A stretch of 64,000 bases of DNA from an uncultured delta proteobacterium (GTDB lineage Bacteria; Desulfobacterota; Binatia; JACPRU01), in assembly GCA_963712515.1 (NCBI GenBank), contig CAVQIG010000002.1, forward strand, positions 9,408 to 73,407. The letters run 5' to 3'. The notes under the pieces are model-generated. The model saw only the letters and a program-made list of their open reading frames with translations. It was not told the DNA's origin and searched no databases. Both the position numbers and the translations under genes were made by a program. Shown here one piece after another: positions 1 through 64,000 of this stretch (positions within the stretch are counted from its first letter, which is position 1; the number at the start of each line of letters is the position of its first letter).

Positions 1-402
1 GCGGCTGGTCTCCACCTCGGCCTGCGTGACGATCTGGAGCATCTCGCGGCGGGCCCCGTCGAGGGTGTGATCGAAGTCGTCGCGCAGTTCGTCGAGGGCG
101 GCCAGCAGCGGGCGATACTGTGCCTCGTCGCGCCGGTCGAGGGCCTCGAGGAACTTCGACGCCAGTACCTCATACCTGCCGCGGTGTTCCTCGCTCCACC
201 GCCCGAGGCGGGTGTCCAATCTGGCCACAGCGACGACGTCGTCGAAGCCACCAGGCCGACCGAGTCGCTCGGCCAGCTTGGCCCGGGCCAGAGCGAGCTC
301 TTGCTCACTTTGCCGGCCCAGCTCGGCAAACTGGTCACGCAATACCTGACGGCGCTCGGGGGCAGCCGTCTCGTCGGTGGAGGCGATCACCAGCCGCCTT
401 AG
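1..402 (+). CDS. hypothetical protein, 3' part (start lies outside window)
   Basis: Open frame with strong third-position G/C bias on + strand; no recognisable family. Confidence 0.3.
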   Translation, partial: AAGLHLGLRDDLEHLAAGPVEGVIEVVAQFVEGGQQRAILCLVAPVEGLEELRRQYLIPAAVFLAPPPEAGVQSGHSDDVVEATRPTESLGQLGPGQSELLLTLPAQLGKLVTQYLTALGGSRLVGGGDHQPP

Positions 403-712
403 GACGAGGGCGCGTTCCACGGAACGCACGTTGGCACGGGCGATCGCAGCGTAGCTCGGGAAATACGTGCTCGCGAAGAACTCGAGCTCGTCGTCCACGT
501 CCTGCGACATGCGGACCATCAGCAGTGTCGCGCCCGCCATGAGCACGAGGAGCCCGGCTGCGATCGCGAAGATCTTGAAGCCAATGGTGTACCGGACGGG
601 CCACTGCCCCGCCGGACTCACGGTTCCGATTCCGCGCGGGGGCGCGGACACACGGTCACGACGAAGAGCGGAGCCCTCACGCTGCATTTGGGATCGGCCT
701 TCCATTTGGCAG

Positions 713-979
713 AAGATAGCCGCGATAAACGGCCGAAATCTACAAAATGACTTCGCGAGTGCCTTGCCGGAGCAGGGTCTTCAGCTCGCAGGCGACGAGA
801 GAGATCGAGGCCGCGGCGGAGGTGGCGAAGGAGCTCGGGCCTTGAAGACAGATTCGTGGACGAGGCAGGTGGCAGGCGAAGGCGAGCGAGTCACTCGAGA
901 GAACCTGGATCGTGCAGGAACGGGCTCACGACGACGAGATCATCATAGTGCTGCCCGTCACTGAGATCCTCGGTCAAGA
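713..979. repeat. direct repeat copy A (~267 bp): degenerate 3' remnant of a cyclase/AAA/TPR-family gene plus the last ~22 codons of a vapC
   Basis: Near-identical (~97% by eye) to 4573-4849; translated + frame gives ...LQLAGDERDRGRG...EVAKELGP, echoing the C-terminus LQATREIEAA...AEQVAKELAG of the 6309-8654 gene; its last ~70 bp (912-979) end with ...HDDEIIIVLPVTEILGQDL on + strand, the reverse complement of the vapC 3' end seen at 4760-4850. Confidence 0.8.
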
Positions 980-1155
980 CCTTGTGCGTGCCGCCGAGCG
1001 CCTACCGCATGCGCTTCCGGTCGGCGTGAACGGCCACGGACGTTCCTGCGGAGCAGGGGCGCCTCTCGACGGCGGCCTTTCTCTTTCACGTATGCTCCTC
1101 TTCTTCTTCAGCCGCGGAGAGCCGCAACCAGGGAGTCGTGATGCTCGTTGTCGCT

Positions 1156-1497
1156 TCACGGCGCAAACATCTCCTGCAACACCACCAAGGCATGCGAGAG
1201 TGTTCCAGGCGACAACCGTCCCAGTCGCCGTACTAGCCGCTCCTGATCTACGGTGCGGATTTGGTCGAGGACCACGTGACCCGCTCTTCCGGCGAATCGG
1301 CACGGAATGCGGAAGGGATACGGGTGACGGCCGGCGGTGAGGGGAGCAACAATGAAGGTCCGCAGATGCGAATTGAGCTCGTCCGGCGACACCACGGCGC
1401 AGGGTCGCATCTTCCGGATTTCAGCGCCCCGAGTCGGGTTGAGATCTACCAAGAAAACTTCCCCACGCTGGACCGCCCTGCCCGTTACCACTTCCAC
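1156..1497 (-). CDS. mazF: MazF/PemK-family mRNA interferase toxin
   Basis: Motif FLVDLNPTRGAEIRKMRPCAVVSPDELN is typical of the PemK/MazF fold; 113 aa; overlaps upstream antitoxin by 4 codons. Confidence 0.8.
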   Translation of the reverse strand: MEVVTGRAVQRGEVFLVDLNPTRGAEIRKMRPCAVVSPDELNSHLRTFIVAPLTAGRHPYPFRIPCRFAGRAGHVVLDQIRTVDQERLVRRLGRLSPGTLSHALVVLQEMFAP

Positions 1498-1733
1498 TCC
1501 GTCTCATCGAAACGAGTGGGTGTTGGAGGATGAAGAAGTTTGTCCTCGTCTCGCGCCCGAAGTAGCTTCGCGGCCTCCTCCCACCCGGCGCGTGCACGGG
1601 TCGCTGGCGCGATGATGATGGCGCCGTTACGCGCACGGACGTCGACCTCGTCCGGCAGGCCGGCCTCTTCGATCAACGGCTTCGGAAGTCTAACGCCACG
1701 GGAATTGCCGATTCGAACGATACGGGTCTTCAC
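1485..1733 (-). CDS. mazE: MazE/AbrB (SpoVT-AbrB) antitoxin
   Basis: VKTRIVRIGNSRGVRLPKPLIEEAGL swapped-hairpin motif; probable GTG start inside the longer ORF 1485..1781; translationally coupled to mazF. Confidence 0.7.
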   Translation of the reverse strand: MKTRIVRIGNSRGVRLPKPLIEEAGLPDEVDVRARNGAIIIAPATRARAGWEEAAKLLRARDEDKLLHPPTPTRFDETEWKW

Positions 1734-1872
1734 GGCCCACCTCGTGATTACGATGTAATCACAGCAGGTCCAGCTCGTCAAAGGGCAAACGGTCTAACGG
1801 CTTGCGGCTGAGCGGCCGCGCCTTTCAGCGGTCCGCTCCAGCCGCTGGTTGTTAGCCGGCCGCCGATTCCGG

Positions 1873-2730
1873 TTACTCGTCCTCAAGGTCGAAGAACTCT
1901 TCATCGATATCAAACAGGTACAACGGCAGCTTCCTGACTCCGAGTCCGCGCTCAACCAACAAGTCCGCAATGGCGGGACCATCAAGCAGGAGGATGGTGA
2001 TCGCTCCTTTCTTGTACGATGCCCCCATGGCGTCCTTGGAGAATCTGCTCGTGGTGAGAAAGACCCCGTGGTCGTACTCTCCCTGAATGGCTCCGCGGAA
2101 TCTGTCGATGTCAGGCCTCCCCACGGGGTTGTCGGTCCACCGCTTGGCCTGAAAGGCCGAACGAATGCTGATGGCTCCCTGACGGAAATCACCGTGTCCG
2201 TCGATGCCTCCATCTTGGCTCTTGCGGGTCACTTCAACGTTTCGGTAGCCCAGGTGAGCCAGAAATTCCTTGCAGAAGTGCTCAAAAGCTCGGGGGGTGA
2301 GATCTCGAAGTTCAGCGACAAGCCGTGTCCTAATCTCCTGCATGTTCGCGTTGACGAAGTCGCGCAAGCTAGTAGCGGGAGGCGCCGCGATACGTGCATC
2401 AGAACTCTGACCGGAACTGGTCGCGGTCGCTGGCGCCACGTCCTTGTCACGCAGTCGAGCACGTCCGGCCGCTGTAATCTTCCAGATTCCGCGTTGGGAG
2501 CCATCGACATGGCCGAGGTCCACGAGTCGCTGTCGAATCCACTGGACCAGGTTGGACCACTTCCGAGTCGACGGGTAGTTCTCCAGGCGCTCTTCCTGTT
2601 CCTCTGGCGTCAGTTGCGGGAATCGCTTGGCAACGAGTGGGTAGATATCACGTGGGCGACCTTCTCCCCCTAACTCAACGAGCGCTTGTAGTAGAGGAAC
2701 CTCGATCTCGGCTTGTTTGGGAAAGGGCAC
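1873..2730 (-). CDS. mrr: Mrr-family type IV restriction endonuclease (Mrr_N winged helix + Mrr catalytic domain)
   Basis: N-terminal wHTH (EIEVPLLQALVELGGEGRPRDIY), C-terminal FEHFCKEFLAHLGY...SQDGGIDGHG...QAKRW catalytic core; gene is visibly lower GC (~53%) than surroundings. Confidence 0.8.
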   Translation of the reverse strand: MPFPKQAEIEVPLLQALVELGGEGRPRDIYPLVAKRFPQLTPEEQEERLENYPSTRKWSNLVQWIRQRLVDLGHVDGSQRGIWKITAAGRARLRDKDVAPATATSSGQSSDARIAAPPATSLRDFVNANMQEIRTRLVAELRDLTPRAFEHFCKEFLAHLGYRNVEVTRKSQDGGIDGHGDFRQGAISIRSAFQAKRWTDNPVGRPDIDRFRGAIQGEYDHGVFLTTSRFSKDAMGASYKKGAITILLLDGPAIADLLVERGLGVRKLPLYLFDIDEEFFDLEDE

Positions 2731-2944
2731 TCAGTTTGTCCTCCCCGTATATGTGGCGCCGCCTAGGGCGCAAGCTGAGCTACGCGCGCTAACGGCCTCC
2801 TTGAGACAGCGCGCGTGATCCCCAGCGCCAAGTTAGGCGTCACTCCTCAACGCTTGCTTAACAACATCTGCAACCGTGTTCCTGCCAATCCCGCGCCGTT
2901 TGCAGTAACTCGACTCAATCCAGAGGGAGAGTTTCTTTGTTCCT

Positions 2945-3217
2945 TTACTTGAATTGCAAGACGGCGCAGCATCTCGCGATATTCTCTCGAGTAACAATTC
3001 TCGCGTCGTTAATGATGTGCTCCCACGTCGCGACAGTTTTTCGCGATCTGTCCGCGGGGGGCGACTCAAGCATCGGGATTCGGCAGTAGACGCACTCCTT
3101 ATCTCGCTGCCGCACCTCACGCTCAAGCCACGCCGGGATGCCCCATTTGTTCATTCGATCGCTCTGCGTAACGCCTAACGTATGGGCTTTTATCCGTAGT
3201 CCGGCGGGCGAGAGCAA
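2945..3217 (-). CDS. small HNH endonuclease
   Basis: CVYCRIP...TWEHIIND (Cys/His HNH-like motif); 90 aa; lower GC; sits between mrr and the dedA fragment. Confidence 0.5.
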   Translation of the reverse strand: MLSPAGLRIKAHTLGVTQSDRMNKWGIPAWLEREVRQRDKECVYCRIPMLESPPADRSRKTVATWEHIINDARIVTRENIARCCAVLQFK

Positions 3218-3239
3218 CGAGGAATTCGGTCGTGGATTG

Positions 3240-3533
3240 CAGGAACGCGCCGATCGATCCGGTGACGGAGGCGACGAAGACGTAAACCGTGCCTCGGGCG
3301 AGCCCGAAGATCGCGCCGGCGGTCAACGTCAAGAGCGCCGCGGGCACGAGCGCGATCACCGCGACCGCGTAGCCGAGGATGAAGACGAGCGGTCCCCACG
3401 GCCCCAGCCGATCGACCCACGCCGCGAACGCCGGCACGTAGCCGCCCGCCCGCCGTCCGAGCACGGCGAGGATCGCGATCGCCGCGAGCGCGACGAGCCC
3501 GCGGGCCGCCGTCACCCGGCTCAAAGATGCCAT
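3240..3533 (-). pseudogene. DedA/TVP38 family membrane protein, N-terminal fragment only
   Basis: LTLTAGAIFGLARGTVYVFVASVTGSIGAFL matches the TVP38/DedA core; homology stops ~100 aa in, where the ORF runs into the HNH gene region. Confidence 0.5.
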
Positions 3534-3654
3534 CGGCTGCTGAAGAGGTGGCGCGGCCGGCCGATGGTTACGATCGCCGACCGGTCACGCGAGGCGTTCA
3601 TCGCTTGCCGCTCGTTGTCGCAGAGCGCAGACTCGAAGTCGAGGCCGACACGCA

Positions 3655-3960
3655 GTGAAGCTCGAAGTCATACGCTGGAACGAGTCGGCGAAACCGCGTG
3701 ACGGCACGCTGAAGCGGCGCCTCGAAGACGAAGGCTTCGAGGTGTTTCGCTGGCGCGACGACGCGGGCGCCGACTATCAGCCGCACGCGCACGACCACGA
3801 TGAGAGCCTGTGGGTCATCCGCGGCGAGATCACGTTCGGCATCGCCGCGAACCGCTACACGCTGAAGCCCGGCGACCGGCTCATGTTGCCAAAGGGAACC
3901 GTTCACACCGCGCTCACCGGCGCCGAGGGCTGCCTCTACCTCATCGGGCAGAAAGCCTAG
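3655..3960 (+). CDS. cupin-domain protein
   Basis: 101 aa; HAHDHDESLWVIRGEITF...GDRLMLPKGTVH two-motif cupin pattern. Confidence 0.6.
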   Translation: MKLEVIRWNESAKPRDGTLKRRLEDEGFEVFRWRDDAGADYQPHAHDHDESLWVIRGEITFGIAANRYTLKPGDRLMLPKGTVHTALTGAEGCLYLIGQKA

Positions 3961-4089
3961 GCAGATTATCGGCGACCGGATACCGCCAGCGACCTGGCGG
4001 TGCGCTTGCGGGGCCGGAAGCCGGTAGGCGGGCCGTCCATTCATCCGAGCGACAGGAATCCCCCCTTGGCGAGCGCGAAGCCGAGACCG

Positions 4090-4539
4090 GGAAAGATGCC
4101 TCGCGACCTTGAAGCCGAAGCCGACGATGAGAAGCCCGATACCGAGCATCAGCATCTCCTGGCCCTCGCCGTGACGCGAGACACGCGCGGCGACGGCGTC
4201 GAGCCACGTGCTCGCCGTCCCGCCGTAGACGAGAGCGATGCCGAAGAGCAGGAACCCGGTCGCAAACGCGCCGAGGAGAAAGTACTTGAGCGCCGCCTCG
4301 TTGGAGCGGACCTCCTGGCGCCACACGCCGGCCAGCACGTACACCGCGATCGACATCACCTCGAGTCCGAGAAAGATCACGATGAGGTCGGTCGCCGCGG
4401 CCATCATCATCATCCCAGACGTCGCGAACAGCACCAGCGAGTAATACTCGCCCCCGCGCACGGAGGTGGTGGTGAGAAAGTCGACCGCCATCAGAACGGC
4501 GAGAATACTCGCGACGCAGAACAGCAGATCGAAGAACAC
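4090..4539 (-). pseudogene. nuoN: NADH-quinone oxidoreductase subunit N (NuoN/ND2), N-terminal ~150 aa fragment
   Basis: FLGLEVMSIAVYVLAG...SNEAALKYFLLGAFATGFLLFGIALVYGGT is diagnostic for NuoN; after ~150 aa the ORF degenerates into non-protein-like sequence overlapping the cupin gene. Confidence 0.6.
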
Positions 4540-4572
4540 CGCGTACTTGTCGACGATGAAGGTACCGCCGAG

Positions 4573-4849
4573 GAAGATAGCCGCGATAAACGGCCGAAAT
4601 CTACAAAATGACTCCGCGAGTGCCTCGCCCTTGCCGGAGCAGGGTCTTCAGCTCGCAGGCGACGAGAGAGATCGAGGCCGCGGGGCGGAGGTGGCGAAGG
4701 CGCTCGGGCCTTGAAGACAGATTCGTGGACGAGGCAGGTGGCAGGCGAAGGCGAGCGAGTCACTCGAGAGAACCTGGATCGTGCAGGAACGGGCTCACGA
4801 CGACGAGATCATCATAGTGCTGCCCGTCACCGAGATCCTCGGTCAAGAG
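4573..4849. repeat. direct repeat copy B (~277 bp), partner of 713-979
   Basis: Same content as copy A; here the vapC 3' end is part of an intact vapC (4760-5200). Confidence 0.8.
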
Positions 4850-5200
4850 ATAGCGACAGCCAGCGACCTGCGCCGCGGACACGATGAGCGAATCCCACCA
4901 TGAAAGGCCATGGCGGTCCTGAATGCCCCACGCGCCCTCGGTGAGCGGGCGATCGAGGGGAAGCGGACGCCAGCTGAGGAGATCCCTGACTTCTTCGCGT
5001 GCGATTTCTCGATCGAGACCCGGCCGAAGCTTTTGCGTGACCGTGACGTAGAATTCATGAAGGACCTGGATGCTCAGCCGCCCTACGCGCGCTCGCCAGA
5101 GGTGAGTCATCCATGCGTTCGCCTTTCCCTGCTTGTCGGCTTCAGACGCATCGCGTGCGTAGACGAGAACGTTCGTGTCAACGAAGGTCGGTTCGGGCAT
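4760..5200 (-). CDS. vapC: PIN-domain VapC toxin
   Basis: FVDTNVLVYA...LTEDLGDGQ PIN acidic residues; 146 aa; overlaps upstream antitoxin. Confidence 0.75.
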   Translation of the reverse strand: MPEPTFVDTNVLVYARDASEADKQGKANAWMTHLWRARVGRLSIQVLHEFYVTVTQKLRPGLDREIAREEVRDLLSWRPLPLDRPLTEGAWGIQDRHGLSWWDSLIVSAAQVAGCRYLLTEDLGDGQHYDDLVVVSPFLHDPGSLE

Positions 5201-5420
5201 GCAGCTCGTCCCGTTTGGGGTAGCTTTGGGAGCTCGCCTTCAACTCCACGGGCTTTCGTCGGCTATACCGTCGCATCGCGTGCTCGTAGTCATCCTCTTC
5301 GAGCATCCGCTGGCGCAGCAGCTCTCCGACGAGCCTCGACACACTGGTATTTTGCTGAGCGGCCCAGACCCTTGCCCACCGGGCGACCTCCTCGTCGACG
5401 GTTATCGTGATGTTCTTCAC
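5178..5420 (-). CDS. vapB: VapB-type antitoxin (ribbon-helix-helix/CopG-like)
   Basis: KNITITVDEEVARWARVWAAQQNTSVSRLVGELLRQRM RHH pattern; overlaps vapC start. Confidence 0.55.
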   Translation of the reverse strand: MKNITITVDEEVARWARVWAAQQNTSVSRLVGELLRQRMLEEDDYEHAMRRYSRRKPVELKASSQSYPKRDELHARTDLR

Positions 5421-5640
5421 TAACACGAAACTAGTGTTCCACGAATCTCGTGTCAATTATAGGCCTAGCGCTTACGAGTAAGATTCCCCCATGATTTCGC
5501 ATACTGAGAGCACTTGGATGAGCCTTGCTGCTCGAGCCTCTGGGTAGCGCCGAGATGGGAGCGGCGAGATGCGACGCGCCGGAGTCGTCTGCCAGTGCGT
5601 TCGTGTTGTCGGCATACCCAAGGGATGCTATTGGCATCCC

Positions 5641-5877
5641 ATGGCTAATCTCCAGGTCAAGAATGTGCCCGAGCGCCTGCACCAACGAATCCGCGCTTAT
5701 GCCCGCCGTAAGGGGCGAACAGTCAGGGACGTGGTCCTCGACGCGGTGAACCGGGAAATCGAGCGCGAGGAATTCCGCGCCCGCCTGGCGAAGCGTTCTC
5801 CCGTCGATCTCGGGCGGCCGGCAGCGCGCACGCTGGAAGAAGTTCGCGCCGGACGTGGGCAGGAACTGCGCGATTGA
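5641..5877 (+). CDS. RHH (Arc/FitA-like) antitoxin of second VapBC pair
   Basis: MANLQVKNVPERLHQRIRAYARRKGRTVRDVVLDAV; 4-bp overlap with downstream PIN gene. Confidence 0.6.
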   Translation: MANLQVKNVPERLHQRIRAYARRKGRTVRDVVLDAVNREIEREEFRARLAKRSPVDLGRPAARTLEEVRAGRGQELRD

Positions 5878-6272
5878 TCCTCGTGATCGACGCTTCCGCG
5901 GCCGTCGAGTACCTGCTTCAGACGGCTCTCGGCCTGCAGGTCGGCGGGCTCCTGGAGGAGGCGGATCTCGTCGCTCCCGAGCTGCTCGATGCCGAGGTGC
6001 TCGCGGTGTTGCGGCGAGAGGTCGGATCCGGGCGACTCACCCAAGGCCGCGCCGCTGAAGCGGTCGACGACCTGCGCGACTGGGGCATACAGCGACTTCC
6101 TCATCGTCCACTGCTTCGGCAGGCATGGTCACTCCGCGGGCACGTGACGGCCTACGATGCACTCTACGTGGCGGCGGCGCGGTTCCGGAACGCCGCCCTC
6201 GTCACCGCCGATGGCCCACTCGCTCGGGCCCCAGCCCTCGGCGTGGTGGTGCACAACGCGCGCTTGATATGA
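5874..6272 (+). CDS. PIN-domain VapC toxin (second pair)
   Basis: MILVIDASAAVEYLL...LDAEVLAVLRREV...YDALYVAAA PIN signature; 132 aa. Confidence 0.75.
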   Translation: MILVIDASAAVEYLLQTALGLQVGGLLEEADLVAPELLDAEVLAVLRREVGSGRLTQGRAAEAVDDLRDWGIQRLPHRPLLRQAWSLRGHVTAYDALYVAAARFRNAALVTADGPLARAPALGVVVHNARLI

Positions 6273-6308
6273 GGCGCTGCTGTCGCCAAGGCGATCGAAC
6301 AAAAGACG

Positions 6309-8654
6309 ATGCGCTGTCCAGCCTGCGGGCACGAGAACACGACGGGCGTAAAGTTCTGCGGCGAGTGTGGTGCATCGCTGAAGCTCGAGTGCTCGAGCTG
6401 CGGCTTCGAGAACGCGCCCGGAATCAAGTTTTGCGGCGAGTGCGGGCGGCGGCTCGCTGAATTCGCGAAGCCAGCGCCAGCGCCCGACCCACGCGCGTAC
6501 ACGCCGAAGCACCTCGCCGAGAAGATCCTCACCTCGCGCTCCGCTCTCGAAGGCGAGCGCAAACTGGTCACGGTCCTCTTCGCGGACGTGAAGGGGTCGA
6601 TGGATCTCGCCGAGCAGGTCGATCCCGAAGAGTGGCACAAGATCATGGACCGCTTCTTCGCGATCCTCTCCGACGGGATCCATCGGGCACCCAGGTTCTT
6701 CGTGTGGTGAACTTCCGCCCCGAGTATCACGCCCGCTGGATGCAGAAGTCATACTACCAGCAGCTTCCGCTCCTCCCGCTCAATCCGGAAGCGATCGCGG
6801 AGCTGCTGACGGATCTTCTCGGCAACGATCCGTCGCTCGCGGGTCTCGGAGGCCTGATTCGTGAGCGAACGGGCGGAAACCCGTTTTTCATCGAGGAGGT
6901 CGTCCTGTCGCTCGCCGAAGCCGGAAGTCTCGAAGGGTCGAAGGGCGCCTACAGACTGACGAAGCCGATACACGCGGTCTCGATTCCGCCCACCGTCCAG
7001 GCCGTTCTCGCCGCCCGGATCGATCGGCTTCCGGAGAAGGAGAAGCGAGTCCTCCAAACCGCGTCCGTGATCGGGAAGACGTTCTCGGAGCCGGTCCTAA
7101 AGCGCGTCGGGGAGCTTCCCGAGACGGAGCTGGCCGACGCTCTGCGGGCGCTGATTGACGCCGAGTTCCTCTACGAAGAGGCGCTCTATCCAGAGGCGGA
7201 GTACGCGTTCAAACACCCCCTCACCCAGGAGGTCGCCTATCGCTCGCAGCTCACCGAGCGAAGAGCCCGCGTCCATGCCGCGGTCGCGCGCGCGATCGAG
7301 GAGCTCGAGTCGGGGAAGCTCGGCGAGCGTGCGGCGCTTCTCGCCTACCACTGGGAGCGTGCGGGCGACGCTAGGGAAGCGGCGAAGTGGCATCGCCGCG
7401 CGGCCGAGTGGGTGGGCCTCAACAATCCCTCTGAGGCGCTGCGGCACTGGGGGAGTGTGCGGGAGCTCCTGGACGTGCTCCCGGAGACGCCGGAGAGCCT
7501 CGCCGAGAGAGCAGCCGTGCGCGCCCTGATCATGAATCACCTCGCTCGTATGGGCGATCTGGAGGACCAGGCGACCTCGCTGTTTCGAGAAGGACGGGAG
7601 CTCGCGACACGGAGCCGCGATCCTCACGTCCTCAGCCAGGTCCTGAACGGATTCGGCAGCATCCGGCTCTATGCTGGGGCCGTCGCAGAGGCCCTGGACC
7701 CGCTTCTCGAGGCGATTCGGCGCGCCGACGAGACGGAGGATGTGGGTTCGAGAGTGGTGGTTCGGTACGGCCTGTCCATGGCCTATTTTTTGGCTGGGCG
7801 GCTCCGCGACTGCCTTGCCACTGCGGAGGAAGGTCTCGGGCTCGCTCGGGGAGATCTCGACCTCGGCGCCGATCGACTCGGGTTTAGCCCGAGCCTCGGC
7901 CTCTCGTTTGTGCACGGCGGTGCGCTGAGCCTGACGGGGCATCCTTGCGAGGGCGCAACCGAGCTCGACCGGGTGATCGAGCTCGCGCGCACGTCTCAGC
8001 AGCTGGTGCCGCTCTGGAGCTCGCACGGTTATCACATCCTTCGCTGTGAGGTCACGGGCGAGGCAGTGCCCGCCCTGGCGCACGGCCGACAGGCGGTGGA
8101 CTACGCGGAGCGGACGGGGCACCAGAATGGGCGAATCTTCGCCTACCTCAACCTCGGGCTCGCGAACGTCTTGAACGGGACATGGCATGATGCGCTCGAA
8201 GCCCTGGGAACGGCATTGACGATCGAAAGGGAACGTCGGCTTTCGGCGCTCGAAGGCGGCGTGCTCGCGGTGATAGCGGCGGCGCATCTCGGCCTCGGTG
8301 ATCGTGCAAGGGCCTTGACGCTCGCGGAAGAAGCGAATCGCCGTCTGCCGGCGGCGCGGCGCCCGACTCTGGGAGTTCTCGGCTCTACTCACCCGAATGC
8401 GCGCTCTCCGTGAGACCCTGGGCCTCCAGGCGACGAGAGAGATCGAGGCTGCGCTCGCCGAAGCCGACGCCTGGCTCGAGATGTCGGGCGCGAAGAGCTA
8501 CGAGCCCTTCCTCCACGTCGAGCGCGCCGAGCTGGCCCGTTTGAGGGGCGACGAGGTCGCACGCGAGCGCGAGCTCCGCGAGGCGCACCGCCTGTTCCTC
8601 GAGATTGGCGCTCCGATCCGCGCAGAACAGGTCGCGAAGGAGCTCGCCGGATGA
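6309..8654 (+). pseudogene. double-zinc-ribbon / adenylate-guanylate cyclase / AAA ATPase / TPR signal-transduction family gene with internal deletion and frameshifts
   Basis: N-terminal CPACGHEN...CGECG x2 zinc ribbons, start of cyclase domain (KLVTVLFADVKGSMDLAE), then jump to the late AAA region and TPR repeats in a second frame (6632-8413), C-terminal tail in a third frame (8397-8654). Confidence 0.6.
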
Positions 8655-8878
8655 AGTGCTCCGGGTGCAGCCATGAGAACCGGGATGCCGCCAAGTTCTG
8701 CGAACAGTGCGCGGCGCCGGTCCGGCACAGCTGCCAAGACTGCGGCGCCGAGCTTCGGGCGACCACGAAATTTTGTGACGAGTGTGCGTCGCCGGTCGTG
8801 GCCAGCGACACGAGAACGCTACCGCCGAATCCCCGCCGCGCCGGTGAGCTCTGCCGGCAACTCGGCGAGGCGGCGTAG
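8651..8878 (+). pseudogene. isolated N-terminal double-zinc-ribbon fragment of the same cyclase family
   Basis: MKCSGCSHENRDAAKFCEQCAAP...CQDCGAEL...FCDECASP then stops; last 40 bp identical (inverted) to 55331-55370. Confidence 0.5.
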
Positions 8879-8939
8879 AATCGAGATTTGCCTTTTTCCG
8901 GTACGTGAACCTTCGTTGGTTCTGAGCTACCCAATCCGA

Positions 8940-10387
8940 GCTTTCTGCGGAGCTCAGCGACGTCCGGCCGCATGAGCGCCGTGAGCCCCACTCCAGATTC
9001 GTTCCACTCGTAGGAGAGGAGGAGCGCCTCGAGGCGTTCGCGGCCCTCCGGCGTCTTCGCAGCCTCGCGCGGGGTGAGATTTCCGAGGGCCGGGATCTCC
9101 TCGTCGAACCAGGCTTCCCATTGGCGCCTCGCCATGGCCTTCACCTGCGCTTGCACCTCGGGGAGCGACTCGATTCGTTGACTCTCGTCTCGCCTCCGTC
9201 TGTCGCTTGCCGTTTCCCCTCGCTCGGCTCGTTCCTCGATCATCTTCTCGATGGTGCTCGTCACGGCTCGCTTGAAGACCACTCGCCCCGCGAGCCGGCG
9301 CTCGATCTCCGAGCGGATCTTCTCGGCACGCTCCCGGGAATTCACCTCGGCGGTGAGCCGCGCACCATCGATCGCGATCCGCCCGAGGGCCGTGTTCTCC
9401 ATGCCCTTGTGCAACTTGTTTCCCGCTCGGAGCCAATTGAACGAGATGGCGCGAAGCTCGTGTCCCTCGCCGTAGCGAGCTTCGGAGAGAAGCTCTTCCT
9501 CCGTGGCTCCCACGGCCAGGGTCTCTAGGGCTTCGAACGCCTCGCGCGGTGACGCCGAGAGATCGAAGTACATCTTCGTGGGGACGAGCGCATCTCCGTC
9601 GGTGTTCGCGAGCTTCGGGAGCCGGGGGTGCAACATCTCGTCTTCGATTTCGAGATAGAGCTCGCGGATCTCGCCTTCGAACTCGCGGAGGTGCTCCAGG
9701 GTGAGCGCCCGTCCCTGATCGACGAGCTGCTCGCGAAGGTCGATGATCCTGCCCCGGTGAATCGGCGGGATCTCGAACGGCGAACAACCGTGGATGATCG
9801 ATGGGCCGTCGAGCGTGAGGACCCTCGCGTAGAGGATCGATCCGCGCCGTACCGTCTCGCTCGCCGAGCGATCGATCACCGAGACTTCCCGGTGCGTCAG
9901 GATGTCCGAGAGACGGAGACCTCTGCCGGGCTCGACCGCGAGAGTCGAGTAGAAAGAGAACCGACAACCGGACGCTGCGAGAACGAAGCGCTTCTCGAAG
10001 TCGTCGAGCTTCACTCGCGGGTCCTCGAGGTAGGCGAGAGCGGGAGGCTCTTGGCGGCAAGCGTCGAGCCTTCGCTTCAGGCTCGCCCGGATCGGGACTC
10101 CAGATGAAGAGAAACCAGGGAACGAAGGTGGTCGGAAAGTCCGGATGATCTCTCGGAGCTACGTCGACTTTCAGACCGAGGAGAAATTCCTCCCAGGCGG
10201 CCTCGAGCAAGCCTTCGCCATATCGATCCAGCGCGTAGCGAAAAAGCTCGCCGGCAAACCGGTCATCCGCGCGCCGCAAGCGCCGCCACTCGAGATCCGT
10301 TGCTTCCTCGCGTACGAGGCAGCAGTGCTTGTACTTCTTCCCGCTGCCGCACGGGCAGGGATCGTTGCGGCCGATCTTTCTTCTCAA
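8940..10387 (-). CDS. SEC-C motif (SecA C-terminal metal-binding domain) protein, one apparent frameshift near 10090
   Basis: N-terminus RNDPCPCGSGKKYKHCC; body continues in second frame (ORF 8389..10014) with protein-like sequence to ~8940; true 3' end uncertain. Confidence 0.5.
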
Positions 10388-10544
10388 GAGACCACTCGCT
10401 TCGCGAGAGGGGTGCGATCGTAGGGGAAGGAGCGGATCTTGCGAGCCCTACATGACGGGTCGAGGAGCAGCGGCTCGAGGGCCACGTCGGCCGATGAAGA
10501 TCCTCCTTCTCGTCCGCCGCGACGTCGGTTAAAAGTCGCCCACC

Positions 10545-13280
10545 ATGAATGACACGACCCGAAGCCTCGTCGTGAGACCCGCAAGACAGCTGATGCCGCC
10601 GCCTCCCCCCGACGCTCCGCGCGGGGACGACGCCGACACCGAAGGCGCGCGGGTGCTCCGCTCGCTCGCGCACCGCAAGACCGGCCGCATCCCGGTCGAT
10701 CTCGTGGTCCGCCACGTGATCGCAGTGACCGCGGACGCCGACTGGCCCGTTCGCCGCGCGGCGATGGAAGCGCTGCTGCGCCGCCTCGACTTCGCCGAGC
10801 GCGACCGGCTGCACGTGGCATCGCGACCCCCCGAAGGCAGGCTGCTCGGGAGCTACACGACGCGCAGCAGGGCGCGCGGCAGCCGGCCCTACCGGAGCCT
10901 CCTCGGAAGCGTCGAGCCTTTGCGCGGAAGCTGCGACTGCGCCGACTTCCTGCGCGGCTCCCTCGGCCTCTGCAAGCACTTGCTGACGGTCCTCGAAGAC
11001 GTCGCGGCTCGGGATCAGGCGCTGCGGCGAGCGGCCCTCGAGAAAGATCCGGGGAGCGCGGGGGCCGCGACGATCGCGTGGGATCCGATCCGTCCCCTCA
11101 CAGGGGCCGGTGATTGGCTCGATCGCCTCGAGATCCGCGCGGGCGACGCGCCGTTCGACGCGTCCCTCGCTCTGCGGCGGCTCGCGCGGCAAGGGTTCCG
11201 CCGGAATCGGAACGGTCTGTGGCTTCTCCAGGGCGGGGGCCTGCAGGAGCCTGCCAAGCGTCTCGCGCTCGTCCGCTCGCTGCTCGCGCTGGCCGAGGGA
11301 GGCCAGCGCTCGGGCCGGTCCGCGGATGTCGTCGTGGAGCCCGCCGTCCGCGCCCTCCTCGAGGCCGAGCGGACCCGCCTCGAGCTCGTGACCGCCAACC
11401 TCGCCGGCGTCGGCCGACTGCGCGCCGCGCTCTCGACGCTCGAGCGGCGGCTTTATCCTTATCAGATGGAAGGCGTCGATAGGTTCCTGGGAGCGGGCCG
11501 CCTGCTTCTCGCCGACGACATGGGCCTCGGTAAGACGGCGCAGGCGATCGCCGTTTGCCACGCCCTCTTCAGGGCCGGGCGAGGTCGAGCGCGGGCTGCT
11601 GATCGTGCCCGCCAGCCTGAAGCCCCAGTGGCTCCGCGAGTGGCAGCTCTTCACGAGCACGCCGATCGCCGTCGTCGAGGGTCCACCCGAAGATCGCCGT
11701 CGCGCCTACCGGTGCTCTGCATCGGGGTTTCCTGCTCGTCAACTACGAGCAGGTGCTTCGCGACCTCGACATGATGCACGCCTTCGGCCCCGGTATCGTG
11801 GTCCTCGACGAGGCGCAGCGCATCAAGAACTGGGCGACGCGCACCGCCGCGGCGGTGAAGACGCCTCAAGCCTCGCTATCGTCTGGTGCTGACCGGAACG
11901 CCGATGGAGAACCGCCTCGAGGAGCTGGCCTCGCTCCTCGACTTCGTCGACGACACGGCGCTCGAGCCCAAGTGGCGACTCGCGCCCTGGCACTCGCGCA
12001 CCGCCGACGGCAAGCGGGAAGTCGTCGGCGCGAGGAACCTCGACACCCTGCGCACGCGCCTCGCGCACTGCATGCTTCGCCGCGTCGCGCAGCGGAGGTG
12101 CTGAAGCAGCTTCCGCCGCGCACCGACACGCGCGTGCCGGTCGAGATCACCGACGCACAGCGCGACGAGCACGACGCGCTGCAACCAGCCGATCGCGCAG
12201 CTCGTCTGCGATCGCCAGCCGACGCCCGCTGACGCAGGCTGAGTTCCTGAGACTGATGCAGCTGCTCACCACGCAGCGGATCATCGCCAACGGCCTCGCG
12301 CAGTTCCAGTTCGAGAGGGTCTGGGACGGGATCTCGCGCGTGCGCCGGCCCGACGAGGCGCTGCTCGCGAGCCTGTCCAGCGCCGAAGCTCCTCGGAGCT
12401 CCGCCAGATCGTCGCGCAGGTCGCGGTCGAGCAGGAGCGCAAGATCGTCGTCTTCAGCCAGTGGCGGCGGATGCTGCGGCTCGCGCGACTGGGCCGTGCG
12501 CGGACCTCCTCGCCGACGCCGGGCTGCGCGCCGTGTTCTTCACCGGTGAGGAGAGGCAACGGCAGCGCACGCGCAACATCGTCGACTTCCACGACGATCC
12601 GAGCGCGCGGGTGCTGTTCGCCACCGACGCCGGCGGCGTGGGCCTCAATCTGCAGCGGGCGGCGAGCTGCTGCGTCAACCTGGAGCTGCCGTGGAACCCG
12701 GCCGTGCTCGAGCAGCGCATCGGGCGCATCTACCGGCTCGGCCAGAAGCGCCCGATCGACGTCTACAACCTCGTCACCGAGGCGAGCATCGAGGAGCGGA
12801 TCGCAGGCTCTGGTCGCGGGCAAGAAGGCGCTCTTCAACGGCCTCTTCGACGGCGCGAGCGACGAGGTCCGCTTCGATCGGGCCGGTTCGTTCCTCGGCC
12901 AGCTCGCGAAGGTCGTCGAGCCCACACCTGGCGCTGTCCCGGTGCGCGAGGCGGAGCCCGACGCAGCGATCGACGAATCGGCGGACTCGGAGCTCGAGAA
13001 GGCGATCGACTTCAGCGATCGAGTCGAGAGCGCGCTCACCGAGAAGGGTTCAGGAGTCGCCGCGGCGACGCCGGAGCGCGAACCCACGGTCGAGCGAGAG
13101 CCGGCGGCCATCTCGGCCCGCCGCATCGAGGCGCTGTTCGCTGGCGTCAAAGTCCGCGCGAGGGCGGATCGCGGCGTGGTGATCGAAGCGGACCCGGAGG
13201 CGGCCTCCGCACTGGTCTCGATCTTCCAGGGGATGGCGGGCCTGCTCAGCACTTTCCAGCAGGAGGCTGCCGGAAGATAG
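10545..13280 (+). pseudogene. SWIM zinc finger + SNF2-family helicase, fragmented by at least 6 frameshifts
   Basis: SWIM CDCADFLRGSLGLCKHLL; helicase motif I LLADDMGLGKTAQAIAV; motif II VVLDEAQRIKN; motif III LVLTGTPMENRLEEL; helicase-C motifs VLFATDAGGVGLNLQ and NPAVLEQRIGRIYRLGQKRPIDVYNLV, each in a different reading frame. Confidence 0.7.
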
Positions 13281-13525
13281 CCGTCGCGAAGGGTCCTCGC
13301 TCAATACGCTCCTGCCTCGCGATGTTCAGCGTACGTAGTGCTCGAACAGCCAGCGACCGGCGGTGGCTCTCGGATTTACGTCGGGCCGCCGCCGAGCTCG
13401 ATTCAGCTTGGCGCCGCGCGGGAGCCGGCTCGATGATGCGCCTAGCAACCTTCGATTTGCTCTGCCGCGGCTTTTAGTCCAAGAGGGCAACGGCAACTCA
13501 CCTCGTACTTACCACCTGGGAGCGT

Positions 13526-15339
13526 ATGGACGCGAAGTCTCAACTGAGTCGTCGTGCGATCGCGGGCGCGCTAGCGACGTTGACTCTCTGCACGGGATGC
13601 TCCACGAAGAGCGCTGTTCCCGCTCCGACGGCCGCCGTCACACCCGCGGAGCCGGCGAAGGAACAGCCCGCCGAGATCCAACTGCCCCCGCTGCCCACGC
13701 ACTGGAAGGCCGAGAAGCCGGTCGGCACGTCCGCCGGCCCGGTCACCGCGGAGATGCTGACCGCCGCCACGAGCTCGCCCGACCGTTGGATCCAGTACGG
13801 CGGAAACTACCGAAACTTCCGCCACTCGCCGCTCAAGAACCTCACCCCCGAGAGCGCCAAGAAGCTCGCGGTCGCGTGGGCGTTCCCGACCGGCACGACG
13901 GGGCAGTTCGAGGCCTCGCCGGTCGTATACGGCGGCGTGATGTACGTGACCTCGTCGTACAACCGGCTGTTCGCGCTCGACGCGACGAGCGGCAAGCTGC
14001 TCTGGCGCTACGACCACAAGAACGCGGAGAACCTGCGGCTCTGCTGCGGCCCGCCCAATCGCGGCGTCGGCATCGCGGGCGACCTCGTGATCATGGGCAC
14101 GCTCGACGCGCACCTGATCGCGTTCGACCGCAAGACCGGCGAGATCGTCTGGAAAACCGAAGTCGCGGACTACAAGGGCGGCTTCAGCCTCACCTCCGCG
14201 CCGCTCGTCGTCGGCGAGCTCGCCATCATCGGCGTGGCCGGCGGCGAGTACGGCGTGCGCGGCTTCTTCGACGCCTACGACGTCAGGACCGGCAAGCTCG
14301 CGTGGCGCCACTACACGATACCGGCCAAGGGCGAGCCCGGCGCGGAGACGTGGTCCGGCGACTCGTACGAGCGCGGCGGCGCGCCGGCGTGGACCACCGG
14401 CGCCTACGACCCCGAGACCGACACGCTGTACTGGACGACCGGCAATCCCGTCGCCCGACTGGGACGGCGACGTCCGCGCCGGCGACAACCTGTACTCGGA
14501 CTCGCTGCTCGCGCTCGACCCGAAGACCGGCGCGCTGAAGTGGTATTTCCAGTTCACGCCGCACGACGTCTGGGACTACGACGGCAACACGCAGATCTTC
14601 CTGGTCGACACCAAGTACGACGGCAAGCCGCGCAAGCTGATCGTGCAGGCGAACCGCAACGGCTTCTTCTACGTGCTCGACCGCACCGACGGGACGTTCC
14701 TGCGCGCCACGCCCTACCTCGAGCAGGTGAACTGGGCGACGATCGACGACAAGGGCCGGCCCGCGCGTGAACCCCGACGCGGTGCCGAAGGAGGACGCGA
14801 AGTTCCGCACCTGCCCCAGCAACCTCGGCGGCATGAACGGCTCGTTCACCGGAGCGTTCGACCCCGACCTCGGGCTCGCGTTCATCCCGTCGACCGAGGC
14901 CTGTCAGGTGTTCGCGAAGGGCATCAGCGCGTTCAAGGAAGGCCTGCCGTATCTCGGCGGCCTGCCGGACACCGTCGACGCGACGGCGGGCAAGGCGTAC
15001 GGAAACATGACCGCGATCGACGTGGCGACGGGCAAGGTCAAATGGCGCTACCGCGACGAGCGCCCGATGATGGGCGGCACGCTCAGCACTGCCGGCGGCG
15101 TGGTGTTCAGCGGGAACCTCGAAGGCGAGGTGCTCGCGCTCGACGCCAAGACCGGCAAGGTCGTGTGGCGCTTCCGCGCGGGCGGGGGCGTGCGCAGCCA
15201 ACCCATCGCCTACCAGCTGGACGGGCGCACGTACGTCGCGGTCCCGACCGGCAGCTTCAGCACGCTCGACTCGTTCGCGGCGGGCGTCAGCAAGGTTCCC
15301 GAAGGGGGCACGTTGTTCGTTTTCGCCCTTCCGCAGTGA
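13526..15339 (+). CDS. PQQ-dependent alcohol/methanol dehydrogenase family (8-bladed propeller), two apparent frameshifts (~14455, ~14765)
   Basis: Signal peptide + lipobox-like LTLCTGC; vicinal CC (LRLCCGPPNRG); W-motif repeats; catalytic-region DVWDYDGN (Asp-Tyr-Asp) as in lanthanide-dependent XoxF/ExaF/PedH types; C-terminal part in ORF 14767..15339. Confidence 0.75.
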
Positions 15340-15357
15340 GTCCCGTCAGTGTGCGGA

Positions 15358-15752
15358 AGGTCTGCGCTCCGATCTTCTTGAGCGGGCTGCTCGCTTGCGC
15401 CGGCCCGAAGAGCCTGTCACCGGCGCCGCCCGCGGAGTCTCTCGCAGCTCGCTTCGCGCGTGACCCGGCTGCCGTCGAGCGCGGCCGACGGATCTTCATC
15501 GGCACGTGCGGGGCCTACTGCCATTCCACGCACGACGTCCAGCGCGACGCGCCCTGGCTCTTCGGCTGCGAGTGGAAGCACGGCGGGTCCGACGATGAGA
15601 TCTTCCGCTCGATATCCGCGGGCGTCCCCGGCACGCGAATGCCTGCGTGGGGCGGTGCTCTGCCCCAGGGAGACGACGACATCTGGCGTGTGATCGCGTA
15701 CCTGCGCTCGGCTTCGACTTGTAAGATGCAGCGGGCCGCGCCCGCGCAGTGA
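15358..15752 (+). CDS. small c-type cytochrome (lipoprotein-like N-terminus)
   Basis: CGAYCHS CxxCH haem-binding motif; LSGLLAC lipobox; immediately downstream of the PQQ dehydrogenase (XoxG/cytochrome cL-like arrangement). Confidence 0.55.
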
Positions 15753-15803
15753 TTCTCATTTGCGCCGCTTTTTGCCAACGGGAGCTCTATCGGGAGGAAC
15801 CCC

Positions 15804-16871
15804 ATGATCAAGCCCTACAGCGCTGTCGGCCTCATCCCGACCGTGCGCGGCATCCACAAGCGCAAGGACATCATGATCAACCTCGAGCACCTGTCGCACC
15901 TGGTGAAAGCCGCCGCCTGGCTGTCCAGCCTCGATTTGCCGGTGCGCCTGATAGCCTTCCCCGAGGGCGCGCTGCAGGGATTCAACGACGAGGTGCTCGA
16001 TCTCGATCACGTGCAGTTTGCGCGCGAAGGCGCGATCGACATTCCGGGCGAGGAGACCGAGTACCTGGGGAAGATCGCCCGGGAGTATGGCGCGTTCGTC
16101 ATGGCACAGGCCAAGGCGCGCCATCCTGATCTCAACGACCGCTTCTTCAACGTCGGGTTCATCCTCGACCCCAAGGGCAAGCTGATCCTGCAGCACTACA
16201 AGGTCTCGCCGCTGTTTCCCGTCGAGCACTCGGTCTGCCCGCACGACGTCTACGACTGGTGGGTGGAGAAGTACGGGCGCAACCTGCAGGCGTTCTGGCC
16301 GGTGGTCGACACGGACATCGGACGGCTCGGCATCATGATGGCCAACGAGGGCTCCTATCCGGAGAACGCGCGCGCGCTGGCCATGAACGGCGCCGAGGTG
16401 GTCTATCGCGCCTCTTACCCACACCCGGGCACCGGCAACGAATTGTTCGAGATCCAGAGCCGCGCCCGAGCGCTGGACAACAACATGTACGTCGTGGCGC
16501 CCAACATGGGAACCTATTACCTGTTCCCCGAGGAAAGCACGCCCATCGACACCTTTGGCGGACGCTCCTTCATCATCAACTACAAGGGGCAGATCGTCGG
16601 GCGTCAGGATTACGGCGCCGGGTCGACTTACGTGAGCGGGGTGATCGACGTCGAGGCGCTACGCGACCACCGGGCTCGCGCGCAGTGGGACAACTGGATG
16701 AAGGACCTGCGCACCGAGCTGTACCAGATCCTGTACGAGCAGCCCATCTACCCGAAGAACTTGTACCTCGACCGCGCGCCAATGAAGCATGCGGAGTACC
16801 GTGAGAAGGTGATCGAGACGCAGATCGAGCTGATGCACAAGCGCGGGATCTGGAAGAAGCCGCAGCGCTGA
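15804..16871 (+). CDS. carbon-nitrogen hydrolase (nitrilase superfamily) amidase/formamidase-like
   Basis: 355 aa intact ORF; IAFPEGALQGF (catalytic Glu), ...MMANEGSYPE..., nitrilase-superfamily architecture. Confidence 0.7.
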   Translation: MIKPYSAVGLIPTVRGIHKRKDIMINLEHLSHLVKAAAWLSSLDLPVRLIAFPEGALQGFNDEVLDLDHVQFAREGAIDIPGEETEYLGKIAREYGAFVMAQAKARHPDLNDRFFNVGFILDPKGKLILQHYKVSPLFPVEHSVCPHDVYDWWVEKYGRNLQAFWPVVDTDIGRLGIMMANEGSYPENARALAMNGAEVVYRASYPHPGTGNELFEIQSRARALDNNMYVVAPNMGTYYLFPEESTPIDTFGGRSFIINYKGQIVGRQDYGAGSTYVSGVIDVEALRDHRARAQWDNWMKDLRTELYQILYEQPIYPKNLYLDRAPMKHAEYREKVIETQIELMHKRGIWKKPQR

Positions 16872-17014
16872 GCGGTCCATTTCGCTTCCTGCTTCGCTCC
16901 GACATTTGGTCCGTGATCTGAAACGCGTCGGGGGGCAGAGAGGGGGGATTCGTGCTAGGGTCTGAGACCGTCGGCTATGTAGCCTTCGGCCGTTTGCAGT
17001 AGTAGGGTTTCGCC

Positions 17015-18868
17015 ATGAGCGGCGGTCACCGCGCCTCCCCCACCCAGGGCCGATCGTCGCGGCCGGACGACCCTCCCACCAGCGGGAAGCTCCGCCTGGT
17101 GAGGCTGCTCCTAGGTCCGTACCGAATCTGGCTGCTCGTCATCCTCCTCGCCATGCTCCTCCAGACGGCGATGAGCATCGCGGCTCCCTGGCCGCTGAAG
17201 ATCATCCTCGACAACGTGGTGGGCACCCACAAGCCGCCCGAATGGCTGACGGCCCTCCACATCTCGGCGCTGCGCGGCAGCAAGATGGAGCTGGCCGCGG
17301 TGGCGGCGCTCGGCACGCTGCTCATGGCCGTGGTGGGCGCGGTCTCGAGCTACGTCGAGAACTATTACACCGAGAGCATCGCCCAGTGGGTGGCGTACGA
17401 TCTGCGCAACCGCGTGTACGACCATCTCCAGCGCCTGTCGCTCGCATACTACGACAGCCACAAGCTCGGCACGATCCTGTCCACCATCATCGACGACGTG
17501 AAGACGATCCAGGGCTTCGCCTCGTCGGGGACGCTCGGCATCCTGGTCGACCTACTTACCATTCTCGGCATGCTCGGCATCATGTTCTGGCTCAACTGGG
17601 ACTTCGCCCTGGCGGCCGTGGCGGTGACGCCGTTCCTGCTGCTGTTCGTGGCGCGCTTCAACCGCGCGGTGAAGCGGGCGACGCACGAGGTGCGCCGCCA
17701 CCAGAGCGACATCATGGCCGTGGTGCAGCAAGGCCTGGAGTCGGCGCGCGTGGTGCAAGCATTCGGCGCCGAAGCCCTCGAGCAGAGGCACTTGAAGGAA
17801 GCCGGCCGGGCGACGGTCGACGCCGCGCTCGCGGCCCGGCGCGTGAAGTCTCTCCTCTCGCCCGCCGTCTCCGTCACCGTAGCCCTCTGCACGGGGTTCG
17901 TGCTCTATCGCGGCACCGCGCTGATCCTGGCTGACGCCATGACGGTGGGCGACCTGACCGTGTTCCTCGCCTACCTCAGCAAGTTCTTCAAGCCGGTTCA
18001 GGATCTCGCCAAGATGAGCAACTCGATCGCCCAAACCGCGGTGGCGATCGAGCGCATCCAGACGATCCTCGATGCCGACATGGTCGTGCCCGAGCGCCCC
18101 GACGCTCGCGAGCCCGGCTCGATCAAGGGTGAGATCGTGTTCGACCACGTCGCCTTCGCCTACGATCCGAAGGAACCCGTGCTCAAGGACGTGAGCTTCC
18201 GCATCGCGCCTGGTCAGTCGGTCGGCGTCGTCGGCACCACGGGAGGCGGCAAATCCACCGTCGTGAGCCTGATCCCCCGCTTCTACGACCCGACCGCCGG
18301 CAGTGTGACGATCGATGGGATCGAGGTGCGCGACTATCGGCTCCACGGGCTGCGCGGCTCGATCGGCTTCGTGCTCCAGGACACGGTGCTGTTCCGGGGC
18401 ACGGTGCGCGACAACATCGCCTACGGGCGGCCGTCGGCCACCCACGAGGAGATCACCGAAGCCGCCAAGCTCGCCAACGCCGACGAGTTCATCGTGCGCA
18501 TGGCGAACGGCTACGACACCCTGGTGGGCGACCGCGGCCTCACGCTGTCGGGCGGCCAGCGCCAGCGCATCGGTATCGCGCGCGCCATCATACGCCAGAC
18601 CCCCATCCTGATCCTCGACGAGCCCACGGCCGCGCTCGACACCGAGTCGGAGAAGCTGGTAATCGATGCCCTGGAGCGGCTGATGAAGGGTCGCACGGTG
18701 ATCACCATCGCGCACCGGTTGAGCACCATTCGCCGTGCCGACAAGATCATCGTCCTGAAGGACGGCCTCGTGGCGGAGCAAGGCACCCACGACGAGCTGC
18801 TGGCTCTCAACGGCGTGTATGCCGAGCTCCATCACGCCCAGGCCGAGCCCGCCGCGCGGCAGGCGTGA
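17015..18868 (+). CDS. ABC exporter, fused permease-ATPase (MsbA/type I exporter-like)
   Basis: Six-helix TM domain followed by Walker A GTTGGGKSTV, signature LSGGQRQRIGIARA, Walker B ILILDEPT; 617 aa intact. Confidence 0.85.
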   Translation: MSGGHRASPTQGRSSRPDDPPTSGKLRLVRLLLGPYRIWLLVILLAMLLQTAMSIAAPWPLKIILDNVVGTHKPPEWLTALHISALRGSKMELAAVAALGTLLMAVVGAVSSYVENYYTESIAQWVAYDLRNRVYDHLQRLSLAYYDSHKLGTILSTIIDDVKTIQGFASSGTLGILVDLLTILGMLGIMFWLNWDFALAAVAVTPFLLLFVARFNRAVKRATHEVRRHQSDIMAVVQQGLESARVVQAFGAEALEQRHLKEAGRATVDAALAARRVKSLLSPAVSVTVALCTGFVLYRGTALILADAMTVGDLTVFLAYLSKFFKPVQDLAKMSNSIAQTAVAIERIQTILDADMVVPERPDAREPGSIKGEIVFDHVAFAYDPKEPVLKDVSFRIAPGQSVGVVGTTGGGKSTVVSLIPRFYDPTAGSVTIDGIEVRDYRLHGLRGSIGFVLQDTVLFRGTVRDNIAYGRPSATHEEITEAAKLANADEFIVRMANGYDTLVGDRGLTLSGGQRQRIGIARAIIRQTPILILDEPTAALDTESEKLVIDALERLMKGRTVITIAHRLSTIRRADKIIVLKDGLVAEQGTHDELLALNGVYAELHHAQAEPAARQA

Positions 18869-18896
18869 TGGCTCACCGATAGCGCATGGAGCACCC

Positions 18897-19913
18897 ATGT
18901 CCCGCTCGCTGATCGTTCTCCCCGACGACACCGCCAAGCCGATTCTCTCCGCCGTCGCCTCGGCGAAGAAATCGCTGCGCATCAAGATGTTCGTGTTCTC
19001 GGACCCCACGCTGATCGCCGCCGTCATCGCGGCGCACCAGCGCGGCGTCGAGGTGCGGGTGATGCTCAATCCGGCCCGTCGGGACGGAGAGCACGAGAAC
19101 GAGGGAACCCGCAAGAAGCTCGCCCGCGCCGGCGTCGCCGTGATCGACAGCAATCCCGCGTTCGATGTCACGCACGAGAAGTCGATGCTGGTCGACGACG
19201 ACACCGCCCTCGTCAAGTCGCTCAACTGGGAGACCAGGAACCTCACCGAGACGCGCGACTACGCGGTGATGACGGCGCACCGCCACGAGGTGGACGAGAT
19301 AGCCGAGTGCTTCGAGGCAGACTGGCACCGAAAGCACTTCGATCCGGGCGAGCAAGCGCATCTGGTCTGGTGCAACTTGAACGGCCGCAACCGCATCGCG
19401 CAGTTCATCGACCGTGCCAAGGAGTCGCTCTTCCTCCAGAACGAGCGCTACCAAGACGAGGTCATCATCGAACGCCTGGTGCGGGCCGCGTCCAGGGGTG
19501 TGAAGATCCACGTGCTGGCGCGCCCTGCCCACGCGCTCAAGAAGGGCAAGCTGATCGAAGGCGTCGAGGGACTGCGCATCCTCTGGGACGTGGGCGCCAA
19601 GGTCCACAAGCTGAAGGGGCTGAAGCTGCATGCCAAGATGATGCTGGCCGACGGCGAGCGCGCGATCATCGGCTCGATCAATCTCGCGCCAGGAAGCTTC
19701 GACAGCCGGCGCGAGCTAGCCATCGAGGTCGACGACGAGCACGTGGTGAACCGCCTCCGTCACGTCGCCGAGCACGACTGGAAGCATTCGCGTCCGCTCG
19801 ATCTCAGCGATGAAGGGCTGCTCACCGACCTCGAGAGCGAGGGCGGCGAGGCCGCGGAGATCCTTGCGCTGGACGCCGAGGCCGGGAAGAAGCCCAAAAG
19901 GCACAAGCACTGA
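18897..19913 (+). CDS. phospholipase D-like (two HKD motifs) protein
   Basis: HEKSMLVDD and LHAKMMLADGERAIIGSINL HxK(x)4D motifs; start chosen at MSRSLIVLPDD. Confidence 0.7.
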   Translation: MSRSLIVLPDDTAKPILSAVASAKKSLRIKMFVFSDPTLIAAVIAAHQRGVEVRVMLNPARRDGEHENEGTRKKLARAGVAVIDSNPAFDVTHEKSMLVDDDTALVKSLNWETRNLTETRDYAVMTAHRHEVDEIAECFEADWHRKHFDPGEQAHLVWCNLNGRNRIAQFIDRAKESLFLQNERYQDEVIIERLVRAASRGVKIHVLARPAHALKKGKLIEGVEGLRILWDVGAKVHKLKGLKLHAKMMLADGERAIIGSINLAPGSFDSRRELAIEVDDEHVVNRLRHVAEHDWKHSRPLDLSDEGLLTDLESEGGEAAEILALDAEAGKKPKRHKH

Positions 19914-19927
19914 GTTCCTGAAGTCGA

Positions 19928-20728
19928 TTGTCGACCGGGACTTTAGGGATGATGATGGGGAGAGCGGTGGCGGCGTTCCTCGCGCCGGCCTGCGTAACCT
20001 TCGCGGTGGTCGTGGCGGGCGACGGTCGCGCCGCCGAATGGCGGGCTGAGGTTCAGGTCGGCCTCTGCTCCGAGCCGGACAAGATAATCACGGCGTTGGG
20101 TCTCGAGCCGGCGGCCGCGCCGCGGACCGAAGTGTGGTACTTCGACGACTCGAGCCTCGGCCTCTTCGCGCGTGGGCTGGTGTTCCGCCTGCGTACCCAC
20201 GACGGCCATTCGGAGCTGACGCTGAAGGCGGCTGATCAGGACTGCGCCCAGGTCCCTCCCGCGTTGATGCCGCGCCACGAGGGCAAGTGTGAGTACGACC
20301 TGCACGGGACGGACCTGAAGGGCGCGGTCTCCCTCGACACGGCGCTCGACGAGCGCACGAGTAAGGAGCTGGTCGCCGGGCGACTGCCGCTGTCGCAGGT
20401 GCTAAGTCCGGCGCAGGTCCGTTATCTGCAGGAAGTGGCGCATGGATGGCCGCTCGCGAGCGGGCTCGAGCGGCTCGGACCGGTCCACGTCGATTCGTAC
20501 CGGAACCGGAGCCGATCTCTCGTGGTCGAAGTATGGCATCTACCTTCGGGGCGGCGGTTCATCGAGATCTCTCAAAGGGGGAGCGTCGAGGACGCTCGGC
20601 AAACTCGCTCCGAGCTCGAGCGCACGCTGGCGAAGGTGGGCGTTCAGGTCTGTGCCGATCAGTCGTCGCAAGCACGAGCGAAGCTTCAAGACCTGCTTGC
20701 AAAACGGGCACGTAACGGCCGCGAGTGA
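19928..20728 (+). CDS. secreted hypothetical protein, possible CYTH-like (triphosphate tunnel) fold
   Basis: Signal peptide; EVQVGL...TEVWYFDDSSLGLFARGLVFRLRTHDGHSELTLK loosely matches the CYTH E-x-E-x-K / YFDTpD...LRxR pattern; weak. Confidence 0.35.
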   Translation: MSTGTLGMMMGRAVAAFLAPACVTFAVVVAGDGRAAEWRAEVQVGLCSEPDKIITALGLEPAAAPRTEVWYFDDSSLGLFARGLVFRLRTHDGHSELTLKAADQDCAQVPPALMPRHEGKCEYDLHGTDLKGAVSLDTALDERTSKELVAGRLPLSQVLSPAQVRYLQEVAHGWPLASGLERLGPVHVDSYRNRSRSLVVEVWHLPSGRRFIEISQRGSVEDARQTRSELERTLAKVGVQVCADQSSQARAKLQDLLAKRARNGRE

Positions 20729-20809
20729 GGGCGTCGATCTGGCTCGGTGGGCCGGCAAGAGGTTGACGCCTCGTGCGCCGAGCGTCAATCTCGACGCGTG
20801 ACGAGACGG

Positions 20810-22602
20810 AGGCTCGCAGTCGTTCTCAGCGCGGACGCCGTCGGCTACTCGCGCTTGATGACCGAGGACGACGCGGGGACGATCGCCGCGCTCGGCGAGG
20901 CGCGCGCTCAATTCCGTGAGCACATCGCGCGTCGGAGAAGGACGCGTGGTCGATACCGCGGGCGACAGCATTCTCGCCGTGTTCGGCAGTGTCGTCGACA
21001 GCGCTCCGCGCGGCGATCGAGATCCAGGCCGACCTCGGGCGGCGCAGCGAAGGCGTGGCCGAAGGCCGCCGCATGCGCTTCCGAATCGGCCTGAACGCGG
21101 GTGAGATCGTCGAGCAGGACGACGGAAGCGTCTACGGCGACGGTGTGAACGTGGCGGCGCGTCTCCAAGCGCTCGCCGATCCCGGAGGCATTTGCGTCTC
21201 CGAAGTCGTCGCCGCCGAGGCGCGAAACAAGCTGCCCGTGCGCTTCCAGTCGCTGGGCGAGCAGCGGGTCAAGAACATCGCCGGAGCCGGTGCGCGCGCA
21301 CCGCGTGACTTCCGCGGAGGCGGAGCCAGCGGTGTGGGTCGAGTGGCGAAGCGGCGTTGCCGCTGCCCGCCAAGCCGTCGATCGCCATCCTGCCGTTCAC
21401 GAACATGAGCGGCGACCCGGAGCAGGAGTACTTCTCGGACGGCATCACCGAAGATCTCATCACCGCGCTCTCGCGCGTCCGCTGGCTGTTCGTGATCGCT
21501 CGCAATTCGACCTTCACCTACAAGGGAAAGACGATCGACGTGAAGCAGGTCGGCCGCGAGCTCGGCGTCCGCTACGTGCTCGAGGGAAGCGTGCGCAAAG
21601 GCGGCAGCCGGGTGCGCATCACCGCGCAGCTGATCGATGCGACGACCGGCTCCCACGTCTGGGCGGAGCGGTTCGACCGGGAGCTCGCCGACATCTTCAC
21701 AGTGCAGGACGAGATCACCGAGCGGATCGCAGCGACCATCGAGCCCGAGCTCGCACGCGCCGAGCTCGAGCGAGCTCGGCGCAAGCCCCCCGAGAGCCTC
21801 GACGCTTGGGATTTGTATCAGCGCGGGCTTTGGCACGTCTGGCAATTCAACGCCGAGGACAACACGGCGGCACGCGAGCTCTTCGAGCGAGCGACGGCCT
21901 CTGGATTCGGGCTTCTCTCCGTTCTTCGCGGCGCTGGCCCTTTGCCGGCTGCTCGATCACACACTCAGGTATCGCCCGATGTCGGAGCGCAGCATCGACG
22001 CCGCGCTCGAAATCGCGCGCCGGGCCGTCGCGCTCGACGACAAAGACGCAATCGCCCACGCCGTCCTCGGCCGCGCCTACGGCGCGCTCGGCGACCATGA
22101 CGCGCGCGATCGCCGAGCTTCGTGAGGCCGTGCGGTTGAATCCAAACTTGGCCCTGGCGCACTACGGTCTCGGCATGACGCTCGTGCTGTCCGGCAAGCC
22201 TGCGGAAGCGATTGCCGGAGCTCGACGCCGCTCAGCGGCTCAGTCCGCACGACCCCTATCTCTGGAGCTTCGCCATGTTTCGCGCCTGGGCGCATCTCGT
22301 CGCTCGGAGACTTCGAGCGCGCGATCGAGGACGCGAGGCTTTCGGTGCGGCAGCCGAGAGCGCCGTTTCCCGGCCTGGGGCACGCTCGCGTCCGCTCTCG
22401 GACAGCGTCCGGCCGCATCGAGGAGGCCAAGGCCGCTCTAGCCAAGGCGCTCGAGCTCGAGCCTCGGTTCCTGACGCCAGGATTCATCGATGAGATCTGG
22501 CCGAACCTGGATTCGGTGTTCTTCGACCACTACTACGAGGGCCTTCGCAAAGCGGCTTCAGCGGCGCCAGATCCGGATACGCTTACTCGGGGGCGGAAGT
22601 AG
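20810..22602 (+). pseudogene. adenylate/guanylate cyclase (CHD) + TPR protein, fragmented across at least 6 reading frames
   Basis: RLAVVLSADAVGYSRLM, RVVDTAGDSILAVFG, RIGLNAGEIV...GDGVNVAARLQALADPGGICVSE (cyclase motifs); SIAILPFTNMSGDPEQEYFSDGITEDLI... and TPR repeats follow in further frames. Confidence 0.65.
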
Positions 22603-22924
22603 AGGGAACCCACGGCGAGTTCGCATAACGCGAATGCTCGAGGTGAATCCAGAACTCGGCGAGCTGAGCGTCTATGCGGCGCCGACGGCCAGAAGGAGGC
22701 GCACCGCGGTGGAGACACGGGGGTCGACGCTGGCGACCTGAACGGTCCCGGCCGTGGAAACCGGCGACACCCGGCCCTCCAGGCCGCACACCGAACGACA
22801 ACCGCCGCGCCAAGGTGATACTCAGCAATCGCTTGCGCGAACGTGCGCCAAAGGCCCTTTCGCATCGCTTCAGGCCCTAAACGGGCCGGGCCGGGACCGG
22901 CTCGTCGCCCATGCTGCGATCTAT

Positions 22925-23808
22925 TCAAGCCGATCGTCCCCGCTCGGCCACGCAGGGGCGGCGCGCCGGCTTCTCTGCCACGCACGCGGTCAGATAGCCG
23001 TGGCGACGCAGGGACGGGACGCGCCGGTAAAGCCAGGAGAACGGCTGCACCAGCGCGCCGCTCCAGGCCGACAGCGCCGGCAGCCGCGTGTGGCAAAGCA
23101 GGTCGAGCATGCGCAGCCAGCCGGGCATGAACAGTACGCCGGTCCGCGCGTGGACACGGAATCCGTTCGCCTCGAGCAGCCGCTGCAGCGCTGCCGGGGT
23201 GAAGGAGCGCTCGACCCCGTAGGCGTAGAGGTTGAGGCGTTGCAGCACCCAGACGAGGGCCGGGCGCAGAAAGGGATCGAGGCGGTTGGGGACGCCGATG
23301 ATGGCGCGTCCGCCCGGGCGCAGGACGCGCAGCATCTCGCGCACCGCGACCTCGTAGTCCGGAAAGTGCTCGATGGTGCCCATCGAGTAGACGAGGTCGA
23401 ACGCGCCGTCGTCGAACGGCAGCGCGCGCACGTCCGACACCACGCAGCGCGGTTGGTGCGCGGCCAGGGCCTGCCGCCCGTCGCGCACCACGTCGAGCGA
23501 GAGGTCGATGCCCACCGGTCGTGCGCCCTGCGCCGCCGCCCACGTGAGGATGTCGGTGTTCTTCGCTTCGTTCCAGAGATCGGTCTTGAGCAGCACGCGC
23601 CCGCGCAGATCGGGAAAGAAGGCGTTGTAGAGCGTGCGCTCGCAATCGAAGTAGTAGCGCGTCGAGGCGGCGCCCTTGAGGACCGGAAAGGTCGCCCCGA
23701 CGCCGCTCCAGAAGTCGCGGTAGCGCGCCCGCCGGTGACGCGCGAAGTCCTCCAGCTCAGCGGTCGACTCCGGTGGGGGGCCGCTCGGGTCAGCGTTCGA
23801 CATAGAAC
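22925..23808 (-). CDS. class I SAM-dependent methyltransferase
   Basis: VLLKTDLWNEAKN...GIDLSLDVV...FDLVYSMGTIEHFPD...LRVLRPGGRAIIGVP Rossmann MTase motifs; start at MSNADPSG. Confidence 0.7.
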
Positions 23809-24464
23809 TCCGTCGACCCGGCGAGCCGCACTGCGCCGCTGGCGTCGTAGCGCCGCAGCGGCCCCAGGTTCCAGAAGCCGATGGTACCGGCACGCTTTCG
23901 GCGGGCAGCGCGCTCCGCCACATCCAGCGCCGGCGTGTTCCACCAGGCGGCGAGGGAGATCGAGCGCGTGTAACCGCGCCTGCGCGCCAACTGCAGCGCG
24001 CGCAGATGGCCGGCGGCGTGCAGACCGCGGCGGCGGAAGGCGGGATGGGTGAAGGCGTGCGCCGAGTGGGAGTCGCCGTCGAGCAGGCGCAGCGTCCGGC
24101 CGAGGAAGGGTAGGTATGGGGAGGCGGTCGCATCCCAGCGCACATAGGCGAGCGCATCGCCGAGCCAGCCGAGGGTGCACTCGCGTCCTTCGTCGTGCCA
24201 GCGATCGACCGTCGCTTCCGACAGTGCGGGATCGATGGTACGAACCCGCGTCAGATCGGCCTCCGCCAGCGTCGTCCAGCGCACGTCTGAGGAGACTGGC
24301 GGCTCCGGCAGCGCCCCGCGCAGATCGCATACCAGCACGATGAAGTCTCTCCGGATCATCCACCACGGCACCGCCCACGACGCCCGCCGTACACCGACCG
24401 TCCGACCCATGTCGACCAGGCGGAACGACCGTGCGCGCACACCGTTCGCGTCTACCCCGAGCAA
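23790..24464 (-). CDS. hypothetical protein, possibly GNAT-like acyltransferase
   Basis: HPAFRRRGLHAAGHLRALQLARRRGYTRSISLAAW resembles GNAT motif A; overlaps MTase start by ~18 bp (operon). Confidence 0.35.
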   Translation of the reverse strand: MLGVDANGVRARSFRLVDMGRTVGVRRASWAVPWWMIRRDFIVLVCDLRGALPEPPVSSDVRWTTLAEADLTRVRTIDPALSEATVDRWHDEGRECTLGWLGDALAYVRWDATASPYLPFLGRTLRLLDGDSHSAHAFTHPAFRRRGLHAAGHLRALQLARRRGYTRSISLAAWWNTPALDVAERAARRKRAGTIGFWNLGPLRRYDASGAVRLAGSTEFYVER

Positions 24465-24482
24465 CGCGAGCGCTCCGCTACC

Positions 24483-25913
24483 ATGACTGACGCACCATTA
24501 CCAGGAACGCCCGCGCCACGGTGTCGCGATCGCCTGTCGACGTCCCCTGCTACCGCGCGGCTGGCGATATCGCTGTACGAGCGGTTGAGCGGGCGGCGCC
24601 CGTGGAGCGAGGCGGCGCGGCTGGGCGAGCTGCAGTGGCAGCCGGCCGAGGTGGTCGAGACCTTTTCCATGCAGCGCCTGCAGCCACTGGTGGCGCACGC
24701 CGCGGTTCACGTGCCACACTACCGGGATCTGTTTCGCGCTGCCGGGCTCGGACCGAGCGACGTGCGTCGGCCCGCCGACCTGGCGCGGCTGCCGATCAGC
24801 AGCAAGGCGGCTCTGCGCGACGCCTTTCCCGCCGGCGTCGCGGCCGACAACCTGCCGGCGTCGCGGCGCGTCGCGCGGCTCACCGGCGGTTCGACCGGAG
24901 CGCCTTTCGCCTTCTTCGCCGATCGCGCAACGCCCGACCTGCGCCTTGCCACGTACCTGCTGTTCCGCCAATGGGCCGGCGTCGACGCGCGCGACGCGCG
25001 GCTGCACGTCGCCAGCGCGGTGCACTTTCAGAGCCGCCCGTCGGCGCTGGAGCGCCAGCTGCGCCGCCTGCTGCTAGGTGAGCGGCTGGTCGAGGTGCTG
25101 GGGACGCACCTGACCCTGGACGGCTTGCGCGAACGGGTCGCGCGACTGGCGCGCCACGGCCGCTATTTCCTCTGGACCTATCCATCATATGCCGCGCGCC
25201 TGGCGGCGCAGCTCCTCGATACCGGCGCGGCGCTGGCGTCACGGCCAGCGGCGATCGTCTGCTACGCCGAGACGCTGACCGCGCCGGACGCGGCGCGCAT
25301 TGCCGACGCCTTCGGATGCGTCGTGAGCAATCTCTACTCCTCTATGGAAATCCCCCTGCTCGCCTTCACCTGTCCGGATCAGCGCGACGTGATGCACATC
25401 AACACGCAGCGCGCGTTGGTGCGGGTCGTGCGCGCCGACGGGGGCGACGCAGCGCCCGGCGAGCGCGGTCGCGTGCTGCTCACCGACCTGTCGAACTACG
25501 TCATGCCGTTCATCAACTACGACATCGGCGACGACGCGGTCGCCGGCCCGCCCTGTCCCTGCGGGCGCGGCTTTCCCACACTGGCAGCGGTCGACGGACG
25601 CAGCGCGGAGACGATCCGCACGGCAGACGGGCGCGTCGTCTCGGCGACGGCGTTGAACGAGTTCCTCCTCGTCACGTGCGCCGCGGCGCCGCTGCTGCGC
25701 GAATATCAGGTCGAGCAGACGGCGGTCGACGCGGTGGTGGTGCGTATCGTCCGGTCGCCGGCGTTCACGCCAGGTACCGGCAGAGCCCTCGAAGCGCGCC
25801 TGTCGGAGCTCTTCGGACCCGCCACACGCGTGCGCCTCGAGGTCGTGCCCGAGATCGCCGTCGAGCCGTCCGGCAAACGACTGATCATCAAACCGAACGC
25901 GTCAGCCGTCTAG
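24483..25913 (+). CDS. PaaK/CapK/F390-synthetase-like adenylate-forming ligase
   Basis: RLTGGSTGAPFAFF (AMP-binding SSGTTG-like), overall architecture of phenylacetate-CoA ligase family; 476 aa intact; divergent from the GNAT-MTase pair. Confidence 0.65.
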   Translation: MTDAPLPGTPAPRCRDRLSTSPATARLAISLYERLSGRRPWSEAARLGELQWQPAEVVETFSMQRLQPLVAHAAVHVPHYRDLFRAAGLGPSDVRRPADLARLPISSKAALRDAFPAGVAADNLPASRRVARLTGGSTGAPFAFFADRATPDLRLATYLLFRQWAGVDARDARLHVASAVHFQSRPSALERQLRRLLLGERLVEVLGTHLTLDGLRERVARLARHGRYFLWTYPSYAARLAAQLLDTGAALASRPAAIVCYAETLTAPDAARIADAFGCVVSNLYSSMEIPLLAFTCPDQRDVMHINTQRALVRVVRADGGDAAPGERGRVLLTDLSNYVMPFINYDIGDDAVAGPPCPCGRGFPTLAAVDGRSAETIRTADGRVVSATALNEFLLVTCAAAPLLREYQVEQTAVDAVVVRIVRSPAFTPGTGRALEARLSELFGPATRVRLEVVPEIAVEPSGKRLIIKPNASAV

Positions 25914-26076
25914 GAGTGTGCGCCACGGATCGGTTGCGAGCGAAAATCACCAGCCGCCGCGAGCGCAAGGAGTCGACCCCGACCGCGTATCTCTGCGATA
26001 CGCCGAGGGGTCGGCGACGAAGTCGATCGCGGATGGATGGCGATTTGCAGCCGCAAGCTATGCGTGGCGCACACTC

Positions 26077-26541
26077 CTAGCTCGCCATGGACGGCTTGGC
26101 GGCGTCCGGGCTCTTCCGCGTGCTCTTCTTGCAGCGACAGGTGCCTGCCTCGTGCAGCTCGATCAGATTGCCGTGCGGATCGTCCATGAAGATCTGCTCG
26201 AGCTGGGGACCGACCACGGAATGGATGCTCCAGTACTTGACGCCCATGCGGTCGAGCTCGCGCTTGGCCTCCTGGACATCCGGCACGGCCAGCGCCACGT
26301 GCAGCGTGGTCGGGTCCTGCTTCGGTCCCTTCGCATAGCGCGAGACGCCCGCGCAGCCCATGAGGTGAATCTGTGTGTCGTTGCCGCAGTCCATCCAGTA
26401 GCCGGGTATGCCCGGGATGTTCGGGCGCCCGGGATCAGGCGCGAGCCCGAGCACGTCGCGATAGAAGGCCAGCGACTTCTCGGTCTCTTCGGGATTGACG
26501 CGGATGCCGTGATGGTGAAGCTCGAGTACCTTGACCGCCAT
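26077..26541 (-). CDS. VOC/glyoxalase-family protein
   Basis: HHHGIRVNPEETEKSLAFYRDVLGL...GPKQDPTTLHVALAVPDVQEAKRELDRMGV paired beta-alpha-beta-beta-beta modules. Confidence 0.65.
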   Translation of the reverse strand: MAVKVLELHHHGIRVNPEETEKSLAFYRDVLGLAPDPGRPNIPGIPGYWMDCGNDTQIHLMGCAGVSRYAKGPKQDPTTLHVALAVPDVQEAKRELDRMGVKYWSIHSVVGPQLEQIFMDDPHGNLIELHEAGTCRCKKSTRKSPDAAKPSMAS

Positions 26542-26779
26542 GATGTCCCCCTTGGTTACTTACGGTTTCACCCCGGCGCAGGCGCCGCCCGGGAGCTTGT
26601 CCACCAGCGTGCCCCAGATGCCTTTGGGCAGGAAGAGCACGAAGGCCATGAAGATGAGCCCGCTCACGAGCGGCCAAGCGCTCGGTGAAGACGGCCAGCC
26701 GTCCCCGAGTACCAGATATGTGCCGGCGCCGACGAAGGGGCGTCGACGCTCGACTCGACGGGCGAGTAGAACGACCGCT

Positions 26780-28323
26780 TCATCTTCGAGGACGAGGTGC
26801 CGGGGCCGTCATCAGGTCCTTGAGTTCCTGGCGCAGGTTCTTGCGATCGATTTTGTTGTTCGGAGTGCGCGGCAGGACATCGGCAAACACCCAGCGCGCC
26901 GGCAGCTTGAACTTGGTCACCTGCGCGGCGGCGTGCTGCCGGAGTTCGTCCTCTGTGGCCGACTGGCCGGGCTTGAACGCGACCACCGCGACGATGTTTT
27001 CGCCGTAAACCGGATCGGGTACGCCGACGACGACGTTTTCGGCGACGGCTGGGTGCGTGTATAGCGCGTCCTCAATCTCGCGCGGCGAGATGTTCTCTCC
27101 GCCCTTGATGATGAGGTCCTTGATGCGATCGGTGAGGTAGAGGTAGCCGTCAGCGTCGAAGTAGCCGACGTCGCCCGAGTGCAGCCAGCCGCCGCGCAGC
27201 GTCTCGCGCGTGGCCTCGGGGTTTTTCCAATAGCCCTGCATCACGTTCGGCCCGCGGATGCAGATTTCGCCGGCTTCGCCCGTGGGCAGTTCGCGCGCCT
27301 CGGCGTCCTGGATGGTGATTTCGACACCGGGGATCGGCCGGCCGATCGAGCCGGGCCGGGTGGTTTCGTGGAAGAAATACGCGGAGGCCGTCGGCGAACA
27401 TTCGGAGAGGCCGTAGCCGTCGAGCACTTTGCAGTTGTAGAGCCGCTCGAATTGCACGCGCACCTCGTTCGAGAGGATGGCCCCGCCGCTGTTGACGCTT
27501 TCGAGGCACGAGGTGTCGTATTTCCCGCGATCCGCGAAGTTGATGAGGTGCACCAGCATGGTCGGCACGGCGGGAAACCGCGTCACGCGCCGCGTGTGAA
27601 TCGTCTCGAGTACTTGCCGGGGGTCGAAGCGCGGGAGGATCGTGGCCGTGCAGCCGGTGAGGTAACAGACGTTCATCATCAGCACGCCGAAGGAATGCGA
27701 CAGCGGCAGCATGAGCACGGTCTGCGAGCGTTCTTTGAGCCGCCCCATCGAGGCGACCGCGCGATGGTTCACGAGGATGCTCTTGTGCGAGAGCATCACG
27801 CCCTTGGGGTGGCCGGTGGTGCCCGAGGTGTAAAGGAGGAAGGCGAGCTCGTCCTCGCGCAGTCGGCCATGCCGGCGTAGGGAGGCGCCACGGCGACGTC
27901 GGGCGTGAGGTCGCGGGCGCCGGGCGTGTCGGTCGCACCGATGACGAGCACCTGCGCGCATCTCGGCGCGGACTGGCGCGCTTCTATCATGCGCGCGGCG
28001 AGATCCGGCGAGGTAACCACGAGCTTGGCGTCGGAGTGATCGAGCACGTGGCCGATTTCTCGGGCCCCCCACTGCGGCGTCACGGGGACGATGACTGCGC
28101 CCAGCTTCCATACTGCCTGAAACGCGGCGAGTCCTTCGGGGCAGTTCGGCATGATGACCGGCACGCGGTCGCCGCGCTGGACACCGGCCTCGCGCAGCAC
28201 CATGGCCAGGCGCGCGCCGTAGTCTGCGTGCTCCCGGCTCGACCACAGCCGTTCGCCGAAGCAAAAGGCGGGATAGTCGCCGTATTTTTCGAGGCCCTCG
28301 CGGGCCAGTTCCGCGGCATTCAT
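26780..28323 (-). CDS. AMP-forming acyl-CoA synthetase/ligase, one apparent frameshift (~27870)
   Basis: LLYTSGTTGHPKGVMLSH, ...GYGLSE..., ...GEICIRGPNVMQGYW..., C-terminal PRTPNNKIDRKNL; N-terminal 175 aa in separate ORF 27796..28323. Confidence 0.75.
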
Positions 28324-28470
28324 GCGCGTTTGAACACTTTTCTACGTCTCGCCGCGCGACTCAGCCGGTCCTCAGGGCGGGGTAGATGGCCGCTCTCTCT
28401 CTTCGCGCGTGCGATTGCAAAGCGGAGCCTCACTCCGGAACCTCCGCCGAGCAGCCACGATGCTACCTGT

Positions 28471-29625
28471 TCAAGCCGGAGCGAAGATGCGCTCGCCGCC
28501 CGCTCCGGAATCGGCCGGCGCCCCGGGGGACCTTCCCCCCGTCGGCTGCGCGAACGCGGGATCGCGCTGGAGGACGGGCATGACGCGCTCCGCGAAGAGT
28601 CGCATGTTGAGTTCGGCCTCCTCCTGCGGCATGTCGCCGAACGCCAACTCGGTCACCAGGTGGTCCAGCCCGGTCAAGCGCTGTAGCTCGGCGAGCTGCT
28701 GTAAGCAGTCGTCGGGCGTCCCGGAAACCTGGATCTTCACGTAGAACTCGGTCGCCTTCTGGCGGTAGCCCTCTTCCTTCATCTTCGAGTAGGTCTTCGC
28801 CATCTTGCCGTAGAACTCGTAGCCCTTCACCGAAGCCAGGTGCCCGTCCGAGAAGTGATAGTGACTGTCGATCGAATCCCACTTGCGGCCGAGGTACTTC
28901 ACCGCCCGCTCGTGGGCATCGTTACGGCTCTCGGCGACCGAGACGTTCATGAGGATGATCGGCGGGCGCGGCGTGTGCCCCACGCTCGAGGCGATCTGGC
29001 GATACCGATCGATGTCCTCGGCGGCCTTGGGCCACTCGTTCTGCATGACAACGAGCACGCCGAAGCCGAGCTTCGCCATGATCTCGGCGGACTCCGGACT
29101 CACGGAGGAGGCGTAGAACCGCCGCTCCGGATGCGAGATCGGACGCGGCCGGATCGAGGTCGTCGGGATCGTGTAGTACTCACCCTCCCAGTCGAAGACC
29201 TCGTGCGTGAGCGCCTTCATGACGATCTGCGCCGCCTCCACGAAGCGCGGCCGCGCCTCTTCCATCGACACGCGGAAGCCCGCGTACTCGACGCTCGCAG
29301 CGCCGCGTCCGAACCCGAACAGACACCGGCCGCCGGTCAGGATGTCGAGTAGCGCGATCTCCTCGGCGACGCGCACCGGATCGTGCCAGGGAAGTACGAT
29401 GACGGCAGTGCCGAGCGTGATCCGTCGGGTGCGCCCCGCGAAGTAGCTGAGCAGCTGGGTCGGCGACGGCGACATGGCGTAGCCGGTGAAGTGGTGTTCC
29501 AGCGCGAAGAGCGAATCGAAGCCGAGCGGCTCGGCCAGATCGCCCAGCGCCAGATGCTCCCCGAGCACGCTGGCATCGGACCGACCTTCCTTCGTCAGCA
29601 TGTTGAGCGCGACGCCGACCTTCAC
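28471..29625 (-). CDS. luciferase-like monooxygenase (LLM) class flavin/F420-dependent oxidoreductase
   Basis: TIM-barrel LLM pattern; probable GTG start (VKVGVALNMLT). Confidence 0.65.
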   Translation of the reverse strand: MKVGVALNMLTKEGRSDASVLGEHLALGDLAEPLGFDSLFALEHHFTGYAMSPSPTQLLSYFAGRTRRITLGTAVIVLPWHDPVRVAEEIALLDILTGGRCLFGFGRGAASVEYAGFRVSMEEARPRFVEAAQIVMKALTHEVFDWEGEYYTIPTTSIRPRPISHPERRFYASSVSPESAEIMAKLGFGVLVVMQNEWPKAAEDIDRYRQIASSVGHTPRPPIILMNVSVAESRNDAHERAVKYLGRKWDSIDSHYHFSDGHLASVKGYEFYGKMAKTYSKMKEEGYRQKATEFYVKIQVSGTPDDCLQQLAELQRLTGLDHLVTELAFGDMPQEEAELNMRLFAERVMPVLQRDPAFAQPTGGRSPGAPADSGAGGERIFAPA

Positions 29626-29888
29626 GATGGGCCTCCTTGCCTGTAGACACGATCCACGCCGATCTGACCACTGCGGCCCTGGAGCGTCAAGCCGCATGAA
29701 CGCCTTGAGATCCTTGAAGGGTATCCACGCGCCGGCTGAGCAGCGCCTTCATGCGTGCGGATACCCCAAGAGGCAGATGACCCTTGAAGACCAGGCCCTC
29801 GAGCACGAGAGCGTCGCGGTCGTCGTTTCGGCTCACCGCTGCGAGTGGTCATGTGACCTCCAGCGCGGCGGGCCGCTCGACGGGCGCC

Positions 29889-30263
29889 CTACTTCGGGGT
29901 GTCGGTGCGCGCTCCATGCCCGCCCGCAGCGGCCAGAGCGTCGGTCTTCGCGGCCATGATGAAGTCGTTCCGGTGAAGCCCGCGTATCTTGTGGGTCCAC
30001 CACGTCACCGTCACCCGCCCCCACTCGGTGAGCAGCGCAGGATGGTGACCCTCCTCCTCGGCGAGGGCCCCAACCTGGTTGGTGAAGGCCAGTGCGTCGG
30101 CGAAGCTCGGGAAGGGAAACAGCCGCTGGAGCCGGGCGATGCCGTCGCGCTCCACCAGTTCCCAGTCGGGGATCTCGCGGCGGAGTTCCGCGATCTCCGC
30201 CTCGGTTACCCGCGGCGAGTCGCGCCGGCAGGCGACACATCGTTCGGCGGATATTGTCTTCAT
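29889..30263 (-). CDS. phhB: 4a-hydroxytetrahydrobiopterin dehydratase (pterin-4a-carbinolamine dehydratase)
   Basis: [39 protein letters not shown] is the PCD/DCoH signature. Confidence 0.8.
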
Positions 30264-30760
30264 CGTGCGCGCCTTCTCAAGCCCCCTCTAGGAAGGGAGT
30301 ACGAGCGCAGCTTACCCTTCACGGCGGAGCAAAGGAATCACAAGGAGCCGAGCTGAACGCGGCTCCTACAGCTTCCCGCCTGAGCGCCGTGAACGCTCTG
30401 CCGTGATCCCAGAGCTTCCTTCCCTCGGGGAGTTTCAGCGGGCGACGGCGAGCGTCCCGGAGCTGTTCGATTTCCGGAACGATTGCCCGGACACGGAGCA
30501 CGGCGACCCGTTTTGTGCTTCCCGTCAGGCGCCTGGCGCCGCCGGCCGCGCTTTCTTACGACGGGCGCTACGCGGAGGGACGTCTGCCTATTTGCCGACC
30601 GCGGTCGGTCCGGTTCGCTCTCGCTTGACGGGCGCCTCATGCGCCCCCTAAGAACGGGGCATCCCTAAAAGCATGTCGTAAGGAGGAAGGGAGAGTCTCC
30701 AGCGTCCGATGTCGTTATGTAGATTTCCTTATCCCCGGAGATAGCGTCACCCCCGCGCCA

Positions 30761-31319
30761 TGTGGATCTATGTCGCCATCGCCGTGTTCGGCGTCATTCT
30801 CCTGCTCTCCATGCTCCTCGTCGGGGATCTCTTCGGGGGGGACCACGAGCTGCGAGCCATGAACTGGTCGCCGGCCATGACGTCGATCATGGCGGCGGGC
30901 CCAGCATCTTCAGCACGCGCATCATGGCGTCGTTCCTGACGGCGTTCGGCGTGGGCGGGGTCGTCGGACGCTATTACGGCTTGTCGCACGCGGTGTCGTC
31001 CGCCGTCGGCGTCATCTTCGGCCTCGTGATGTCGCGCGCCGTTTACCAGTTCGCGAAGGTACTCTATTCGCAGCAGGCGTCGAGCGAGCTGCGCATGAGC
31101 GGCCTGGTCGGCACGACCGCCGAGGTGTCGGTTGCCATCCCGGCGAATGGGGTCGGCCAGATCGTCGTGGCCGCCGGGGGCGAGCGCACCGAGCACATCG
31201 CACGCGCCGCCGATCGGAAGCCGATTTCGCGCGGCGCGTCCGTCGTGATTACCGCCATCGGGGGTGATTCGGTCACCGTGGCGCCGGCAGGTTCGCAGGC
31301 CGGTGGAGGTTCCAGATGA
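30761..31319 (+). CDS. NfeD-family membrane protein (OB-fold C-terminus), frameshift inside a G7 homopolymer at ~30835-30841
   Basis: MWIYVAIAVFGVILLLSMLLVGDLFGG in frame 1, continuing in ORF 30762..31319 frame; C-terminal OB-fold GQIVVAAGGERTEHIARAADRKPISRGASVVITAIGGDSVTV. Confidence 0.6.
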
Positions 31320-32832
31320 GTCTGTTGGGTCAGTTCTCGGCGATGTTGGTCGCCTTCTCGATCCTGCTCGGGTTGCTCGGGCTGTTCGCGGCGATGGGGC
31401 TGTTCGCGCGCAACTACATCAAGGTCCCGCCGTCGACGGTGGCGATCTTCTACGGGCGCAAGCACGTCCTCATCGACGAGAAGGGCAATCGCTCGACGGT
31501 CGGCTTCCGCGTCGTCCGCGGCGGCGCGGCGCTCCGGGTTCCGGTGCTCGAGCAGGTCGCGTATCTCTCGCTCAACATCATCTCGATCCCGCTCAAGATC
31601 CAGAAGGCTTACACCAAGGAAGGCGTCGCGGTGACGGTCGAGGCCGTCGCCAACGTGAAGATCGGCGGAGACGACGTCTCGCTGCGCGGCGCGGCGGAGC
31701 GCTTCCTCGGCATGAGCAGCGACCAGATCAAAGGCGTGATCTTCCAGACGCTGGAAGGCCACCTGCGCGCGATCCTTGGCACGCTGACGGTTGAGGAGAT
31801 CAACGCCGACCGGCAGGCGTTCGCCCAGAAGATGACCGACGAGGCCGCCGTCGATCTCAAGAAGATGGGCGTCAACATCGACATCCTGACCATCGAGCAG
31901 ATCAGCGACGAGATGGGCTACCTCGACGCGCTCGGCAAGAAGCGGACCGCCGAGGTCAAGCGCGACGCCGTCATCGGCGAGGCGCAGGCCCAGCGCGACG
32001 CGACGATCAAGTCTGCGACGGCCGATCAGGAAGGGAAGACCAAACGCTACGAGGCGGACGTCGCCATCGCGCAGGCTCTGCGTGACAAGGAATCGCGTCA
32101 GGCCGAGTTCGACGCCGCGGTGAAGGCCAAGCAGGCCGAGGCCGACCAGGCCGGACCGCTCGCGACGGCCGTCGCGCAGGCAGAAGGTCACCGAGCAGGA
32201 GACGAAGATCGATCAGGTGCGGAAGCAGCAGGAAGTGCTCGTACAGACGCAGGAAGCCGCGCGCCACGAGCAGGAGCTACTGGCGACTGTCGTCAAGCCC
32301 GCCGAAGCCGAGCGGCAGGCCGCGATTCTCAAGGCCGAGGGCGAGCGCCAGGCGACCGTGATCCGCGCCGAGGCCACGCAGAAGGAGCTCGAGTTCGAGG
32401 GCGCGGGCGAGGCCGCCAAAATCGAGCGGATCGGCCGCGCGGAGGCCGCGAAGGTGCTGGCCGTCGGCGAGGCCGAGGCCGAGGTCATCAAGAAGAAGCT
32501 GCTCGCCGAGGCCGAGGGGTTGCAGCAAAAGGCCGAGGCCTGGAAGAACTTCAACGATGCGGCCGTCATCAACATGGTCGTCGACAAGATGCCCGAGCTG
32601 GCGCAGGCCTTCGCCACGCAGCTGGCGGGCATCGACAAGATCAACATCATCGAGATGGGCAACGGCGGGCGGCTCCGGCGGCGTGAACAAGATTATGAGC
32701 ACCGTCGGCGGCGGAATGACGGCGATGCTCTCGATGCTCAAGGACCAGTTCGGAGTCGACATCGCCAAGCTGATGCAGGCGAAGACGGACGCGGCGGTCG
32801 TCGACGCGGAGAAGAAGGCCGGGCAGCGCTGA
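31316..32832 (+). CDS. SPFH/band-7 flotillin-like protein (YqiK/FloA-type), two apparent frameshifts (~32195, ~32675)
   Basis: N-terminal TM, SPFH domain (IISIPLKIQKAYTKEGVAVTVEAVANVKI), long Ala/Glu-rich coiled coil (AEAERQAAILKAEGERQA...), C-terminal segment in a third frame; 4-bp overlap with nfeD. Confidence 0.75.
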
Positions 32833-32833
32833 C

Positions 32834-33304
32834 ATGGGGAGCGGAATCGTCTACGAGAGCTCGCTGCCCTGGGACCCCGAGCGGCCCGCCACGACGATCA
32901 TCACGTGCGTCGACGGACGCTGGTACAACCACTTCCAGGAATTCGCGCGCGTGTACCTGAAGGCCGGCACGCGCACGGACTTCGTCGCTGTGCCGGGCGG
33001 CATCGAGCCGATGACGCTGTTCGATCTCGTCCCTAAGGACTTCAACTTCTTCCGGCGCCGTATCGAGAGCCTCGTGGAGTCCCACGGCACGACGCGCATC
33101 GTGGCCATCGCGCACCAGGACTGTGCGTGGTACAAGGTCCGCAAGATCGGGCCCTGGACGGTCGACCTGAAGGATCGCCAGGTGTCCGACTTGCACCGCG
33201 CCGCGGCCCGGCTACGCGAGATGTTCGAGAGCATGAGCGTCGAGACCTACTTCGCGCATCACAGCCCCGCCGATCCCAACAAGGTCGTGTTCGAGGCGGT
33301 GTAG
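32834..33304 (+). CDS. hypothetical protein, third gene of the nfeD-flotillin operon
   Basis: 156 aa; conserved-looking CVDGRW...IAHQDCAW Cys/His pairs (beta-carbonic-anhydrase-like zinc-site spacing is a speculative reading). Confidence 0.4.
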   Translation: MGSGIVYESSLPWDPERPATTIITCVDGRWYNHFQEFARVYLKAGTRTDFVAVPGGIEPMTLFDLVPKDFNFFRRRIESLVESHGTTRIVAIAHQDCAWYKVRKIGPWTVDLKDRQVSDLHRAAARLREMFESMSVETYFAHHSPADPNKVVFEAV

Positions 33305-33608
33305 CCAGCGGAGAGATCGAGTCGGGTCTTTGGGCCCCGGGGGTGACCCAATCACCGGGGTGCGGGACCAGCAGACGGCGAAGGTCTCCGCGGACACCTC
33401 CCCTACTACCCTACACCCCGCCGGCGTCGCTCACGAGCGCCATCGGCCGACGCGCGTGGGCGAGCGCCCATAGCCCGTTTTACGGCCGCAACACGTTCCG
33501 CGCCGCGCTCCTGCTTCAGACCAAGCGCGGCTTCACCGATCCGGGCGCCCGCGGCTAGGGAGCGTGACATTGCTCTCCTCCTTTCGCGTCGAAAAAGGTG
33601 AGCTCGGT

Positions 33609-34118
33609 CTACGAGCTACCGTCACCGGACGTCGCGGTGCTCCCATCCGACGTCGGGCTGCTGCCGCTCGCAGTCGAGCCGAAAACCTGCTGGAAGATCT
33701 GCTTTCGCTGCGCTTGCAGTTGCCTCAGCTGGTTGAGAACCGTAGTCGCCTGCTTTGCGTTGGGAGCGCCCTGGAAGAGGGTTCCCCATACCGTCATCGC
33801 CTCCTGAGCGAGGGCCTGCTGTGCGCTCGCATAGGCTGAAATCTGGCTTGCGCACGAGCTTCCCGAGACCAAGCAAGTCGTCAGGGCCTCGCGCGCGCTC
33901 CGCAGGTTGGAGCGGTCGGTCTTGAGAGTCGAATCGTTCTTGAACGCCGTGGCGATCTGGCTCCTACTCAAACCCGCGGCGTGCGCGAGCAGCCAAAGAT
34001 TCCCGTTTTCGCCGCCTCGATGACCTCCCCTGCCGTGTGCGGACGCCGCGCCGTGCATCGCCGCCACGGCGATGATCGAGACGACGCCGACCAGCGACAC
34101 TACACCTTTTCGAGTCAT
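33609..34118 (-). CDS. secreted hypothetical protein (Spy/CpxP-like periplasmic helical protein?)
   Basis: Signal peptide VVSIIAVAAMHGAASA; Gln/Ala-rich helical body; weak family assignment. Confidence 0.35.
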   Translation of the reverse strand: MTRKGVVSLVGVVSIIAVAAMHGAASAHGRGGHRGGENGNLWLLAHAAGLSRSQIATAFKNDSTLKTDRSNLRSAREALTTCLVSGSSCASQISAYASAQQALAQEAMTVWGTLFQGAPNAKQATTVLNQLRQLQAQRKQIFQQVFGSTASGSSPTSDGSTATSGDGSS

Positions 34119-34379
34119 TGCCTTCTCCTCCTGTTCGAGCCCTTGTGCGGGCTTCTGAGTTTGAGACGGGGGAGCGAGGCGGTTGGTTGACCTCGATGCG
34201 GATCGGGAGATCGGACGGCGGCATTGGTCTCGACACCGAGCGCGCCCGGGCCGTCGTCACCGGCTCGTCGTGCCGCGGGCGGCGTTCAGCACCTGCCTGG
34301 CTACGGAGAACGCAGCCTCCGCGACAAACAGGTCCTCAGCCTGGAGGCCAGCGATGACGATCGATTGTGCTCTTCCTAC

Positions 34380-34761
34380 TCGACATCGATTTTTCAGCCC
34401 CGGCAGTTGCGGAGGTCGTTCTTGGCGTTGTTGATGTCGTCCTTGTACCACTGCGGGCCTTGGGGTGCTTGGCGGGATCGATCTGGCGGACCCGCTCACT
34501 GTCGTAGCGAATGCGCTCGTGGATGGCCCCGCAATCGCGGGTGTTGTCCCCGTGAACGTGGCCGTCGTGATCGCTCTCGTGATGCTCGTGCCACCAGCGG
34601 GCGTGATCGTGGTTGCCGTCATGGTCGTAATGACGATCATGGTCGTAGTGACGATCGTGGTCATCATCCGCCCACGCGGTCGACGCGAAGGTCGAGGGAA
34701 GAGACATTTGCATCAGGCCCGCTGCCAAGACCCCCGTGAGAAACGTCGTTCGCCAACTCAT
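34380..34761 (-). CDS. secreted His/Asp-rich protein, putative periplasmic metal-binding protein
   Basis: Signal peptide then DDDHDRHYDHDRHYDHDGNHDHARWWHEHHESDHDGHVHGD; an alternative frame near the 3' end (…PQWYKDDINNAKNDLRNCRG*) suggests a frameshift; ORF 34257..34667 (T-rich) is a frame artefact of the same repeats. Confidence 0.4.
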
Positions 34762-35029
34762 GAATTCGCTCCTTTCGGCGTGCAAAGCTCGATCGTCCCC
34801 CCGCGCCGTCGACCCGATCGTGCCCAGCAGCCCGCGTTCCGGCACTGGAGGAGGCCACGAGCGCTTGAACACGGACACGGGTGCATTCGGCGCGGATTCC
34901 TCAGCTCTCCTGGAGTCCTGCATACTTGCCGGCTCGACGAGGCACCGGAGCGCGACGCTGGGCGAAAGCTGCGCAACTACAGAAGATCAGAATTCCTCGG
35001 CTCCCGCCCATAGGTACGGCGTTTCCTGT

Positions 35030-35722
35030 TCACGGCGCGCACTGTACCAGCACCGTCACCCCGAGCGCGTCGGGAGGCCGTGCCTTGTCCGGAGCACGGC
35101 TGGGAGCCTCGCAGCTCTCGGTGGCGAGGATCGGAGTATCCAGAATCCACTCCCCCGCTATCGAAGTGCCGCTGAACGCATCGCTGCTCGGCACTACCGG
35201 GTCCAACTTCAGGTCTCGACCCTCGTGCCTGATGGAGATTGGCCGCGCCGTAGCGATGGCGACCCTAGTGACCCGGATCGCGGGGCCCCAGTCGTCCGAC
35301 GAAAGGAGCGCGACGGCGACGACGTGATCACCTCGGCACTCGGTACGTCCGCCGATCGCGATCTTGCGGCCGTCGTTCGGAATCACCTCGATCACCTGTT
35401 CCTCGCGAAACACGCCCCCACCTCGCCGTGCGTCGAGTGTGAATAGCGTGTCGTGCTGCACGGAGCAGGCCCGGCGGCCTTCGGGTTCGACTGGCCCCGC
35501 GCAGGCGGCACTCGGGAGCGACAAGAGCTGCGCCGTACCCGTTGCCGTCCAGGATAGCTCGACCACGTCTCCCGGACACGTGGTGTGCCTGCTCGCCTTG
35601 AAGGACGTGACAGCCGGGCAGCCCACACTGAAACTTGTGCAGAGACATCCCGCAGCGCCGAGCGCGAGCGACGCCCCGACTACGATGGTTGGGAAGAGGT
35701 CGCGGAGAGCCGATGCCGTCAT
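35030..35722 (-). CDS. lipoprotein, hypothetical
   Basis: LALGAAGC lipobox after MTASALRDLFPTIVVGAS; no family recognised. Confidence 0.4.
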   Translation of the reverse strand: MTASALRDLFPTIVVGASLALGAAGCLCTSFSVGCPAVTSFKASRHTTCPGDVVELSWTATGTAQLLSLPSAACAGPVEPEGRRACSVQHDTLFTLDARRGGGVFREEQVIEVIPNDGRKIAIGGRTECRGDHVVAVALLSSDDWGPAIRVTRVAIATARPISIRHEGRDLKLDPVVPSSDAFSGTSIAGEWILDTPILATESCEAPSRAPDKARPPDALGVTVLVQCAP

Positions 35723-35887
35723 GCGCTCTTTGCGGGTCATGGGCTGGCTGATTCTGTGGTGAGCAGAGCCTCGGGCAAAATCGGGATGTCGTGCTCGGCG
35801 AGGCGCCGGGCCAACAGGTCAGCGACGATCGACCGCTCGGCGGCCGGCGGACGGCGCGACCTGTTTCGCAGACGATGACACGCGCGC

Positions 35888-36859
35888 TCAACCGCGCATG
35901 ACGGAAGCGAACGCCTCGAGCTCGCGCGGGATGTCCGGCCCGGCCGGCTGATAGGCGATCTCCGTCGCGCCCTGCGACTCCATCACGGCCAGGCGCTCCC
36001 GCCAAGCCGCTCTCGTCGCAGCCAACCCCTGCTGAGCGAGAACCTCGCCGGTGACGAACCGCCGGTCGCGGTCGTTGACCGCGATCAGGTGCTGGTCGTG
36101 CATCGCCAGATGCCGGACGCGCTCGGGCACGCTTCGATAGGCCGCCAGCCATTCCTTGCCGCCGGGAATCGTGTCGAGGCGGCGGTTCTCGACGGCAAAG
36201 TGAAAGCCAACCGCGGCCGCGTGACCGGCCGCGGCGATCGCGCGCGCCGAGCCGGGGGCTTCGCCGTCCTCGAGCACGGTGCCCATCGTCAACACGATGC
36301 TCCACTTGAATTCGGCAATCGGCACCCACGCGCCGAAGATCCCGCCGCCAACCTCGCGCGCCGCCGCCACTCCCTTCGGTCCGGCCGCGGCGATCACGAA
36401 CGGCACGTCGATCGGCCGTGGCGCTCCGAAACCGGCGGGATGCAGCATCTTCATCACCCCGCCCTCCCACTGGACCTCCTCGCCGCGCAGCAAGGCGCGC
36501 AGCACGCGCACGTACTCGGAGACGAACGTCCACTTGAGGGGACGCTGCCCCATCGTCAGCCGGCCCGTGAATCCGGAGCCGATGCCGACCACCACCCGGT
36601 CCTGACCGGCCATCGAGACCAGCGTGGCGATCGCCGCGGCATTCGCCATCGGGTGGCGCAGGTTCGGCACCAGCACACCCGGCCCGAGCCCGATCCGCTT
36701 CGTCCGCTCGGCCGCGCGGCAGAGCTGCACCCACACGTCGGGGTAGAGCGCCGGCGAATCGTAGAACCACGCGCGCACGTAACCGAGCTCCTCGGCGATC
36801 CGCGCGTGCTCGTGGCTCCGGTCGGAAGTTGCGAATGCACAGGCGAGGGTCAGGGCCAT
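35888..36859 (-). CDS. LLM-class F420/flavin-dependent oxidoreductase
   Basis: MALTLACAFATSDRSHEHARIAEELGY...; luciferase-like TIM barrel; start at ATG 36859. Confidence 0.7.
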   Translation of the reverse strand: MALTLACAFATSDRSHEHARIAEELGYVRAWFYDSPALYPDVWVQLCRAAERTKRIGLGPGVLVPNLRHPMANAAAIATLVSMAGQDRVVVGIGSGFTGRLTMGQRPLKWTFVSEYVRVLRALLRGEEVQWEGGVMKMLHPAGFGAPRPIDVPFVIAAAGPKGVAAAREVGGGIFGAWVPIAEFKWSIVLTMGTVLEDGEAPGSARAIAAAGHAAAVGFHFAVENRRLDTIPGGKEWLAAYRSVPERVRHLAMHDQHLIAVNDRDRRFVTGEVLAQQGLAATRAAWRERLAVMESQGATEIAYQPAGPDIPRELEAFASVMRG

Positions 36860-36992
36860 GGGGATTCCTCCGAGTCGGCGGACGCTAGCACGTTCCGTTT
36901 TCGTGTTCGACGCCCCGGCTGAAAATCTGGATGGATGGCTATCGGCGGCCTCGTAGTGGCGCCCGAGGGAGCCCTCGTGGTAGCAGGCCGTC

Positions 36993-37496
36993 ATGTCCAT
37001 CACCGAGCGTACGCACCGCCGTATCCGTTCGCCCGGCGACGGTGCGCAGACTCGCCGCGCCCGTGCGCAACCCTTGCCCGCGCGGCCTGCCAACATCGGG
37101 GCGCACCCGCTCAAGCGGACGCGCTCGAAGGGGGAGGATCGCGCCGTCGAGCGCTTGCGCCGCATCTGCCTCGGACTGCCCGGGGTCACGGAGAAGATCG
37201 CCTGGGGCGAGCTCACCTGGAGGGTCGGAAAAATCTTCGCCCAGATGGACACACATCATCACGGCGCCGACCACATCGCGGTCTGGCTCGCGGTGCCTCC
37301 CGGTCTGCAAGAAGCGCTCGTCGAGGAGGATCCGGTGCGGTTCTTCCGACCGCCGTACGTCGGTAGCAAGGGTTGGGTGGGCGTCCGGATCGACGGCCGG
37401 CCCGACTGGAAGGTGGTAGCAGGTGTCGTGCGCGACGCTCACGACTTCATCACGTCGTTGCAAACCCGGCGACGATCGCTGCCATCGCATCGCTAA
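36993..37496 (+). CDS. MmcQ/YjbR-family protein (start codon uncertain, probably internal)
   Basis: RLRRICLGLPGVTEKIAWGELTWRVGKIFAQM...PYVGSKGWVGVRIDG matches YjbR family. Confidence 0.45.
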   Translation: MSITERTHRRIRSPGDGAQTRRARAQPLPARPANIGAHPLKRTRSKGEDRAVERLRRICLGLPGVTEKIAWGELTWRVGKIFAQMDTHHHGADHIAVWLAVPPGLQEALVEEDPVRFFRPPYVGSKGWVGVRIDGRPDWKVVAGVVRDAHDFITSLQTRRRSLPSHR

Positions 37497-37767
37497 ACGA
37501 ATCGACGGCTGGTAGCGCACGGACCGAGGGCCTCTTCGCCCTCTCCTGCGGCAGTGCGACGCCGAATAGCTCGCAGCAGCGTGACGCGGGCTTGGAAGCG
37601 GTGCGAGTCCCTTTGCTCCTCCCGCCAAGTCGAGCACTGTGCGTGTCACGCCTCGGAACGCCTGAAAAATTGATCGAGGCTATCAAGTCCATTCGTCCCG
37701 TGACGTTGTTCTTCATCCGTCCCTGTTTCTTCCACGAGCCGCCTACGCTACGAAGGAATTGGATCTG

Positions 37768-38482
37768 CATGAGCGCTTCACCTGCCTGTCTGTTGCTTGC
37801 CGCGACCCTGTGCACTCCTGGCGCGCTCGGGGTGCCAGCGAATCAACGGTCTGATTCTCAACCACGGGAGGATCGGACGGGCATCGCGACTGCCGTGGCG
37901 GCGCCGCAGACTTTATCGCCGACCCAACCAGCAAAGGGGCGCTTCCTCGTCGCCAGCCACAGCCTCGCCGATCCGAACTTTTCCGAGACGGTCGTGTTGC
38001 TGCTTGCCTACGAGCCAACTGGAGCGATGGGTGTCATCATCAATCGACCGGCGGACGTACGCCTAGGGTCCGTCTTGCGCGACGTCGAAGAGCTCCGCGG
38101 CCGGCCGGACCCAGTGTATCTCGGCGGACCGGTCGCCGGAAACCTGCTCCTCGTTCTCATCCGCGCCGCGCGGCAGCCGGAGTCGTCGGAGGCCATTTTC
38201 GAAGGCGTGTACGTCAGCGGCAGCCGCGCCGCCCTGCGCAAGGCGCTCAGCAAGGCTGGAAAGAGGAACCGAGTACGTGGTTACGCAGGTCACGCGGGCT
38301 GGGGCCTGGGGCAACTGGACCGCGAAATCGCCCGCGGTGACTGGCACGTAACCGCCGCCGATGCGGCAATGGTTTTCGACATGACAGCGTCGGCAATATG
38401 GCCCGAGCTGATCCAACGGTTCTCGGGTGAGTGGACGCGCCGCGAAGCGCCCACTGAACCTGATGGTCGTCGAATCGAATAG
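37768..38482 (+). CDS. YqgE/AlgH-family (UPF0301) protein
   Basis: GRFLVASHSLADPNFSETVVLLLAYEPTGAMGVIINRP...GGPVAGNLLLVL...AGHAGWGLGQLDREI. Confidence 0.7.
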
Positions 38483-38646
38483 AACTCGAGGCGCCTCAAC
38501 GGCAAGAAGGTGACGGAGCAGGGCGTGTGGACGTTCGCGCTGCAGAAGACGGCCGCGGGTTGGCGGATCGCGGGCTGGGCTTGGGCGCAGCACTGAGGCG
38601 CGTTCGATCTCGGCGCTCGCACCGGCCGCCGTCCAGCGCGACGACC

Positions 38647-38782
38647 CCGGTCGGCTTTTTCGAGCGCGCGCTACGCTTCTTTGCTCAGTACGGAATCAAG
38701 CGCATCGAGCGCGTGATGACCGACGACGGATCGTGCTACGTGTCGCGACGGTTTCGTCGTCCCTTGGATCGTCACCAGATTT
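38647..38782 (+). mobile_element. internal fragment (~45 aa) of an IS481-family DDE transposase
   Basis: PVGFFERALRFFAQYGIKRIERVMTDDGSCYVSRRFRRPLDRHQI matches the IS481 integrase-core region (…ERVMTDNGSCY…); preceded (38487-38590) by a C-terminal fragment of an NTF2/SnoaL-like ORF (…GVWTFALQKTAAGWRIAGWAWAQH*). Confidence 0.45.
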
Positions 38783-40406
38783 GCCACCACCTGCGCGCTC
38801 GCGGCGGCTCCGGCTCGGGCTTCGGCGCCTGCGGCAGCCCGGCCGCGAGCTCCGGCGCCTGCGCTTCGAGCGCGCGGCGCACGTCGCTTGTAAGCGGTTG
38901 CTGCGCCGCGAAAATCCAGCGCAGGCGCTCGGTCACTTCGGGCGCGGGATCACCCAGGCGCGCGATCACCATCAACAACGCCGGATCCGGCAGCGGCAGC
39001 CGTCGCGTCAGCGCATGGGCCGCCCACACGCGCACCTCGAGCTTCTCCGCATCGAGCACGGCCGCGAGACGCGTGCTCACCGCGTCGCCGAACGGCGCGA
39101 GACACGAGATGAAGCGAATCCCCTCGGCATCGCGGAAGAGCGCATCAGGAAGGTCTTCCGACCTGAATTCGTCTCCCACAAACTCGTGCTTCGGGACCTC
39201 GCACATGACGTCGACCACGTCGCTCGCCAGCGGGCGTTGCAGGAGATGTCTAGCGGCGTCGACAGCGAGCGCGCGTAACTGCTCGCGTGTCATCCATCCC
39301 ATGTGTACTGCGAAGTGGGCGAGTTCGAGCTGCAGCGCCGAGACGTCGAGCTCGTAGACGAGCGCGAGGACGCGCTCGCGCGCGGCTTCGTTCCCCTGAA
39401 TTTCCTCGAACAACCGGCGCTCTTCGCCTTGCATCTCCTCGTACGGGTGTCGGTTGACGAACACCTGGATGCTCGGGACGAAGGCAAGGAGGTCGCTCCG
39501 ATCCACTAGATGCTCGACGATCCCGAGGCGACGCTCCACCGGCTCGCGCTCATTGTAGAGCGTGCAGATGAGATCACGGTCGGCCGCCGCGGGCTCAGAG
39601 GGTGACAGCCCCGACGCCTCGATGAAGCTCGTCCCGGCAAACGCAGCCGCGAGGGCGCGGTTCGACGGGCCGTCGCGCCGCACCTGCTCGAGATGGCTCC
39701 GATAATCGCCTACGGTGCTGAAATACCGCTCGAGCATCGGTCCGGTGTACTCTCCGGTCGGAGCGACGGAGGAGAAGCCGTAGACCCGTGGGACGCCCAT
39801 GAAGATGCGCCGCAAAGCCTCCCGGAAGGTCGGACCCAGTGGGCCGTAGCGCATCGCCACGACGCGCTCGGCGGAGGTGCGGTCGAAGCCGTGGTTGAGA
39901 AGAACTTGCAGATAGCCCGCCGGGGTACGGAGGTCCTGGTCCTTCGTCGCCAGCGTGTTGCAGGCGAGAAGGAAGACCTCGCGCGGCGCATGGAAGAGAC
40001 CATCGCAGCGCGCCTGGCAGGAAGCTTCCTCCATCTCCTGGAGGCTGAGCGAGCGACCGTAGCGCCCAAAGAACTTGCCCGCGAACTCCGCCGAGAAGAC
40101 CGCGACGTCGCACTGGATATTGCTGGGGCAGACCTCCTGCAACCATCCGCGGTCGTCTTGTATCGTCCCTGGTGCCGCGCCCACGTCCACGCGTGTCGCG
40201 CCGAGCCCTGAAGGCGGGCTCAGGTCGAGGAACTCGAAGTCCGTCGCGGGTAGCCGCGATTCGAACGCCGCGACCTCTTCGGGACCACCGAAGCTGAAGG
40301 TGCAGACCCTGAGCTGCTGCGCGCGCACTTCAACGGCGAAGACCAACGACAGGAGAAGAGCGAGGATCGAGATTCGTAGCACGAAATCGGTTGACTCGGT
40401 TGACAT
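38772..40406 (-). CDS. large secreted hypothetical protein (alpha-helical/HEAT-like C-terminus)
   Basis: Signal peptide at MSTESTDFVLRISILALLLSLVFAVEVRA; 545 aa; no family recognised. Confidence 0.45.
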   Translation of the reverse strand: MSTESTDFVLRISILALLLSLVFAVEVRAQQLRVCTFSFGGPEEVAAFESRLPATDFEFLDLSPPSGLGATRVDVGAAPGTIQDDRGWLQEVCPSNIQCDVAVFSAEFAGKFFGRYGRSLSLQEMEEASCQARCDGLFHAPREVFLLACNTLATKDQDLRTPAGYLQVLLNHGFDRTSAERVVAMRYGPLGPTFREALRRIFMGVPRVYGFSSVAPTGEYTGPMLERYFSTVGDYRSHLEQVRRDGPSNRALAAAFAGTSFIEASGLSPSEPAAADRDLICTLYNEREPVERRLGIVEHLVDRSDLLAFVPSIQVFVNRHPYEEMQGEERRLFEEIQGNEAARERVLALVYELDVSALQLELAHFAVHMGWMTREQLRALAVDAARHLLQRPLASDVVDVMCEVPKHEFVGDEFRSEDLPDALFRDAEGIRFISCLAPFGDAVSTRLAAVLDAEKLEVRVWAAHALTRRLPLPDPALLMVIARLGDPAPEVTERLRWIFAAQQPLTSDVRRALEAQAPELAAGLPQAPKPEPEPPRARRWWQIW

Positions 40407-40485
40407 CGAATCGCTCGAAACGCAAGTTAGCGTGTCCGCATAAGCGGAGATCGCCAGCACGCACCCGACCACGCGTGATGGAGGA

Positions 40486-41940
40486 ATGTTGAGACCCCAG
40501 ACGGGGAAACTTGCAGTCCTGTGCCTCTGCACGATCGCGCTAGCGGTGCTGCGGCGTTCGAGCGTCGCGTCTGCCGAACAAGACGGTGACGCCTGGCACT
40601 CGCCGCGAGGTGAGTCACGCCTCGTCGAGTGGTTCGCGAGCCGCAGCCTCCCCTACCCGCCGCGTTCGGTGACGCTGATCGCGCTCAAGTCCGAAGCGCG
40701 GCTCGAGCTCTGGGCCGAGGCGGAGAGCGGCTGGACGTTCGTCCGCTCGTACCTCGTACAATCGACGAGCGGGAAGCTCGGGCCGAAGCTGCGTGAGGGA
40801 GATCATCAGGTTCCAGAGGGCACCTATCGGGTGCGCGCGCTCAACCCGCGCAGCCTTTACCACTTGGCGCTCGCCCTCGACTATCCCAACGCGTTCGACG
40901 AAGCGCGGGGACGCGAGGACGGCAGGGTGCGACTCGGCGGCGGCATCATGATCCACGGCGACCGCGTGACCGACGGCTGCCTCCCCGTGGGCAACGACGC
41001 CATTGAAGAGCTGTTCGCACTGGCGACACGGGTCGGCGTGAAGAATGTTTCGGTGATCATCAGCCCCGCGGATCTGCGCCGCGTCGACGCGACAACCATG
41101 GCCGCACGAACGCCGCTGCGGCCGCCCTGGCTGGCGGAACTGTACGCCGATATCGCGCACGCGCTGCGCCAGTTTCCCCTGCCGCCAAAAGACGCGGGCG
41201 CTCCGGCGGGGCTGCGCGCGCAACATGAAGACAAAGATGCAGCCCGATGCGCACCGTACGACGCCGCCGACTGCGTGATTCAATGTCAAAGCGGAGACAT
41301 GGCGAGCTGCGCGCGCGCCGGCGTCTTGTACAGCGGCGGCCGTGGGGTCAGGGCGAACGCCACCCGAGCGTGGGCTCTGCTGAACCGCTCCTGTGCGAGC
41401 GGTGACGCGTTTGGCTGCGGCGCTTTGAGTGAGCTCGTTCTCGCCGATGACGGCCTGAAGCGCGATGCAGCACGCGCCGCCGCCTTGGCGCGAGCTGCTT
41501 GCGACGGCGGCGACGGCCACGGCTGCGCGCGGCTCGCACAGCTCTGCAACGACAGGGTCCTCTATCCGAACAGTCCGGAGGAGTGCAGCGAGGAAAACGT
41601 CATGCGGCTACGCGAGCGTGCAGTCGCCGAGCTTACTTCCACCTGCAAGGGGTGGGCGGGCTACGACTGCTACACGCTGGCGACGATCTACGCGCCCGGC
41701 GACCCGGCGACGGCCGTTCGTTTCGCCGAGGGTTCGTGCAGCGCGGGCGACCCGGGCGGCTGCGACCTGCTCGGCGCGCTGTACGAGCGCAACGGCGACG
41801 CCGAGCGTGCGCGCATCGCCTCCGCTCGCGCCTGCCATGCCGGCTACGCCGCCTCCTGTGCCCGCATCGACGAGGCGATCGCAGACGGCGGAAGCGCCCT
41901 TCCCCAGATCGCGAGCGGCAGCCCGCTGCCGTCTTGGTAG
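40486..41940 (+). CDS. L,D-transpeptidase (YkuD) catalytic domain fused to Sel1-like cysteine-rich repeats
   Basis: Signal peptide; GTYRVRALNP...GGGIMIHGDRVTDGC (His/Cys catalytic pair); C-terminal repeats CARAGVLYSGGRGV...A..LL.RSCASGDAFGCGAL... typical Sel1/Hcp-like. Confidence 0.65.
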   Translation: MLRPQTGKLAVLCLCTIALAVLRRSSVASAEQDGDAWHSPRGESRLVEWFASRSLPYPPRSVTLIALKSEARLELWAEAESGWTFVRSYLVQSTSGKLGPKLREGDHQVPEGTYRVRALNPRSLYHLALALDYPNAFDEARGREDGRVRLGGGIMIHGDRVTDGCLPVGNDAIEELFALATRVGVKNVSVIISPADLRRVDATTMAARTPLRPPWLAELYADIAHALRQFPLPPKDAGAPAGLRAQHEDKDAARCAPYDAADCVIQCQSGDMASCARAGVLYSGGRGVRANATRAWALLNRSCASGDAFGCGALSELVLADDGLKRDAARAAALARAACDGGDGHGCARLAQLCNDRVLYPNSPEECSEENVMRLRERAVAELTSTCKGWAGYDCYTLATIYAPGDPATAVRFAEGSCSAGDPGGCDLLGALYERNGDAERARIASARACHAGYAASCARIDEAIADGGSALPQIASGSPLPSW

Positions 41941-42077
41941 GAACACTACCCCGCGCGGGCGCAGCAACCGGCAAAGCGGGCGTAGAGCGTTGCTGCGAGC
42001 AGGGCCCCATACGACTTCGATGGGCTCTCGCGGCACCACTGACGTAACCGGGTCTCCCGCTCGATCTTGAGCACGGT

Positions 42078-43737
42078 TCACCGTAGTTTCAGCGGGTTGT
42101 CTTTTCGCTCCGTGTATTTGGCGCCGTTCGCCAGCGCCTCGCGTACCCTAGCGTCGCAGTCCTGCCAGGCCCCGCCTGGTGAAGCGACGTCGCCCCCATA
42201 GTTGACCAGGCAACTTGGCTGGTGGCCCCACAGATCGGCCATCTGGACGTACATGAACGTGGTGGTTCGCGCTGAAGGGTCGGAGCAAGCGAGGTAGTAT
42301 TCGTTCCGGCCTGAGGGGACGTACGGGCTCGTGTTGGCGTTCGCGATCGGCTTCTCCGGCGGCAGGGCCGTCGCGAGTGTAGTCGAGAACGTTGGGTCGG
42401 GCTTACCGTCGACGTTCAGTCGGAGTGGGGACTGGACCGGCTTCCCGTCGAGGCTGTCGAACTTTCCCGCGAGAATTAAGCTCCCATCGGCCATGCTAGC
42501 GACCATTTCCAGGCTGCCCTCTGTGTTGTGGAGGTTGGCTAGCCCAGTGCCGAGAGCTTTCTGGAAGGCCTCGTCCACGTCGCCGTTCGGGCGCAACCGG
42601 ACCAACCCGGGGGTTGGCAAAGACTGGTCCGTGCCAGGGACGCGCCAGAACGAGACCAGCCATCCTCCGTCCGTTGCAGGCGCAAACATGGTTGGTCTGA
42701 GAAACGGGCCTTGAGGGTGCTGGCCGGGCATCGTGTATGGCCGAAAACCAGGGTCCAGCTCGCCCTTCCGATTCAGGCGAAAGACGTGCGCGGCTTGAGA
42801 GCCGTTGCGGTTAAACAGGTAGCCCACGCAAACCAACGAATCGTCGGGGCCTGGCTCGATCAGCCGGATCTGGAGTTCCTCTTTCCCGGCGGATTGCCAA
42901 GCAATGAACGGCTTGTTGAAGCCTTCGTCGAGGCCCCAGACCTGATCGAATGCCAGCACGTAGATCCGGCCTCGGCGCGATCCGTCCTTGAATTCGAACC
43001 GGCCGCTTACCCAAACGCCCCCGCCAGGGCGCGGAGCGATTTGCAGGATCTGGTAGATAGCCCAGGCCGAGTGATGAGGCGGCCTCGTCGATCCGCAGCG
43101 CTCGGTCGAGCTTCCCATCGCCCCGCAGGCGCAGCAACCAGGCCGCCTCCTTCTTGAGGTAGTCCGTCGACTCGATCGGTGGCTGAACAGCCACGAGCAG
43201 CCCGTCCTTACTGTCGAAGGCGGCGTCGACGATGGCGTAAGGCCCCTCGGTCTTGCTGCGGATCGCGGCGTCGGCCGCCGCCTCGAAGTCGGCGTCGCGG
43301 TTGCCCCGCAGGGTGTAGCGCACGGCCAGGTGTGCCGGCCAGTCCGATTCCGCCGTGGGCGTGCCTCTCGCTCGGGAGTGGTATGTCGCTAGCCAGCCTC
43401 CGCCAGGAAAGGGCAAGAGCTGGACGAGGTCCTGCATGCGGTCCGGCTCCGCCGTGGTGAGCATCGCCTGCGCAGCGGGCGAACCGTCGAGCTTGCCCTT
43501 CGCGTCCAGTATGACGACCGAGCCGCTCTCCTTGCCGTCAAGACGGTTGCACGTGGTGCCGAGCACTACTCTGCCTCCGGGCCCAGGCAGAGCGGCCACC
43601 ACGTTGCACGACCGGTCGGGCTCGTGAAATTGATCATAGGGAGTCCATACTGGGGCGCGTACTTCGTCTTTGTCGGACCAAGCCCGCCCTGCAAGCGCCA
43701 GGCTAAGCACCAGACTGAGCATCCGCGTACGGTTCAT
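42078..43737 (-). CDS. secreted delta-60-repeat beta-propeller protein, one apparent frameshift (~43090)
   Basis: Signal peptide MNRTRMLSLVLSLALAGRAWS; repeated L.R(L/F)N.dG.lDp.F motifs (LVRLRPNGDVDEAFQ, FRLNRKGELDPGF, LRLNVDGKPDPTF). Confidence 0.5.
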
Positions 43738-44052
43738 CGGACGACCTCCCGGAAAGATCGGAAGTAAGAAAGGAAGTATCGGAGGGCTCTCGCTTCCCGA
43801 AGTGATCGCGGTTGGCGGTGAAGGAACGCGCATACGTAACAATGATGGCCACGGTGACCGCCTCCGCCAAGATGCCATCCGGAGACTCCTGCGCGTGGTG
43901 TAGATCTCGTTTCAAGTACTCTCCCAGAAAACGTGCGGCCAGGGCGAAGTCTCAGGCAGCCGGGCGGCCGGACGACCGTCGATTCCGGCTCGCTTCAGTG
44001 TTGTCGAAGAGTGTGGCAGGGTGGCCGTCGCTCGGCGGGCAAGGCCCCGGCT

Positions 44053-44475
44053 CTACAAGCTGAAGACCAAGTCCAGCCTACTGTGGCTCCACACCCAGAC
44101 GCGCTCGACGTTGGGCGTGGGAGGCTTTCGCTTCAACGCCTCGCGGACGATTTCGGCGACCCAGTCCAAGTTCACCCGGTAGGCTTCGAAGCTGATATTT
44201 GCGTAGATCGCGAGCCAGTACGACGGGTACTTTTTCCGTATCCCATCGACCTGCGCCCTCGCGCCACCAGAAATTTCCGTTATGCGTCGCACTCGGAGCA
44301 CTCCCTCTCGAGAACGGTACATTTCGGGTACATAAACGCCGAGGGGCCAGCGAATCGCCTCGCTAACCCCTCGACTTCCCAACTCCCCGGGCCGGACTCG
44401 AACCAGCGACAATCCGGTTAGCAGCGGCATGAATAGGGATACGGCAGTGGGACCGTCGCCGCGCTCCTCGGCCAA
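44053..44475 (-). CDS. hypothetical protein
   Basis: 140 aa ORF, protein-like composition, no recognisable family. Confidence 0.3.
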   Translation of the reverse strand: MAEERGDGPTAVSLFMPLLTGLSLVRVRPGELGSRGVSEAIRWPLGVYVPEMYRSREGVLRVRRITEISGGARAQVDGIRKKYPSYWLAIYANISFEAYRVNLDWVAEIVREALKRKPPTPNVERVWVWSHSRLDLVFSL

Positions 44476-44550
44476 GAGACCGACTTCCTACGCGCGGTCA
44501 TCCTTTCGCCACGAGGGGGAAAGCGAGTGGGAGCAGGACGACCGCCAGGA

Positions 44551-44724
44551 ATGTCGAAGCCAGCGATGTTGATGGTGCGCCTCGAGGAGGAGCTTCTCGA
44601 GAAGGCTCGCAAGCTGGCTGCCAATCGCGATACGACCGTCTCGGAGCTCGTTCGGCAATCGCTCTCCCGTCTCGTTGGTGGCCGGCGACCGCGGCCGCGC
44701 CGAGGGAAGACGAACCGCTCTTGA
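44551..44724 (+). CDS. small ribbon-helix-helix (CopG-like) protein
   Basis: MSKPAMLMVRLEEELLEKARKLAANRDTTVSELVRQSLSRLV. Confidence 0.45.
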   Translation: MSKPAMLMVRLEEELLEKARKLAANRDTTVSELVRQSLSRLVGGRRPRPRRGKTNRS

Positions 44725-44754
44725 TGCGAGGAAGCATCTCGCGACGACGGAGGT

Positions 44755-44973
44755 GTGACGATGATCGACCTGAGCCACGTTGACCGCCACAAGGTGATCG
44801 CCCTGTGCGACAAGATCGCGGCGGCGATCGCCACTCTCGACAAGGATGACGAACCGGCTTACCGGACCCTGGTGGTCGGCGATCTTCGCGACGCCTGGGA
44901 CCTACTACGGGGCGCGTTGGAGATCGACGAGTACGATCAGCAGCGGACAAAACGAAAGCGTCACGCGGCGTGA
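44755..44973 (+). CDS. small hypothetical protein downstream of RHH gene
   Basis: 72 aa ORF 30 bp after the RHH gene; no family recognised. Confidence 0.3.
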   Translation: MTMIDLSHVDRHKVIALCDKIAAAIATLDKDDEPAYRTLVVGDLRDAWDLLRGALEIDEYDQQRTKRKRHAA

Positions 44974-45032
44974 AGCAATGTTCGGCGACGGCTTCGAACA
45001 GACCACGCCTGGCGCGTGGGGAGGTATCTACG

Positions 45033-45356
45033 ATGAGATTCAGGAGTGTGGGGCGTGTCTATCTGTTGTCAACGATGATCGCCCTCGCGGCCCTCAACGC
45101 GCCTTCACAGCGCATCGCCCGCGCTCAGATTCCGGAGGCGCCCGGAAGCTTCTCAGATTCAGACGGTGGCGCGTTGAGTGACGACGCCGAGGAGCTCCGA
45201 AACGATCAATACAAGCGCCCTCCAAAAAAATGGGCGAAGCCCAAATCCAATGAACCCACGCCCGACCCCGCTCGTGACACGATCGACGAAATGAATAGGG
45301 CTAGGGAAAGGGCCAGCGGCAGCCCGGAGCCAGAACCGACACCAAAGTGGAACTGA
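45033..45356 (+). CDS. small secreted Pro/Glu/Asp-rich protein
   Basis: Signal peptide MRFRSVGRVYLLSTMIALAALNAPSQRIARA. Confidence 0.35.
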   Translation: MRFRSVGRVYLLSTMIALAALNAPSQRIARAQIPEAPGSFSDSDGGALSDDAEELRNDQYKRPPKKWAKPKSNEPTPDPARDTIDEMNRARERASGSPEPEPTPKWN

Positions 45357-46198
45357 ACAATGCGGTGCCCTGGGGACACCTTCGAGCAATCGACGATTCT
45401 CCGCGCCGGCCCCGACGGGCTGACGCGCGTCATCACGCGCAGCTCCTGGGCGGAATGCAAGTCAGTGCTCGTGGAGGCCCGGGACGCAGGGCTGCGTTTT
45501 GGGGCGGGCGCCGCTTCCGCAGCGGAGAGCTAGCCTTCGTGAGCTCGTTCGGACGAGAGCGGAGGTTCGCGTCGGGTGGATTCCTCGGCGCGCCGCTCCG
45601 TCTTCACTCGTCCTGAGAGCGACGCTCTCAGGCTGGCGGACGGTTCGGAGCCAACCACACCGCCCGGTGGAGGTGACGCGGATCGTGCTGCGTCCTTACG
45701 TTTACGTGGAAACCCCAGAAGTTCGAGTCTGTGGCGTACTTCGCAAAGTTCTAGCTCGATCTCCTGTAGCCGCCGATTCACGTACCAGCTCGCGTATTCG
45801 GGTGAATTTTTCCGGAATTCGGCCGTAGCGGTCGGCACGGTGACGCTCGACGATTCCCTGCTGCCCAATCCAGGGCACCTGGTCTGGGTGAATGCTGCCA
45901 CGCTGGGAGTCACCGATTTCTCGCTCACCGTCTCCGATGCGTCAGAGGGCAACGGGACCTTCGACCTCTCCCGAGCCGCTGGTCCGACTTCCATCGAGAA
46001 GGGCGCTCGGCTTCCGGCCGAGTTGACGGGCATATGCCTGCTGATGCTGCCGCCGCCAAGAAGATGAATCTTGCCCCCACCGCTTCAAGATCACCGAGGC
46101 GTCCGCGGATTTACCGTGAAACGCCTCGGTTTTCTCTCAAGCTCTCAGCTCGTGTTCGATCTTGTCTGTGCTCGTCCTTCTTGGCATCGCCCGTCACC

Positions 46199-46633
46199 TC
46201 ACAGCTGGATCTTCATGTGGAGCCCTGCTTCGTGAAAACCGTTGCGGAGGTATACGGGGCGGCCCAGCGGGCTCGGCCCGTTGACCTGGACCTCAGCGCA
46301 ACCCATCCGGCGCGCCTCCTGTATGGCTGTCTGGATCAACTGGCTAGCGATCCCCCTGCCCCGCATCTTCTCGCTTACGATGAACTCCTCGATCATCGCG
46401 TATATCCCGCCAAAACGCAGGACATACGAGTAGCCTAGTGTGACCACGCCCACGATGTCACCGCCCTCTTCCCCCACGAAGATGCAGCCCCTGCGGCCCT
46501 CAGCGAGCGTCGTAAAGGCCTTGGCCGCGTCGTCCCAGTTGACCTTTGGCAGCTCAGGGTCGGGTGGAAACTGCTTCAGCAGACCAATGGTCTTCGCCTG
46601 ATCTGCCGGGGTCGCTCTTCGAATCGTGACCAT
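46199..46633 (-). CDS. GNAT-family N-acetyltransferase
   Basis: IVGVVTLGY...IEEFIVSEKMRGRGIASQLIQTAIQEARRMGCAEVQV (motif A R-G-x-G-I-A). Confidence 0.75.
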   Translation of the reverse strand: MVTIRRATPADQAKTIGLLKQFPPDPELPKVNWDDAAKAFTTLAEGRRGCIFVGEEGGDIVGVVTLGYSYVLRFGGIYAMIEEFIVSEKMRGRGIASQLIQTAIQEARRMGCAEVQVNGPSPLGRPVYLRNGFHEAGLHMKIQL

Positions 46634-46770
46634 CTCGGAAACTCCTTATCAAGAAAAGGACTCCGTCTCCGACGCCCTTTTCGCACGTCGAAGACGAAAG
46701 TCAGAGTCCTGCGAGCTCGGATCCGGGTGGCTCGGGAGAGGCGAGCCAGCGATGGGATCCGAACCCGGGT

Positions 46771-47565
46771 TCAGCGGTACGGCGTGAAGTCCGGTTTTCT
46801 CTTCTCGTTGAACGCCTCTACGCCTTCCCGCGCTTCGGGGGTCTTGACGAAGAGGTCGAGGCTGTCGAAGGCCATTCCCCCGATCCCTGCGATCGACTCG
46901 GTGTCGGCGTGGAAGGAGTGCTTGAGCGCCCTGAGCGCGTAGGGGCTCTTGTCGAGCAACTCGTCCGCCCAGCGTCGGACCTCGGCCTTGAGCTCGGAGA
47001 GGGGCACGACCTTGTTCACGAGACCCCACCGCTCCATGGTGGCGGCGTCGTACACCCGGCAGAGATACCAGATCTCTTTTGCTCGTTTGTCGCCGACGAT
47101 TCGCGCGAGGTAGGCGCTCCCGAACCCGGCATCATAGGAGCCCACGCGGGGGCCGGCTTGCCCAAACCGCGCGTGCTCTGCGGCGATCGTGAGGTCGCAG
47201 AGGAAGTGCAGGACGTGCCCGCCGCCGACGGCCACGCCATTCACCGCGGCGATGACGGGTTTCGGGATCTCGCGGATGATGCGGTGAACAGACTCGACCT
47301 CGAAGAGCCCGGTCTCGGTGGGGCCGTAGTCGCCCGTCTCCTGCCGCTGCTTCTGGTCGCCGCCCGCGCAAAATGCCTTGTCCCCCGCTCCGGTGAACGC
47401 GACGACTCCGACGGTCTTGTCCGCCCACGCCGCCTTGAAACACCGGAGCAGCTCGTCAATCGTCCGCCCTCGAAAGGAGTTAAACCGGTCGGGGCGGTTG
47501 ATCGTGATCCAGGCAAGACCTCGATCTACCTCGTAGACAACATCCGTCAGCTCACTCAGGTTCAT
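46771..47565 (-). CDS. menB: 1,4-dihydroxy-2-naphthoyl-CoA synthase (crotonase superfamily)
   Basis: AFCAGGDQKQR, VAVGGGHVLHFLCDLTIAAEHARFGQAGPRVGSYDAGFGSAYLARIVG, C-terminal EAFNEKRKPDFTPY closely follow MenB. Confidence 0.8.
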   Translation of the reverse strand: MNLSELTDVVYEVDRGLAWITINRPDRFNSFRGRTIDELLRCFKAAWADKTVGVVAFTGAGDKAFCAGGDQKQRQETGDYGPTETGLFEVESVHRIIREIPKPVIAAVNGVAVGGGHVLHFLCDLTIAAEHARFGQAGPRVGSYDAGFGSAYLARIVGDKRAKEIWYLCRVYDAATMERWGLVNKVVPLSELKAEVRRWADELLDKSPYALRALKHSFHADTESIAGIGGMAFDSLDLFVKTPEAREGVEAFNEKRKPDFTPYR

Positions 47566-47986
47566 AACGACTCCTCCTATGATGGCACTCCTGCGGGACC
47601 GATTCCCGCTGATCCACCTCGACGAGAAAAAGTACGTTCGAGTACGTATTCGGCCGAACATGAACGGTCATTCCGGGTGAAACCGAACAAAGCGCTTGCA
47701 CCTGACGGGCGCTGTACCATCAAAGGAAGCCGTCCGGTTGTGGACTCGTACACTTCTCGCCCGCACGTGAAGCGCGGAGATAACACTCAGAAATAGCGTG
47801 TTATCTGTCGAGAAGATATTGCTCTTAACGCTACTTGGATTATGATATTTTTTGGGTGGCGTCGTGGATGTCGCGTCTCGTATGAACGCGCGGAAGAACT
47901 ATGAAGATCTGGCCTAGTCGTCAGCATCTATCGGACGTTCACTGGTGCACCAGGAATCTGCGACGCCTCCCAAATCACTTGGATAG

Positions 47987-49858
47987 ATGGCCATGCCTGA
48001 TCATGCTGGTTTTGCCGCCGCGATCACGGTGCGCGAGCAAGTCCTGAGGACCGCCCTGCAGTCCGGGTACGCGAACGGGTCGGACGCCGGCAAGAAGTTC
48101 ACCGAGGACCTGTCCGATTCCGCGCTCGGGATGGAGCCGGACCTGTTCCTCGGCCGGCCGGACCTTAACTGCGAAGGGTCGACGAACCTGTTGGTCGCGA
48201 CCATGCCCATGTGGGGTACGGTCAAGGTCACGCAGAGCGGCGTCGAACACCTGGTCCAGATGGTCGGCGAGATGGAGCTGACCTTGACGCCGGATTTCCG
48301 CACAGGCCCGCCCGGGGCGGACCGGAAGACGGCCGTCGAGCTCGATCCGTCCACCACCACCATCACCGCCCGCCGCTGGACGGCGACGGTGACATCCAAT
48401 GCGACGCCGCCTGCGGTGGCCACCCTGATCACGGGAAACGATTTCCGGACCCGGTTCGAGGCCAAGTTCCGCCAGGGCGTTTTGTTCGGGAAGATCGCCC
48501 TGCCATCGATCGACGCGAGCTTCCTGGGCGGCGTCGTGGCCAAGGCAACCGAAGCGTTCGGGCGCGTGCGCAATGGGGTGCTGCTGATCGGGCTGACGTA
48601 CGTCGACGCGGACCACAACCTCGTCGGCGACCCGGACAACCTGCAGGACTTCGCGGGCAGCAACGATGTCGCCGGCGTCGTTCACAAGGACGCGGCTGAC
48701 ATCATGCTCGACGAGCTCCACGCGAAGCTGGTCAAGGGCGTCGAGGACGGAGGCGCCTCGCTCGACAGCTTTTCGGTGCGTCCGCGGGACGGCTACTTCT
48801 ACGTCAGCGGCGCGGTGAGCAAATCCTCGGGCACTGTGAACTTCTCGTTCCGGGTAGTGCCGTCAATGTCCCACACCCGTCCCGGCGCGTACTTCCAGTA
48901 TGTCTACAAGCCACGGCGCGTGCACAGCCGCACCTGGCCCGCGCTCGATTTCCACATCGAGGGCGTCGACACGGACGCGGACCGCGCGTGGTGGGTGATC
49001 CTTTTCGGCGAGGTGATTCTTGGGATCGTGACGCTCGGATTGTCGATCATCTATGTTGAAGGCATGGTTGCCGCCGCGGCCTCGGCCTTCGGGGGACGGA
49101 TCAAGTCGGCCAAGGCGGGCGCGCCCGCGAACCGGATTCGCAAGACGATTCCGCCGCCGGGCGGGGTGTCCGTGCGGGTCGGCCTGGACCAGTTCGAGAT
49201 CACCGACAGCGGCGTCTTCATCGGGATCTCGGTGCGGGCCACCCCTTCGCCAGCGGTGCTGTTCGGACCGACGACGGTGCCGTCCGACTACGCCTTCGAC
49301 GGAGCGCGGTACATCCTGCGGCCGCCATCCGGGATCTCGCCCAATGACCCGGCGCTGCGGATCCGCTGGATCCTGGAGGACCGCAATGCTGGGACGGTGC
49401 TCGTCGATTCAGATGGGCCAGCGCACGGGCGCCTGCGCTTCGACTTCGTGCCCGGGTCGTTCGCCGCTTCGGATTTCGGCGTGGTGGCACGTCTGTACCG
49501 ACAGCTCGGGGTCGAGGTGACTGACCTCGCGACGCAGTCGGTGAACTTGCACATGCGCTCTTCTCTGCCGCCCGGGGCGTACGTTCGGTGGCGGTGGCAG
49601 GGGTCGAACCCGCAGCTGCAGGTCATTGCGGCCACGGATACGTGGTACTACTCCGGCGACATCCAGGTGAACCGGTGGTCGGAGTGGCACCGCACCGACC
49701 AGCCCTGCCTGGCGGTCAACGCGGACGCGCGCTACCGGTACGACTACCAGACCGCCAACCGACTGCCCTTCTCCCTGCGGCTCCTGGAGAACCACCGCAA
49801 AGGCTTGTGCCCCTATTGCTTCTATGGCGGGCCAGCGGGAGTCAATCCGGCGTTGTGA
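47987..49858 (+). CDS. large uncharacterised protein with one central TM helix
   Basis: 623 aa intact high-GC ORF; no signal peptide; single hydrophobic helix (AWWVILFGEVILGIVTLGLSIIYVEGMVAAAASAF) splitting ~330-aa and ~250-aa soluble halves; preceded by ~200 bp of unusually AT-rich DNA (47790-47990). Confidence 0.5.
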   Translation: MAMPDHAGFAAAITVREQVLRTALQSGYANGSDAGKKFTEDLSDSALGMEPDLFLGRPDLNCEGSTNLLVATMPMWGTVKVTQSGVEHLVQMVGEMELTLTPDFRTGPPGADRKTAVELDPSTTTITARRWTATVTSNATPPAVATLITGNDFRTRFEAKFRQGVLFGKIALPSIDASFLGGVVAKATEAFGRVRNGVLLIGLTYVDADHNLVGDPDNLQDFAGSNDVAGVVHKDAADIMLDELHAKLVKGVEDGGASLDSFSVRPRDGYFYVSGAVSKSSGTVNFSFRVVPSMSHTRPGAYFQYVYKPRRVHSRTWPALDFHIEGVDTDADRAWWVILFGEVILGIVTLGLSIIYVEGMVAAAASAFGGRIKSAKAGAPANRIRKTIPPPGGVSVRVGLDQFEITDSGVFIGISVRATPSPAVLFGPTTVPSDYAFDGARYILRPPSGISPNDPALRIRWILEDRNAGTVLVDSDGPAHGRLRFDFVPGSFAASDFGVVARLYRQLGVEVTDLATQSVNLHMRSSLPPGAYVRWRWQGSNPQLQVIAATDTWYYSGDIQVNRWSEWHRTDQPCLAVNADARYRYDYQTANRLPFSLRLLENHRKGLCPYCFYGGPAGVNPAL

Positions 49859-50227
49859 CCGTCGCGGTCCGTGCGCTCGATGAGCACTGGCCTGCACGCG
49901 TGGATGGGAACTGATATGGAACGATCCTTCGTCAAGTGTCGACGGCGGTCGTTCACTCTTATACATCCTCCTTCTGCCGGAGCCCGCAGTCGTGGGAGCT
50001 GGGTCTCATCAGCCGACCGAGGCCCCGCTCCCTTCGCCGCTCCATGCTCGCGAAGGGCGGCCCAGAGAAAGCCGCTGAGCTCGCGCCCCACCGCCGTCAC
50101 GGCCTTGTTGTGAGCCCTCCCGTGCGTGACCAAGTCGCAGTGGGCGTTCAAGGCCACTCTGAATCCTCGGCCTACCCCTTTGCGAGGTGATCGGCCCGGC
50201 GGTGTCGTCACAGTGCCGATCGTGGCT

Positions 50228-51178
50228 TCAGGGCACGTCGAGGGTATCCCCGGGCGGGCCTCGATGATGGGGCTTCGGCACGTGGGCCGGTTGTTTGGGC
50301 GGCCCGCCGATGGGCACGGTTCGCTTCAGGAACTCGATTACGGCGTTGGCGAAGACGTCGTTGCGATCGCCTGCCACCATGTGTCCCGCGCCGGTGATGT
50401 TGACGTACTCGCTGTGCGGGCACAGGGTGAGAAAATTCTGCGCGCCTTCTTCGGACAACACGTCCGACAAGCCGCCGCGCACCAGCAAGGTGGGCAGGGT
50501 CAAGGCGCGGGCGCAGGCCGACAAGCGTTGCAAGCGTTTGTCCATGTCGCGGCGCATTTGCATGAAGCGCGGATCCCAGTGCCAGCGGTACTTGCCGTTG
50601 GGCGCGCGGCGCAGATTCTTGGTCAGCCCTGCCAGATCCTTGGGCGGCTTGCGATGCGGCTGATAGGCGGCGATGGCAGCCGCCACCTCTTCCAAGTTAT
50701 CGAAGCCTTCGGGCTTGTAGTTCATGAAGGCGCCGATCTTCTGCACGCCTTCCGGTTCGATCTGCGGAGCGATGTCGACCAGCACCAGGGCCGTCGCGTC
50801 GACGCGATCCTCGCCGACGGCCACCAGGCTGGTGCCGCCGCCCATGGAAGCGCCCACCAGTACCGACCGCGCGCCGTTCAGCGCCTTCAGCAGGCTGCAG
50901 AGATCCTCGACCATGATGTCCTGACCGTAGACGCCATCCGGCGCCCAGTCGGAATCGCCATGACCGCGCGCGTCGAAGGCGATGGCGTGATAGCCGGCGC
51001 GGCCGAGCGCTTCGCCGGCGCTCTTCCAGGCGTGGCGGGTCTGTCCACCGCCGTGTTGCAATAGGACCAGCGGACCATCGGCGGGACCCCAGCTGTCGCC
51101 GGCCAGCATGACGCCACCGACCCCCGGCCAGCGGTGCGTGGGGTCCGGCGTACCGGGCAGACGTTCTCCTGCGCTCAT
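50228..51178 (-). CDS. alpha/beta-hydrolase fold protein
   Basis: HGGGQTRHAW...LVGASMGGG (GxSxG nucleophile elbow) ...GAGHMV. Confidence 0.75.
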   Translation of the reverse strand: MSAGERLPGTPDPTHRWPGVGGVMLAGDSWGPADGPLVLLQHGGGQTRHAWKSAGEALGRAGYHAIAFDARGHGDSDWAPDGVYGQDIMVEDLCSLLKALNGARSVLVGASMGGGTSLVAVGEDRVDATALVLVDIAPQIEPEGVQKIGAFMNYKPEGFDNLEEVAAAIAAYQPHRKPPKDLAGLTKNLRRAPNGKYRWHWDPRFMQMRRDMDKRLQRLSACARALTLPTLLVRGGLSDVLSEEGAQNFLTLCPHSEYVNITGAGHMVAGDRNDVFANAVIEFLKRTVPIGGPPKQPAHVPKPHHRGPPGDTLDVP

Positions 51179-51670
51179 GCTCGAGTGGGGCGAGTGGAAA
51201 CGACCGGCCTATTGTCGGCTCTGGCCGCGGTTCGTCAAGTACGCGTTCGCAACGTCGCGGCCTCTGCGCATGGTGCTCATGACGTATGGGCGATCACGTA
51301 GGAGCCCATCTTCTCGATTGCCTGCTGCGCTTCCGGCAAGAGCTTCGCAAAGACATGCCACACGTGCACCATCTCATCCCACACTTCGAGATCCACCCGC
51401 CCCCCCGGAATGCTTCGCGCGCTCGGCGGCGGCGCGGTGCGCGACCGACGCGGCGTGCCGACACGACCGAAGCTGCGCGTCCTGCGGCAGAAACACCAGA
51501 CACCGCGGTTGACGCGCGCCTTCTGCGGGCCGTAAAAACGAGCGTTTCGTGGGAGAAGTTTGTGGCGATGAGCGCCCGAGACCGATCGAAGGTTATGTAC
51601 CTTTTGGGCTCTGTGGCCGCTATCCACCGCTCGAGGCGGACGTAAGGGTCGTAGCCGCCAAGGAGGAGCC

Positions 51671-52549
51671 ATGCGCTTCGGGGTCTTTCACGTGTCGCCG
51701 AACTCAGGAGCCGATCCGGCGGTCGTTGCCAAGCACGCCGAGGACCTGGGCTTCGAATCCTATTGGGTGGCCGACCACACGATCATTCCGATGAATTACA
51801 GCGTGCCGTATCCGGCCGCTGGTCCCGATGGCTCCGAACCCGACTATCTCTGGCAAATCCCGGATCCTTTGATCGCACTCACGCGTGCGTCAGCCACCAC
51901 ACGGCGGATCAGGCTCGGGACCGGCATCTGCCTCGTGGCTGAGCGACATCCGATCCTCCTCGCCAAACAGGTCGCGACTCTGGACGACCTTTCCGGAGGC
52001 CGGGTACTCTTCGGAATCGGCGGAGGCTGGAATCCCGAAGAATGCACGATCCTCGGCGGCGACTTCGATCATCGATGGAGTCAGGTGAAAGACTACATCG
52101 CGGCGATGAAGGTGCTCTGGACCGAACATGCTTCGGAGTATCACGGAAGATACGTGAGTTTTCCGGCGGTGCGCTGTTACCCGAAGCCTGCGCGCAAGCC
52201 GCACCCTCCGATTCTCCTCGGCAGCGTCAATAATCCCCGCGCTTTGAGGCGCGTAGCCGAATGGGGCGACGGCTGGATGCCAGTCGTCCAAAGCGTCGAG
52301 GAATTCGCAAACGGCGTAGAGCGGATCTCCACCTTCGCAAAGGCGTCCGGCCGTGACCCTGCTTCAATAGACTTCACGGCATTCGGTCGGCCCGGCCAGT
52401 GGCGGACCCAGCAGGAGATCAGTGCTCTCGAGCGAGCCGGAGCGGGGCGAGTCACCTTCTGGCTGGAGCAACTGGAGCTCGATGGGATCAGACACGAGCT
52501 GGACGAGCTTGCGCGGAGCCAAGCGCTTGCACGTCATGCCGATTCCTGA
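51671..52549 (+). CDS. LLM-class F420-dependent oxidoreductase
   Basis: MRFGVFHVSP...LGFESYWVADHT...RIRLGTGICLV... typical F420-dependent LLM subfamily pattern. Confidence 0.75.
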   Translation: MRFGVFHVSPNSGADPAVVAKHAEDLGFESYWVADHTIIPMNYSVPYPAAGPDGSEPDYLWQIPDPLIALTRASATTRRIRLGTGICLVAERHPILLAKQVATLDDLSGGRVLFGIGGGWNPEECTILGGDFDHRWSQVKDYIAAMKVLWTEHASEYHGRYVSFPAVRCYPKPARKPHPPILLGSVNNPRALRRVAEWGDGWMPVVQSVEEFANGVERISTFAKASGRDPASIDFTAFGRPGQWRTQQEISALERAGAGRVTFWLEQLELDGIRHELDELARSQALARHADS

Positions 52550-52773
52550 CCGCCGATACGGTCAGTTCGCAAGTCTCACTGTCACGGCGCACCGTTTGAA
52601 GGCGTCGGCTAGCCCGCCGGCGCATGGGTGGAGATGGTCACGTCGCAGCGCGGACAGCAGATTCTTTCCGCCGCCGGGTTTCGCCCCGCGAGTGACACTA
52701 CCCACTGACGGCGCCTCGGCGGGCGGGCTAGGATTCCGGGGAGATCGCTGGCCCAAAAGGAGGGGGACAGAGC

Positions 52774-53205
52774 ATGACCGAAGACGTCGTCGCCATTCAG
52801 CAACTCCTTCACCGCTACTGTTTTGTGGTGGACGACGGCACGCCCGACGAGGTCGCCAGCCTGTTCCACGAAACCGCCACACTGGTTCCCGTCTATTCCG
52901 GGGAGCAACCGTGCAAAGGCCGTGCGGCGATCCGCGAATGGTACGCGGCGTTCAACCGGAACGTCCGCTCGCGGGTCGATCATCTCCGCCACTGCGTCAC
53001 GAACCCGCTGATCGACGTGCAGGGCAGCGAGGCCACGGCCCGGTGCTACGTGACCGCCGACTCGATCTCGAAGAAGCACGGCGTCCCACACACCCTTCTC
53101 GGGTACTACGTCGATCGACTGATCAAGGACGGCGGACGGTGGTACTTCAAGGAGCGGCAGATCCACGTGAACTACGTGCTCGAAGGACGGAAGTTCGAGC
53201 GCTGA
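52774..53205 (+). CDS. NTF2-like/SnoaL-like (DUF4440-type) protein
   Basis: IQQLLHRYCFVVDDGTPDEVASLF...CYVTADSISKKHG...GGRWYFKERQIHV. Confidence 0.6.
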   Translation: MTEDVVAIQQLLHRYCFVVDDGTPDEVASLFHETATLVPVYSGEQPCKGRAAIREWYAAFNRNVRSRVDHLRHCVTNPLIDVQGSEATARCYVTADSISKKHGVPHTLLGYYVDRLIKDGGRWYFKERQIHVNYVLEGRKFER

Positions 53206-53340
53206 CGGCTCAGCGCCGCAGGCGGCGCAGCGATGTCCGAGCTGTTCGCCGCACTCGAGCAGAACTTGGCGTTCTCAGGATTCTCGGCCGTGCAGACCTG
53301 ATGGGTGGAGTCCGTCGTGTGGTCCCGCTAAAGAAATGAC

Positions 53341-54225
53341 ATGAAAATCCGATTTGCCCTGACTCCTCCGGGCCTGGCATTTCACGAAAACGTGTTCCCA
53401 GACTATATCGCGGCCTGCGAGCAGCTCGGTTTCGATACCCTCTGGCTGTCCGACGTTCCGCTCGGACCACTCGGTGATCCCTTGTTCAGCCTCGCGTTCG
53501 CTGCCGGCCATACCCGCTGCCTGAAACTCGGCGCAAACGTGGTGCCGATCGGTCGCAACCCATGGTTGCTCGCGCGCCAACTCGCGCAACTTGATCGAAT
53601 GAGCGGCGGGCGACTGCTGCTGTCGTTCGTGCCGGGCCTCGGGCAGCCCGCAGAACGCGCGGTGCTCGGTCACCCGACTGGTGACCGCTGGCGGGCGGTG
53701 GGTGAAGTTCTCGCGCTGGCGCGGCGGTGGTGGGCGGGTGAGACCATCACGGCCAGTCACGGCCCCTATCATTTCGACGCACTTGCATTGCAGCCGCTGC
53801 CGATTCAGCGGCCTCTCGAAGTGTGGCTCGGTGGGATTGGCCCTGCGGCACTGGAACGGGTCGCACGCACCGCGGACGGCTGGTTGACCGCGGCGGCAAC
53901 CCCGGCCGAAGCCGCCCGCGGCCGGGCGGTCTGCGCACGGGCGACCGAACTCGGGCGCACCATCGACTCCGAGCATTTCGGCATCAGCATTCCGTATGCT
54001 CGGACCGAACCACCGGCAGCCGCAGTCGAAGCGGTTCGACAACGGCGTGCCGACCGCGATCTCTCGCAGATTCTCCCGGTTGGCCACCAAGCGCTCGTCA
54101 CCCTGCTCGGGGCACATCTCGAAGGGGGTATCAGCAAATTCGTGCTGCGTTCCCTCAGCGATTCGCCGGATTGGCGCGCCGATCTCGATTGGTTGGCGGA
54201 TATAGTGCTGCCACTGCAGACCTGA
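53341..54225 (+). CDS. LLM-class F420-dependent oxidoreductase
   Basis: Luciferase-like TIM barrel; LGFDTLWLSDVP...ANVVPIGRNPWLLARQLAQLDRMSGGRL. Confidence 0.7.
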   Translation: MKIRFALTPPGLAFHENVFPDYIAACEQLGFDTLWLSDVPLGPLGDPLFSLAFAAGHTRCLKLGANVVPIGRNPWLLARQLAQLDRMSGGRLLLSFVPGLGQPAERAVLGHPTGDRWRAVGEVLALARRWWAGETITASHGPYHFDALALQPLPIQRPLEVWLGGIGPAALERVARTADGWLTAAATPAEAARGRAVCARATELGRTIDSEHFGISIPYARTEPPAAAVEAVRQRRADRDLSQILPVGHQALVTLLGAHLEGGISKFVLRSLSDSPDWRADLDWLADIVLPLQT

Positions 54226-54255
54226 AAGTCACTGCTGGCCGCTCTTGCGCTCGAC

Positions 54256-54465
54256 TCAAACTGGATGCGGCATCCGGAGCGATCGCAGTTCGCGCAGAGC
54301 TCCGTGCATCTCCGGCAGCGCCCGACTCCCACATTCGGCGCAGAACTCAGTCGTCGGTGCGTTCTCGAAGCCGCAGCTCGAGCACTTGAGCTCTAGTGCA
54401 GCGTCGCACTCACCCCAGAACTTTATGCCGCTCGCGTTTTCAAAGCCGCAGGCTGGGCAACGCAT
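54256..54465 (-). pseudogene. isolated double-zinc-ribbon N-terminal fragment of the cyclase/AAA/TPR family
   Basis: MRCPACGFENASGIKFWGECDAALELKCSSCGFENAP...FCAECG, close paralog of 6309-6420. Confidence 0.45.
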
Positions 54466-54477
54466 CGAAGGTGCCGG

Positions 54478-54800
54478 TCATCCCGGCCGAGCGATGATCT
54501 CCTCGACGACAGACCAACTCGTGCGCGCGAGGTCGAGGCAGCTGGCGTTATCCTGGGTGGCGCGGGCGCCGGCCTCGGAACGCCAGGCAGCTTCCATCGC
54601 CTCGCGGTCGTCGAACCAGAACTCGATGACGGCATCCCAGGCGGGGTCCCGTCGGTCGTCGGGCGCGGCAAAGTTCTGGATGTAGCGCCGCACCGACGGG
54701 ATGGCATGGCGAGTGGACCGTGCACGTCGCGGAAGTACCGGCGGAACTGTTCGCGGGTCCAGTCCGAGCGCCGATGACATACGACGATGAACTTCAGCAT
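54478..54800 (-). CDS. EthD-family protein, one apparent frameshift
   Basis: MLKFIVVCHRRSDWTREQFRRYFRDVHGPLA (ORF 54423..54800 frame) continuing as ...DPAWDAVIEFWFDDREAMEAAWRSEAG in ORF 54478..54780 frame. Confidence 0.45.
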
Positions 54801-54956
54801 TCGCCGTGCTCTTCGCGAAGGAGGATAACCGTTACGAGGGCCGGAACGCTACACGACTCTTGGCGAAGCTGCGACTCCAGGTGTGCGGCGAACTCGCGCG
54901 CCTCCATCTCACTCAATTTCGGCTGGCGCCGAGTTGACGAAGAGAGGACGCCGGGA

Positions 54957-55514
54957 TCAAGACTCCGGCAACGCGGCCCGGGCGGATTGTAGGGGAATGT
55001 CGCGCACGTCCTTGGCGAAGCCGATCGTGACGACCTCGGTGCCCGAGGCATCCTTGATGATGGAACCCGAGATAGCCGCAGGAAAGCGATTTCCCGCCTT
55101 GTCGATTAGCACCGTCTCGAAGTTGTGGGTCTTGCCGGCGGGATCGCGGTCGACACTGCGCATGGCGCTCATCAAGCGCTTCGCCTCGGCCAGATCACCG
55201 TAGATGAGCGTGACGTGTTTGCCGAGGACTTCTTCGGAGGAGTATCCGAGCGTGCGGCGTGCCCCGTCGTTGTAAAGGACGATGTTGCCGCTTCGGTCGA
55301 CGGCGATGATGATGATGGTTGAGATGTCGGCCGCCTCGCCGAGTTGCCGGCAGAGCTCACCGGCGCGACGGTAGGTTCTCTCCAGCTCGGGCGCTCCGTA
55401 CCACTTGACCGCCACCAAGGCTGGTCCAATTGCGAGCTGTAATGCGAGCTCTTGACGGGTATGGTCTCCGCTGAGGAACCGCACCGACCGTCCATCTACG
55501 GCGCGGTCGGACAT
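54957..55514 (-). pseudogene. PAS-domain protein fragment fused to a cyclase-family-derived segment
   Basis: PAS-like IIAVDRSGNIVLYNDGARRTLGYSSEEVLGKHVTLIYGD...; N-terminal RRAGELCRQLGEAA encoded by 40 bp identical to 8836-8877. Confidence 0.45.
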
Positions 55515-55899
55515 CCGAGTTGGTAGTTTCCGGAAGCCGGTTGTCGATCACACCCAAAGGGGTACGATCTCCGGGCCCTGCTATGTCGGCCCGCCGCTAT
55601 GCAAGCGCTCATTTCGCAGCGTTCGGCTGTCGCCTACGACTGATACGTTTTGATCGTGGAGAGGTGAGTGCTTGGTCATTGCGATGTTTCGCCTTTGCCC
55701 GCGCGGGCAGACACAGTCACCGCGCGCGTTCAATGCGTCAGTCGGGCGAAAACGCCCCCCATACTGGATCGATTCACCCGATCGTCGCTCTTTTCCTACA
55801 GACGTACATTGTCTTTGGCAGCTCAGGGTAGCCGTCGATATGTGAGCAACAAACCTTAACCTTCACAAATTGGTGGGCGTGAAAAGAGCGAGCGCAAAA

Positions 55900-55935
55900 A
55901 ATGTATCGCGCGTTCCAGAGAAGGTGCGATACATT
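55900..55935. promoter_or_regulatory. 10-bp perfect inverted repeat (aatgtatcgc-N16-gcgatacatt), candidate operator
   Basis: Read directly from sequence, ~80 bp upstream of the 56016 ORF in a lower-GC intergenic region. Confidence 0.4.
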
Positions 55936-56015
55936 GCGAGGGGGATGGCCCTGGGGGAGGCCGTTCGTTGCGACGTAAGAGGCGAGAACACGCGTAAGAA
56001 GCGAGAGAGGAGTTT

Positions 56016-56978
56016 ATGGCGAGTCCCATCGCGAAGTTCGTGCCGCAAGACGCATCGAAGTCCGAGATGAAGAAATCGTGGGCGGGACGGGTCCCACACC
56101 TTAAGCCGGGCAAATATGCCGACGGCATGCCACTGCACGAGGTCGAATACCTCGCATGCAAGCTGATTCTGAGACCCAACAGGTTCACGTCGCGAAGGAG
56201 CCTGTTCGATTTCGCAAAGGTGCTTCGGCGGCCTGCCGATGAATGCGGTGTGAAATTCTCTAGGGAGGAGTTCGAGGACGCACCACTCAAGATACGGGAA
56301 GTGCTGTTCGTAGATACCAAGGACTTCAAGCTGTACAATAACGCGTTCATTCTGCGCCGGCGTATTCCTTATACGGACGGGTTTCCCTCTGGCGAGCCGG
56401 AGATCGTGTTCAAGTTCAGGCACCCGGACATGCAGAAAGCGGCGGAGACCGACGTGCGCCCCCAGATCCTTGGCGACCATCGGGTAAAGTTCAAGTGCCA
56501 GGCCCTGCCCCTCAAGGACCAGCTCGGTGGGATTCGGCTGCTCTTTTCCCACAACGTGCAGTTCCCGCGCTCACACGTCAGTGAGACCGATGTATTCAGT
56601 TTCTCGACGGTCACGAAGATCCTTCCTGTGCTGGAGCGCATTCGAGAGTCTCCGAGCGATGAAATCACCCTGGTCAACGACACCATCATCGAGGAGGTGC
56701 TTCAGGACATCGGGTCGCTCGATTTTGGCTCGGGGCTCATAGCGAAGACGAACGTGGCTATCTGGCGCACCCGGGGAGAACACCGGCCGCTCATCGGGGA
56801 GTTCGCCTACCAGATCCGATTCCGCGACAGGAAGCTGCTGGCGCTGAATGCGATGCAACGGGCCGAGCGCTTCTTCATCGCCCTGCAGTTGGCCGCCAAG
56901 GATTGGATGGCTTTGAACGCCACGAAGACGGGTGTCGTGTACCGACTGCTTGGCAACGCCCCGAGAGCCCACGAGTGA
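56016..56978 (+). CDS. hypothetical protein, possible CYTH-like (triphosphate tunnel metalloenzyme) domain
   Basis: 320 aa intact ORF in a lower-GC (~57%) islet; HEVEYLACKLIL and REVLFVDTKDFKLYNNAFILRRRI resemble CYTH E-x-E-x-K and YFDTpD...LRxR elements; assignment tentative. Confidence 0.4.
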   Translation: MASPIAKFVPQDASKSEMKKSWAGRVPHLKPGKYADGMPLHEVEYLACKLILRPNRFTSRRSLFDFAKVLRRPADECGVKFSREEFEDAPLKIREVLFVDTKDFKLYNNAFILRRRIPYTDGFPSGEPEIVFKFRHPDMQKAAETDVRPQILGDHRVKFKCQALPLKDQLGGIRLLFSHNVQFPRSHVSETDVFSFSTVTKILPVLERIRESPSDEITLVNDTIIEEVLQDIGSLDFGSGLIAKTNVAIWRTRGEHRPLIGEFAYQIRFRDRKLLALNAMQRAERFFIALQLAAKDWMALNATKTGVVYRLLGNAPRAHE

Positions 56979-57387
56979 CCCGGGAGATTGAGCGACATTA
57001 AGTGCGCGTCACCCGTCGTGGCAGCCGACCCGAGCGCCTCGCCGAAAAGCGCAGGCAGCCGCCGAGGATCGGGCTGCGGAGTTGGAGGTCAAAACTTTGT
57101 CGGCACTCCCTGGTCTGGGCGCTGGTAATCGATCACGCGGTAGCCGCTATCAGAAACGGTCGCAGTCGTACTGACGGGACGCTGAGAGAGACTTTTCGAG
57201 TATTACGGCGTCGAGCTCTGTGACCGAGATGAGTTTGTGACTCTACCGGGAACGCTGAACGAGATGCGCGCGAAGATGGTGAGCGACCGCGCTGTTCCAG
57301 AAATCATCGAAGACCGCGGAGGCGTCGCGAACCACCGGGCCCAATTTGAACCCGTAGTAGCCTATCTTGAGAGTCCCGCGTTTGGTC

Positions 57388-58785
57388 CTATCCGGCAAGT
57401 CGCAAGCCCTCATATCTGTTGAGGTCGATGCGGTTGCGTAGGAATTTCACGAGAGGATGTTCCGCGGCGCTACCTGCAAGAAATTCAGGGAGGGCATGTC
57501 GCAGCGCGAGGGCAGTGACCTTCTCGGAGGGCGGGATGCCAGGTCGGATGGTGCGGAGCCACGATCCGAAACAGGCCCAGACGATAGCCGGTGATCGGAC
57601 CGCCAAGTACTGGAGCAGGCCCTGGGCGACCAGGCCGAGCTGGATGTGGCGGTGATAGGCAGCGATCTTGCGGTGGACGGCGGCACGGTAGCGGTCCGAT
57701 TCACGATGGAGATACTGGTTGCCCGAGCGGTGGGCAGGCAGCGGCTTCATGGTCATCATCCAGAAGTGGTAGGCGTAGGCGCCGAGCACCCGCAGGGCCT
57801 GCTTGAAGGAGAGTTCGATCTTGAATCGGATGCCGTAGAGGCGAATCACGTCGATGGGGTCGAGAGCCAGGTCAGTGGACAGGAGCAGCGTCCTACCCCG
57901 AGTGGGGTGGTCCACGGCGACGAAGCGGACTTGGCGGCGTAGTGGACGCCAGATCAGGTCCGCCACGCGGTAGCGGATCTTCACGGCGCGCTCGCCGTAG
58001 ACGGGGCTATCGGCCTGGAGCCAGGCCGAGGGGTCGTCGAACAGCGAGCGCAGCCGGATCTTGGTACCGTAGAATCGAGGCCGCCCGCGGCGGCGCGGGT
58101 GGCGGTTGACGGGGCGGTAGGCGACGGCGTTTTTTCGGACGCGCGAGACCAAGTGGGAGCCCGAGGCAAGCAGTCCGAGGCCGAGCGTTCGGCAGGCGTA
58201 GAAGGCATCAGCAACGAGGGTGACCGGCTCGCTGATCCCGAGGGTGGTGAGCAGCGAGAAGAGCTTGATCGGCAACCTGCGCCGGTCGCGGTTGTTGGAG
58301 ACCACTCCCTCGTGAATGCGCGCGGCCAGAGGGACCGCGAAGGCCGTCTGCTCGGCGCCCGCCACGGCGGAGATCGCCTGGCAGGAGTGGCCGCGGATGA
58401 AGGCGGGCTTGGTGTTGCTCTCGACCTGTTTCAATCGTTTGACGGCGGGCATCTTGCGTCCCGACTTGGGGATCTTGATCCCGTCGGCGAGTAGCACGAG
58501 ACGGCCGTCCACGTGCAGCAGGGCCGGGAAGAGTCGCAGGACCGCGGAGGTCCACTGGCGCGCGAGGCGCTGCGGGTCCAGGGCATTGCTGTGGAAGAAG
58601 TCGAGCAGCCGGTCATAGCAGGGCAGCTTCAGGCCGAAGACCCGCACCAGGCTGGTCACGCCCAATAGATCCTCTCTGACGCACAGGCCCGCGAGGGCCA
58701 CGGCCATCCAGAGGAAGGTTCGGGCGCGAGAGCACGCGCCACGGAGCCCTTCGACCGCCTTCCACCACTCCCACCACAGCGCCAT
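57388..58785 (-). mobile_element. IS4-family (DDE_Tnp_1) transposase, intact 465 aa
   Basis: Long DDE transposase with ...LVADAFYA... (second Asp region) and C-terminal ...YHFWMM... architecture typical of IS4/IS701-like elements; element ends not defined. Confidence 0.75.
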
Positions 58786-58814
58786 CGGCCGTCCCTCCGG
58801 GAACGTGTTGCGTC

Positions 58815-58842
58815 TTCTGATAGCTGTATATAGCTATCAGAA
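58815..58842. promoter_or_regulatory. 28-bp perfect palindrome ttctgatagctgtatatagctatcagaa
   Basis: Read directly; lies in the divergent region between the IS4 transposase start (58785) and the small zinc-ribbon gene start (58863). Confidence 0.5.
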
Positions 58843-58862
58843 TCTTATGCTACAAGAGGCGC

Positions 58863-59213
58863 ATGCAGCCGAGGGAACTGGAAACCAGGATCGAGAGGAT
58901 CAAACGGGAGCTGCGGTCGATCGGCCCGATGCGGCCCGGGAGCCTATCGAAGCAGTACAGCGTGTGCGGGAAACCGGGGTGCCGCTGCGTGGATCCGAGC
59001 CAGCCGCGCAAGCACGGCCCCTACTACCAGCTCAGCTACGCCCATCGCGGTAAGAGTACGACCCAGTTCGTGCGCCCCGCGTTCCTGCATGAGGTCAGAG
59101 CGCAGCTCGCCAACTACAAGCGCTTCCGTCGCCTAGTCGACCAATGGATCCATCTCTCCCTGGAGCTGTCCAGAAACCGCCTCGCAAAACTCAAACGCTC
59201 GGTCTCAGACTGA
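58863..59213 (+). CDS. small Cys-cluster (zinc-ribbon-like) protein of a family commonly adjacent to transposases (DUF6788-like)
   Basis: GSLSKQYSVCGKPGCRCVDPSQPRKHGPYYQLSYAHRGKSTTQFV; followed by hairpin ctcggtctcagactgaccgag (59196-59216). Confidence 0.5.
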   Translation: MQPRELETRIERIKRELRSIGPMRPGSLSKQYSVCGKPGCRCVDPSQPRKHGPYYQLSYAHRGKSTTQFVRPAFLHEVRAQLANYKRFRRLVDQWIHLSLELSRNRLAKLKRSVSD

Positions 59214-60344
59214 CCGAGAACTCGGGACTCTTAAGAGCCTATGCAAATCCGCGGAAATTCGACGATCCAAACGCTCTGGACCTCGTTCTAGGGGGCACGA
59301 AAAGCGCGCCGGCACGGTCGGCGATGCGCTCGGGGAACAGGCGAATACAAGCGGTGCGTCGAGGAACTTCGCGCCAAAGCCCGGGAGAATGCCGCCGACA
59401 CGAACAACTCGGCGTTCCGGATGCTCCAGATACTTGAACGCCTGCGTGACTGACACCGTCATGGCGCCATGATCGGCCCGGCCGCCAGGTAAACCGGCCC
59501 TTCCGCCGTACCTCCTACTTCACCGCACCTCGAGCGTGATCTTGTTGATCTTGCCGGTGAAGCGGGTCTCCGGCCCGATGCCGATCCTCTCGGCGGCAGC
59601 AGAGGCAGCCAAAACAGCGTGAAACGCGAGATGCCGGCGGCGAACCGTCGCGCTGCTCGAAGACCCGCCGCTCGACCTCGCGGCCCTTGCCACCGTGTAC
59701 CACCGCCTGCAGGCGTGGAACTTCTCCCATGGCCGCCCGCGACGACCCGGCGCTCAGCAACGTGCGAATCGCCGGGCCGCCGTACCGGATCCGCTCGGGC
59801 CTGCGTAGCGCGGGTTCGTCACCCCGCGAGCTTGTCGAGGAATTCCAGCTGCGGCGCGCCATCGAGCAGCGCCGCCATGTTCACGCCGAGTTCGCCGACG
59901 GTGCTTGCGGTGCGCCGCGAAGGCGTCGTCGTCGACGTACTCTTCGTAGTACCTCGGTTGCAAGCTTGAAGTGCTCAGCCTTTCGTCCTTGGAGATCAAC
60001 GAGAGACTTTGGCTTACGTTTCCTCTTGGGGGATAGCCGGCATAAGCGCCCCATGTTGACATAAGTTCCGAAGGGGGGTATCCACTTTACGCAGTGACCG
60101 CAACATCTTGCGGTCGCGTACCAGGTTCGCCCTCGGCCGCCGCATCCGAACCGCCGACGAGGCCCGGTAGGGAGTCCGGACGCGGCTTGCTGCATGAGTC
60201 GGTGGAACAGCAGTCCGGGGGGACGTGCGTATCAGACGGCCCCGGGGGGAGGAGCTTGCCGCCGGGTGGGGAACCCATACTGCCGGGTTCTCCTGTCTTG
60301 AACGCCGATTGCCCGTGGGGATAGCGGCTACAAGGGCCCGAAAG

Positions 60345-60731
60345 CTAAATAACGATCGATCTCGGACACCTAGGCGACACTTCCAGGCCGATCGAGCCGC
60401 CGCCGTATGCCACGTCCTGGTTGGGACAGGCGACGATCCGCTCGTCGGCCGCGACGTAGTCGGTGAGCATGGCCAAGCGATTGAGCGGCGCCGACGGCAC
60501 CGGGCCCGCGTAGGCGAGCCGCGTGCTCTTCGCGGTCGCGAGGCGGCGGTTGTAGACGCCGGCGAGCGGCCATCCCCAGAAGTACGCGTCGCGGGCGATG
60601 TGCGCGGCGTACTCCTCGGTGATCTGCACGCGCGGATCGGGGCCGGGTGGAAAGGCCCGCGCCCAGCCCGGGGACGAGGGAATGGACGGTGCCTCCGCGA
60701 GCGCGCCGGAGCCGTAGAAGGTGAGCAGCAT
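60345..60731 (-). pseudogene. N-terminal fragment of a DUF1254-like protein
   Basis: ITEEYAAHIARDAYFWGWPLAGVYNRRL pattern; ORF lacks the remainder of the domain. Confidence 0.3.
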
Positions 60732-60749
60732 ACCGACGCCTCTCCCGTC

Positions 60750-62116
60750 AAAATGCCAAGTTCAGCCGCGGCCCCAAGACGACGGCCGTGCCGGTATCCG
60801 CGACGGCAGGATTCTGCAGCTGGAGATCCAGGCTCAGATGGGCCGCCGGCGTGATCGCCAGGTTGTAGAACGCCTCGAAACCCTGCACCGTGGCTGTCGA
60901 AACCCAGCAAGTCGCTGAAGAGCCGCGTGTCCTGGAAGCTCGTGTAGTAGTAGCCGGCCCCGAACACGTCGTTGCCCCGGAATGGGATCATGCCGCGGCC
61001 GCCGACCGCCGCCGCTCACCGACCATTTCACGGGATTGGTATCCCGGTCGGCGAAGCCGAGCCGGGTGAAGACGCCGACGCCCTCGCGATCGGGTACGCC
61101 GTTCGCCAGGTCCATCCATCCCTCACTGCGATCCGCGACCCACAGGTATTGCCACGCGCTCCAGTAGATGGCCCACGTGTCGTCCTCGTTCGGAACGACG
61201 ACACCCTGGCCCGGCCGGAAGATCAATAGTCCGCCGACCTTGGCGAAGTCCTGGTCGAACGAGTAGAGGCCGCCCAGGTTCATTCCGCCCGGTCGCTCGG
61301 CCAGTCGATACTGGACGCCGGCCTCCGCGCTCGCGGAGGCGCCGTCGCCGAAGTCGTCGAATCCGGTCGTCGTCGACGAGTCGGTGGTGTTGATGAGGCT
61401 CGCCTTGATCGAGACGTTCGCTCTCGGGAGCCACAGCACGCCGACCCCGAGCGTGCTGTACGGCAGCCGCAGCGCCGCCACGGAGTCGAAGAGGAAGTTC
61501 GCGTTCATGAACTGGCTCTTGCCGCGCCCGGAGGCGAACTCGTTGAGATCGGCATCGAGCGTGTCCAGCTTGCCGGCGAACACCGCGAAGTGCTGGGAGA
61601 GGAACTGCGTGTAGTTGAGATCGGTGACCGCGATGCCGACGTTCTCGTCGAGCTCGTCGGTGAGCGGGAAGAACGCGGTCGTGTTGACCGGCAGGATCGT
61701 CCCCACGGCGCCGTTGACCGAATGGCCGTAGCGGGACTCGGCGCGGACGGTGATCAGCCCGCCCGGGATGAGGCCCATGCGCATGAGGTCGAGGTGGAGG
61801 AGATAGTCGAAGTGCGCACCGTAACGGGTGGTCTGGTCGAGCCCGCCGGCGACGTCCCCCTGCAGGTACTGCGTCCAATCGACGTCGAGCTGGACGCCCT
61901 CGTTCGCGAGCGTGGTCCGCAGCCCCCCCAATCGCCGGTCAGGTGCGCGCGCTTCCAGAAGTCGGCGCCGTAGTCCGGGACCGGAAGCAGGCCCTGGGCG
62001 GCGCCCTCGGCAATGTCCTGGGCGGCGCCCTCGGGCACGTCCTGGGCGAGCGCCCCGGACGCCGCCGCGAGCGCGAGGAGCAACCACAGGCGAACGACCA
62101 CACGGCGAGCGGTCAT
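60750..62116 (-). CDS. outer-membrane beta-barrel porin-like protein, at least 2 apparent frameshifts (one in a C7 run at ~61925)
   Basis: Signal peptide MTARRVVVRLWLLLALAAASGALAQ; body with alternating aromatic/hydrophilic beta-strand pattern spread over three frames; 3' end approximate. Confidence 0.4.
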
Positions 62117-62193
62117 GTGGCACCTCTCGCTCGGACACTCGCACGCCAGGGGTGGGCAAGCCAGGTATCCCGTGGTTGCCAGGTTATGTCGCT

Positions 62194-63260
62194 AAGGGAT
62201 ATTCGCTTCCCTCCTCCGGGCACTATAGGCTGTGGCGATGATCGACTCGCCGCCTGCCCGGCCCCGAGCTGGGTTCGACTATCCGCGGAACCTCGTTGAG
62301 TTCGGTGAGTTCTTCCCCGACGAAAAGGCGTGCGTCGCGTACCTGGAGCGCCTGCGGTGGCCGGAGGGCTTCATCTGCCCGAAGGGCCACGTAGCGGCTG
62401 CCGCCTGGCGCTCGGAGCGAGGCCTCAACGTTTGTCCCACGTGCCGACGGCAGGTGTCCGCGACTGCGGGCACAATCTTCGAGGGTACGCGCAAGCTGCG
62501 CCACTGGTTGCTCGCGGCCTGGGAGGTCACGAGCCAGAAGTACGGGGCCAGCGCGCTCGGCCTGCGACGAGTCCTGGGGCTCGGGAGCTACGAGACGGCC
62601 TGGGCGTGGCTCCATAAGCTCAGGAGGGCGATGGTCCGTCCCGATCGGGACCGACTGGCGGGCGAGGTCGAAGTCGACGAGACGTACGTCGGCGTAGAGG
62701 AGCCCGGCGTCCTCGGGCGCCGCGCGATCAACAGGTTGATCGTCGTCATCGCCGTCGAGATGAACGAGGGCAGGATCGGCCGCATCCGCCTGCGGCACGT
62801 CCCGAACGTCAACGCCACCAGTCTCCAAGGGTTCGTGGTCGACGTCGTCAAGCTCGGCAGCCTCATCCACACCGATGGCTGGCAGGGCTACACCGGCATC
62901 GCCACGAAGGGCTTCCGCCACTGCGTCACCGTGACCAGGACATCGTCGGAGCCAGCCCACATCCCATTCCCGGGCGTCCACCGCGTCGCCTCGCTCCTCA
63001 AGCGTTGGTGCCTCGGCACCCACCAAGGCGCCATCAGCGAGGAGCACCTGCCCTACTATCTCGACGAGTTCACCTTCCGCTTCAACCGCCGCACGTCCAA
63101 GGCCCGCGGACTGCTGTTCTACCGACTCGTCGCACAAGCCGTCCGGACTCCCCACGTCGGCACGGACGCGCTTTTCCGTGGGACCGGCCGAGGGCGACTC
63201 TCCCGCCGCAACGCAAGCCACAAGCGGTAGCGATCGGAGGAGGGAAGCGAATATCCCTTA
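62194..63260 (+). mobile_element. IS1595-family insertion sequence (ISXO2-like) with terminal inverted repeats and flanking direct duplication
   Basis: Transposase CDS 62232-63230 (zinc-ribbon CPKGHVAAAAWRSERGLNVCPTCRRQ + DDE domain ...IHTDGWQGY...); IRL agggatattcgcttccctcctcc (62195-62217) vs IRR ggaggagggaagcgaatatccct (63236-63258); tatgtcgcta present immediately outside both ends. Confidence 0.8.
62232..63230 (+). CDS. IS1595-family transposase
   Basis: 332 aa intact; see element above. Confidence 0.8.
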   Translation: MAMIDSPPARPRAGFDYPRNLVEFGEFFPDEKACVAYLERLRWPEGFICPKGHVAAAAWRSERGLNVCPTCRRQVSATAGTIFEGTRKLRHWLLAAWEVTSQKYGASALGLRRVLGLGSYETAWAWLHKLRRAMVRPDRDRLAGEVEVDETYVGVEEPGVLGRRAINRLIVVIAVEMNEGRIGRIRLRHVPNVNATSLQGFVVDVVKLGSLIHTDGWQGYTGIATKGFRHCVTVTRTSSEPAHIPFPGVHRVASLLKRWCLGTHQGAISEEHLPYYLDEFTFRFNRRTSKARGLLFYRLVAQAVRTPHVGTDALFRGTGRGRLSRRNASHKR

Positions 63261-63288
63261 TGTCGCTAATGCCGCCTATCCTCTACTC

Positions 63289-63660
63289 ATGCTGATCGTC
63301 GCCAGCACTCTGGCCTTGCACAGGGCCTCGGCGCAGCAGCGCGGGGTTAAGTGCACGGAACTATAGCGCCACTCTCTGAGCGTCCCCGGACGTGAAGTCA
63401 TACAGGTACGAGTCGAGCTCGAGCCCGGAGTAACGTTCGGCAAGCATTGGCATCCGGGAGAGGAACTTGTCCTCGTTGTTGAGGGGTCGCTGGAATATGA
63501 GGTCGAGGGTAGCCCGCCGAGGACCCTCAAGGCGAACGATGTGCTTTTCATCCCGGCAGGTGTTGTCCACGCGGTGAAAAATGTCGGTAGCGACAACGGC
63601 GCCGAGATCGCCACGTACATTGTCGAAATAGGCAAGCCGCTCCTCGTGCTTGCCCCGTGA
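63289..63660 (+). CDS. cupin-domain protein with an in-frame TAG at 63364 (pseudogene or sequence error)
   Basis: Downstream frame encodes GVTFGKHWHPGEELVLVVEGSLEYEVEG...LFIPAGVVHAVKNVGSDNGAEIATYIVE, a clear cupin core; ATG 63289 is 26 bp after the IS1595 right end. Confidence 0.4.
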
Positions 63661-63734
63661 GCACTTCTGACGTCATAAGGATAATCATAGGGATCGGAAC
63701 GACGCGGAATTGCGGCATTCAACTCGCATGACTG

Positions 63735-63768
63735 GCTGAAAAGATGGTGGCCAGGGGCGGAATCGAAC
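63735..63768 (-). other. tRNA 3'-half-like fragment (T-arm + acceptor 3' strand + CCA)
   Basis: Reverse complement reads gtgtcGGTGGTTCGATTCCGCCcctggccaCCA with canonical GTTCGATTC T-loop; no matching 5' acceptor strand or anticodon arm could be folded upstream, so probably not a complete tRNA. Confidence 0.3.
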
Positions 63769-63847
63769 CACCGACACGCGAATTTTCAGTCGTTGCGGTA
63801 GGCAACCCTAGACGACCCAAGACGACCTAGCAGCCTGATCTCGTTCG

Positions 63848-63891
63848 CTTCACATCCCGCCCCGAGTTGACCTGAGTCGTCTCAGGTCGGC
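63848..63891. other. nested perfect hairpin (10-bp outer stem ccgccccgag/ctcggggcgg enclosing 8-bp stem gacctgag/ctcaggtc)
   Basis: Read directly from sequence. Confidence 0.5.
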
Positions 63892-64000
63892 TCGGGGCGG
63901 TTGCATTTCGGTTGTGGATGAGCCACCCCCAAGCTGGCTGTGAGACTTGTGCATCGACTTAAGTTCATATTTCCAGTGTTCAAACGGCGCTATATTTGGT

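Follow-up and report, generated by a model that had tools for sequence, protein, structure and literature searches.

The window analyzed here is a 64-kb stretch of DNA in which two direct repeats enclose a block of 3.6 kb. To the left of the block lies a gene on the minus strand with its start codon at 704 (the left gene), and to the right lies an intact vapBC toxin–antitoxin (TA) pair. Between the repeats are a mazEF module, an mrr gene, a small HNH-like nuclease gene, a cupin gene, and fragments of dedA and nuoN (dedA′ and nuoN′). The features are as follows.

712–979, plus strand: repeat copy A, 268 nt, beginning 7 nt upstream of the left-gene start codon
785–845, plus strand: 3′-end relic, in copy A, of a cyclase/AAA/TPR gene (…QATREIEAA/AEVAKELGP*), with an internal deletion of ∼175 nt
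891–979, minus strand: 3′ fragment of vapC within copy A, lacking the 5′ part and made up of 28 codons and the stop
980–1151, no strand: piece X, 172 bp, without an ORF, an attC-like fold, or any match
1152–1793, minus strand: minimal mazEF toxin–antitoxin module with its own palindromic operator
1792–1857, minus strand: candidate attC of the mrr cassette, R″ GGCTAAC (1857–1851) and R′ GTTAGAC (1800–1794)
1873–2730, minus strand: mrr, predicted type IV restriction endonuclease, an integron gene cassette
2760–2838, minus strand: candidate attC of the HNH cassette, with R″ GCCTAAC and a degenerate R′
2836–3154, minus strand: cassette with a small HNH-like nuclease pseudogene, +1 frameshift near 2965
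3173–3235, minus strand: 3′ remnant of an upstream attC, with a perfect R′ GTTAGGC (3179–3173) and its 5′ half replaced by dedA′
3236–3533, minus strand: dedA-like N-terminal fragment, native-like GC3
3655–3960, plus strand: intact cupin gene, native-like GC3
4108–4572, minus strand: nuoN internal fragment, residues ∼66–219 of ∼490
4573–4848, plus strand: repeat copy B, 276 nt, its right side continuous with intact vapC
about 4652–4714: the same cyclase/AAA/TPR relic in copy B
4760–5456, minus strand: intact vapC (PIN) and vapB (DUF6364), a type II TA pair by Pfam

The alignment that sets these boundaries bears out an earlier note on this DNA, which had described near-identical direct repeats around the block. 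The start-to-start distance is 3861 bp. The copies differ by three substitutions (copy A/copy B: T/C at 753, A/C at 832, and T/C at 962), one 6-nt indel, and one 2-nt indel, and their longest perfect block in common is 129 nt. A 40-mer taken from the repeat is present in the window exactly two times and is absent from 100 shuffles, and there is no third copy of the repeat in the 64 kb. A 7-nt microhomology, AGATAGC, is present at the repeat start (714–720) and once more straddling the end of copy B (4848–4854); this match was spotted post hoc and would arise by chance with a frequency of ∼1.2%.

Each repeat consists of the internally deleted relic, then an intergenic spacer, and then the 3′ end of vapC. 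The earlier note had called this arrangement a fossil junction, and the relic does match the 3′ end of a paralogous cyclase/AAA/TPR pseudogene at 29 of 30 positions (785–815 with 8424–8453) and at 17 of 18 (820–837 with 8629–8646). The reported continuity of copy B with an intact vapBC was also seen, whereas the number of vapC codons in copy A is 28 plus the stop and not ∼22 as had been counted. Two related MAGs found via VapC, L001 and L002, carry the same vapBC beside relics of the same cyclase/AAA/TPR gene whose deletions differ. Because it is common to both, the vapC/relic junction is ancestral. These MAGs have only vapBC and the relic in common with the locus, and lack the left gene and the insert. 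At 832 and 962, which are the two polarizable sites, copy A keeps their state and copy B is derived. The leftmost ∼73 nt of the repeat have no match elsewhere, and the ancestry of junction 711/712 is therefore not established. A nuoN origin for the first ∼15 nt of the repeat, which would have polarized the duplication from B to A, was ruled out, both because intact NuoN homologs have a polar loop at this point and because nuoN homology begins exactly at the repeat boundary.

No empty site, in the form of a genome with the left gene, repeat, and vapC in succession, was found. For this reason, we infer, and do not observe, an insertion into a duplicated junction. The DNA upstream of left-gene homologs (L081, L082) is unrelated, and exact-protein look-ups of VapC, Mrr, and the cupin in public collections returned nothing. 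No match to a 24-mer taken from the repeat's left part was found in metagenome contigs, and plasmid and phage searches with the block gave at most weak gene-level matches to mazEF and nuoN. The nearest relatives are Microflora Danica MAGs. Signs of decay are present nearby in the form of the cyclase pseudogene (6309–8655) and a Zn-ribbon stub (8653–8880).

At least five pieces are patched together in the 3.6-kb insert: X, mazEF, the cassettes, dedA′ plus cupin, and nuoN′. The GC3 of mazEF, mrr, and HNH is 0.65–0.70 versus 0.87–0.88 for dedA′ and the cupin gene, and overall GC over mrr and HNH is 0.55–0.60 versus 0.65–0.70, which agrees with the lower GC that had been noted for this pair. Homologs from outside define sharp module edges at 1152–1793 for mazEF and at 1851–3126 for mrr plus HNH. 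No piece of the insert has a second copy anywhere in the window. The gene content is largely as had been listed (mazEF, mrr, HNH, a dedA N-terminal fragment, and cupin), except that the nuoN piece is internal rather than N-terminal; the dedA assignment comes from a VTT_dom match (E = 4e-4) that is under the Pfam cut-off. The earlier idea of a segmental duplication with a foreign insert thus holds for the duplicated fossil junction, but a single foreign origin does not fit a mosaic that is split in GC3. The low-GC3 part (mazEF, mrr, and HNH) is made of mobile modules.

The mazEF genes are identified by Pfam (PemK_toxin, E = 9e-26; MazE_antitoxin, E = 7e-7), and they form a type II TA pair. Homology of this module to a soil contig (87.6% nucleotide identity) stops 4 nt past the mazF stop codon, and its other end is the R′ core of the mrr attC. 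Because mazEF homologs elsewhere have no attC next to them, mazEF is not demonstrably a cassette. Piece X and L093 have a 14-nt match, no more than would be expected by chance.

As for mrr and the HNH gene, both are integron cassettes left stranded, a feature that the earlier note had not recognized. Mrr carries Mrr_N and Mrr_cat domains (Pfam, E = 5.8e-18 and 5.5e-26) and is detected as mREase_IV by PADLOC (E = 8e-22). When compared with the pattern R″ RYYYAAC…R′ GTTRRRY, which goes with an imperfectly paired hairpin whose spacer stays unpaired, its attC has a perfect R′ and one mismatch in R″, and the fold z-scores are −2.3 and −4.0. The HNH-like gene has no Pfam match, and was recognized by weak PHROGs HNH matches (E = 1.6e-4) and the motif CxxC…WEHI..N…CxxCN; its frameshift was judged against intact homologs. 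The R′ of its attC is CCTAGGC versus GTTAGGC in L090, and with this mutated R′ the fold z-score is −1.15. There are two candidate sites in addition to the 3′ remnant, all in the minus sense, which corresponds to the at least two sites on one strand within 4 kb that delimit a CALIN, in which attC sites are clustered but no integron-integrase is present (Cury et al. 2016, PMC4889954). Of the nine RBYTAAC motifs in the whole window, six fall within 1688–3179. A generic scan for AAC…GTT hairpins for further attC sites returned only GC-rich false positives.

Other loci also indicate cassette behavior. An attC, variable in its center, lies directly 3′ of mrr in most mrr loci with readable downstream sequence, and the L094 and L095 mrr loci part ways just past GTTA. 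HNH is upstream of mrr on some contigs and downstream on others. Recurrence of the same ORF and attC in varied contexts, with boundaries at R′, is expected for independently mobile units.

Signatures of an autonomous element were searched for as well. There is no match to IntI1 by tblastn in the 64 kb, and neither a tyrosine recombinase, a tRNA or tmRNA, nor an Rfam family was found; with repeats of 268–276 bp, the locus does not qualify as an integrase-borne island. The block has no transposase, the repeat encodes only the gene relic and the vapC 3′ end, and there are no terminal inverted repeats at the repeat boundaries, so the locus is not a composite transposon either. A promoter scan returned nothing. 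Recombination between the copies, as the earlier note had predicted, is geometrically possible through the 129-nt perfect block. The segment would now be a passive islet that RecA could delete by this route.

The best reading is that the locus is an ordinary scar of illegitimate recombination, with no sign of movement. The explanation we tentatively favor, while holding it to be slightly short of an even chance, is a one-off, microhomology-associated duplication and insertion in a decaying, variable region; the order of events and the mechanism are conjectural. The ancestral order would have been the left gene, the intergenic sequence with the decayed cyclase/AAA/TPR relic, and the convergent vapC–vapB. 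A single illegitimate, recombinase-independent event would then have duplicated ∼270 bp comprising the relic together with the final 89 nt of vapC, probably through microhomology-mediated template switching or end-joining during repair of a break or fork. The same event would have set a patchwork, either pre-assembled or serially copied, between the two copies, carrying mazEF, a piece of an integron cassette array that retains three sites (HNH and mrr), and native-like gene pieces. Since its 3′ end was duplicated, vapC would have stayed intact. Later aging may account for the three substitutions and two indels between the copies, the HNH frameshift, and the degenerate attC. A filler of 3.6 kb is unusual at a bacterial duplication junction, and this counts against the duplication. 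It was also observed that a simple tandem-duplication junction fails to give the exact boundaries seen.

The strongest competitor, which we consider rather unlikely, is homologous capture. A related strain's DNA, or a circle that had been excised, would bring its own repeat copy beside the mosaic and recombine in through this homology, either by a single crossover of the Campbell type or by illegitimate recombination that homology facilitates, leaving one copy from the recipient and the other from the donor. An insert between direct repeats is the classic outcome of such a process, and the ∼1%–3% divergence of the copies and the variability of the neighborhood among close relatives also speak for it; the derived state of the vapBC-attached copy B at 832 and 962 fits its origin from a diverged donor. 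However, two polarized sites are not significant, the AGATAGC microhomology is not predicted, and the origin of the nuoN′/repeat junction is merely shifted to an unseen donor, for which no similar sequence was found among VapC relatives, metagenome contigs, plasmids, or phages. Less probable still is a larger tandem duplication of the repeat–vapBC region, with only copy A and unrelated debris remaining after later deletions and insertions. Tandem duplications bounded by microhomology occur often, and the region is visibly decayed (the cyclase pseudogene, the Zn-ribbon stub, and the frameshifted HNH), but the insert pieces lack a second copy in the window and many more events would be required.

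A chimeric join or repeat mis-resolution during metagenome assembly is improbable, even though the source is MAG-like, as judged from its nearest relatives, several genes are frameshifted, and the exact proteins are missing from public collections. The divergence of the copies by the 6-nt indel and three substitutions makes a trivial assembly duplication unlikely, the novel junctions at 979/980 and 4572/4573 offer no shared repeat that could mislead an assembler, and composition is continuous. We give very little credence to an active mobile element, whether integrase-mediated or a defense islet excisable by recombination. Flanking direct repeats, defense and TA cargo, and attC sites usable by a trans-acting IntI would suit it, yet integrase, transposase, and tRNA are lacking, the outer junctions are neither attC nor GTT-type, one attC is truncated and another degenerate, dead gene fragments are among the cargo, and no additional copies were found. 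Equally far-fetched is a recombinase-free "hitch-hiking" islet that spreads from one related genome to another by homologous recombination, using the conserved vapC 3′ end and its relic as a handle, and is excised by RecA as a circle. If this were true, the ends of TA genes would be landing pads for defense cargo.

Among known systems, a duplicated target, fragments from multiple sources, and boundary microhomology are as expected for MMBIR/FoSTeS or homology-facilitated illegitimate recombination, which are read here from junction geometry alone. The direct repeats around accessory, lower-GC defense and TA genes recall integrase-borne islands with attL and attR, but what is repeated here is ∼270 bp of ordinary local sequence and not a short att core, and no integrase or tRNA target is present. 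Cassettes inserted outside integrons are known as SALIN/attG (bioRxiv 10.1101/2022.09.11.507474), and chromosomal integrons with defense-gene cargo have been reported (bioRxiv 10.1101/2024.07.02.601686). The locus resembles a CALIN or SALIN in having two attC-like sites and a remnant on one strand within 1.5 kb, no nearby intI, defense cargo, and HNH and mrr cassettes that recur elsewhere in other orders and contexts. Unlike in a CALIN, no more than ∼1.45 kb of the 3.6-kb insert belongs to the cassettes, the outer repeats bear no relation to attC, and of the attC sites one is truncated and another has a mutated R′; the sites were called here without the covariance model of IntegronFinder. The cassette nature of mrr and HNH is the sole new point, and neither a new kind of element nor a new mechanism is involved. 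It means that soils and sediments harbor mrr and this small HNH gene as circulating integron cassettes. At this locus such cassettes lie outside any integron and are joined to fragments of native genes, and the interrupted toxin gene was spared by a long duplication of the target. As in variable regions of TA and defense islands, mazEF, two PIN-type pairs, and Mrr form a cluster amid turnover among close relatives, and the TA genes belong to standard families with nothing unusual for type II TA variable regions. The locus is a clean, well-delimited case of how a variable defense/TA region is assembled in an uncultured soil lineage.

Alignment of the two direct repeats confirms that a pair of ∼270 bp is present, as an earlier note had read, and shifts the boundaries slightly:

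712-979, direct orientation: copy A, 268 nt
891-979, minus strand: vapC 3′ end in copy A, last 28 codons plus stop
4573-4848, direct orientation: copy B, 276 nt

The copies start 3861 bp apart and differ by three substitutions (753, 832, and 962), one 6-nt indel, and one 2-nt indel, with a longest perfect common block of 129 nt. A 40-mer taken from the repeat has exactly two occurrences in the window and none in shuffled sequences, and the 64-kb window holds no third copy. No tRNA, tmRNA, or Rfam family is present, and the repeats carry no terminal inverted repeats. Neither outer junction (979|980 or 4572|4573) is an attC-type site, no recombinase is encoded in the window, and no plasmid or phage related to the block was found. 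Elsewhere, a hairpin at 44361-44423 includes a GGTTCGAGTCC motif resembling a tRNA T-arm; long ORFs are few in this stretch, and both ARAGORN and Rfam leave it without a tRNA call.

The same note took each copy for a fossil junction between the deleted 3′ remnant of a cyclase/AAA/TPR gene and the 3′ end of vapC, and matches to a pseudogene at 6309-8655 bear out this anatomy. On the plus strand, 785-815 matches 8424-8453 (29/30 identical) and 820-837 matches 8629-8646 (17/18 identical), both targets lying at the pseudogene 3′ end. Approximately 175 nt are absent between the two blocks of this relic, whose translation is …QATREIEAA/AEVAKELGP*. A 45-nt spacer separates the relic from the vapC 3′ end. 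At copy B the sequence continues, giving a complete PIN-domain vapC (4760-5200) and then vapB. The repeat opens with ∼73 nt (712-784) of relatively AT-rich sequence that has no match elsewhere among the sequences searched.

The pseudogene itself retains a double Zn-ribbon and the beginning of the cyclase domain, after which a large part of its interior is deleted and the frame shifts near 8390; a second Zn-ribbon-only stub follows at 8653-8880. Minus-strand ORFs at 8389-10387 carry a SEC-C motif and a weak Xre/MbcA/ParS antitoxin C-terminal domain, and after them lies a plus-strand SWIM and SNF2-like helicase gene (10545-12100) that appears split across frames. Two short-read contigs (L123 from ERR15604025 and L124 from ERR15604040) hold the second antitoxin/PIN pair with ∼98% nucleotide identity to 5595-6325. 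To the left of 5595 their sequence bears no relation to the window; close relatives thus differ in what adjoins the pair on that side.

A VapC query against GTDB representative genomes returned two close relatives, L001 (90% amino-acid identity) and L002 (88%), both Microflora Danica MAGs labeled "uncultured delta proteobacterium." Because both share with the window vapBC, the spacer downstream of it, and the end of the neighboring gene, with different internal deletions, the vapC/cyclase-relic junction is, on this comparison, ancestral. The gene beside vapC has its start codon and Zn-ribbon joined to its last codons in each MAG: L001 (5390-5750) joins the Zn-ribbon start to the last ∼60 codons, and L002 (10440-10560) joins MRCLSCDSANREGRKFCAACG straight to AAKELGP*. 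Counting the window, one gene has been internally deleted in three different ways, its two ends surviving each time. Judged from these sequences, the cyclase gene decayed independently in three lineages. Right of vapBC, L002 is collinear with the window. The gene just left of copy A (minus strand, start codon at 704) and every part of the insert are absent from L001 and L002. The polarizable differences are two, 832 and 962, which is too few to interpret; at each, copy A agrees with L001/L002 and the derived state is in copy B.

The DNA between the copies is a patchwork and not a single foreign block, with sharp module edges set by outside homologs:

980-1151: no recognized identity; non-coding, no significant fold
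1152-1793: minimal mazEF module, 87.6% identity to soil contig L121
1792-3235: integron-derived
3236-3960: dedA-like N-terminal fragment and intact cupin gene
4108-4572: internal nuoN fragment, residues ∼66-219 of ∼490

The mazEF homology to L121 ends 4 nt past the mazF stop, its other end being the mrr attC core, and the nuoN homology starts exactly at the repeat boundary. GC3 values are also split: 0.87-0.88 for the dedA-like fragment and cupin gene, resembling the flanking native gene (0.83), versus 0.65-0.74 for mazEF, mrr, HNH, and vapBC.

Part of the insert consists of stranded integron cassettes. Soil and sediment metagenomes contain hundreds of close Mrr homologs (65-96% identity), whose surroundings are unrelated. 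Among the mrr loci inspected (35 JGI and three others), downstream sequence is readable in roughly 26, the majority of which have a textbook attC directly after mrr (R″ RYYYAAC, R′ GTTRRRY, 60-121 nt, variable centers). Two such contigs, L094 and L095, are identical up to and through attC and split right after GTTA. L095:3-98 encodes a tyrosine recombinase C-terminal end with 75% identity to IntI1 residues 298-329, located 360 nt upstream of the mrr cassette in the same orientation, which may be an integron-integrase. In L086/L087, mrr is followed by GCCTAAG-TGA-TTAGGT, with R″ and R′ cores almost fused; this attC appears internally deleted. Two attC-like sites lie in the window:

1792-1857: mrr attC, R″ GGCTAAC, R′ GTTAGAC
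2760-2838: HNH attC, R′ mutated (CCTAGGC versus GTTAGGC in L090)

Single-strand folds of the mrr attC have z-scores of -2.3 and -4.0. The small HNH-like gene is a cassette separate from mrr, lying upstream of it in the window, L085, and L090 and downstream in L084 and L108; the window ORF is frameshifted by +1 compared with L085 and L090. The HNH cassette starts at a perfect R′ GTTAGGC (3179-3173), which belongs to an upstream attC in which the dedA fragment has taken the place of the 5′ half. Two-thirds of the RBYTAAC motifs in the whole window (6/9) fall in 1688-3179, and the window has no IntI-like gene.

The sequence AGATAGC occurs at the repeat start (714-720) and again over the boundary where copy B ends and vapC continues (4848-4854). 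This match, noticed post hoc and with a chance expectation of ∼1.2% for a 7-mer shared by two such boundaries, favors a microhomology-associated duplication as the inferred mechanism. Repair-associated template switching or end-joining would duplicate the repeat via microhomology, and filler DNA would end up between the two copies; duplication of its 3′ end accounts for vapC having remained intact. Genes for a LigD primase-polymerase and an ATP-dependent ligase are present at 14499-16582 of L081, a contig with a close homolog of the left gene, so end-joining repair may exist in this lineage.

Other routes to the same arrangement can be considered. Homologous recombination may have captured the insert from a diverged donor bearing its own repeat copy, or a larger tandem duplication may have been followed by decay. 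An assembly artifact seems unlikely to be behind the pair, because the copies have diverged and the novel junctions have no repeat in common. An empty site was not found. RecA-mediated deletion between the copies is plausible, with a predicted loss of 3861-3869 bp that would leave vapBC intact.

The locus is what genome flux ordinarily produces in a variable toxin-antitoxin and defense region. Its cassette piece is a small decayed CALIN-like fragment under the published definition (PMC4889954). Cassettes are documented to insert outside integrons (bioRxiv 10.1101/2022.09.11.507474), and integrons with defense cargo are known (bioRxiv 10.1101/2024.07.02.601686).

Follow-up and report, generated by a model that had tools for sequence, protein, structure and literature searches.

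Why does an intact gene of native base composition stand behind a tract that is much poorer in GC than the DNA around it? The question arose in a stretch of 64,000 nucleotides, hereafter the window, for which the first-pass annotation had described a 623-aa protein of no recognisable family behind an AT-rich promoter, curved or of the UP-element type, and had taken this combination as a sign of strong or specially regulated expression. The features discussed below are collected in Table 1.

Table 1. Coordinates of the promoter, leader RNA and gene in the window
Feature	Position	Strand	Remark
Inverted repeat GATAACAC-N11-GTGTTATC	47779-47805	.	Candidate regulator-binding site, in the 33%-GC stretch
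Putative sigma-70-like promoter	47819-47846	+	−35 TTGCTC (47819-47824), 16-nt spacer, −10 TATGAT (47841-47846)
Conserved structured leader RNA	47854-47977	+	Four-way junction; covariance model, covariation, MFE
P1 stem	47857-47869 paired with 47956-47968	+	Leader fold
P2 hairpin	47870-47891	+	Leader fold
P3 long variable hairpin	47896-47940	+	Leader fold
P4 hairpin	47942-47953	+	Leader fold; invariant palindrome CUGGUGCACCAG
Linker or expression platform	47969-47992	+	CCC/CU tract after P1, SD-like UGGAUAG, conserved (A/G)UGGCC
CDS	47993-49858	+	621 aa, counted from the conserved start codon; family without a Pfam or NCBIfam model
Predicted double-TULIP domain, BPI/CETP-like, tubular lipid-binding	48011-48976	+	Residues ~9-330, predicted structure
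Central hydrophobic helix WWVILFGEVILGIVTLGLSIIYVEGMVAAAASAF	48989-49090	+	Residues 335-368; conserved Glu342, Gly351 and Glu358
C-terminal β-sandwich (Ig/FN3/MG-like) and His-Cys3	49136-49834	+	β-sandwich at residues ~384-590
3′ flank common to L002	49857-49899	+	Small hairpin GACCG-UCG-CGGUC at 49857-49869

Gene start, promoter and the low-GC tract

The maximal ORF of 623 aa is present at 47987-49858 (+), as annotated. Homologues of its product begin at the second Met of this ORF (MPDHAGF...), and the in-frame codon upstream of that Met is not a start codon in some loci (AUA in L002, UUA in L046), so the true start codon is likely to be the one at 47993, which shortens the protein to 621 aa. 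The computed composition of the CDS (GC 66.5%, GC3 87%) agrees with the native codon bias claimed for it. The gene on the upstream side had been named menB. The adjoining crotonase is indeed MenB/BadI-like, yet it scores under all equivalog cut-offs. A linkage of the gene to MenB was rejected, as the adjoining gene is different at every locus.

The tract upstream had been put at about 45% GC in a genome of about 68%. The dip itself stands, but the figures shift to 48.3% for 47790-47990 and 65.6% for the 64-kb window. The tract includes the 200 bp of lowest GC in the whole window, 0.03% of such stretches over the 64 kb being equally low; two further dips below 52% GC lie elsewhere. The dip is uneven, with 33% GC at 47779-47853 and 56.5% at 47854-47977, and is accounted for by the promoter/operator stretch in the former part plus a sequence-constrained leader RNA in the latter. 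The leader RNA takes up about 60% of the 200 bp flagged at first pass, which means that a curved or UP-element promoter alone does not cause the low GC. The leader element, with a sequence fixed by function, keeps a GC content of 45-61% in loci of 38-73% GC.

As for the AT-rich promoter itself, candidate hexamers occur at a position conserved across loci. A pair of the form aTTGCy / TAnnnT is found ~7-12 nt before the RNA element, at the same position, in all high-GC loci, placing the inferred transcription start of the window gene near 47853-47854. In the low-GC loci, the pair is replaced by a TAnnTTTG box, which we take to be the Bacteroidota −7 promoter type. A strict sigma-70 consensus scan called no promoter in the tract, because the −35 hexamer matches the consensus at only three of six positions. 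The inverted repeat lies ~50-75 nt before the inferred start of transcription. L002 (Pyrinomonadaceae) has the same palindrome in the corresponding place; in more distant loci it was not seen. The idea of specially regulated expression survives in spirit, with an RNA-based mechanism proposed in place of a promoter-based one.

A structured leader RNA and its apparent spread with the gene

The leader RNA is 124 nt long (56% GC). Its 5′ end coincides with the inferred start of transcription, and ~15-25 nt separate its 3′ end from the Shine-Dalgarno (SD) sequence. Its four stems were also obtained as the single-sequence MFE fold of the window leader (z = −2.45), and when 15 leaders were folded separately, they were the MFE fold in most. 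In an alignment of 17 sequences, 94.4% of the cells are paired, compared with 30-43% in slid controls, and compensatory changes occur at nine pairs; none of 500 shuffles reached the observed percentage paired or covariation score. Only 17-19 distinct leaders were readable, and these are mutually similar (effective sequence number 1.34), so the covariation rests on few events. A single copy is recovered from the window by the covariance model; it scores 134 bits on the + strand, against 16 bits for the − strand. The leader is thus a strand-specific covarying RNA structure.

The distribution of conserved positions within the fold should be noted. About 45 positions are invariant, and the loop and junction nucleotides are near-invariant. 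P3 is a hairpin in every sequence, though its length and sequence vary. P1 is long (12-15 bp) and GC-rich, and should therefore be stable without a ligand, which is atypical of P1-gated riboswitches. Nothing in Rfam 15 matched 47560-48060 at E ≤ 10, nor was there a match at gathering thresholds at the leader in the window and six other loci. With none of the 4227 Rfam 15 families matching, the leader is, by this comparison, previously uncatalogued. A literature search with conserved strings of the leader RNA yielded nothing relevant.

Three other interpretations of the leader were considered and rejected. The ORFs that begin at an AUG within P2 have 6, 11, 35 or more codons depending on the locus and are thus not conserved, which speaks against a leader peptide. 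A UGAACG/CGUUCA pseudoknot would compete with P2 and P3 and shows no informative variation. A type III toxin-antitoxin or retron-like RNA is not indicated, as repeats and a nuclease or RT domain are lacking.

The stretch between the leader fold and the gene differs among loci. In the window, a pyrimidine-rich CCC/CU tract lies directly 3′ of P1, and in the MFE fold its CCC (47969-47971) pairs with GGG (47854-47856) to lengthen P1. The SD-like UGGAUAG (47980-47986) and the conserved (A/G)UGGCC follow before the start codon. Other high-GC loci have a CU-rich tract complementary to the SD after or overlapping the 3′ strand of P1, as in CUCCUCA/UGAGGAG of L040 and CACUCC/GGAGUG of L047; the anti-SD overlaps or abuts this strand in L040, L044, L045 and L047. 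The arrangement varies, and low-GC loci have a U-run after P1 instead. In 14 of 15 loci, the start codon lies 135-146 nt from the beginning of the leader element.

The leader precedes every homologue with readable DNA, namely at 18 distinct loci besides the window, and all 18 further gene-bearing loci carry the same protein family behind it. The covariance model matched upstream of every family gene read, with 82-128 bits. These loci span Acidobacteriota, Chloroflexota, Actinomycetota, Bacteroidota and Pseudomonadota, so the phylogenetic distribution that the first-pass annotation had proposed to check is that of a gene and a leader together in at least five phyla; they include a cultured organism, Nitrosospira sp. 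Nsp11 (NZ_FRBV01000004.1), with its leader at 4016-4138 of L023, an 8-kb stretch of that contig. One locus, L012, has an intact leader that is followed by no family gene in the next ~430 nt. An exact 18-mer genome scan returned 24 loci, of which six distinct ones have the real motif and the others are coincidences in coding sequences, and three of the seven instances in a metagenome pattern scan are real.

The upstream block is conserved at 62-94% identity across phyla. Identity is 0.76 in the leader, 0.59 in the CDS and 0.39 at third codon positions, which shows the leader to be under stronger purifying selection than its gene. That the two travel together, with the RNA the more conserved, points to tight functional coupling, which known riboswitch or TULIP biology leaves unexplained.

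The boundaries of the homology are those of a compact unit. Homology to distant loci begins at 47852-47859 and stops at the stop codon, and nucleotide homology to L002, the closest foreign locus, extends from 47778 to 49899. The small 3′ hairpin in this flank has the equivalent GACCA-UCG-UGGUC in L002, a compensatory change; it is followed by no U-tract, and no terminator was called there, the sole terminator-like hits of the scan lying outside the promoter-leader-gene unit. The conserved neighbours that the first-pass annotation had looked to did not appear, as no neighbouring gene is conserved among the loci compared. Some loci have PhoX or Metallophos genes beside the unit. A search for repeats detected none at the ends of the unit, plasmid and phage collections gave no match to the leader or the protein, and viral contigs gave no protein match. 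As compared at the sequence level, the leader and gene look like a self-contained unit that has spread horizontally. A weak IS110-like remnant lies just downstream of it.

Predicted architecture of the protein

The protein belongs to a sizeable family. Close homologues number 111 (43-93% identity, nearly all 612-628 aa), and a profile search returned 331 clusters at 50% identity; of the 150 listed, those of full length align over their whole extent. The claim that no family is recognisable holds at the sequence level. The window protein had no match in PHROG or among PDB sequences, none in Pfam or NCBIfam at E ≤ 10, and none to the curated TULIP models (LBP_BPI_CETP, P47, DUF4403, DUF2140, DUF2993 and DUF1439). 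Ten divergent relatives gave nothing against Pfam at E ≤ 0.1, and a search from one divergent relative, P0188, returned only itself. PADLOC gave one insignificant match (E = 0.02, 12.8 bits), and defence-like neighbours occur in only 3 of 12 loci.

At the level of the fold, the claim does not hold. The AF2 model (pLDDT 83, pTM 0.79) has two folded halves, and the KD19 hydropathy profile exceeds 1.6 at one segment only (residues 337-355, 2.47; maximum elsewhere 1.38), in agreement with the layout first described: no signal peptide, one central helix and two soluble halves. In the predicted structure, a long helix in the N-terminal half is wrapped by a strongly curved antiparallel β-sheet to form a tubular hydrophobic cavity, and 321 residues align to full-length CETP. 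The pattern of a helix with long strands occurs twice in the model (residues 11-166 and 189-329). The structure search suggested at first pass thus assigns this half to the BPI/CETP-type double TULIP by predicted fold. The N-terminal half is predicted to be two tandem TULIP domains in a BPI-like pseudo-dimer, an assignment made on predicted structure at ~6-14% sequence identity. A Foldseek search against viral structures gave generic Ig-like matches only.

The central helix is a 34-residue hydrophobic segment conserved in 40 of 40 sequences, modelled at residues 341-368 with low confidence (pLDDT ~46-66). It may be a membrane anchor or insertion element. Averaged over the 40 sequences, its N-side flank has a charge of −2.65 and its C-side flank one of +4.6, a distribution that predicts an N-out/C-in orientation. 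An N-terminal domain of 334 aa would then have to be exported although it has no signal peptide, which makes the bitopic reading doubtful. The helix carries two conserved Glu residues, and a monotopic hairpin or conditional insertion may be alternatives to a bitopic topology. In the C-terminal part, His568, Cys574, Cys608 and Cys611 form an invariant cluster (WSEWHRTDxPC ... LCPYCFYGGP) that is likely to be a Zn site. The bitopic layout had been read as one that would fit a sensor or an anchored enzyme or toxin. The predicted TULIP fold fits an anchored lipid-binding protein or a toxin accessory better than a sensor.

Comparison with known TULIP proteins shows how unusual this architecture is. 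The eukaryotic double TULIPs that bind and transfer lipids (BPI, LBP and CETP) share 6-12% identity with the window protein, which has no LBP_BPI_CETP Pfam match and, unlike them, no signal peptide; it adds a hydrophobic helix, β-sandwich domains and a His-Cys3 cluster that are absent in BPI and CETP. Clostridial OrfX2/OrfX3/P47 and Bdellovibrio TipA-TipB are bacterial TULIP proteins with β-sandwich partners. In contrast to them, the window gene is monocistronic, its neighbours are not conserved and it belongs to no toxin or predation operon; the P47/OrfX Pfam families gave no sequence match to its product. To our knowledge, no leader RNA has been reported for the OrfX2/OrfX3/P47 or TipA-TipB genes. 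The TULIP proteins YceB/DUF1439, DUF4403, DUF2140 and DUF2993 are exported, as lipoproteins or with an N-terminal envelope anchor (PMC6791001). The present family differs in having no N-terminal signal or anchor, a helix in the centre and no Pfam match. By predicted fold, it defines a new bacterial BPI/CETP-like double-TULIP family, in which the missing signal peptide, the central hydrophobic helix, the fused β-sandwiches and the His-Cys3 cluster make an unusual architecture.

Possible roles of the leader and of the unit

We consider it probable that the leader is a cis-regulatory element, either riboswitch-like or protein-binding, which controls a predicted membrane-associated lipid-binding protein, and that the two form a self-contained spreading unit. 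The unit would be read as a monocistronic transcript, from the promoter through the 124-nt four-way-junction leader to the 621-aa protein. The leader would bind a small ligand or a protein, possibly its own product, and in hosts using SD sequences it would set translation initiation, with two possible partners for the anti-SD tract at the 3′ strand of P1: the 5′ end of the RNA, giving a longer P1, or the SD. The N-terminal BPI/CETP-type double TULIP would bind lipid, or some other hydrophobic cargo, or transfer it, the single hydrophobic helix would hold the protein at the membrane or insert it there, and the C-terminal β-sandwiches with the His-Cys3 cluster, probably binding Zn, would serve as a partner or adaptor module. 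The leader resembles orphan riboswitch candidates and protein-binding mRNA leaders in its covarying multi-stem 5′ UTR structure between promoter and SD, its invariant junction and loop nucleotides and its variable peripheral stem. Unlike Rfam cis-regulatory motifs and ribosomal-protein leaders, it is tied to one protein family, has an unusually long P1 and is apparently carried with its gene across at least five phyla.

Between the two kinds of regulation, a riboswitch of a new class, sensing a metabolite or an ion, is a plausible if tentative candidate. The ligand would stabilise the extended P1 and tie up the anti-SD, turning translation on; in low-GC hosts, P1 and the U-run would terminate transcription. 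Such a role is consistent with the multi-stem junction, its near-invariant loop and junction nucleotides and the variable periphery of P3, with a 5′ UTR location in which P1 adjoins the CU-rich anti-SD, with conservation over at least five phyla far above neutral expectation, and with the absence of a matching known RNA family. However, a very long and stable P1 and expression platforms that vary from locus to locus speak against it, and only one gene family is served, where several functionally related families are typical of riboswitches, though not strictly defining. Gene context suggests no ligand either, since the neighbours are not conserved. Association with one gene family would be expected equally of an autoregulatory or structural element and of a metabolite sensor. 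The encoded protein or a host factor might bind the invariant P2 and P4 hairpins, for example via the His-Cys3 knuckle, and repress or activate translation of its own mRNA, which we regard as rather doubtful. It would account for a leader and gene that always travel together (18 of 18 further loci); a P1 of such stability looks more like part of a pre-folded platform for binding than like a switch, and the P4 palindrome and the C-terminal LCPYCF motif are both invariant. Against it, neither sequence nor fold reveals an RNA-binding domain, His-Cys3 as a nucleic-acid-binding knuckle is conjecture, and L012 has an intact leader without the gene.

A block that senses nothing, being a structural mRNA element (5′ stabiliser or translation enhancer) or a DNA site (recombination/attachment site or operator), is quite improbable. 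The transcript is predicted to be base-paired at its 5′ end from +1, and a base-paired 5′ end is a known way of protecting bacterial mRNAs; a stabiliser hairpin, however, does not need a four-way junction with ~45 invariant positions across phyla. The apparent mobility of the unit between genomes and the IS110-like remnant would suit a DNA site, but flanking repeats are missing, the plasmid, phage and viral searches were negative as given above, and G-U pairs together with the strand asymmetry of the covariance score (134 versus 16 bits) indicate RNA rather than duplex DNA. That the tract is an ordinary intergenic promoter before a lineage-specific orphan of no special significance is scarcely credible. 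Intergenic regions of high-GC genomes are commonly lower in GC, and the window has its two other dips below 52%, but the tract holds a block conserved at 62-94% identity across phyla, with covariation, and 111 close homologues and 331 profile-level clusters do not make an orphan. A bolder reading, in our view an unlikely one, takes the unit as an RNA-gated single-gene module for membrane remodelling or disruption. Its leader, a riboswitch of a new class or an RNA that responds to an envelope, lipid or infection signal, would gate the synthesis of a BPI-like TULIP protein that inserts into the membrane. Such a module could be pictured as one of stress or abortive-infection type that spread horizontally over at least five phyla and kept its own sensor.

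On the preferred reading of a regulated lipid-binding protein, the unit offers a practical handle on the role of bacterial TULIP proteins synthesised in the cytoplasm, and it adds a widespread and very strongly conserved structured leader RNA that Rfam 15 lacks. The leader is short (124 nt) and has a cultured carrier in Nitrosospira sp. Nsp11, so it is directly testable. For genome scanning, the locus illustrates that a stretch of low GC within a high-GC genome can be the mark of an RNA under sequence constraint and not only of a promoter.

The structured leader and its selection

The first-pass annotation described an intact 623-aa ORF with native codon bias behind a tract of about 45% GC in a genome of about 68% GC. 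The ORF (47987–49858, +) is present, with a GC3 of 87%. The second Met (MPDHAGF...) is the N terminus of the homologues, and the codon two in-frame positions upstream is a non-start in some loci (AUA in the Pyrinomonadaceae locus L002, UUA in L046); the start codon is therefore probably at 47993, judging from these sequences, to give a 621-aa protein. The GC dip is unusual indeed, since the 200-bp minimum of the 64 kb falls within the upstream tract and only 0.03% of windows are as low as the flagged stretch, though the values are 48.3% (47790–47990) and 65.6% (whole window). The description was thus essentially right with numbers slightly off. However, the dip is a composite of two unlike stretches, which are listed with the other features in the table.

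Features of the window and of the loci compared
Locus	Feature	Position	Remarks
Window	crotonase gene	46771–47565 (−)	
Window	upstream stretch	47779–47853	GC 33%
Window	inverted repeat	47779–47805	GATAACAC-N11-GTGTTATC
Window	−35-like hexamer	47819–47824	TTGCTC; 16-nt spacer after
Window	−10-like hexamer	47841–47846	TATGAT
Window	leader	47854–47977 (+)	GC 56.5%
Window	P1	47857–47869 with 47956–47968	long; alignment fold
Window	P2	47870–47891	hairpin
Window	P3	47896–47940	GAAC/GUUC closing; distal part variable in length and sequence, hairpin always formed
Window	P4	47942–47953	invariant palindrome CUGGUGCACCAG
Window	TULIP gene (CDS)	47993–49858 (+)	GC 66.5%
Window	129-aa ORF	49822–50211 (−)	
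Window	stop-codon hairpin	49857–49869	GACCG-UCG-CGGUC
L002	hairpin counterpart	~9874–9886	GACCA-UCG-UGGUC
L040	CU tract/SD		CUCCUCA/UGAGGAG
L047	CU tract/SD		CACUCC/GGAGUG
L044	CU tract/SD		CUCCUCU/AGGAGGA
L045	CU tract		UUCCUCC inside P1 3' strand
L001	phosphatase-type neighbour	9890–12522	
L045	phosphatase-type neighbour	7997–9946	
L047	phosphatase-type neighbour	679–1452	
L002	phosphatase-type neighbour	1–456	
L004	defence-type neighbour	6240–7391	
L039	defence-type neighbour	8010–8864	
L037	defence-type neighbour	5584–7370	

In the 400 nt ahead of homologues from three MAGs (Chloroflexia, Pyrinomonadaceae, and Lewinellaceae), a block of ~125 nt is nearly identical to the leader. With additional instances from genomes (among them that of the isolate Nitrosospira sp. 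Nsp11), metagenomes, and eight further encoding contigs, the block is found ahead of every family gene with readable upstream DNA (18 distinct loci besides the window). Alignment of 17 sequences, from the 17–19 mutually similar leaders available, gives a four-way-junction fold. In the four-stem structure, 94.4% of the cells are paired, against 30–43% with the partners slid by 1–3 columns. Both sides change at nine pairs (27 cells), as in P1 columns 5/118 (GC 12, AU 5) and 10/113 (CG 10, UA 5) and P2 column 20/36 (GC 14, AU 2), and none of 500 shuffles attains the percentage paired or the covariation score of the real alignment.

With a covariance model the window yields a single copy, scoring 134 bits in the forward orientation against 16 bits in reverse. 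This asymmetry and the frequent G-U pairs argue for RNA rather than duplex DNA. The leader has no match in Rfam 15 at E ≤ 10, a scan of the window plus six loci at gathering thresholds gives nothing at its position, and a literature search with its conserved strings returned nothing relevant. These results show the leader to be a genuine and novel structured RNA, specific to one strand and associated with a conserved family of proteins. An ordinary intergenic promoter is excluded as the explanation of the tract.

Over 78 locus pairs, mean identity is 0.76 for the leader, 0.59 for the CDS nucleotides, 0.39 for third codon positions, and 0.54 for the protein. The leader is therefore kept by selection, not by recency. 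Its GC stays at 0.45–0.61 across loci of GC 0.38–0.73, which accounts for its AT-rich appearance where the genome is at 66% GC. The only other 200-bp dips ≤0.52 in the window (2801–3101, minimum 0.495, and 55731–55961, 0.515) may merit a look for constrained non-coding elements, given the content of the first.

A leader of 122 bits is also intact at 7441–7566 of L012 (Actinomycetota MAG CAVUCQ010000004.1), with no family gene in the ~430 nt after it (the locus ends at 8000). Similarity to the related L034 and L040 stops directly after P1, and this leader may be a deletion remnant or belong to another gene.

Probable promoter and possible expression platform

An aTTGCy/TAnnnT pair lies at a fixed distance ahead of the leader in high-GC loci, indicating that the leader RNA begins at about +1. 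TAnnTTTG, which we take to be the Bacteroidota −7 box, occupies the same position in low-GC loci. The AT-rich promoter proposed earlier is thus reflected in promoter-like hexamers at a conserved position, but a strict consensus scan left the window site uncalled and most of the low-GC tract is structured RNA. The special regulation attached to that promoter fits better with the leader, for which we infer a cis-regulatory function. AT content within the tract peaks in a perfect 8-nt inverted repeat that precedes the inferred transcription start by ~50–75 nt and recurs in L002 at the equivalent place; a dimeric regulator may bind there.

The distance from leader start to start codon is 135–146 nt in 14 of 15 loci. 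A CU-rich tract directly 3' of P1 overlaps the P1 3' strand in several high-GC loci and is complementary to the SD, whereas a run of 4–9 U follows P1 in low-GC loci. These arrangements suggest that the leader would control ribosome access through the CU-rich tract and the SD, and that P1 with the U-run would perhaps terminate transcription in low-GC hosts. The arrangement varies among loci, and P1 is long enough for stability by itself; in the window, CCC at 47969–47971 pairs with 5' GGG to lengthen P1. Cis-regulation could be exerted by a metabolite riboswitch or by an autoregulatory protein-binding site. A purely structural or DNA-level element is a further rival, against whose DNA-level form the strand asymmetry and G-U pairs weigh.

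A constrained family with a predicted TULIP fold

No recognisable family had been noted for the protein, and this holds for sequence: Pfam, NCBIfam, PHROG, and PDB sequences give no match at E ≤ 10, and the single PADLOC match is insignificant. A search of 5.8 billion clusters gives 111 homologues (43–93% identity), nearly all 612–628 aa when full-length, none with a Pfam annotation, and with Pyrinomonadaceae, Sphingomicrobium, and Phaeodactylibacter among the named sources. The family profile matches 331 clusters at E ≤ 1e-3 among 1.84 billion representatives; in the 150 listed, full-length clusters (~600–705 aa) align end to end. Pfam likewise gives nothing for ten divergent members. Across 40 sequences ~65 columns are invariant, including His568, Cys574, Cys608, and Cys611 in WSEWHRTDxPC ... 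LCPYCFYGGP, and the H/C/C/C pattern recurs in five distant relatives read. The family is thus highly constrained.

In the betaproteobacterial L022 (MAG CAWKMH010000048.1, 2123–3972), the gene is broken into two frames near residue 157, either as a pseudogene or by a long-read assembly error; its leader has a G-to-U change within P2. The near-identical copy of Nitrosospira sp. Nsp11 (L023) is intact.

The AlphaFold2 model from the 40-sequence alignment (pLDDT 83, pTM 0.79) matches CETP best in Foldseek (4.5e-12), followed by BPI, LBP, OrfX3, OrfX2, P47, and YceB. The sequence-level orphan would thus have a known fold, with the N-half predicted to be TULIP-like, an assignment resting on the model. 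Bacterial TULIP families (P47, OrfX2, YceB/DUF1439, DUF4403, DUF2140, and DUF2993) are exported or envelope-anchored (PMC6791001); none is similar in sequence to the present family. The double TULIP TipA of Bdellovibrio is opened by a small β-sandwich partner, TipB (bioRxiv 10.1101/2025.09.09.675085), and OrfX3-OrfX1 pairs (PDB 8fbd and 8bgm) are among the Foldseek matches. The fused β-sandwich modelled in the present protein would by analogy fit this theme.

The protein was also described as bitopic, without a signal peptide. It does have one hydrophobic segment (residues 337–355, KD19 2.47; maximum elsewhere 1.38) and no N-terminal signal-like region, and a central helix is modelled at low confidence at 341–368. 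In 40 sequences the N-side flank of the helix is acidic (mean charge −2.65) and the C-side flank basic (mean +4.6). These charges predict N-out/C-in, which is hard to square with the absence of a signal peptide from the 334-aa N-domain. Since Glu342, Gly351, and Glu358 are moreover conserved within the helix, the bitopic layout is unproven. In a monotopic hairpin, or with conditional insertion, the two halves would instead both be cytoplasmic, together with the Cys cluster. Lipid binding at the membrane is the function suggested by the predicted fold.

Spread of the unit and its neighbours

Nucleotide homology with distant loci starts at 47852–47859 and ends at the stop codon, while that with the closest locus, L002, spans 47778–49899. 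Gene neighbours differ in every locus, so no conserved neighbourhood emerged. Neither protein nor leader matches plasmids or phages, nor the protein viral contigs, and no flanking repeats were found around the unit. From these sequence comparisons, leader and CDS evidently form a monocistronic unit moved between phyla by some vehicle.

The stop-codon hairpin shows a compensatory change in L002 and is not followed by a U-tract; the 3' flank is common to both up to 49899. In the 370-nt gap before the convergent hydrolase gene, the 129-aa ORF has no Pfam match and weakly matches the C-terminal end of an IS110-family transposase (NF033542, E = 0.022, profile 305–341 of 343). Mobile DNA may have left it as a scar beside the unit.

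The upstream gene, called menB previously, is a crotonase on the opposite strand, but its MenB identity is insecure, since it scores below the MenB equivalog cut-offs (339.9 vs 380; 314.9 vs 342.7) and that of BadI (329 vs 468). Phosphatase-type genes (Metallophos, PhoX, Phosphoesterase) lie within a few genes in 4 of 12 loci; this may be coincidental, or may point to a connection with lipid remodelling when phosphate is limiting. Defence-type neighbours are seen in three low-GC loci and in none of the other nine; they are a TIR_2 protein encoded immediately upstream, AbiEii, and a ResIII/restriction endonuclease. In L040 (GC 73%), the Rfam ASdes sRNA (RF01781, 47 bits) at 3367–3434, within or antisense to a fatty-acid desaturase gene, suggests a Mycobacteriales-type actinobacterium as the source of the contig.

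Follow-up and report, generated by a model that had tools for sequence, protein, structure and literature searches.

A solitary gene in a decayed stretch of an uncultured delta proteobacterium belongs to a widespread, unnamed family with a predicted triphosphate-tunnel (CYTH-like) fold

We conclude, with moderate confidence, that the 320-aa open reading frame (ORF) described here is functional, has long resided on the chromosome and belongs to a widespread, unnamed family with a predicted triphosphate tunnel metalloenzyme (TTM, CYTH-like) fold and probably an altered mechanism, that the GC dip around it is not of foreign origin, and that the predicted hairpin upstream of it is lineage-specific, its reading as an operator being unsupported. 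The ORF lies in the 64,000-nucleotide stretch of DNA that we analysed (the window), and its locus is mostly ordinary: an intact gene amid pseudogenes and an insertion sequence (IS), where nothing points to a foreign islet or a regulon (Table 1). The first-pass annotation had described the ORF as intact, and we found it so, with an ATG start and an upstream Shine-Dalgarno sequence (GAGAGGAG).

Table 1. Features of the locus; positions are counted from the first nucleotide of the window
Feature	Position	Strand	Remarks
68-aa double-zinc-ribbon fragment	54256-54465	-	
Frameshifted EthD gene	54423-54800	-	two frames
185-aa PAS-domain gene fragment	54957-55514	-	Pfam PAS_9 E 5.9e-17, residues 67-171
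Conserved 1.69-kb block	55574-57263		442-bp non-coding leader, 320-aa ORF and 285-bp trailer; blastn, alignments
Predicted imperfect 16-bp hairpin	55900-55935	+	CAGA loop (4 nt); outer 10 bp of each arm form a perfect inverted repeat
19-nt unit, 1.7 copies	55974-56006	+	directly upstream of the Shine-Dalgarno sequence; Shine-Dalgarno-like
320-aa gene	56016-56978	+	intact ORF
Probable PLDc_2-type gene fragment, 90 bp	57264-57354	-	between conserved block and IS
Putative IS701-family IS, ~1.9 kb	57355-59243 (ends approximate)		Pfam, NCBIfam, terminal inverted repeats
DDE transposase gene	57388-58785	-	Pfam DDE_5 E 6e-14; NCBIfam IS701_3 E 1e-43
DUF6788 gene within IS	58863-59213	+	

The ORF had also been called an orphan, a label that is contradicted by 5,038 homologues (E < 1e-3) from several phyla. 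The family forms 838 clusters at 50% identity, and a genome scan using alignment A4 (alignment A3 being too divergent) found it in 501 species-representative genomes. Its hosts are soil Alphaproteobacteria, Acidobacteriota, Gemmatimonadota, Verrucomicrobiota and others, with 65-83% identity across phyla; the 65-70% identity between the Alphaproteobacteria and Acidobacteriota members is very high for an unnamed gene. All source names seen for these homologues are “hypothetical protein”, sequence searches of Pfam, NCBIfam, PADLOC and PDB with the 320-aa protein returned zero matches, and we found no literature annotation for the family. With thousands of members in dominant soil phyla, the family is notable and would readily lend itself to a model of its own. 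The window copy is under purifying selection (dN/dS 0.13-0.27 for the close relatives compared). Long “fusion” versions of the protein turned out to be over-extended ORF calls, and no genuine fusion protein was found.

The AlphaFold2 model of the 320-aa protein (mean pLDDT 90.7) is an eight-stranded antiparallel beta-barrel tunnel, and the protein is accordingly predicted to adopt the TTM, CYTH-like fold. Pfam CYTH (PF01928) does not match the window protein at E <= 1; sub-threshold matches occur in 5 of 36 family members (best E 0.0027, 18 bits against a cutoff of 23.2), and those of distant members cover the FxDT...LRxR...K region. The weak CYTH/triphosphate-tunnel resemblance proposed earlier stands at the level of the predicted fold; a PF01928 sequence match at the gathering threshold is lacking. 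Profile-profile comparisons, made with shallow profiles, gave no signal between the family and either the neighbouring canonical CYTH family or the 200-aa c3 family.

Canonical TTM proteins carry two hallmarks, an ExExK motif on strand beta-1 and an ExE motif (PMC8233210), whose roles in metal sites 1 and 2 have been described (PMC8233210, PMC4641920). In AtTTM3, E169 (the first E of ExE, on the last strand) is the invariant glutamate of metal site 1, and E2, E4, E90 and E171 make up the water-activating acidic patch of metal site 2, and mutation of the ExExK/ExE glutamates strongly lowers activity in both AtTTM3 and YgiF (PMC4641920). The signature of the 320-aa protein reads Y45-x-A47-x-K49, R94, F98-x-D100-T101, I112-x-R114-x-R116, E129...K133-x-R135, K158-x-K160-x-Q162, R174, E226-E227, W250-R251, G261-E262-x-A264-x-Q266 and T303-K304. 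Its conserved acidic residues are E129, E227 and E262, and its conserved basic residues are K49, R94, R114, R116, K133, R135, K158, K160, R174, R251 and K304, seven of which (R114, R116, K133, R135, K160, R174, R251) are shared by 90% or more of 190 full-length members. The family thus has a basic tunnel lining with an xRxR strand (R114, R116) and a conserved lysine strand (K133), as do the CYTH/TTM inorganic triphosphatases (E. coli YgiF, AtTTM3, NeuTTM, CthTTM, SaTTM; PF01928), and it likewise has a glutamate on the C-terminal strand (E262), followed by helices that may act as a plug.

E262 is near-invariant and lies on the last strand (258-268) of the predicted structure; from motif order and strand register we infer that it is the metal site-1 glutamate, equivalent to AtTTM3 E169. 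On the same grounds Y45, A47, Q162 and A264 would occupy the four acidic-patch positions of metal site 2, corresponding to E2, E4, E90 and E171. Since ExExK is represented by Y45-L-A47-C-K49, ExE by E-x-A and the E90 equivalent by Q162, this patch appears to be missing. The first ExExK position is Tyr throughout the family. At the second, deeper branches have E and members of the window's clade have A, C or S; the paired states of residues 47 and 162 indicate that this clade lost E47 and E162 together. Besides these substitutions, the family differs from the inorganic triphosphatases in its length (~320 aa against 150-210 aa), in a conserved N-terminal extension (WAGRVPxLKPGxYADGxP), in its operon context and in the absence of a significant match to their Pfam model.

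With E262 presumably at site 1 and the acidic patch apparently replaced, ligand binding by the 320-aa protein is likely and canonical two-metal triphosphatase activity unlikely. As judged from its residues, its most likely ligand is a metal complex of triphosphate or of a polyphosphate-type compound, which would sit in the basic tunnel. We therefore read it, provisionally, as a tri- or polyphosphate-binding enzyme or sensor, which could be a slow or mechanistically different phosphohydrolase/transferase or a sensor of its ligand. TTM enzymes hydrolyse triphosphate and polyphosphate, make cAMP and, in eukaryotes, synthesise polyphosphate; a new branch in bacteria whose active site is altered could therefore reveal an unrecognised phosphate or polyphosphate step in soil bacteria.

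The alternative that survives best, although we regard it as rather unlikely, makes the protein a canonical CYTH enzyme of the inorganic triphosphatase/polyphosphatase type, like NeuTTM, CthTTM, YgiF and SaTTM, with two metals held through the substitute acids E129, E226 and E227. The conserved basic tunnel and three or four invariant acidic residues able to rebuild a second metal site speak for it, as do the canonical CYTH and NUDIX genes of some neighbourhoods, which point to phosphoanhydride metabolism. It is weakened by the loss of exactly those hallmark glutamates whose mutation is costly in AtTTM3 and YgiF, by the joint loss of E47 and E162 in the window's clade, and by the separate canonical CYTH gene that stands beside the 320-aa homologue in ~18 loci and argues against redundancy.

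A recurring partner was looked for in the neighbourhoods of the homologues and was found: a FUSC_2 gene or a split ChrA pair lies directly downstream, on the same strand, in 57 of 80 related loci (71%), and 11 of the 22 directly following FUSC_2 genes overlap the stop codon of the 320-aa gene by 4 nt. Some related loci add a canonical CYTH gene, a gene for a 200-aa unknown protein and a NUDIX gene. This arrangement suggests that the 320-aa gene usually shares a transcript, and is often coupled in translation, with the gene of a small anion-transporter-like membrane protein, and that together with the additional neighbours it forms a phosphate-anion handling module. A TTM-like fold that apparently lacks the hydrolytic acidic patch and has such a recurrent, often coupled, membrane-transporter partner adds to what makes the family notable. 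Apparent tandem paralogues in Acidobacteria (202-aa and 175-aa proteins) were the split ChrA transporter pair, merged by single-linkage clustering. The window copy stands alone, with neither a FUSC_2 nor a ChrA partner. A tblastn search of the window for remnants of FUSC_2, CYTH, c3, VIT1 and Crp proteins gave nothing significant, with only a 20-aa PLD-like fragment, and the idea of a truncated partner gene was dropped.

The locus had been interpreted differently by the first-pass annotation, as a compositionally foreign single-gene accessory islet that was acquired horizontally, with or by mobile DNA, and carries its own palindromic operator for a dimeric repressor encoded elsewhere. We consider this decidedly unlikely. 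The GC content does dip locally, as that interpretation expects: the mean is 0.585 in the conserved block against 0.656 in the whole window. The 55-57% reported for 55.55-57.4 kb applies to 55.6-56.6 kb only (0.555-0.573), and from there to 57.4 kb the values are 0.59-0.62. Within the ORF, however, GC3 is 0.77, at the window median of 0.774, and the low GC is due to amino-acid composition (GC1 0.60, GC2 0.39) together with the 442 bp and 285 bp of non-coding DNA. Furthermore, the GC content of the gene follows that of its host flanks (r = 0.77, 79 loci) and lies 3-5 points under the flanks in every high-GC host. The dip therefore reflects protein composition and the surrounding non-coding DNA, not foreign origin. 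In addition, plasmid, phage and IMG/VR collections contain no homologue of the 320-aa protein.

Around the block, the stretch is decayed: the solitary gene is surrounded by PAS, EthD, zinc-ribbon and PLD fragments and an IS701-like element. The PAS fragment lies immediately to the left of the conserved block, its residues 1-60 having no domain match, on the side where a PAS/cyclase-family pseudogene had been reported. To the right, the probable PLDc_2-type fragment (YGFKLGPVVRDASAVFDDFWNS...) showed 65% identity over 20 aa (E 7.6e-4) to the PLD protein of two related loci (L002/L003) by tblastn, and a Pfam search with the 31-aa piece gave no match. An IS4-family element was said to abut the islet; an IS is indeed nearby, but it is IS701-like rather than strictly IS4, and the 90-bp fragment intervenes. 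Like IS701-family members, it has a DDE_5 transposase with IS701_3 as its best NCBIfam match and imperfect terminal inverted repeats of ~18-22 bp (57365-57382 and 59219-59236, 89% complementary); it differs in its additional DUF6788 gene and in an IS701_3 score of 149.8 bits, under the NCBIfam cutoff of 170.

The 1.69-kb block shares 92-95% nucleotide identity with close relatives, and the window flanks on both sides are unrelated to the flanks of these relatives. Among close relatives (94-97% amino-acid identity) the gene occurs in at least three different contexts; in the third of these (locus L086) the coding sequence, 95% identical, is present alone. The variable contexts and a sharp, shared left breakpoint at ~55574 leave room for some form of mobility and favour the islet interpretation, as does the IS 90 bp away; to this extent, the earlier statement that mobile DNA lies next door is borne out. 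Against it, the L001-type right flank is common to five contigs, so the window's flanks look like secondary breakage, and the block has no recombinase. A mobile cassette was rejected, as the block has neither terminal inverted nor terminal direct repeats.

The proposed operator was an inverted repeat with 10-bp arms and a 16-nt spacer, ending 80 nt before the ATG, and all of this is present, with perfect arms AATGTATCGC (55900-55909) and GCGATACATT (55926-55935). The spacer is itself self-complementary, so that the element is an imperfect 16-bp hairpin with a 4-nt loop; as RNA it has a predicted stability of -21.5 kcal/mol (+ strand) or -14.9 kcal/mol (- strand). The repeat on its own is statistically unremarkable, being one of 12 perfect 10-bp inverted repeats in the window whose spacer is at most 30 nt, against 6.2 +/- 2.9 in Markov simulations. 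Invariance of the arms within the lineage, in three distinct sequences (L001, L087, L088), counts in favour of an operator. The surrounding leader is 9% divergent, and the arms are mildly more conserved than it. The hairpin also contains one compensatory pair change, from U-A to C-G.

An operator of a dimeric repressor would be expected to have a nearby or otherwise identifiable regulator, to occur more than once and to be conserved in orthologous loci, and the repeat does not show this pattern. No regulator gene is adjacent, as was already recognised; there are no further copies of the motif in the window or in 87 other loci, and a metagenome scan yielded one unrelated palindrome only; and among related loci the hairpin is confined to L001, L087 and L088, being absent from L086 and all more distant loci. 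The inverted repeat is best read as a hairpin peculiar to this lineage, located in the promoter or leader and possibly a 5′ stem-loop of the mRNA. A terminator scan made a single terminator-like call, on the minus strand, where it overlaps the A-tract of the hairpin; we dropped a minus-strand terminator because the RNA is more stable on the + strand and no gene on the minus strand leads into the site.

Elsewhere in the leader, the 19-nt unit CGTAAGAGGCGAGAACACG persists in L086 and reaches 3.7 copies in L088. Indels between relatives that are not multiples of three led us to reject the small ORFs of the 442-bp leader as coding. No RNA family from Rfam matched 55300-57500 at E <= 1, and a promoter scan upstream of the 320-aa gene gave no convincing sigma-70 promoter.

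By analogy with the eukaryotic VTC complex, the family might be a prokaryotic counterpart of the VTC principle, in which the product of phosphate transfer (for example, polyphosphate or another phosphoanhydride) or the signal from ligand sensing would be handed to the co-encoded FUSC_2/ChrA-type membrane protein. We regard this as a long shot. Under this hypothesis, the substrate site and metal site 1 would have been kept and the water-activating acidic patch given up, and the loss of that patch would favour transfer of phosphate over hydrolysis. As in the TTM domain of Vtc4, the metal site-1 glutamate (E262, by motif order) appears to be kept and the acidic patch absent; Vtc4 works with a membrane channel, and the 320-aa genes usually adjoin small membrane-protein genes. 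In contrast, the VTC Pfam domain matches none of 36 family members (E <= 1), Y, A, Q and A fall at the inferred patch positions, where Vtc4p has basic residues, the protein has no SPX domain and no fused transmembrane domain, and the partner is of the FUSC_2 or ChrA type, not Vtc1, and is altogether missing in the window. If the analogy were true, soil bacteria would have a route of polyphosphate or phosphate-anion synthesis and export independent of PPK1/PPK2, and the window would hold a solitary catalytic subunit.

A partial parallel to the altered active site is found in AtTTM1/AtTTM2-type TTMs (SSN cluster 7, PMC8233210), which likewise have neither ExExK nor ExE but retain xRxR for substrate binding; one of them, AtTTM2, shows pyrophosphatase activity. 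These plant proteins differ in their fusion to a membrane anchor and a kinase-like domain, and no sequence relationship between them and the 320-aa family was detected.

The least probable reading, which we set aside as very improbable, is that of a class IV (CyaB-type) adenylate cyclase or other nucleotide-signalling enzyme, possibly in a defence system: CyaB and plant “adenylyl cyclase” TTMs are among the fold matches of the model, a Crp-family regulator lies two genes upstream in L002/L003, and in three contigs a homologue from one distant branch of the family precedes the type I restriction-modification methylase gene hsdM by 9 nt, but the HFxxxxExExK extension that marks these cyclases is absent (P39 and L40 stand at K-10 and K-9), the xRxR strand still has its central Arg, where cyclases have a small residue (both R114 and R116 are present; criteria from PMC8233210), Crp adjacency is seen in only 5 of ~80 loci, and PADLOC models yield 0 families at E <= 1, with homologues likewise missing from phages, plasmids and viral contigs. 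The suggestion of a defence or nucleotide-signalling function accordingly does not hold up. The WxRxR motif of thiamine triphosphatases (PMC8233210) is replaced by I112-x-R114-x-R116, with Ile in 151 of 151 close members.

Finally, a second CYTH-like ORF had been noted in the window at 19928-20728, and it is weakly CYTH-like: Pfam CYTH matches it at E 0.015, and hhalign aligns it to the core motif of the 320-aa family at E 1.5e-4.

The 320-aa ORF, which the first-pass annotation had described as an orphan, belongs to a very large, very conserved and unannotated branch of proteins with the fold of triphosphate tunnel metalloenzymes (TTMs); its catalytic motif is degenerate, and a membrane transporter is its recurrent partner. 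We found 5,038 homologues at E<1e-3 in a set of 5.8 billion proteins, the best 120 of which are each at least 69% identical to the query. The family forms 838 clusters at 50% identity and, as counted with a strict peptide pattern, has relatives in 501 GTDB species-representative genomes, so that the protein is no orphan. The hosts are soil metagenome-assembled genomes, with homologues 80-83% identical in Alphaproteobacteria (named relatives Pseudolabrys and Bradyrhizobium), 65-70% identical in Acidobacteriota, and others in Gemmatimonadota, Verrucomicrobiota, Bacteroidota, Ignavibacteria and Binatia. Members carry the source name “hypothetical protein” in every case, and the 320-aa protein has no match in Pfam-A, NCBIfam, PADLOC or PDB sequences. 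Furthermore, searches of 72,556 plasmids, 50,697 phage records and IMG/VR found no relative, which together with the PADLOC result argues against the defence role that had been proposed. The interest left in the locus is the family itself.

The AlphaFold2 model, for which 36 sequences were aligned, reaches a mean pLDDT of 90.7 and a pTM of 0.87, and all 35 Foldseek matches to it in the PDB at E<1e-3 are triphosphate tunnel metalloenzymes (AtTTM3, HpAC1, YgiF, BH2851, CyaB, ThTPase, SaTTM, VTC). Pfam CYTH gives sub-threshold matches in 5 of 36 family members (best E 0.0027), spanning profile positions 38-88, that is the region F98-x-D100-T101 ... L113-R114-R115-R116 ... K133 (residue numbers of the window protein). 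Because of these two sets of matches, the original CYTH-like guess is right at the level of the fold, but membership of PF01928 at the level of the sequence does not hold. Elsewhere in the window, a 266-aa signal-peptide-like ORF has the F-x-D...LRxR...K core motif in common with the family (E 1.5e-4 by hhalign; E 0.015 for Pfam CYTH). It comes 14 nt after a 364-aa two-HKD gene of the PLD family, which weakly resembles cardiolipin synthase, NucT and the C-terminal domains of PPK1.

Across 190 full-length members, the basic residues K49, R94, R114, R116, K133, R135, K158, K160, R174, R251 and K304 and the acidic residues E129, E226, E227 and E262 are invariant or nearly so. CYTH proteins are recognised by two hallmarks, ExExK at the N-terminus and ExE late in the sequence (PMC8233210). 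In AtTTM3, the invariant glutamate E169 keeps the substrate-metal complex in place at site 1, and an acidic patch (E2, E4, E90, E171) builds site 2 and activates water; the polyphosphate polymerase Vtc4p is without this patch (PMC4641920). Going by the order of the motifs and the predicted register of the strands, E262 would correspond to the site-1 glutamate, and the acidic-patch positions would be taken by Y45, A47, Q162 and A264. Positions 47 and 162 covary, being (A/C/S, Q) in 222 sequences, (E/Q/D, E) in 39 and (E, Q) in 1, and the window protein falls in the class without both glutamates. Also absent are the signature of cyclases, in which HF stands four residues ahead of the motif and the central Arg is replaced, and the ThTPase motif WxRxR. 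As to the function of the 320-aa protein, we infer from these residues that the tunnel may still bind a metal-complexed tri- or polyphosphate-type ligand, and that its hydrolysis by the canonical two-metal route would be unlikely.

Gene neighbourhoods were surveyed at 80 non-redundant loci using our own ORF calls, with neighbours clustered and then annotated with Pfam. A transporter-like gene lies immediately downstream on the same strand at 57 of these loci (71%). A FUSC_2 membrane protein of ~180 aa (PF13515) is encoded at 33 loci, directly after the family gene in 22, half of which (11) overlap its stop codon by 4 nt, and a split ChrA pair (PF02417, 202 + 175 aa) is present 41-45 nt downstream at 24. 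About 18 loci have a canonical CYTH gene (154-157 aa, EIERK motif), 15 nt downstream where it comes after the family gene (9 loci) and upstream in Acidobacteriaceae; about 18 have, beside the CYTH gene, the unannotated 200-aa protein c3, and about nine a NUDIX gene nearby. The 15 loci without any of these neighbours resemble the window, in which no partner-gene remnants were found. P0145, a distant member (42% identity), lies 9 nt upstream of the type I restriction-modification gene hsdM on three independent contigs.

The c3 genes (L002, L006-L013, L060-L076; 197-212 aa, no Pfam or NCBIfam match) are invariable companions of the canonical CYTH gene adjoining the family gene. Judging by its motifs (E-x-R close to the N-terminus, K-x-R, K-x-R, E...E), c3 may be a further tunnel-fold protein; profile comparison for this relationship was negative. 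In two loci (L002/L003) a PLDc_2 gene adjoins the family operon, and in the window a PLD fragment adjoins the family gene. Upstream of the family gene, a Gemmatimonadales genome has a phosphofructokinase-family gene; another such gene (L092 1-321) is found, independently, beside P0194, a distant homologue whose N-terminal tail is Lys/His-rich. At a Terriglobales locus the full-length gene is directly preceded by part (119 aa) of a second, divergent paralogue of the family.

Features of the window and of related loci (L numbers)
Feature	Position	Strand	Remarks
111-bp segment	6566-6676; L086 5562-5672		inverted in L086
PLD-family gene and 266-aa ORF	18819-20728
EthD gene, frameshifted, and double-zinc-ribbon fragment (68 aa)	54256-54800		EthD halves match PF07110 in different frames
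Conserved block	55574-57263
Perfect inverted repeat	55900-55909 / 55926-55935		AATGTATCGC / GCGATACATT; 16-nt spacer; ends 80 nt before ATG
19-nt SD-like unit	55974-56006; L088 1810-1880		CGTAAGAGGCGAGAACACG
320-aa ORF, intact	56016-56978	+	ATG start; Shine-Dalgarno GAGAGGAG 6 nt upstream
PLDc_2-like piece, 90 bp	right of block	-	65% identity over 20 aa, E 7.6e-4
IS, ~1.9 kb	terminal repeats 57365-57382 and 59219-59236		transposase and DUF6788 genes
DDE transposase gene	57388-58785	-	Pfam DDE_5; best NCBIfam IS701_3
28-bp palindrome	58815-58842		TTCTGATAGCTGTA/TATAGCTATCAGAA
c3 gene (example)	L008 7515-8153
Phosphofructokinase-family gene	L005/L019 5090-6355
Paralogue fragment	L022 5812-6171
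P0145-hsdM locus	L093 2887-6182; L094; L095		hsdM fused to DUF559 domain

The locus had also been called foreign on account of its low GC. In 400-bp windows, GC is 0.555-0.573 over 55.6-56.6 kb and 0.59-0.62 to 57.4 kb, in surroundings of 0.63-0.70. The ORF itself has GC1 0.60, GC2 0.39 and GC3 0.77, the last against a median of 0.774 for the 48 long ORFs of the window. Across 79 loci the GC of the family gene tracks that of its flanks (r = 0.77; GC3 range 0.60-0.95) and lies 3-5 points under them in every high-GC host, as expected because the protein is strongly conserved and rich in K, F, I and N. The remainder of the dip is non-coding DNA, a 442-bp leader (0.566) and a 285-bp trailer (0.607). 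Composition thus offers no evidence that the gene was acquired recently.

The block formed by leader, ORF and trailer is 94-95% identical to two loci of other genomes (L001, L087), 92% to L088, and partly common to L089, L090 and L086; the family proteins of all these loci are 94-97% identical to that of the window. Past 57263 the sequence is common to five contigs (L001, L087, L088, L089, L090) and the window departs exactly there; the left breakpoint at ~55574 falls at a segment variable between L001 and L088. L086 offers a third context: there the coding sequence, accompanied by no more than 45 bp of the upstream and ~84 bp of the downstream DNA, is flanked by genes for an AI-2E-family transporter and an OmpA-family protein. 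Among close relatives, dN/dS is 0.13-0.27 and dS, at 0.07-0.12, is close to the 9-12% by which the non-coding flanks diverge; the gene has therefore been maintained and its surroundings scrambled. The block bears no terminal repeats. Some mobility of the block is conceivable, and secondary breakage explains its context better than a self-mobile cassette does.

The run from 54.2 to 57.4 kb consists of pseudogenes (EthD, zinc-ribbon, PAS and PLD fragments) around one intact gene, with the PAS, EthD and zinc-ribbon remains to the left of the block and, to the right, the PLDc_2-like piece and then the IS, whose transposase scores 149.8 bits (E 1e-43) against IS701_3, under the cutoff of 170. The 111-bp segment, over the start of a 593-aa ORF, is 88% identical to a copy that L086 has ~330 bp upstream of its family gene and is another rearrangement scar common to related genomes.

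The sequence features first noted (ORF, inverted repeat, GC dip and neighbouring IS) are real, but the reading of the repeat as the gene's own operator finds no backing: there is no second copy in the window, the element is absent from L086 and all more distant loci, and a metagenome scan matched only an unrelated AT-rich palindrome, so that none of these sources gives evidence for a regulon. Perfect 10-bp inverted repeats with spacers of up to 30 nt are not rare here: the window has 12, and first-order Markov simulations give 6.2 +/- 2.9. The spacer is self-complementary and extends the arms to 55900-55915 and 55920-55935, giving a 16-bp hairpin that has CAGA as its loop and includes one G-U pair and one mismatch (RNA folding energy -21.5 kcal/mol for the + strand, -14.9 for the - strand). 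The window differs from L001/L087 by 2 substitutions in 36 nt, which together make a compensatory U-A to C-G change, and L088 keeps most inner pairs via G-U and G-C pairs, with one broken. With three distinct sequences in all, these changes hint that the pairing may be conserved by compensation, and the element is better described as a hairpin, specific to this lineage, within the leader or promoter region.

The SD-like unit, which directly precedes the ribosome-binding site, is conserved more widely than the hairpin, being retained in L086, and varies in copy number (window, 1.7; L088, 3.7 perfect copies). The near-perfect 28-bp palindrome (a single mismatch) lies in the intergenic DNA from which the IS transposase and DUF6788 genes diverge and is a better operator candidate than the inverted repeat.
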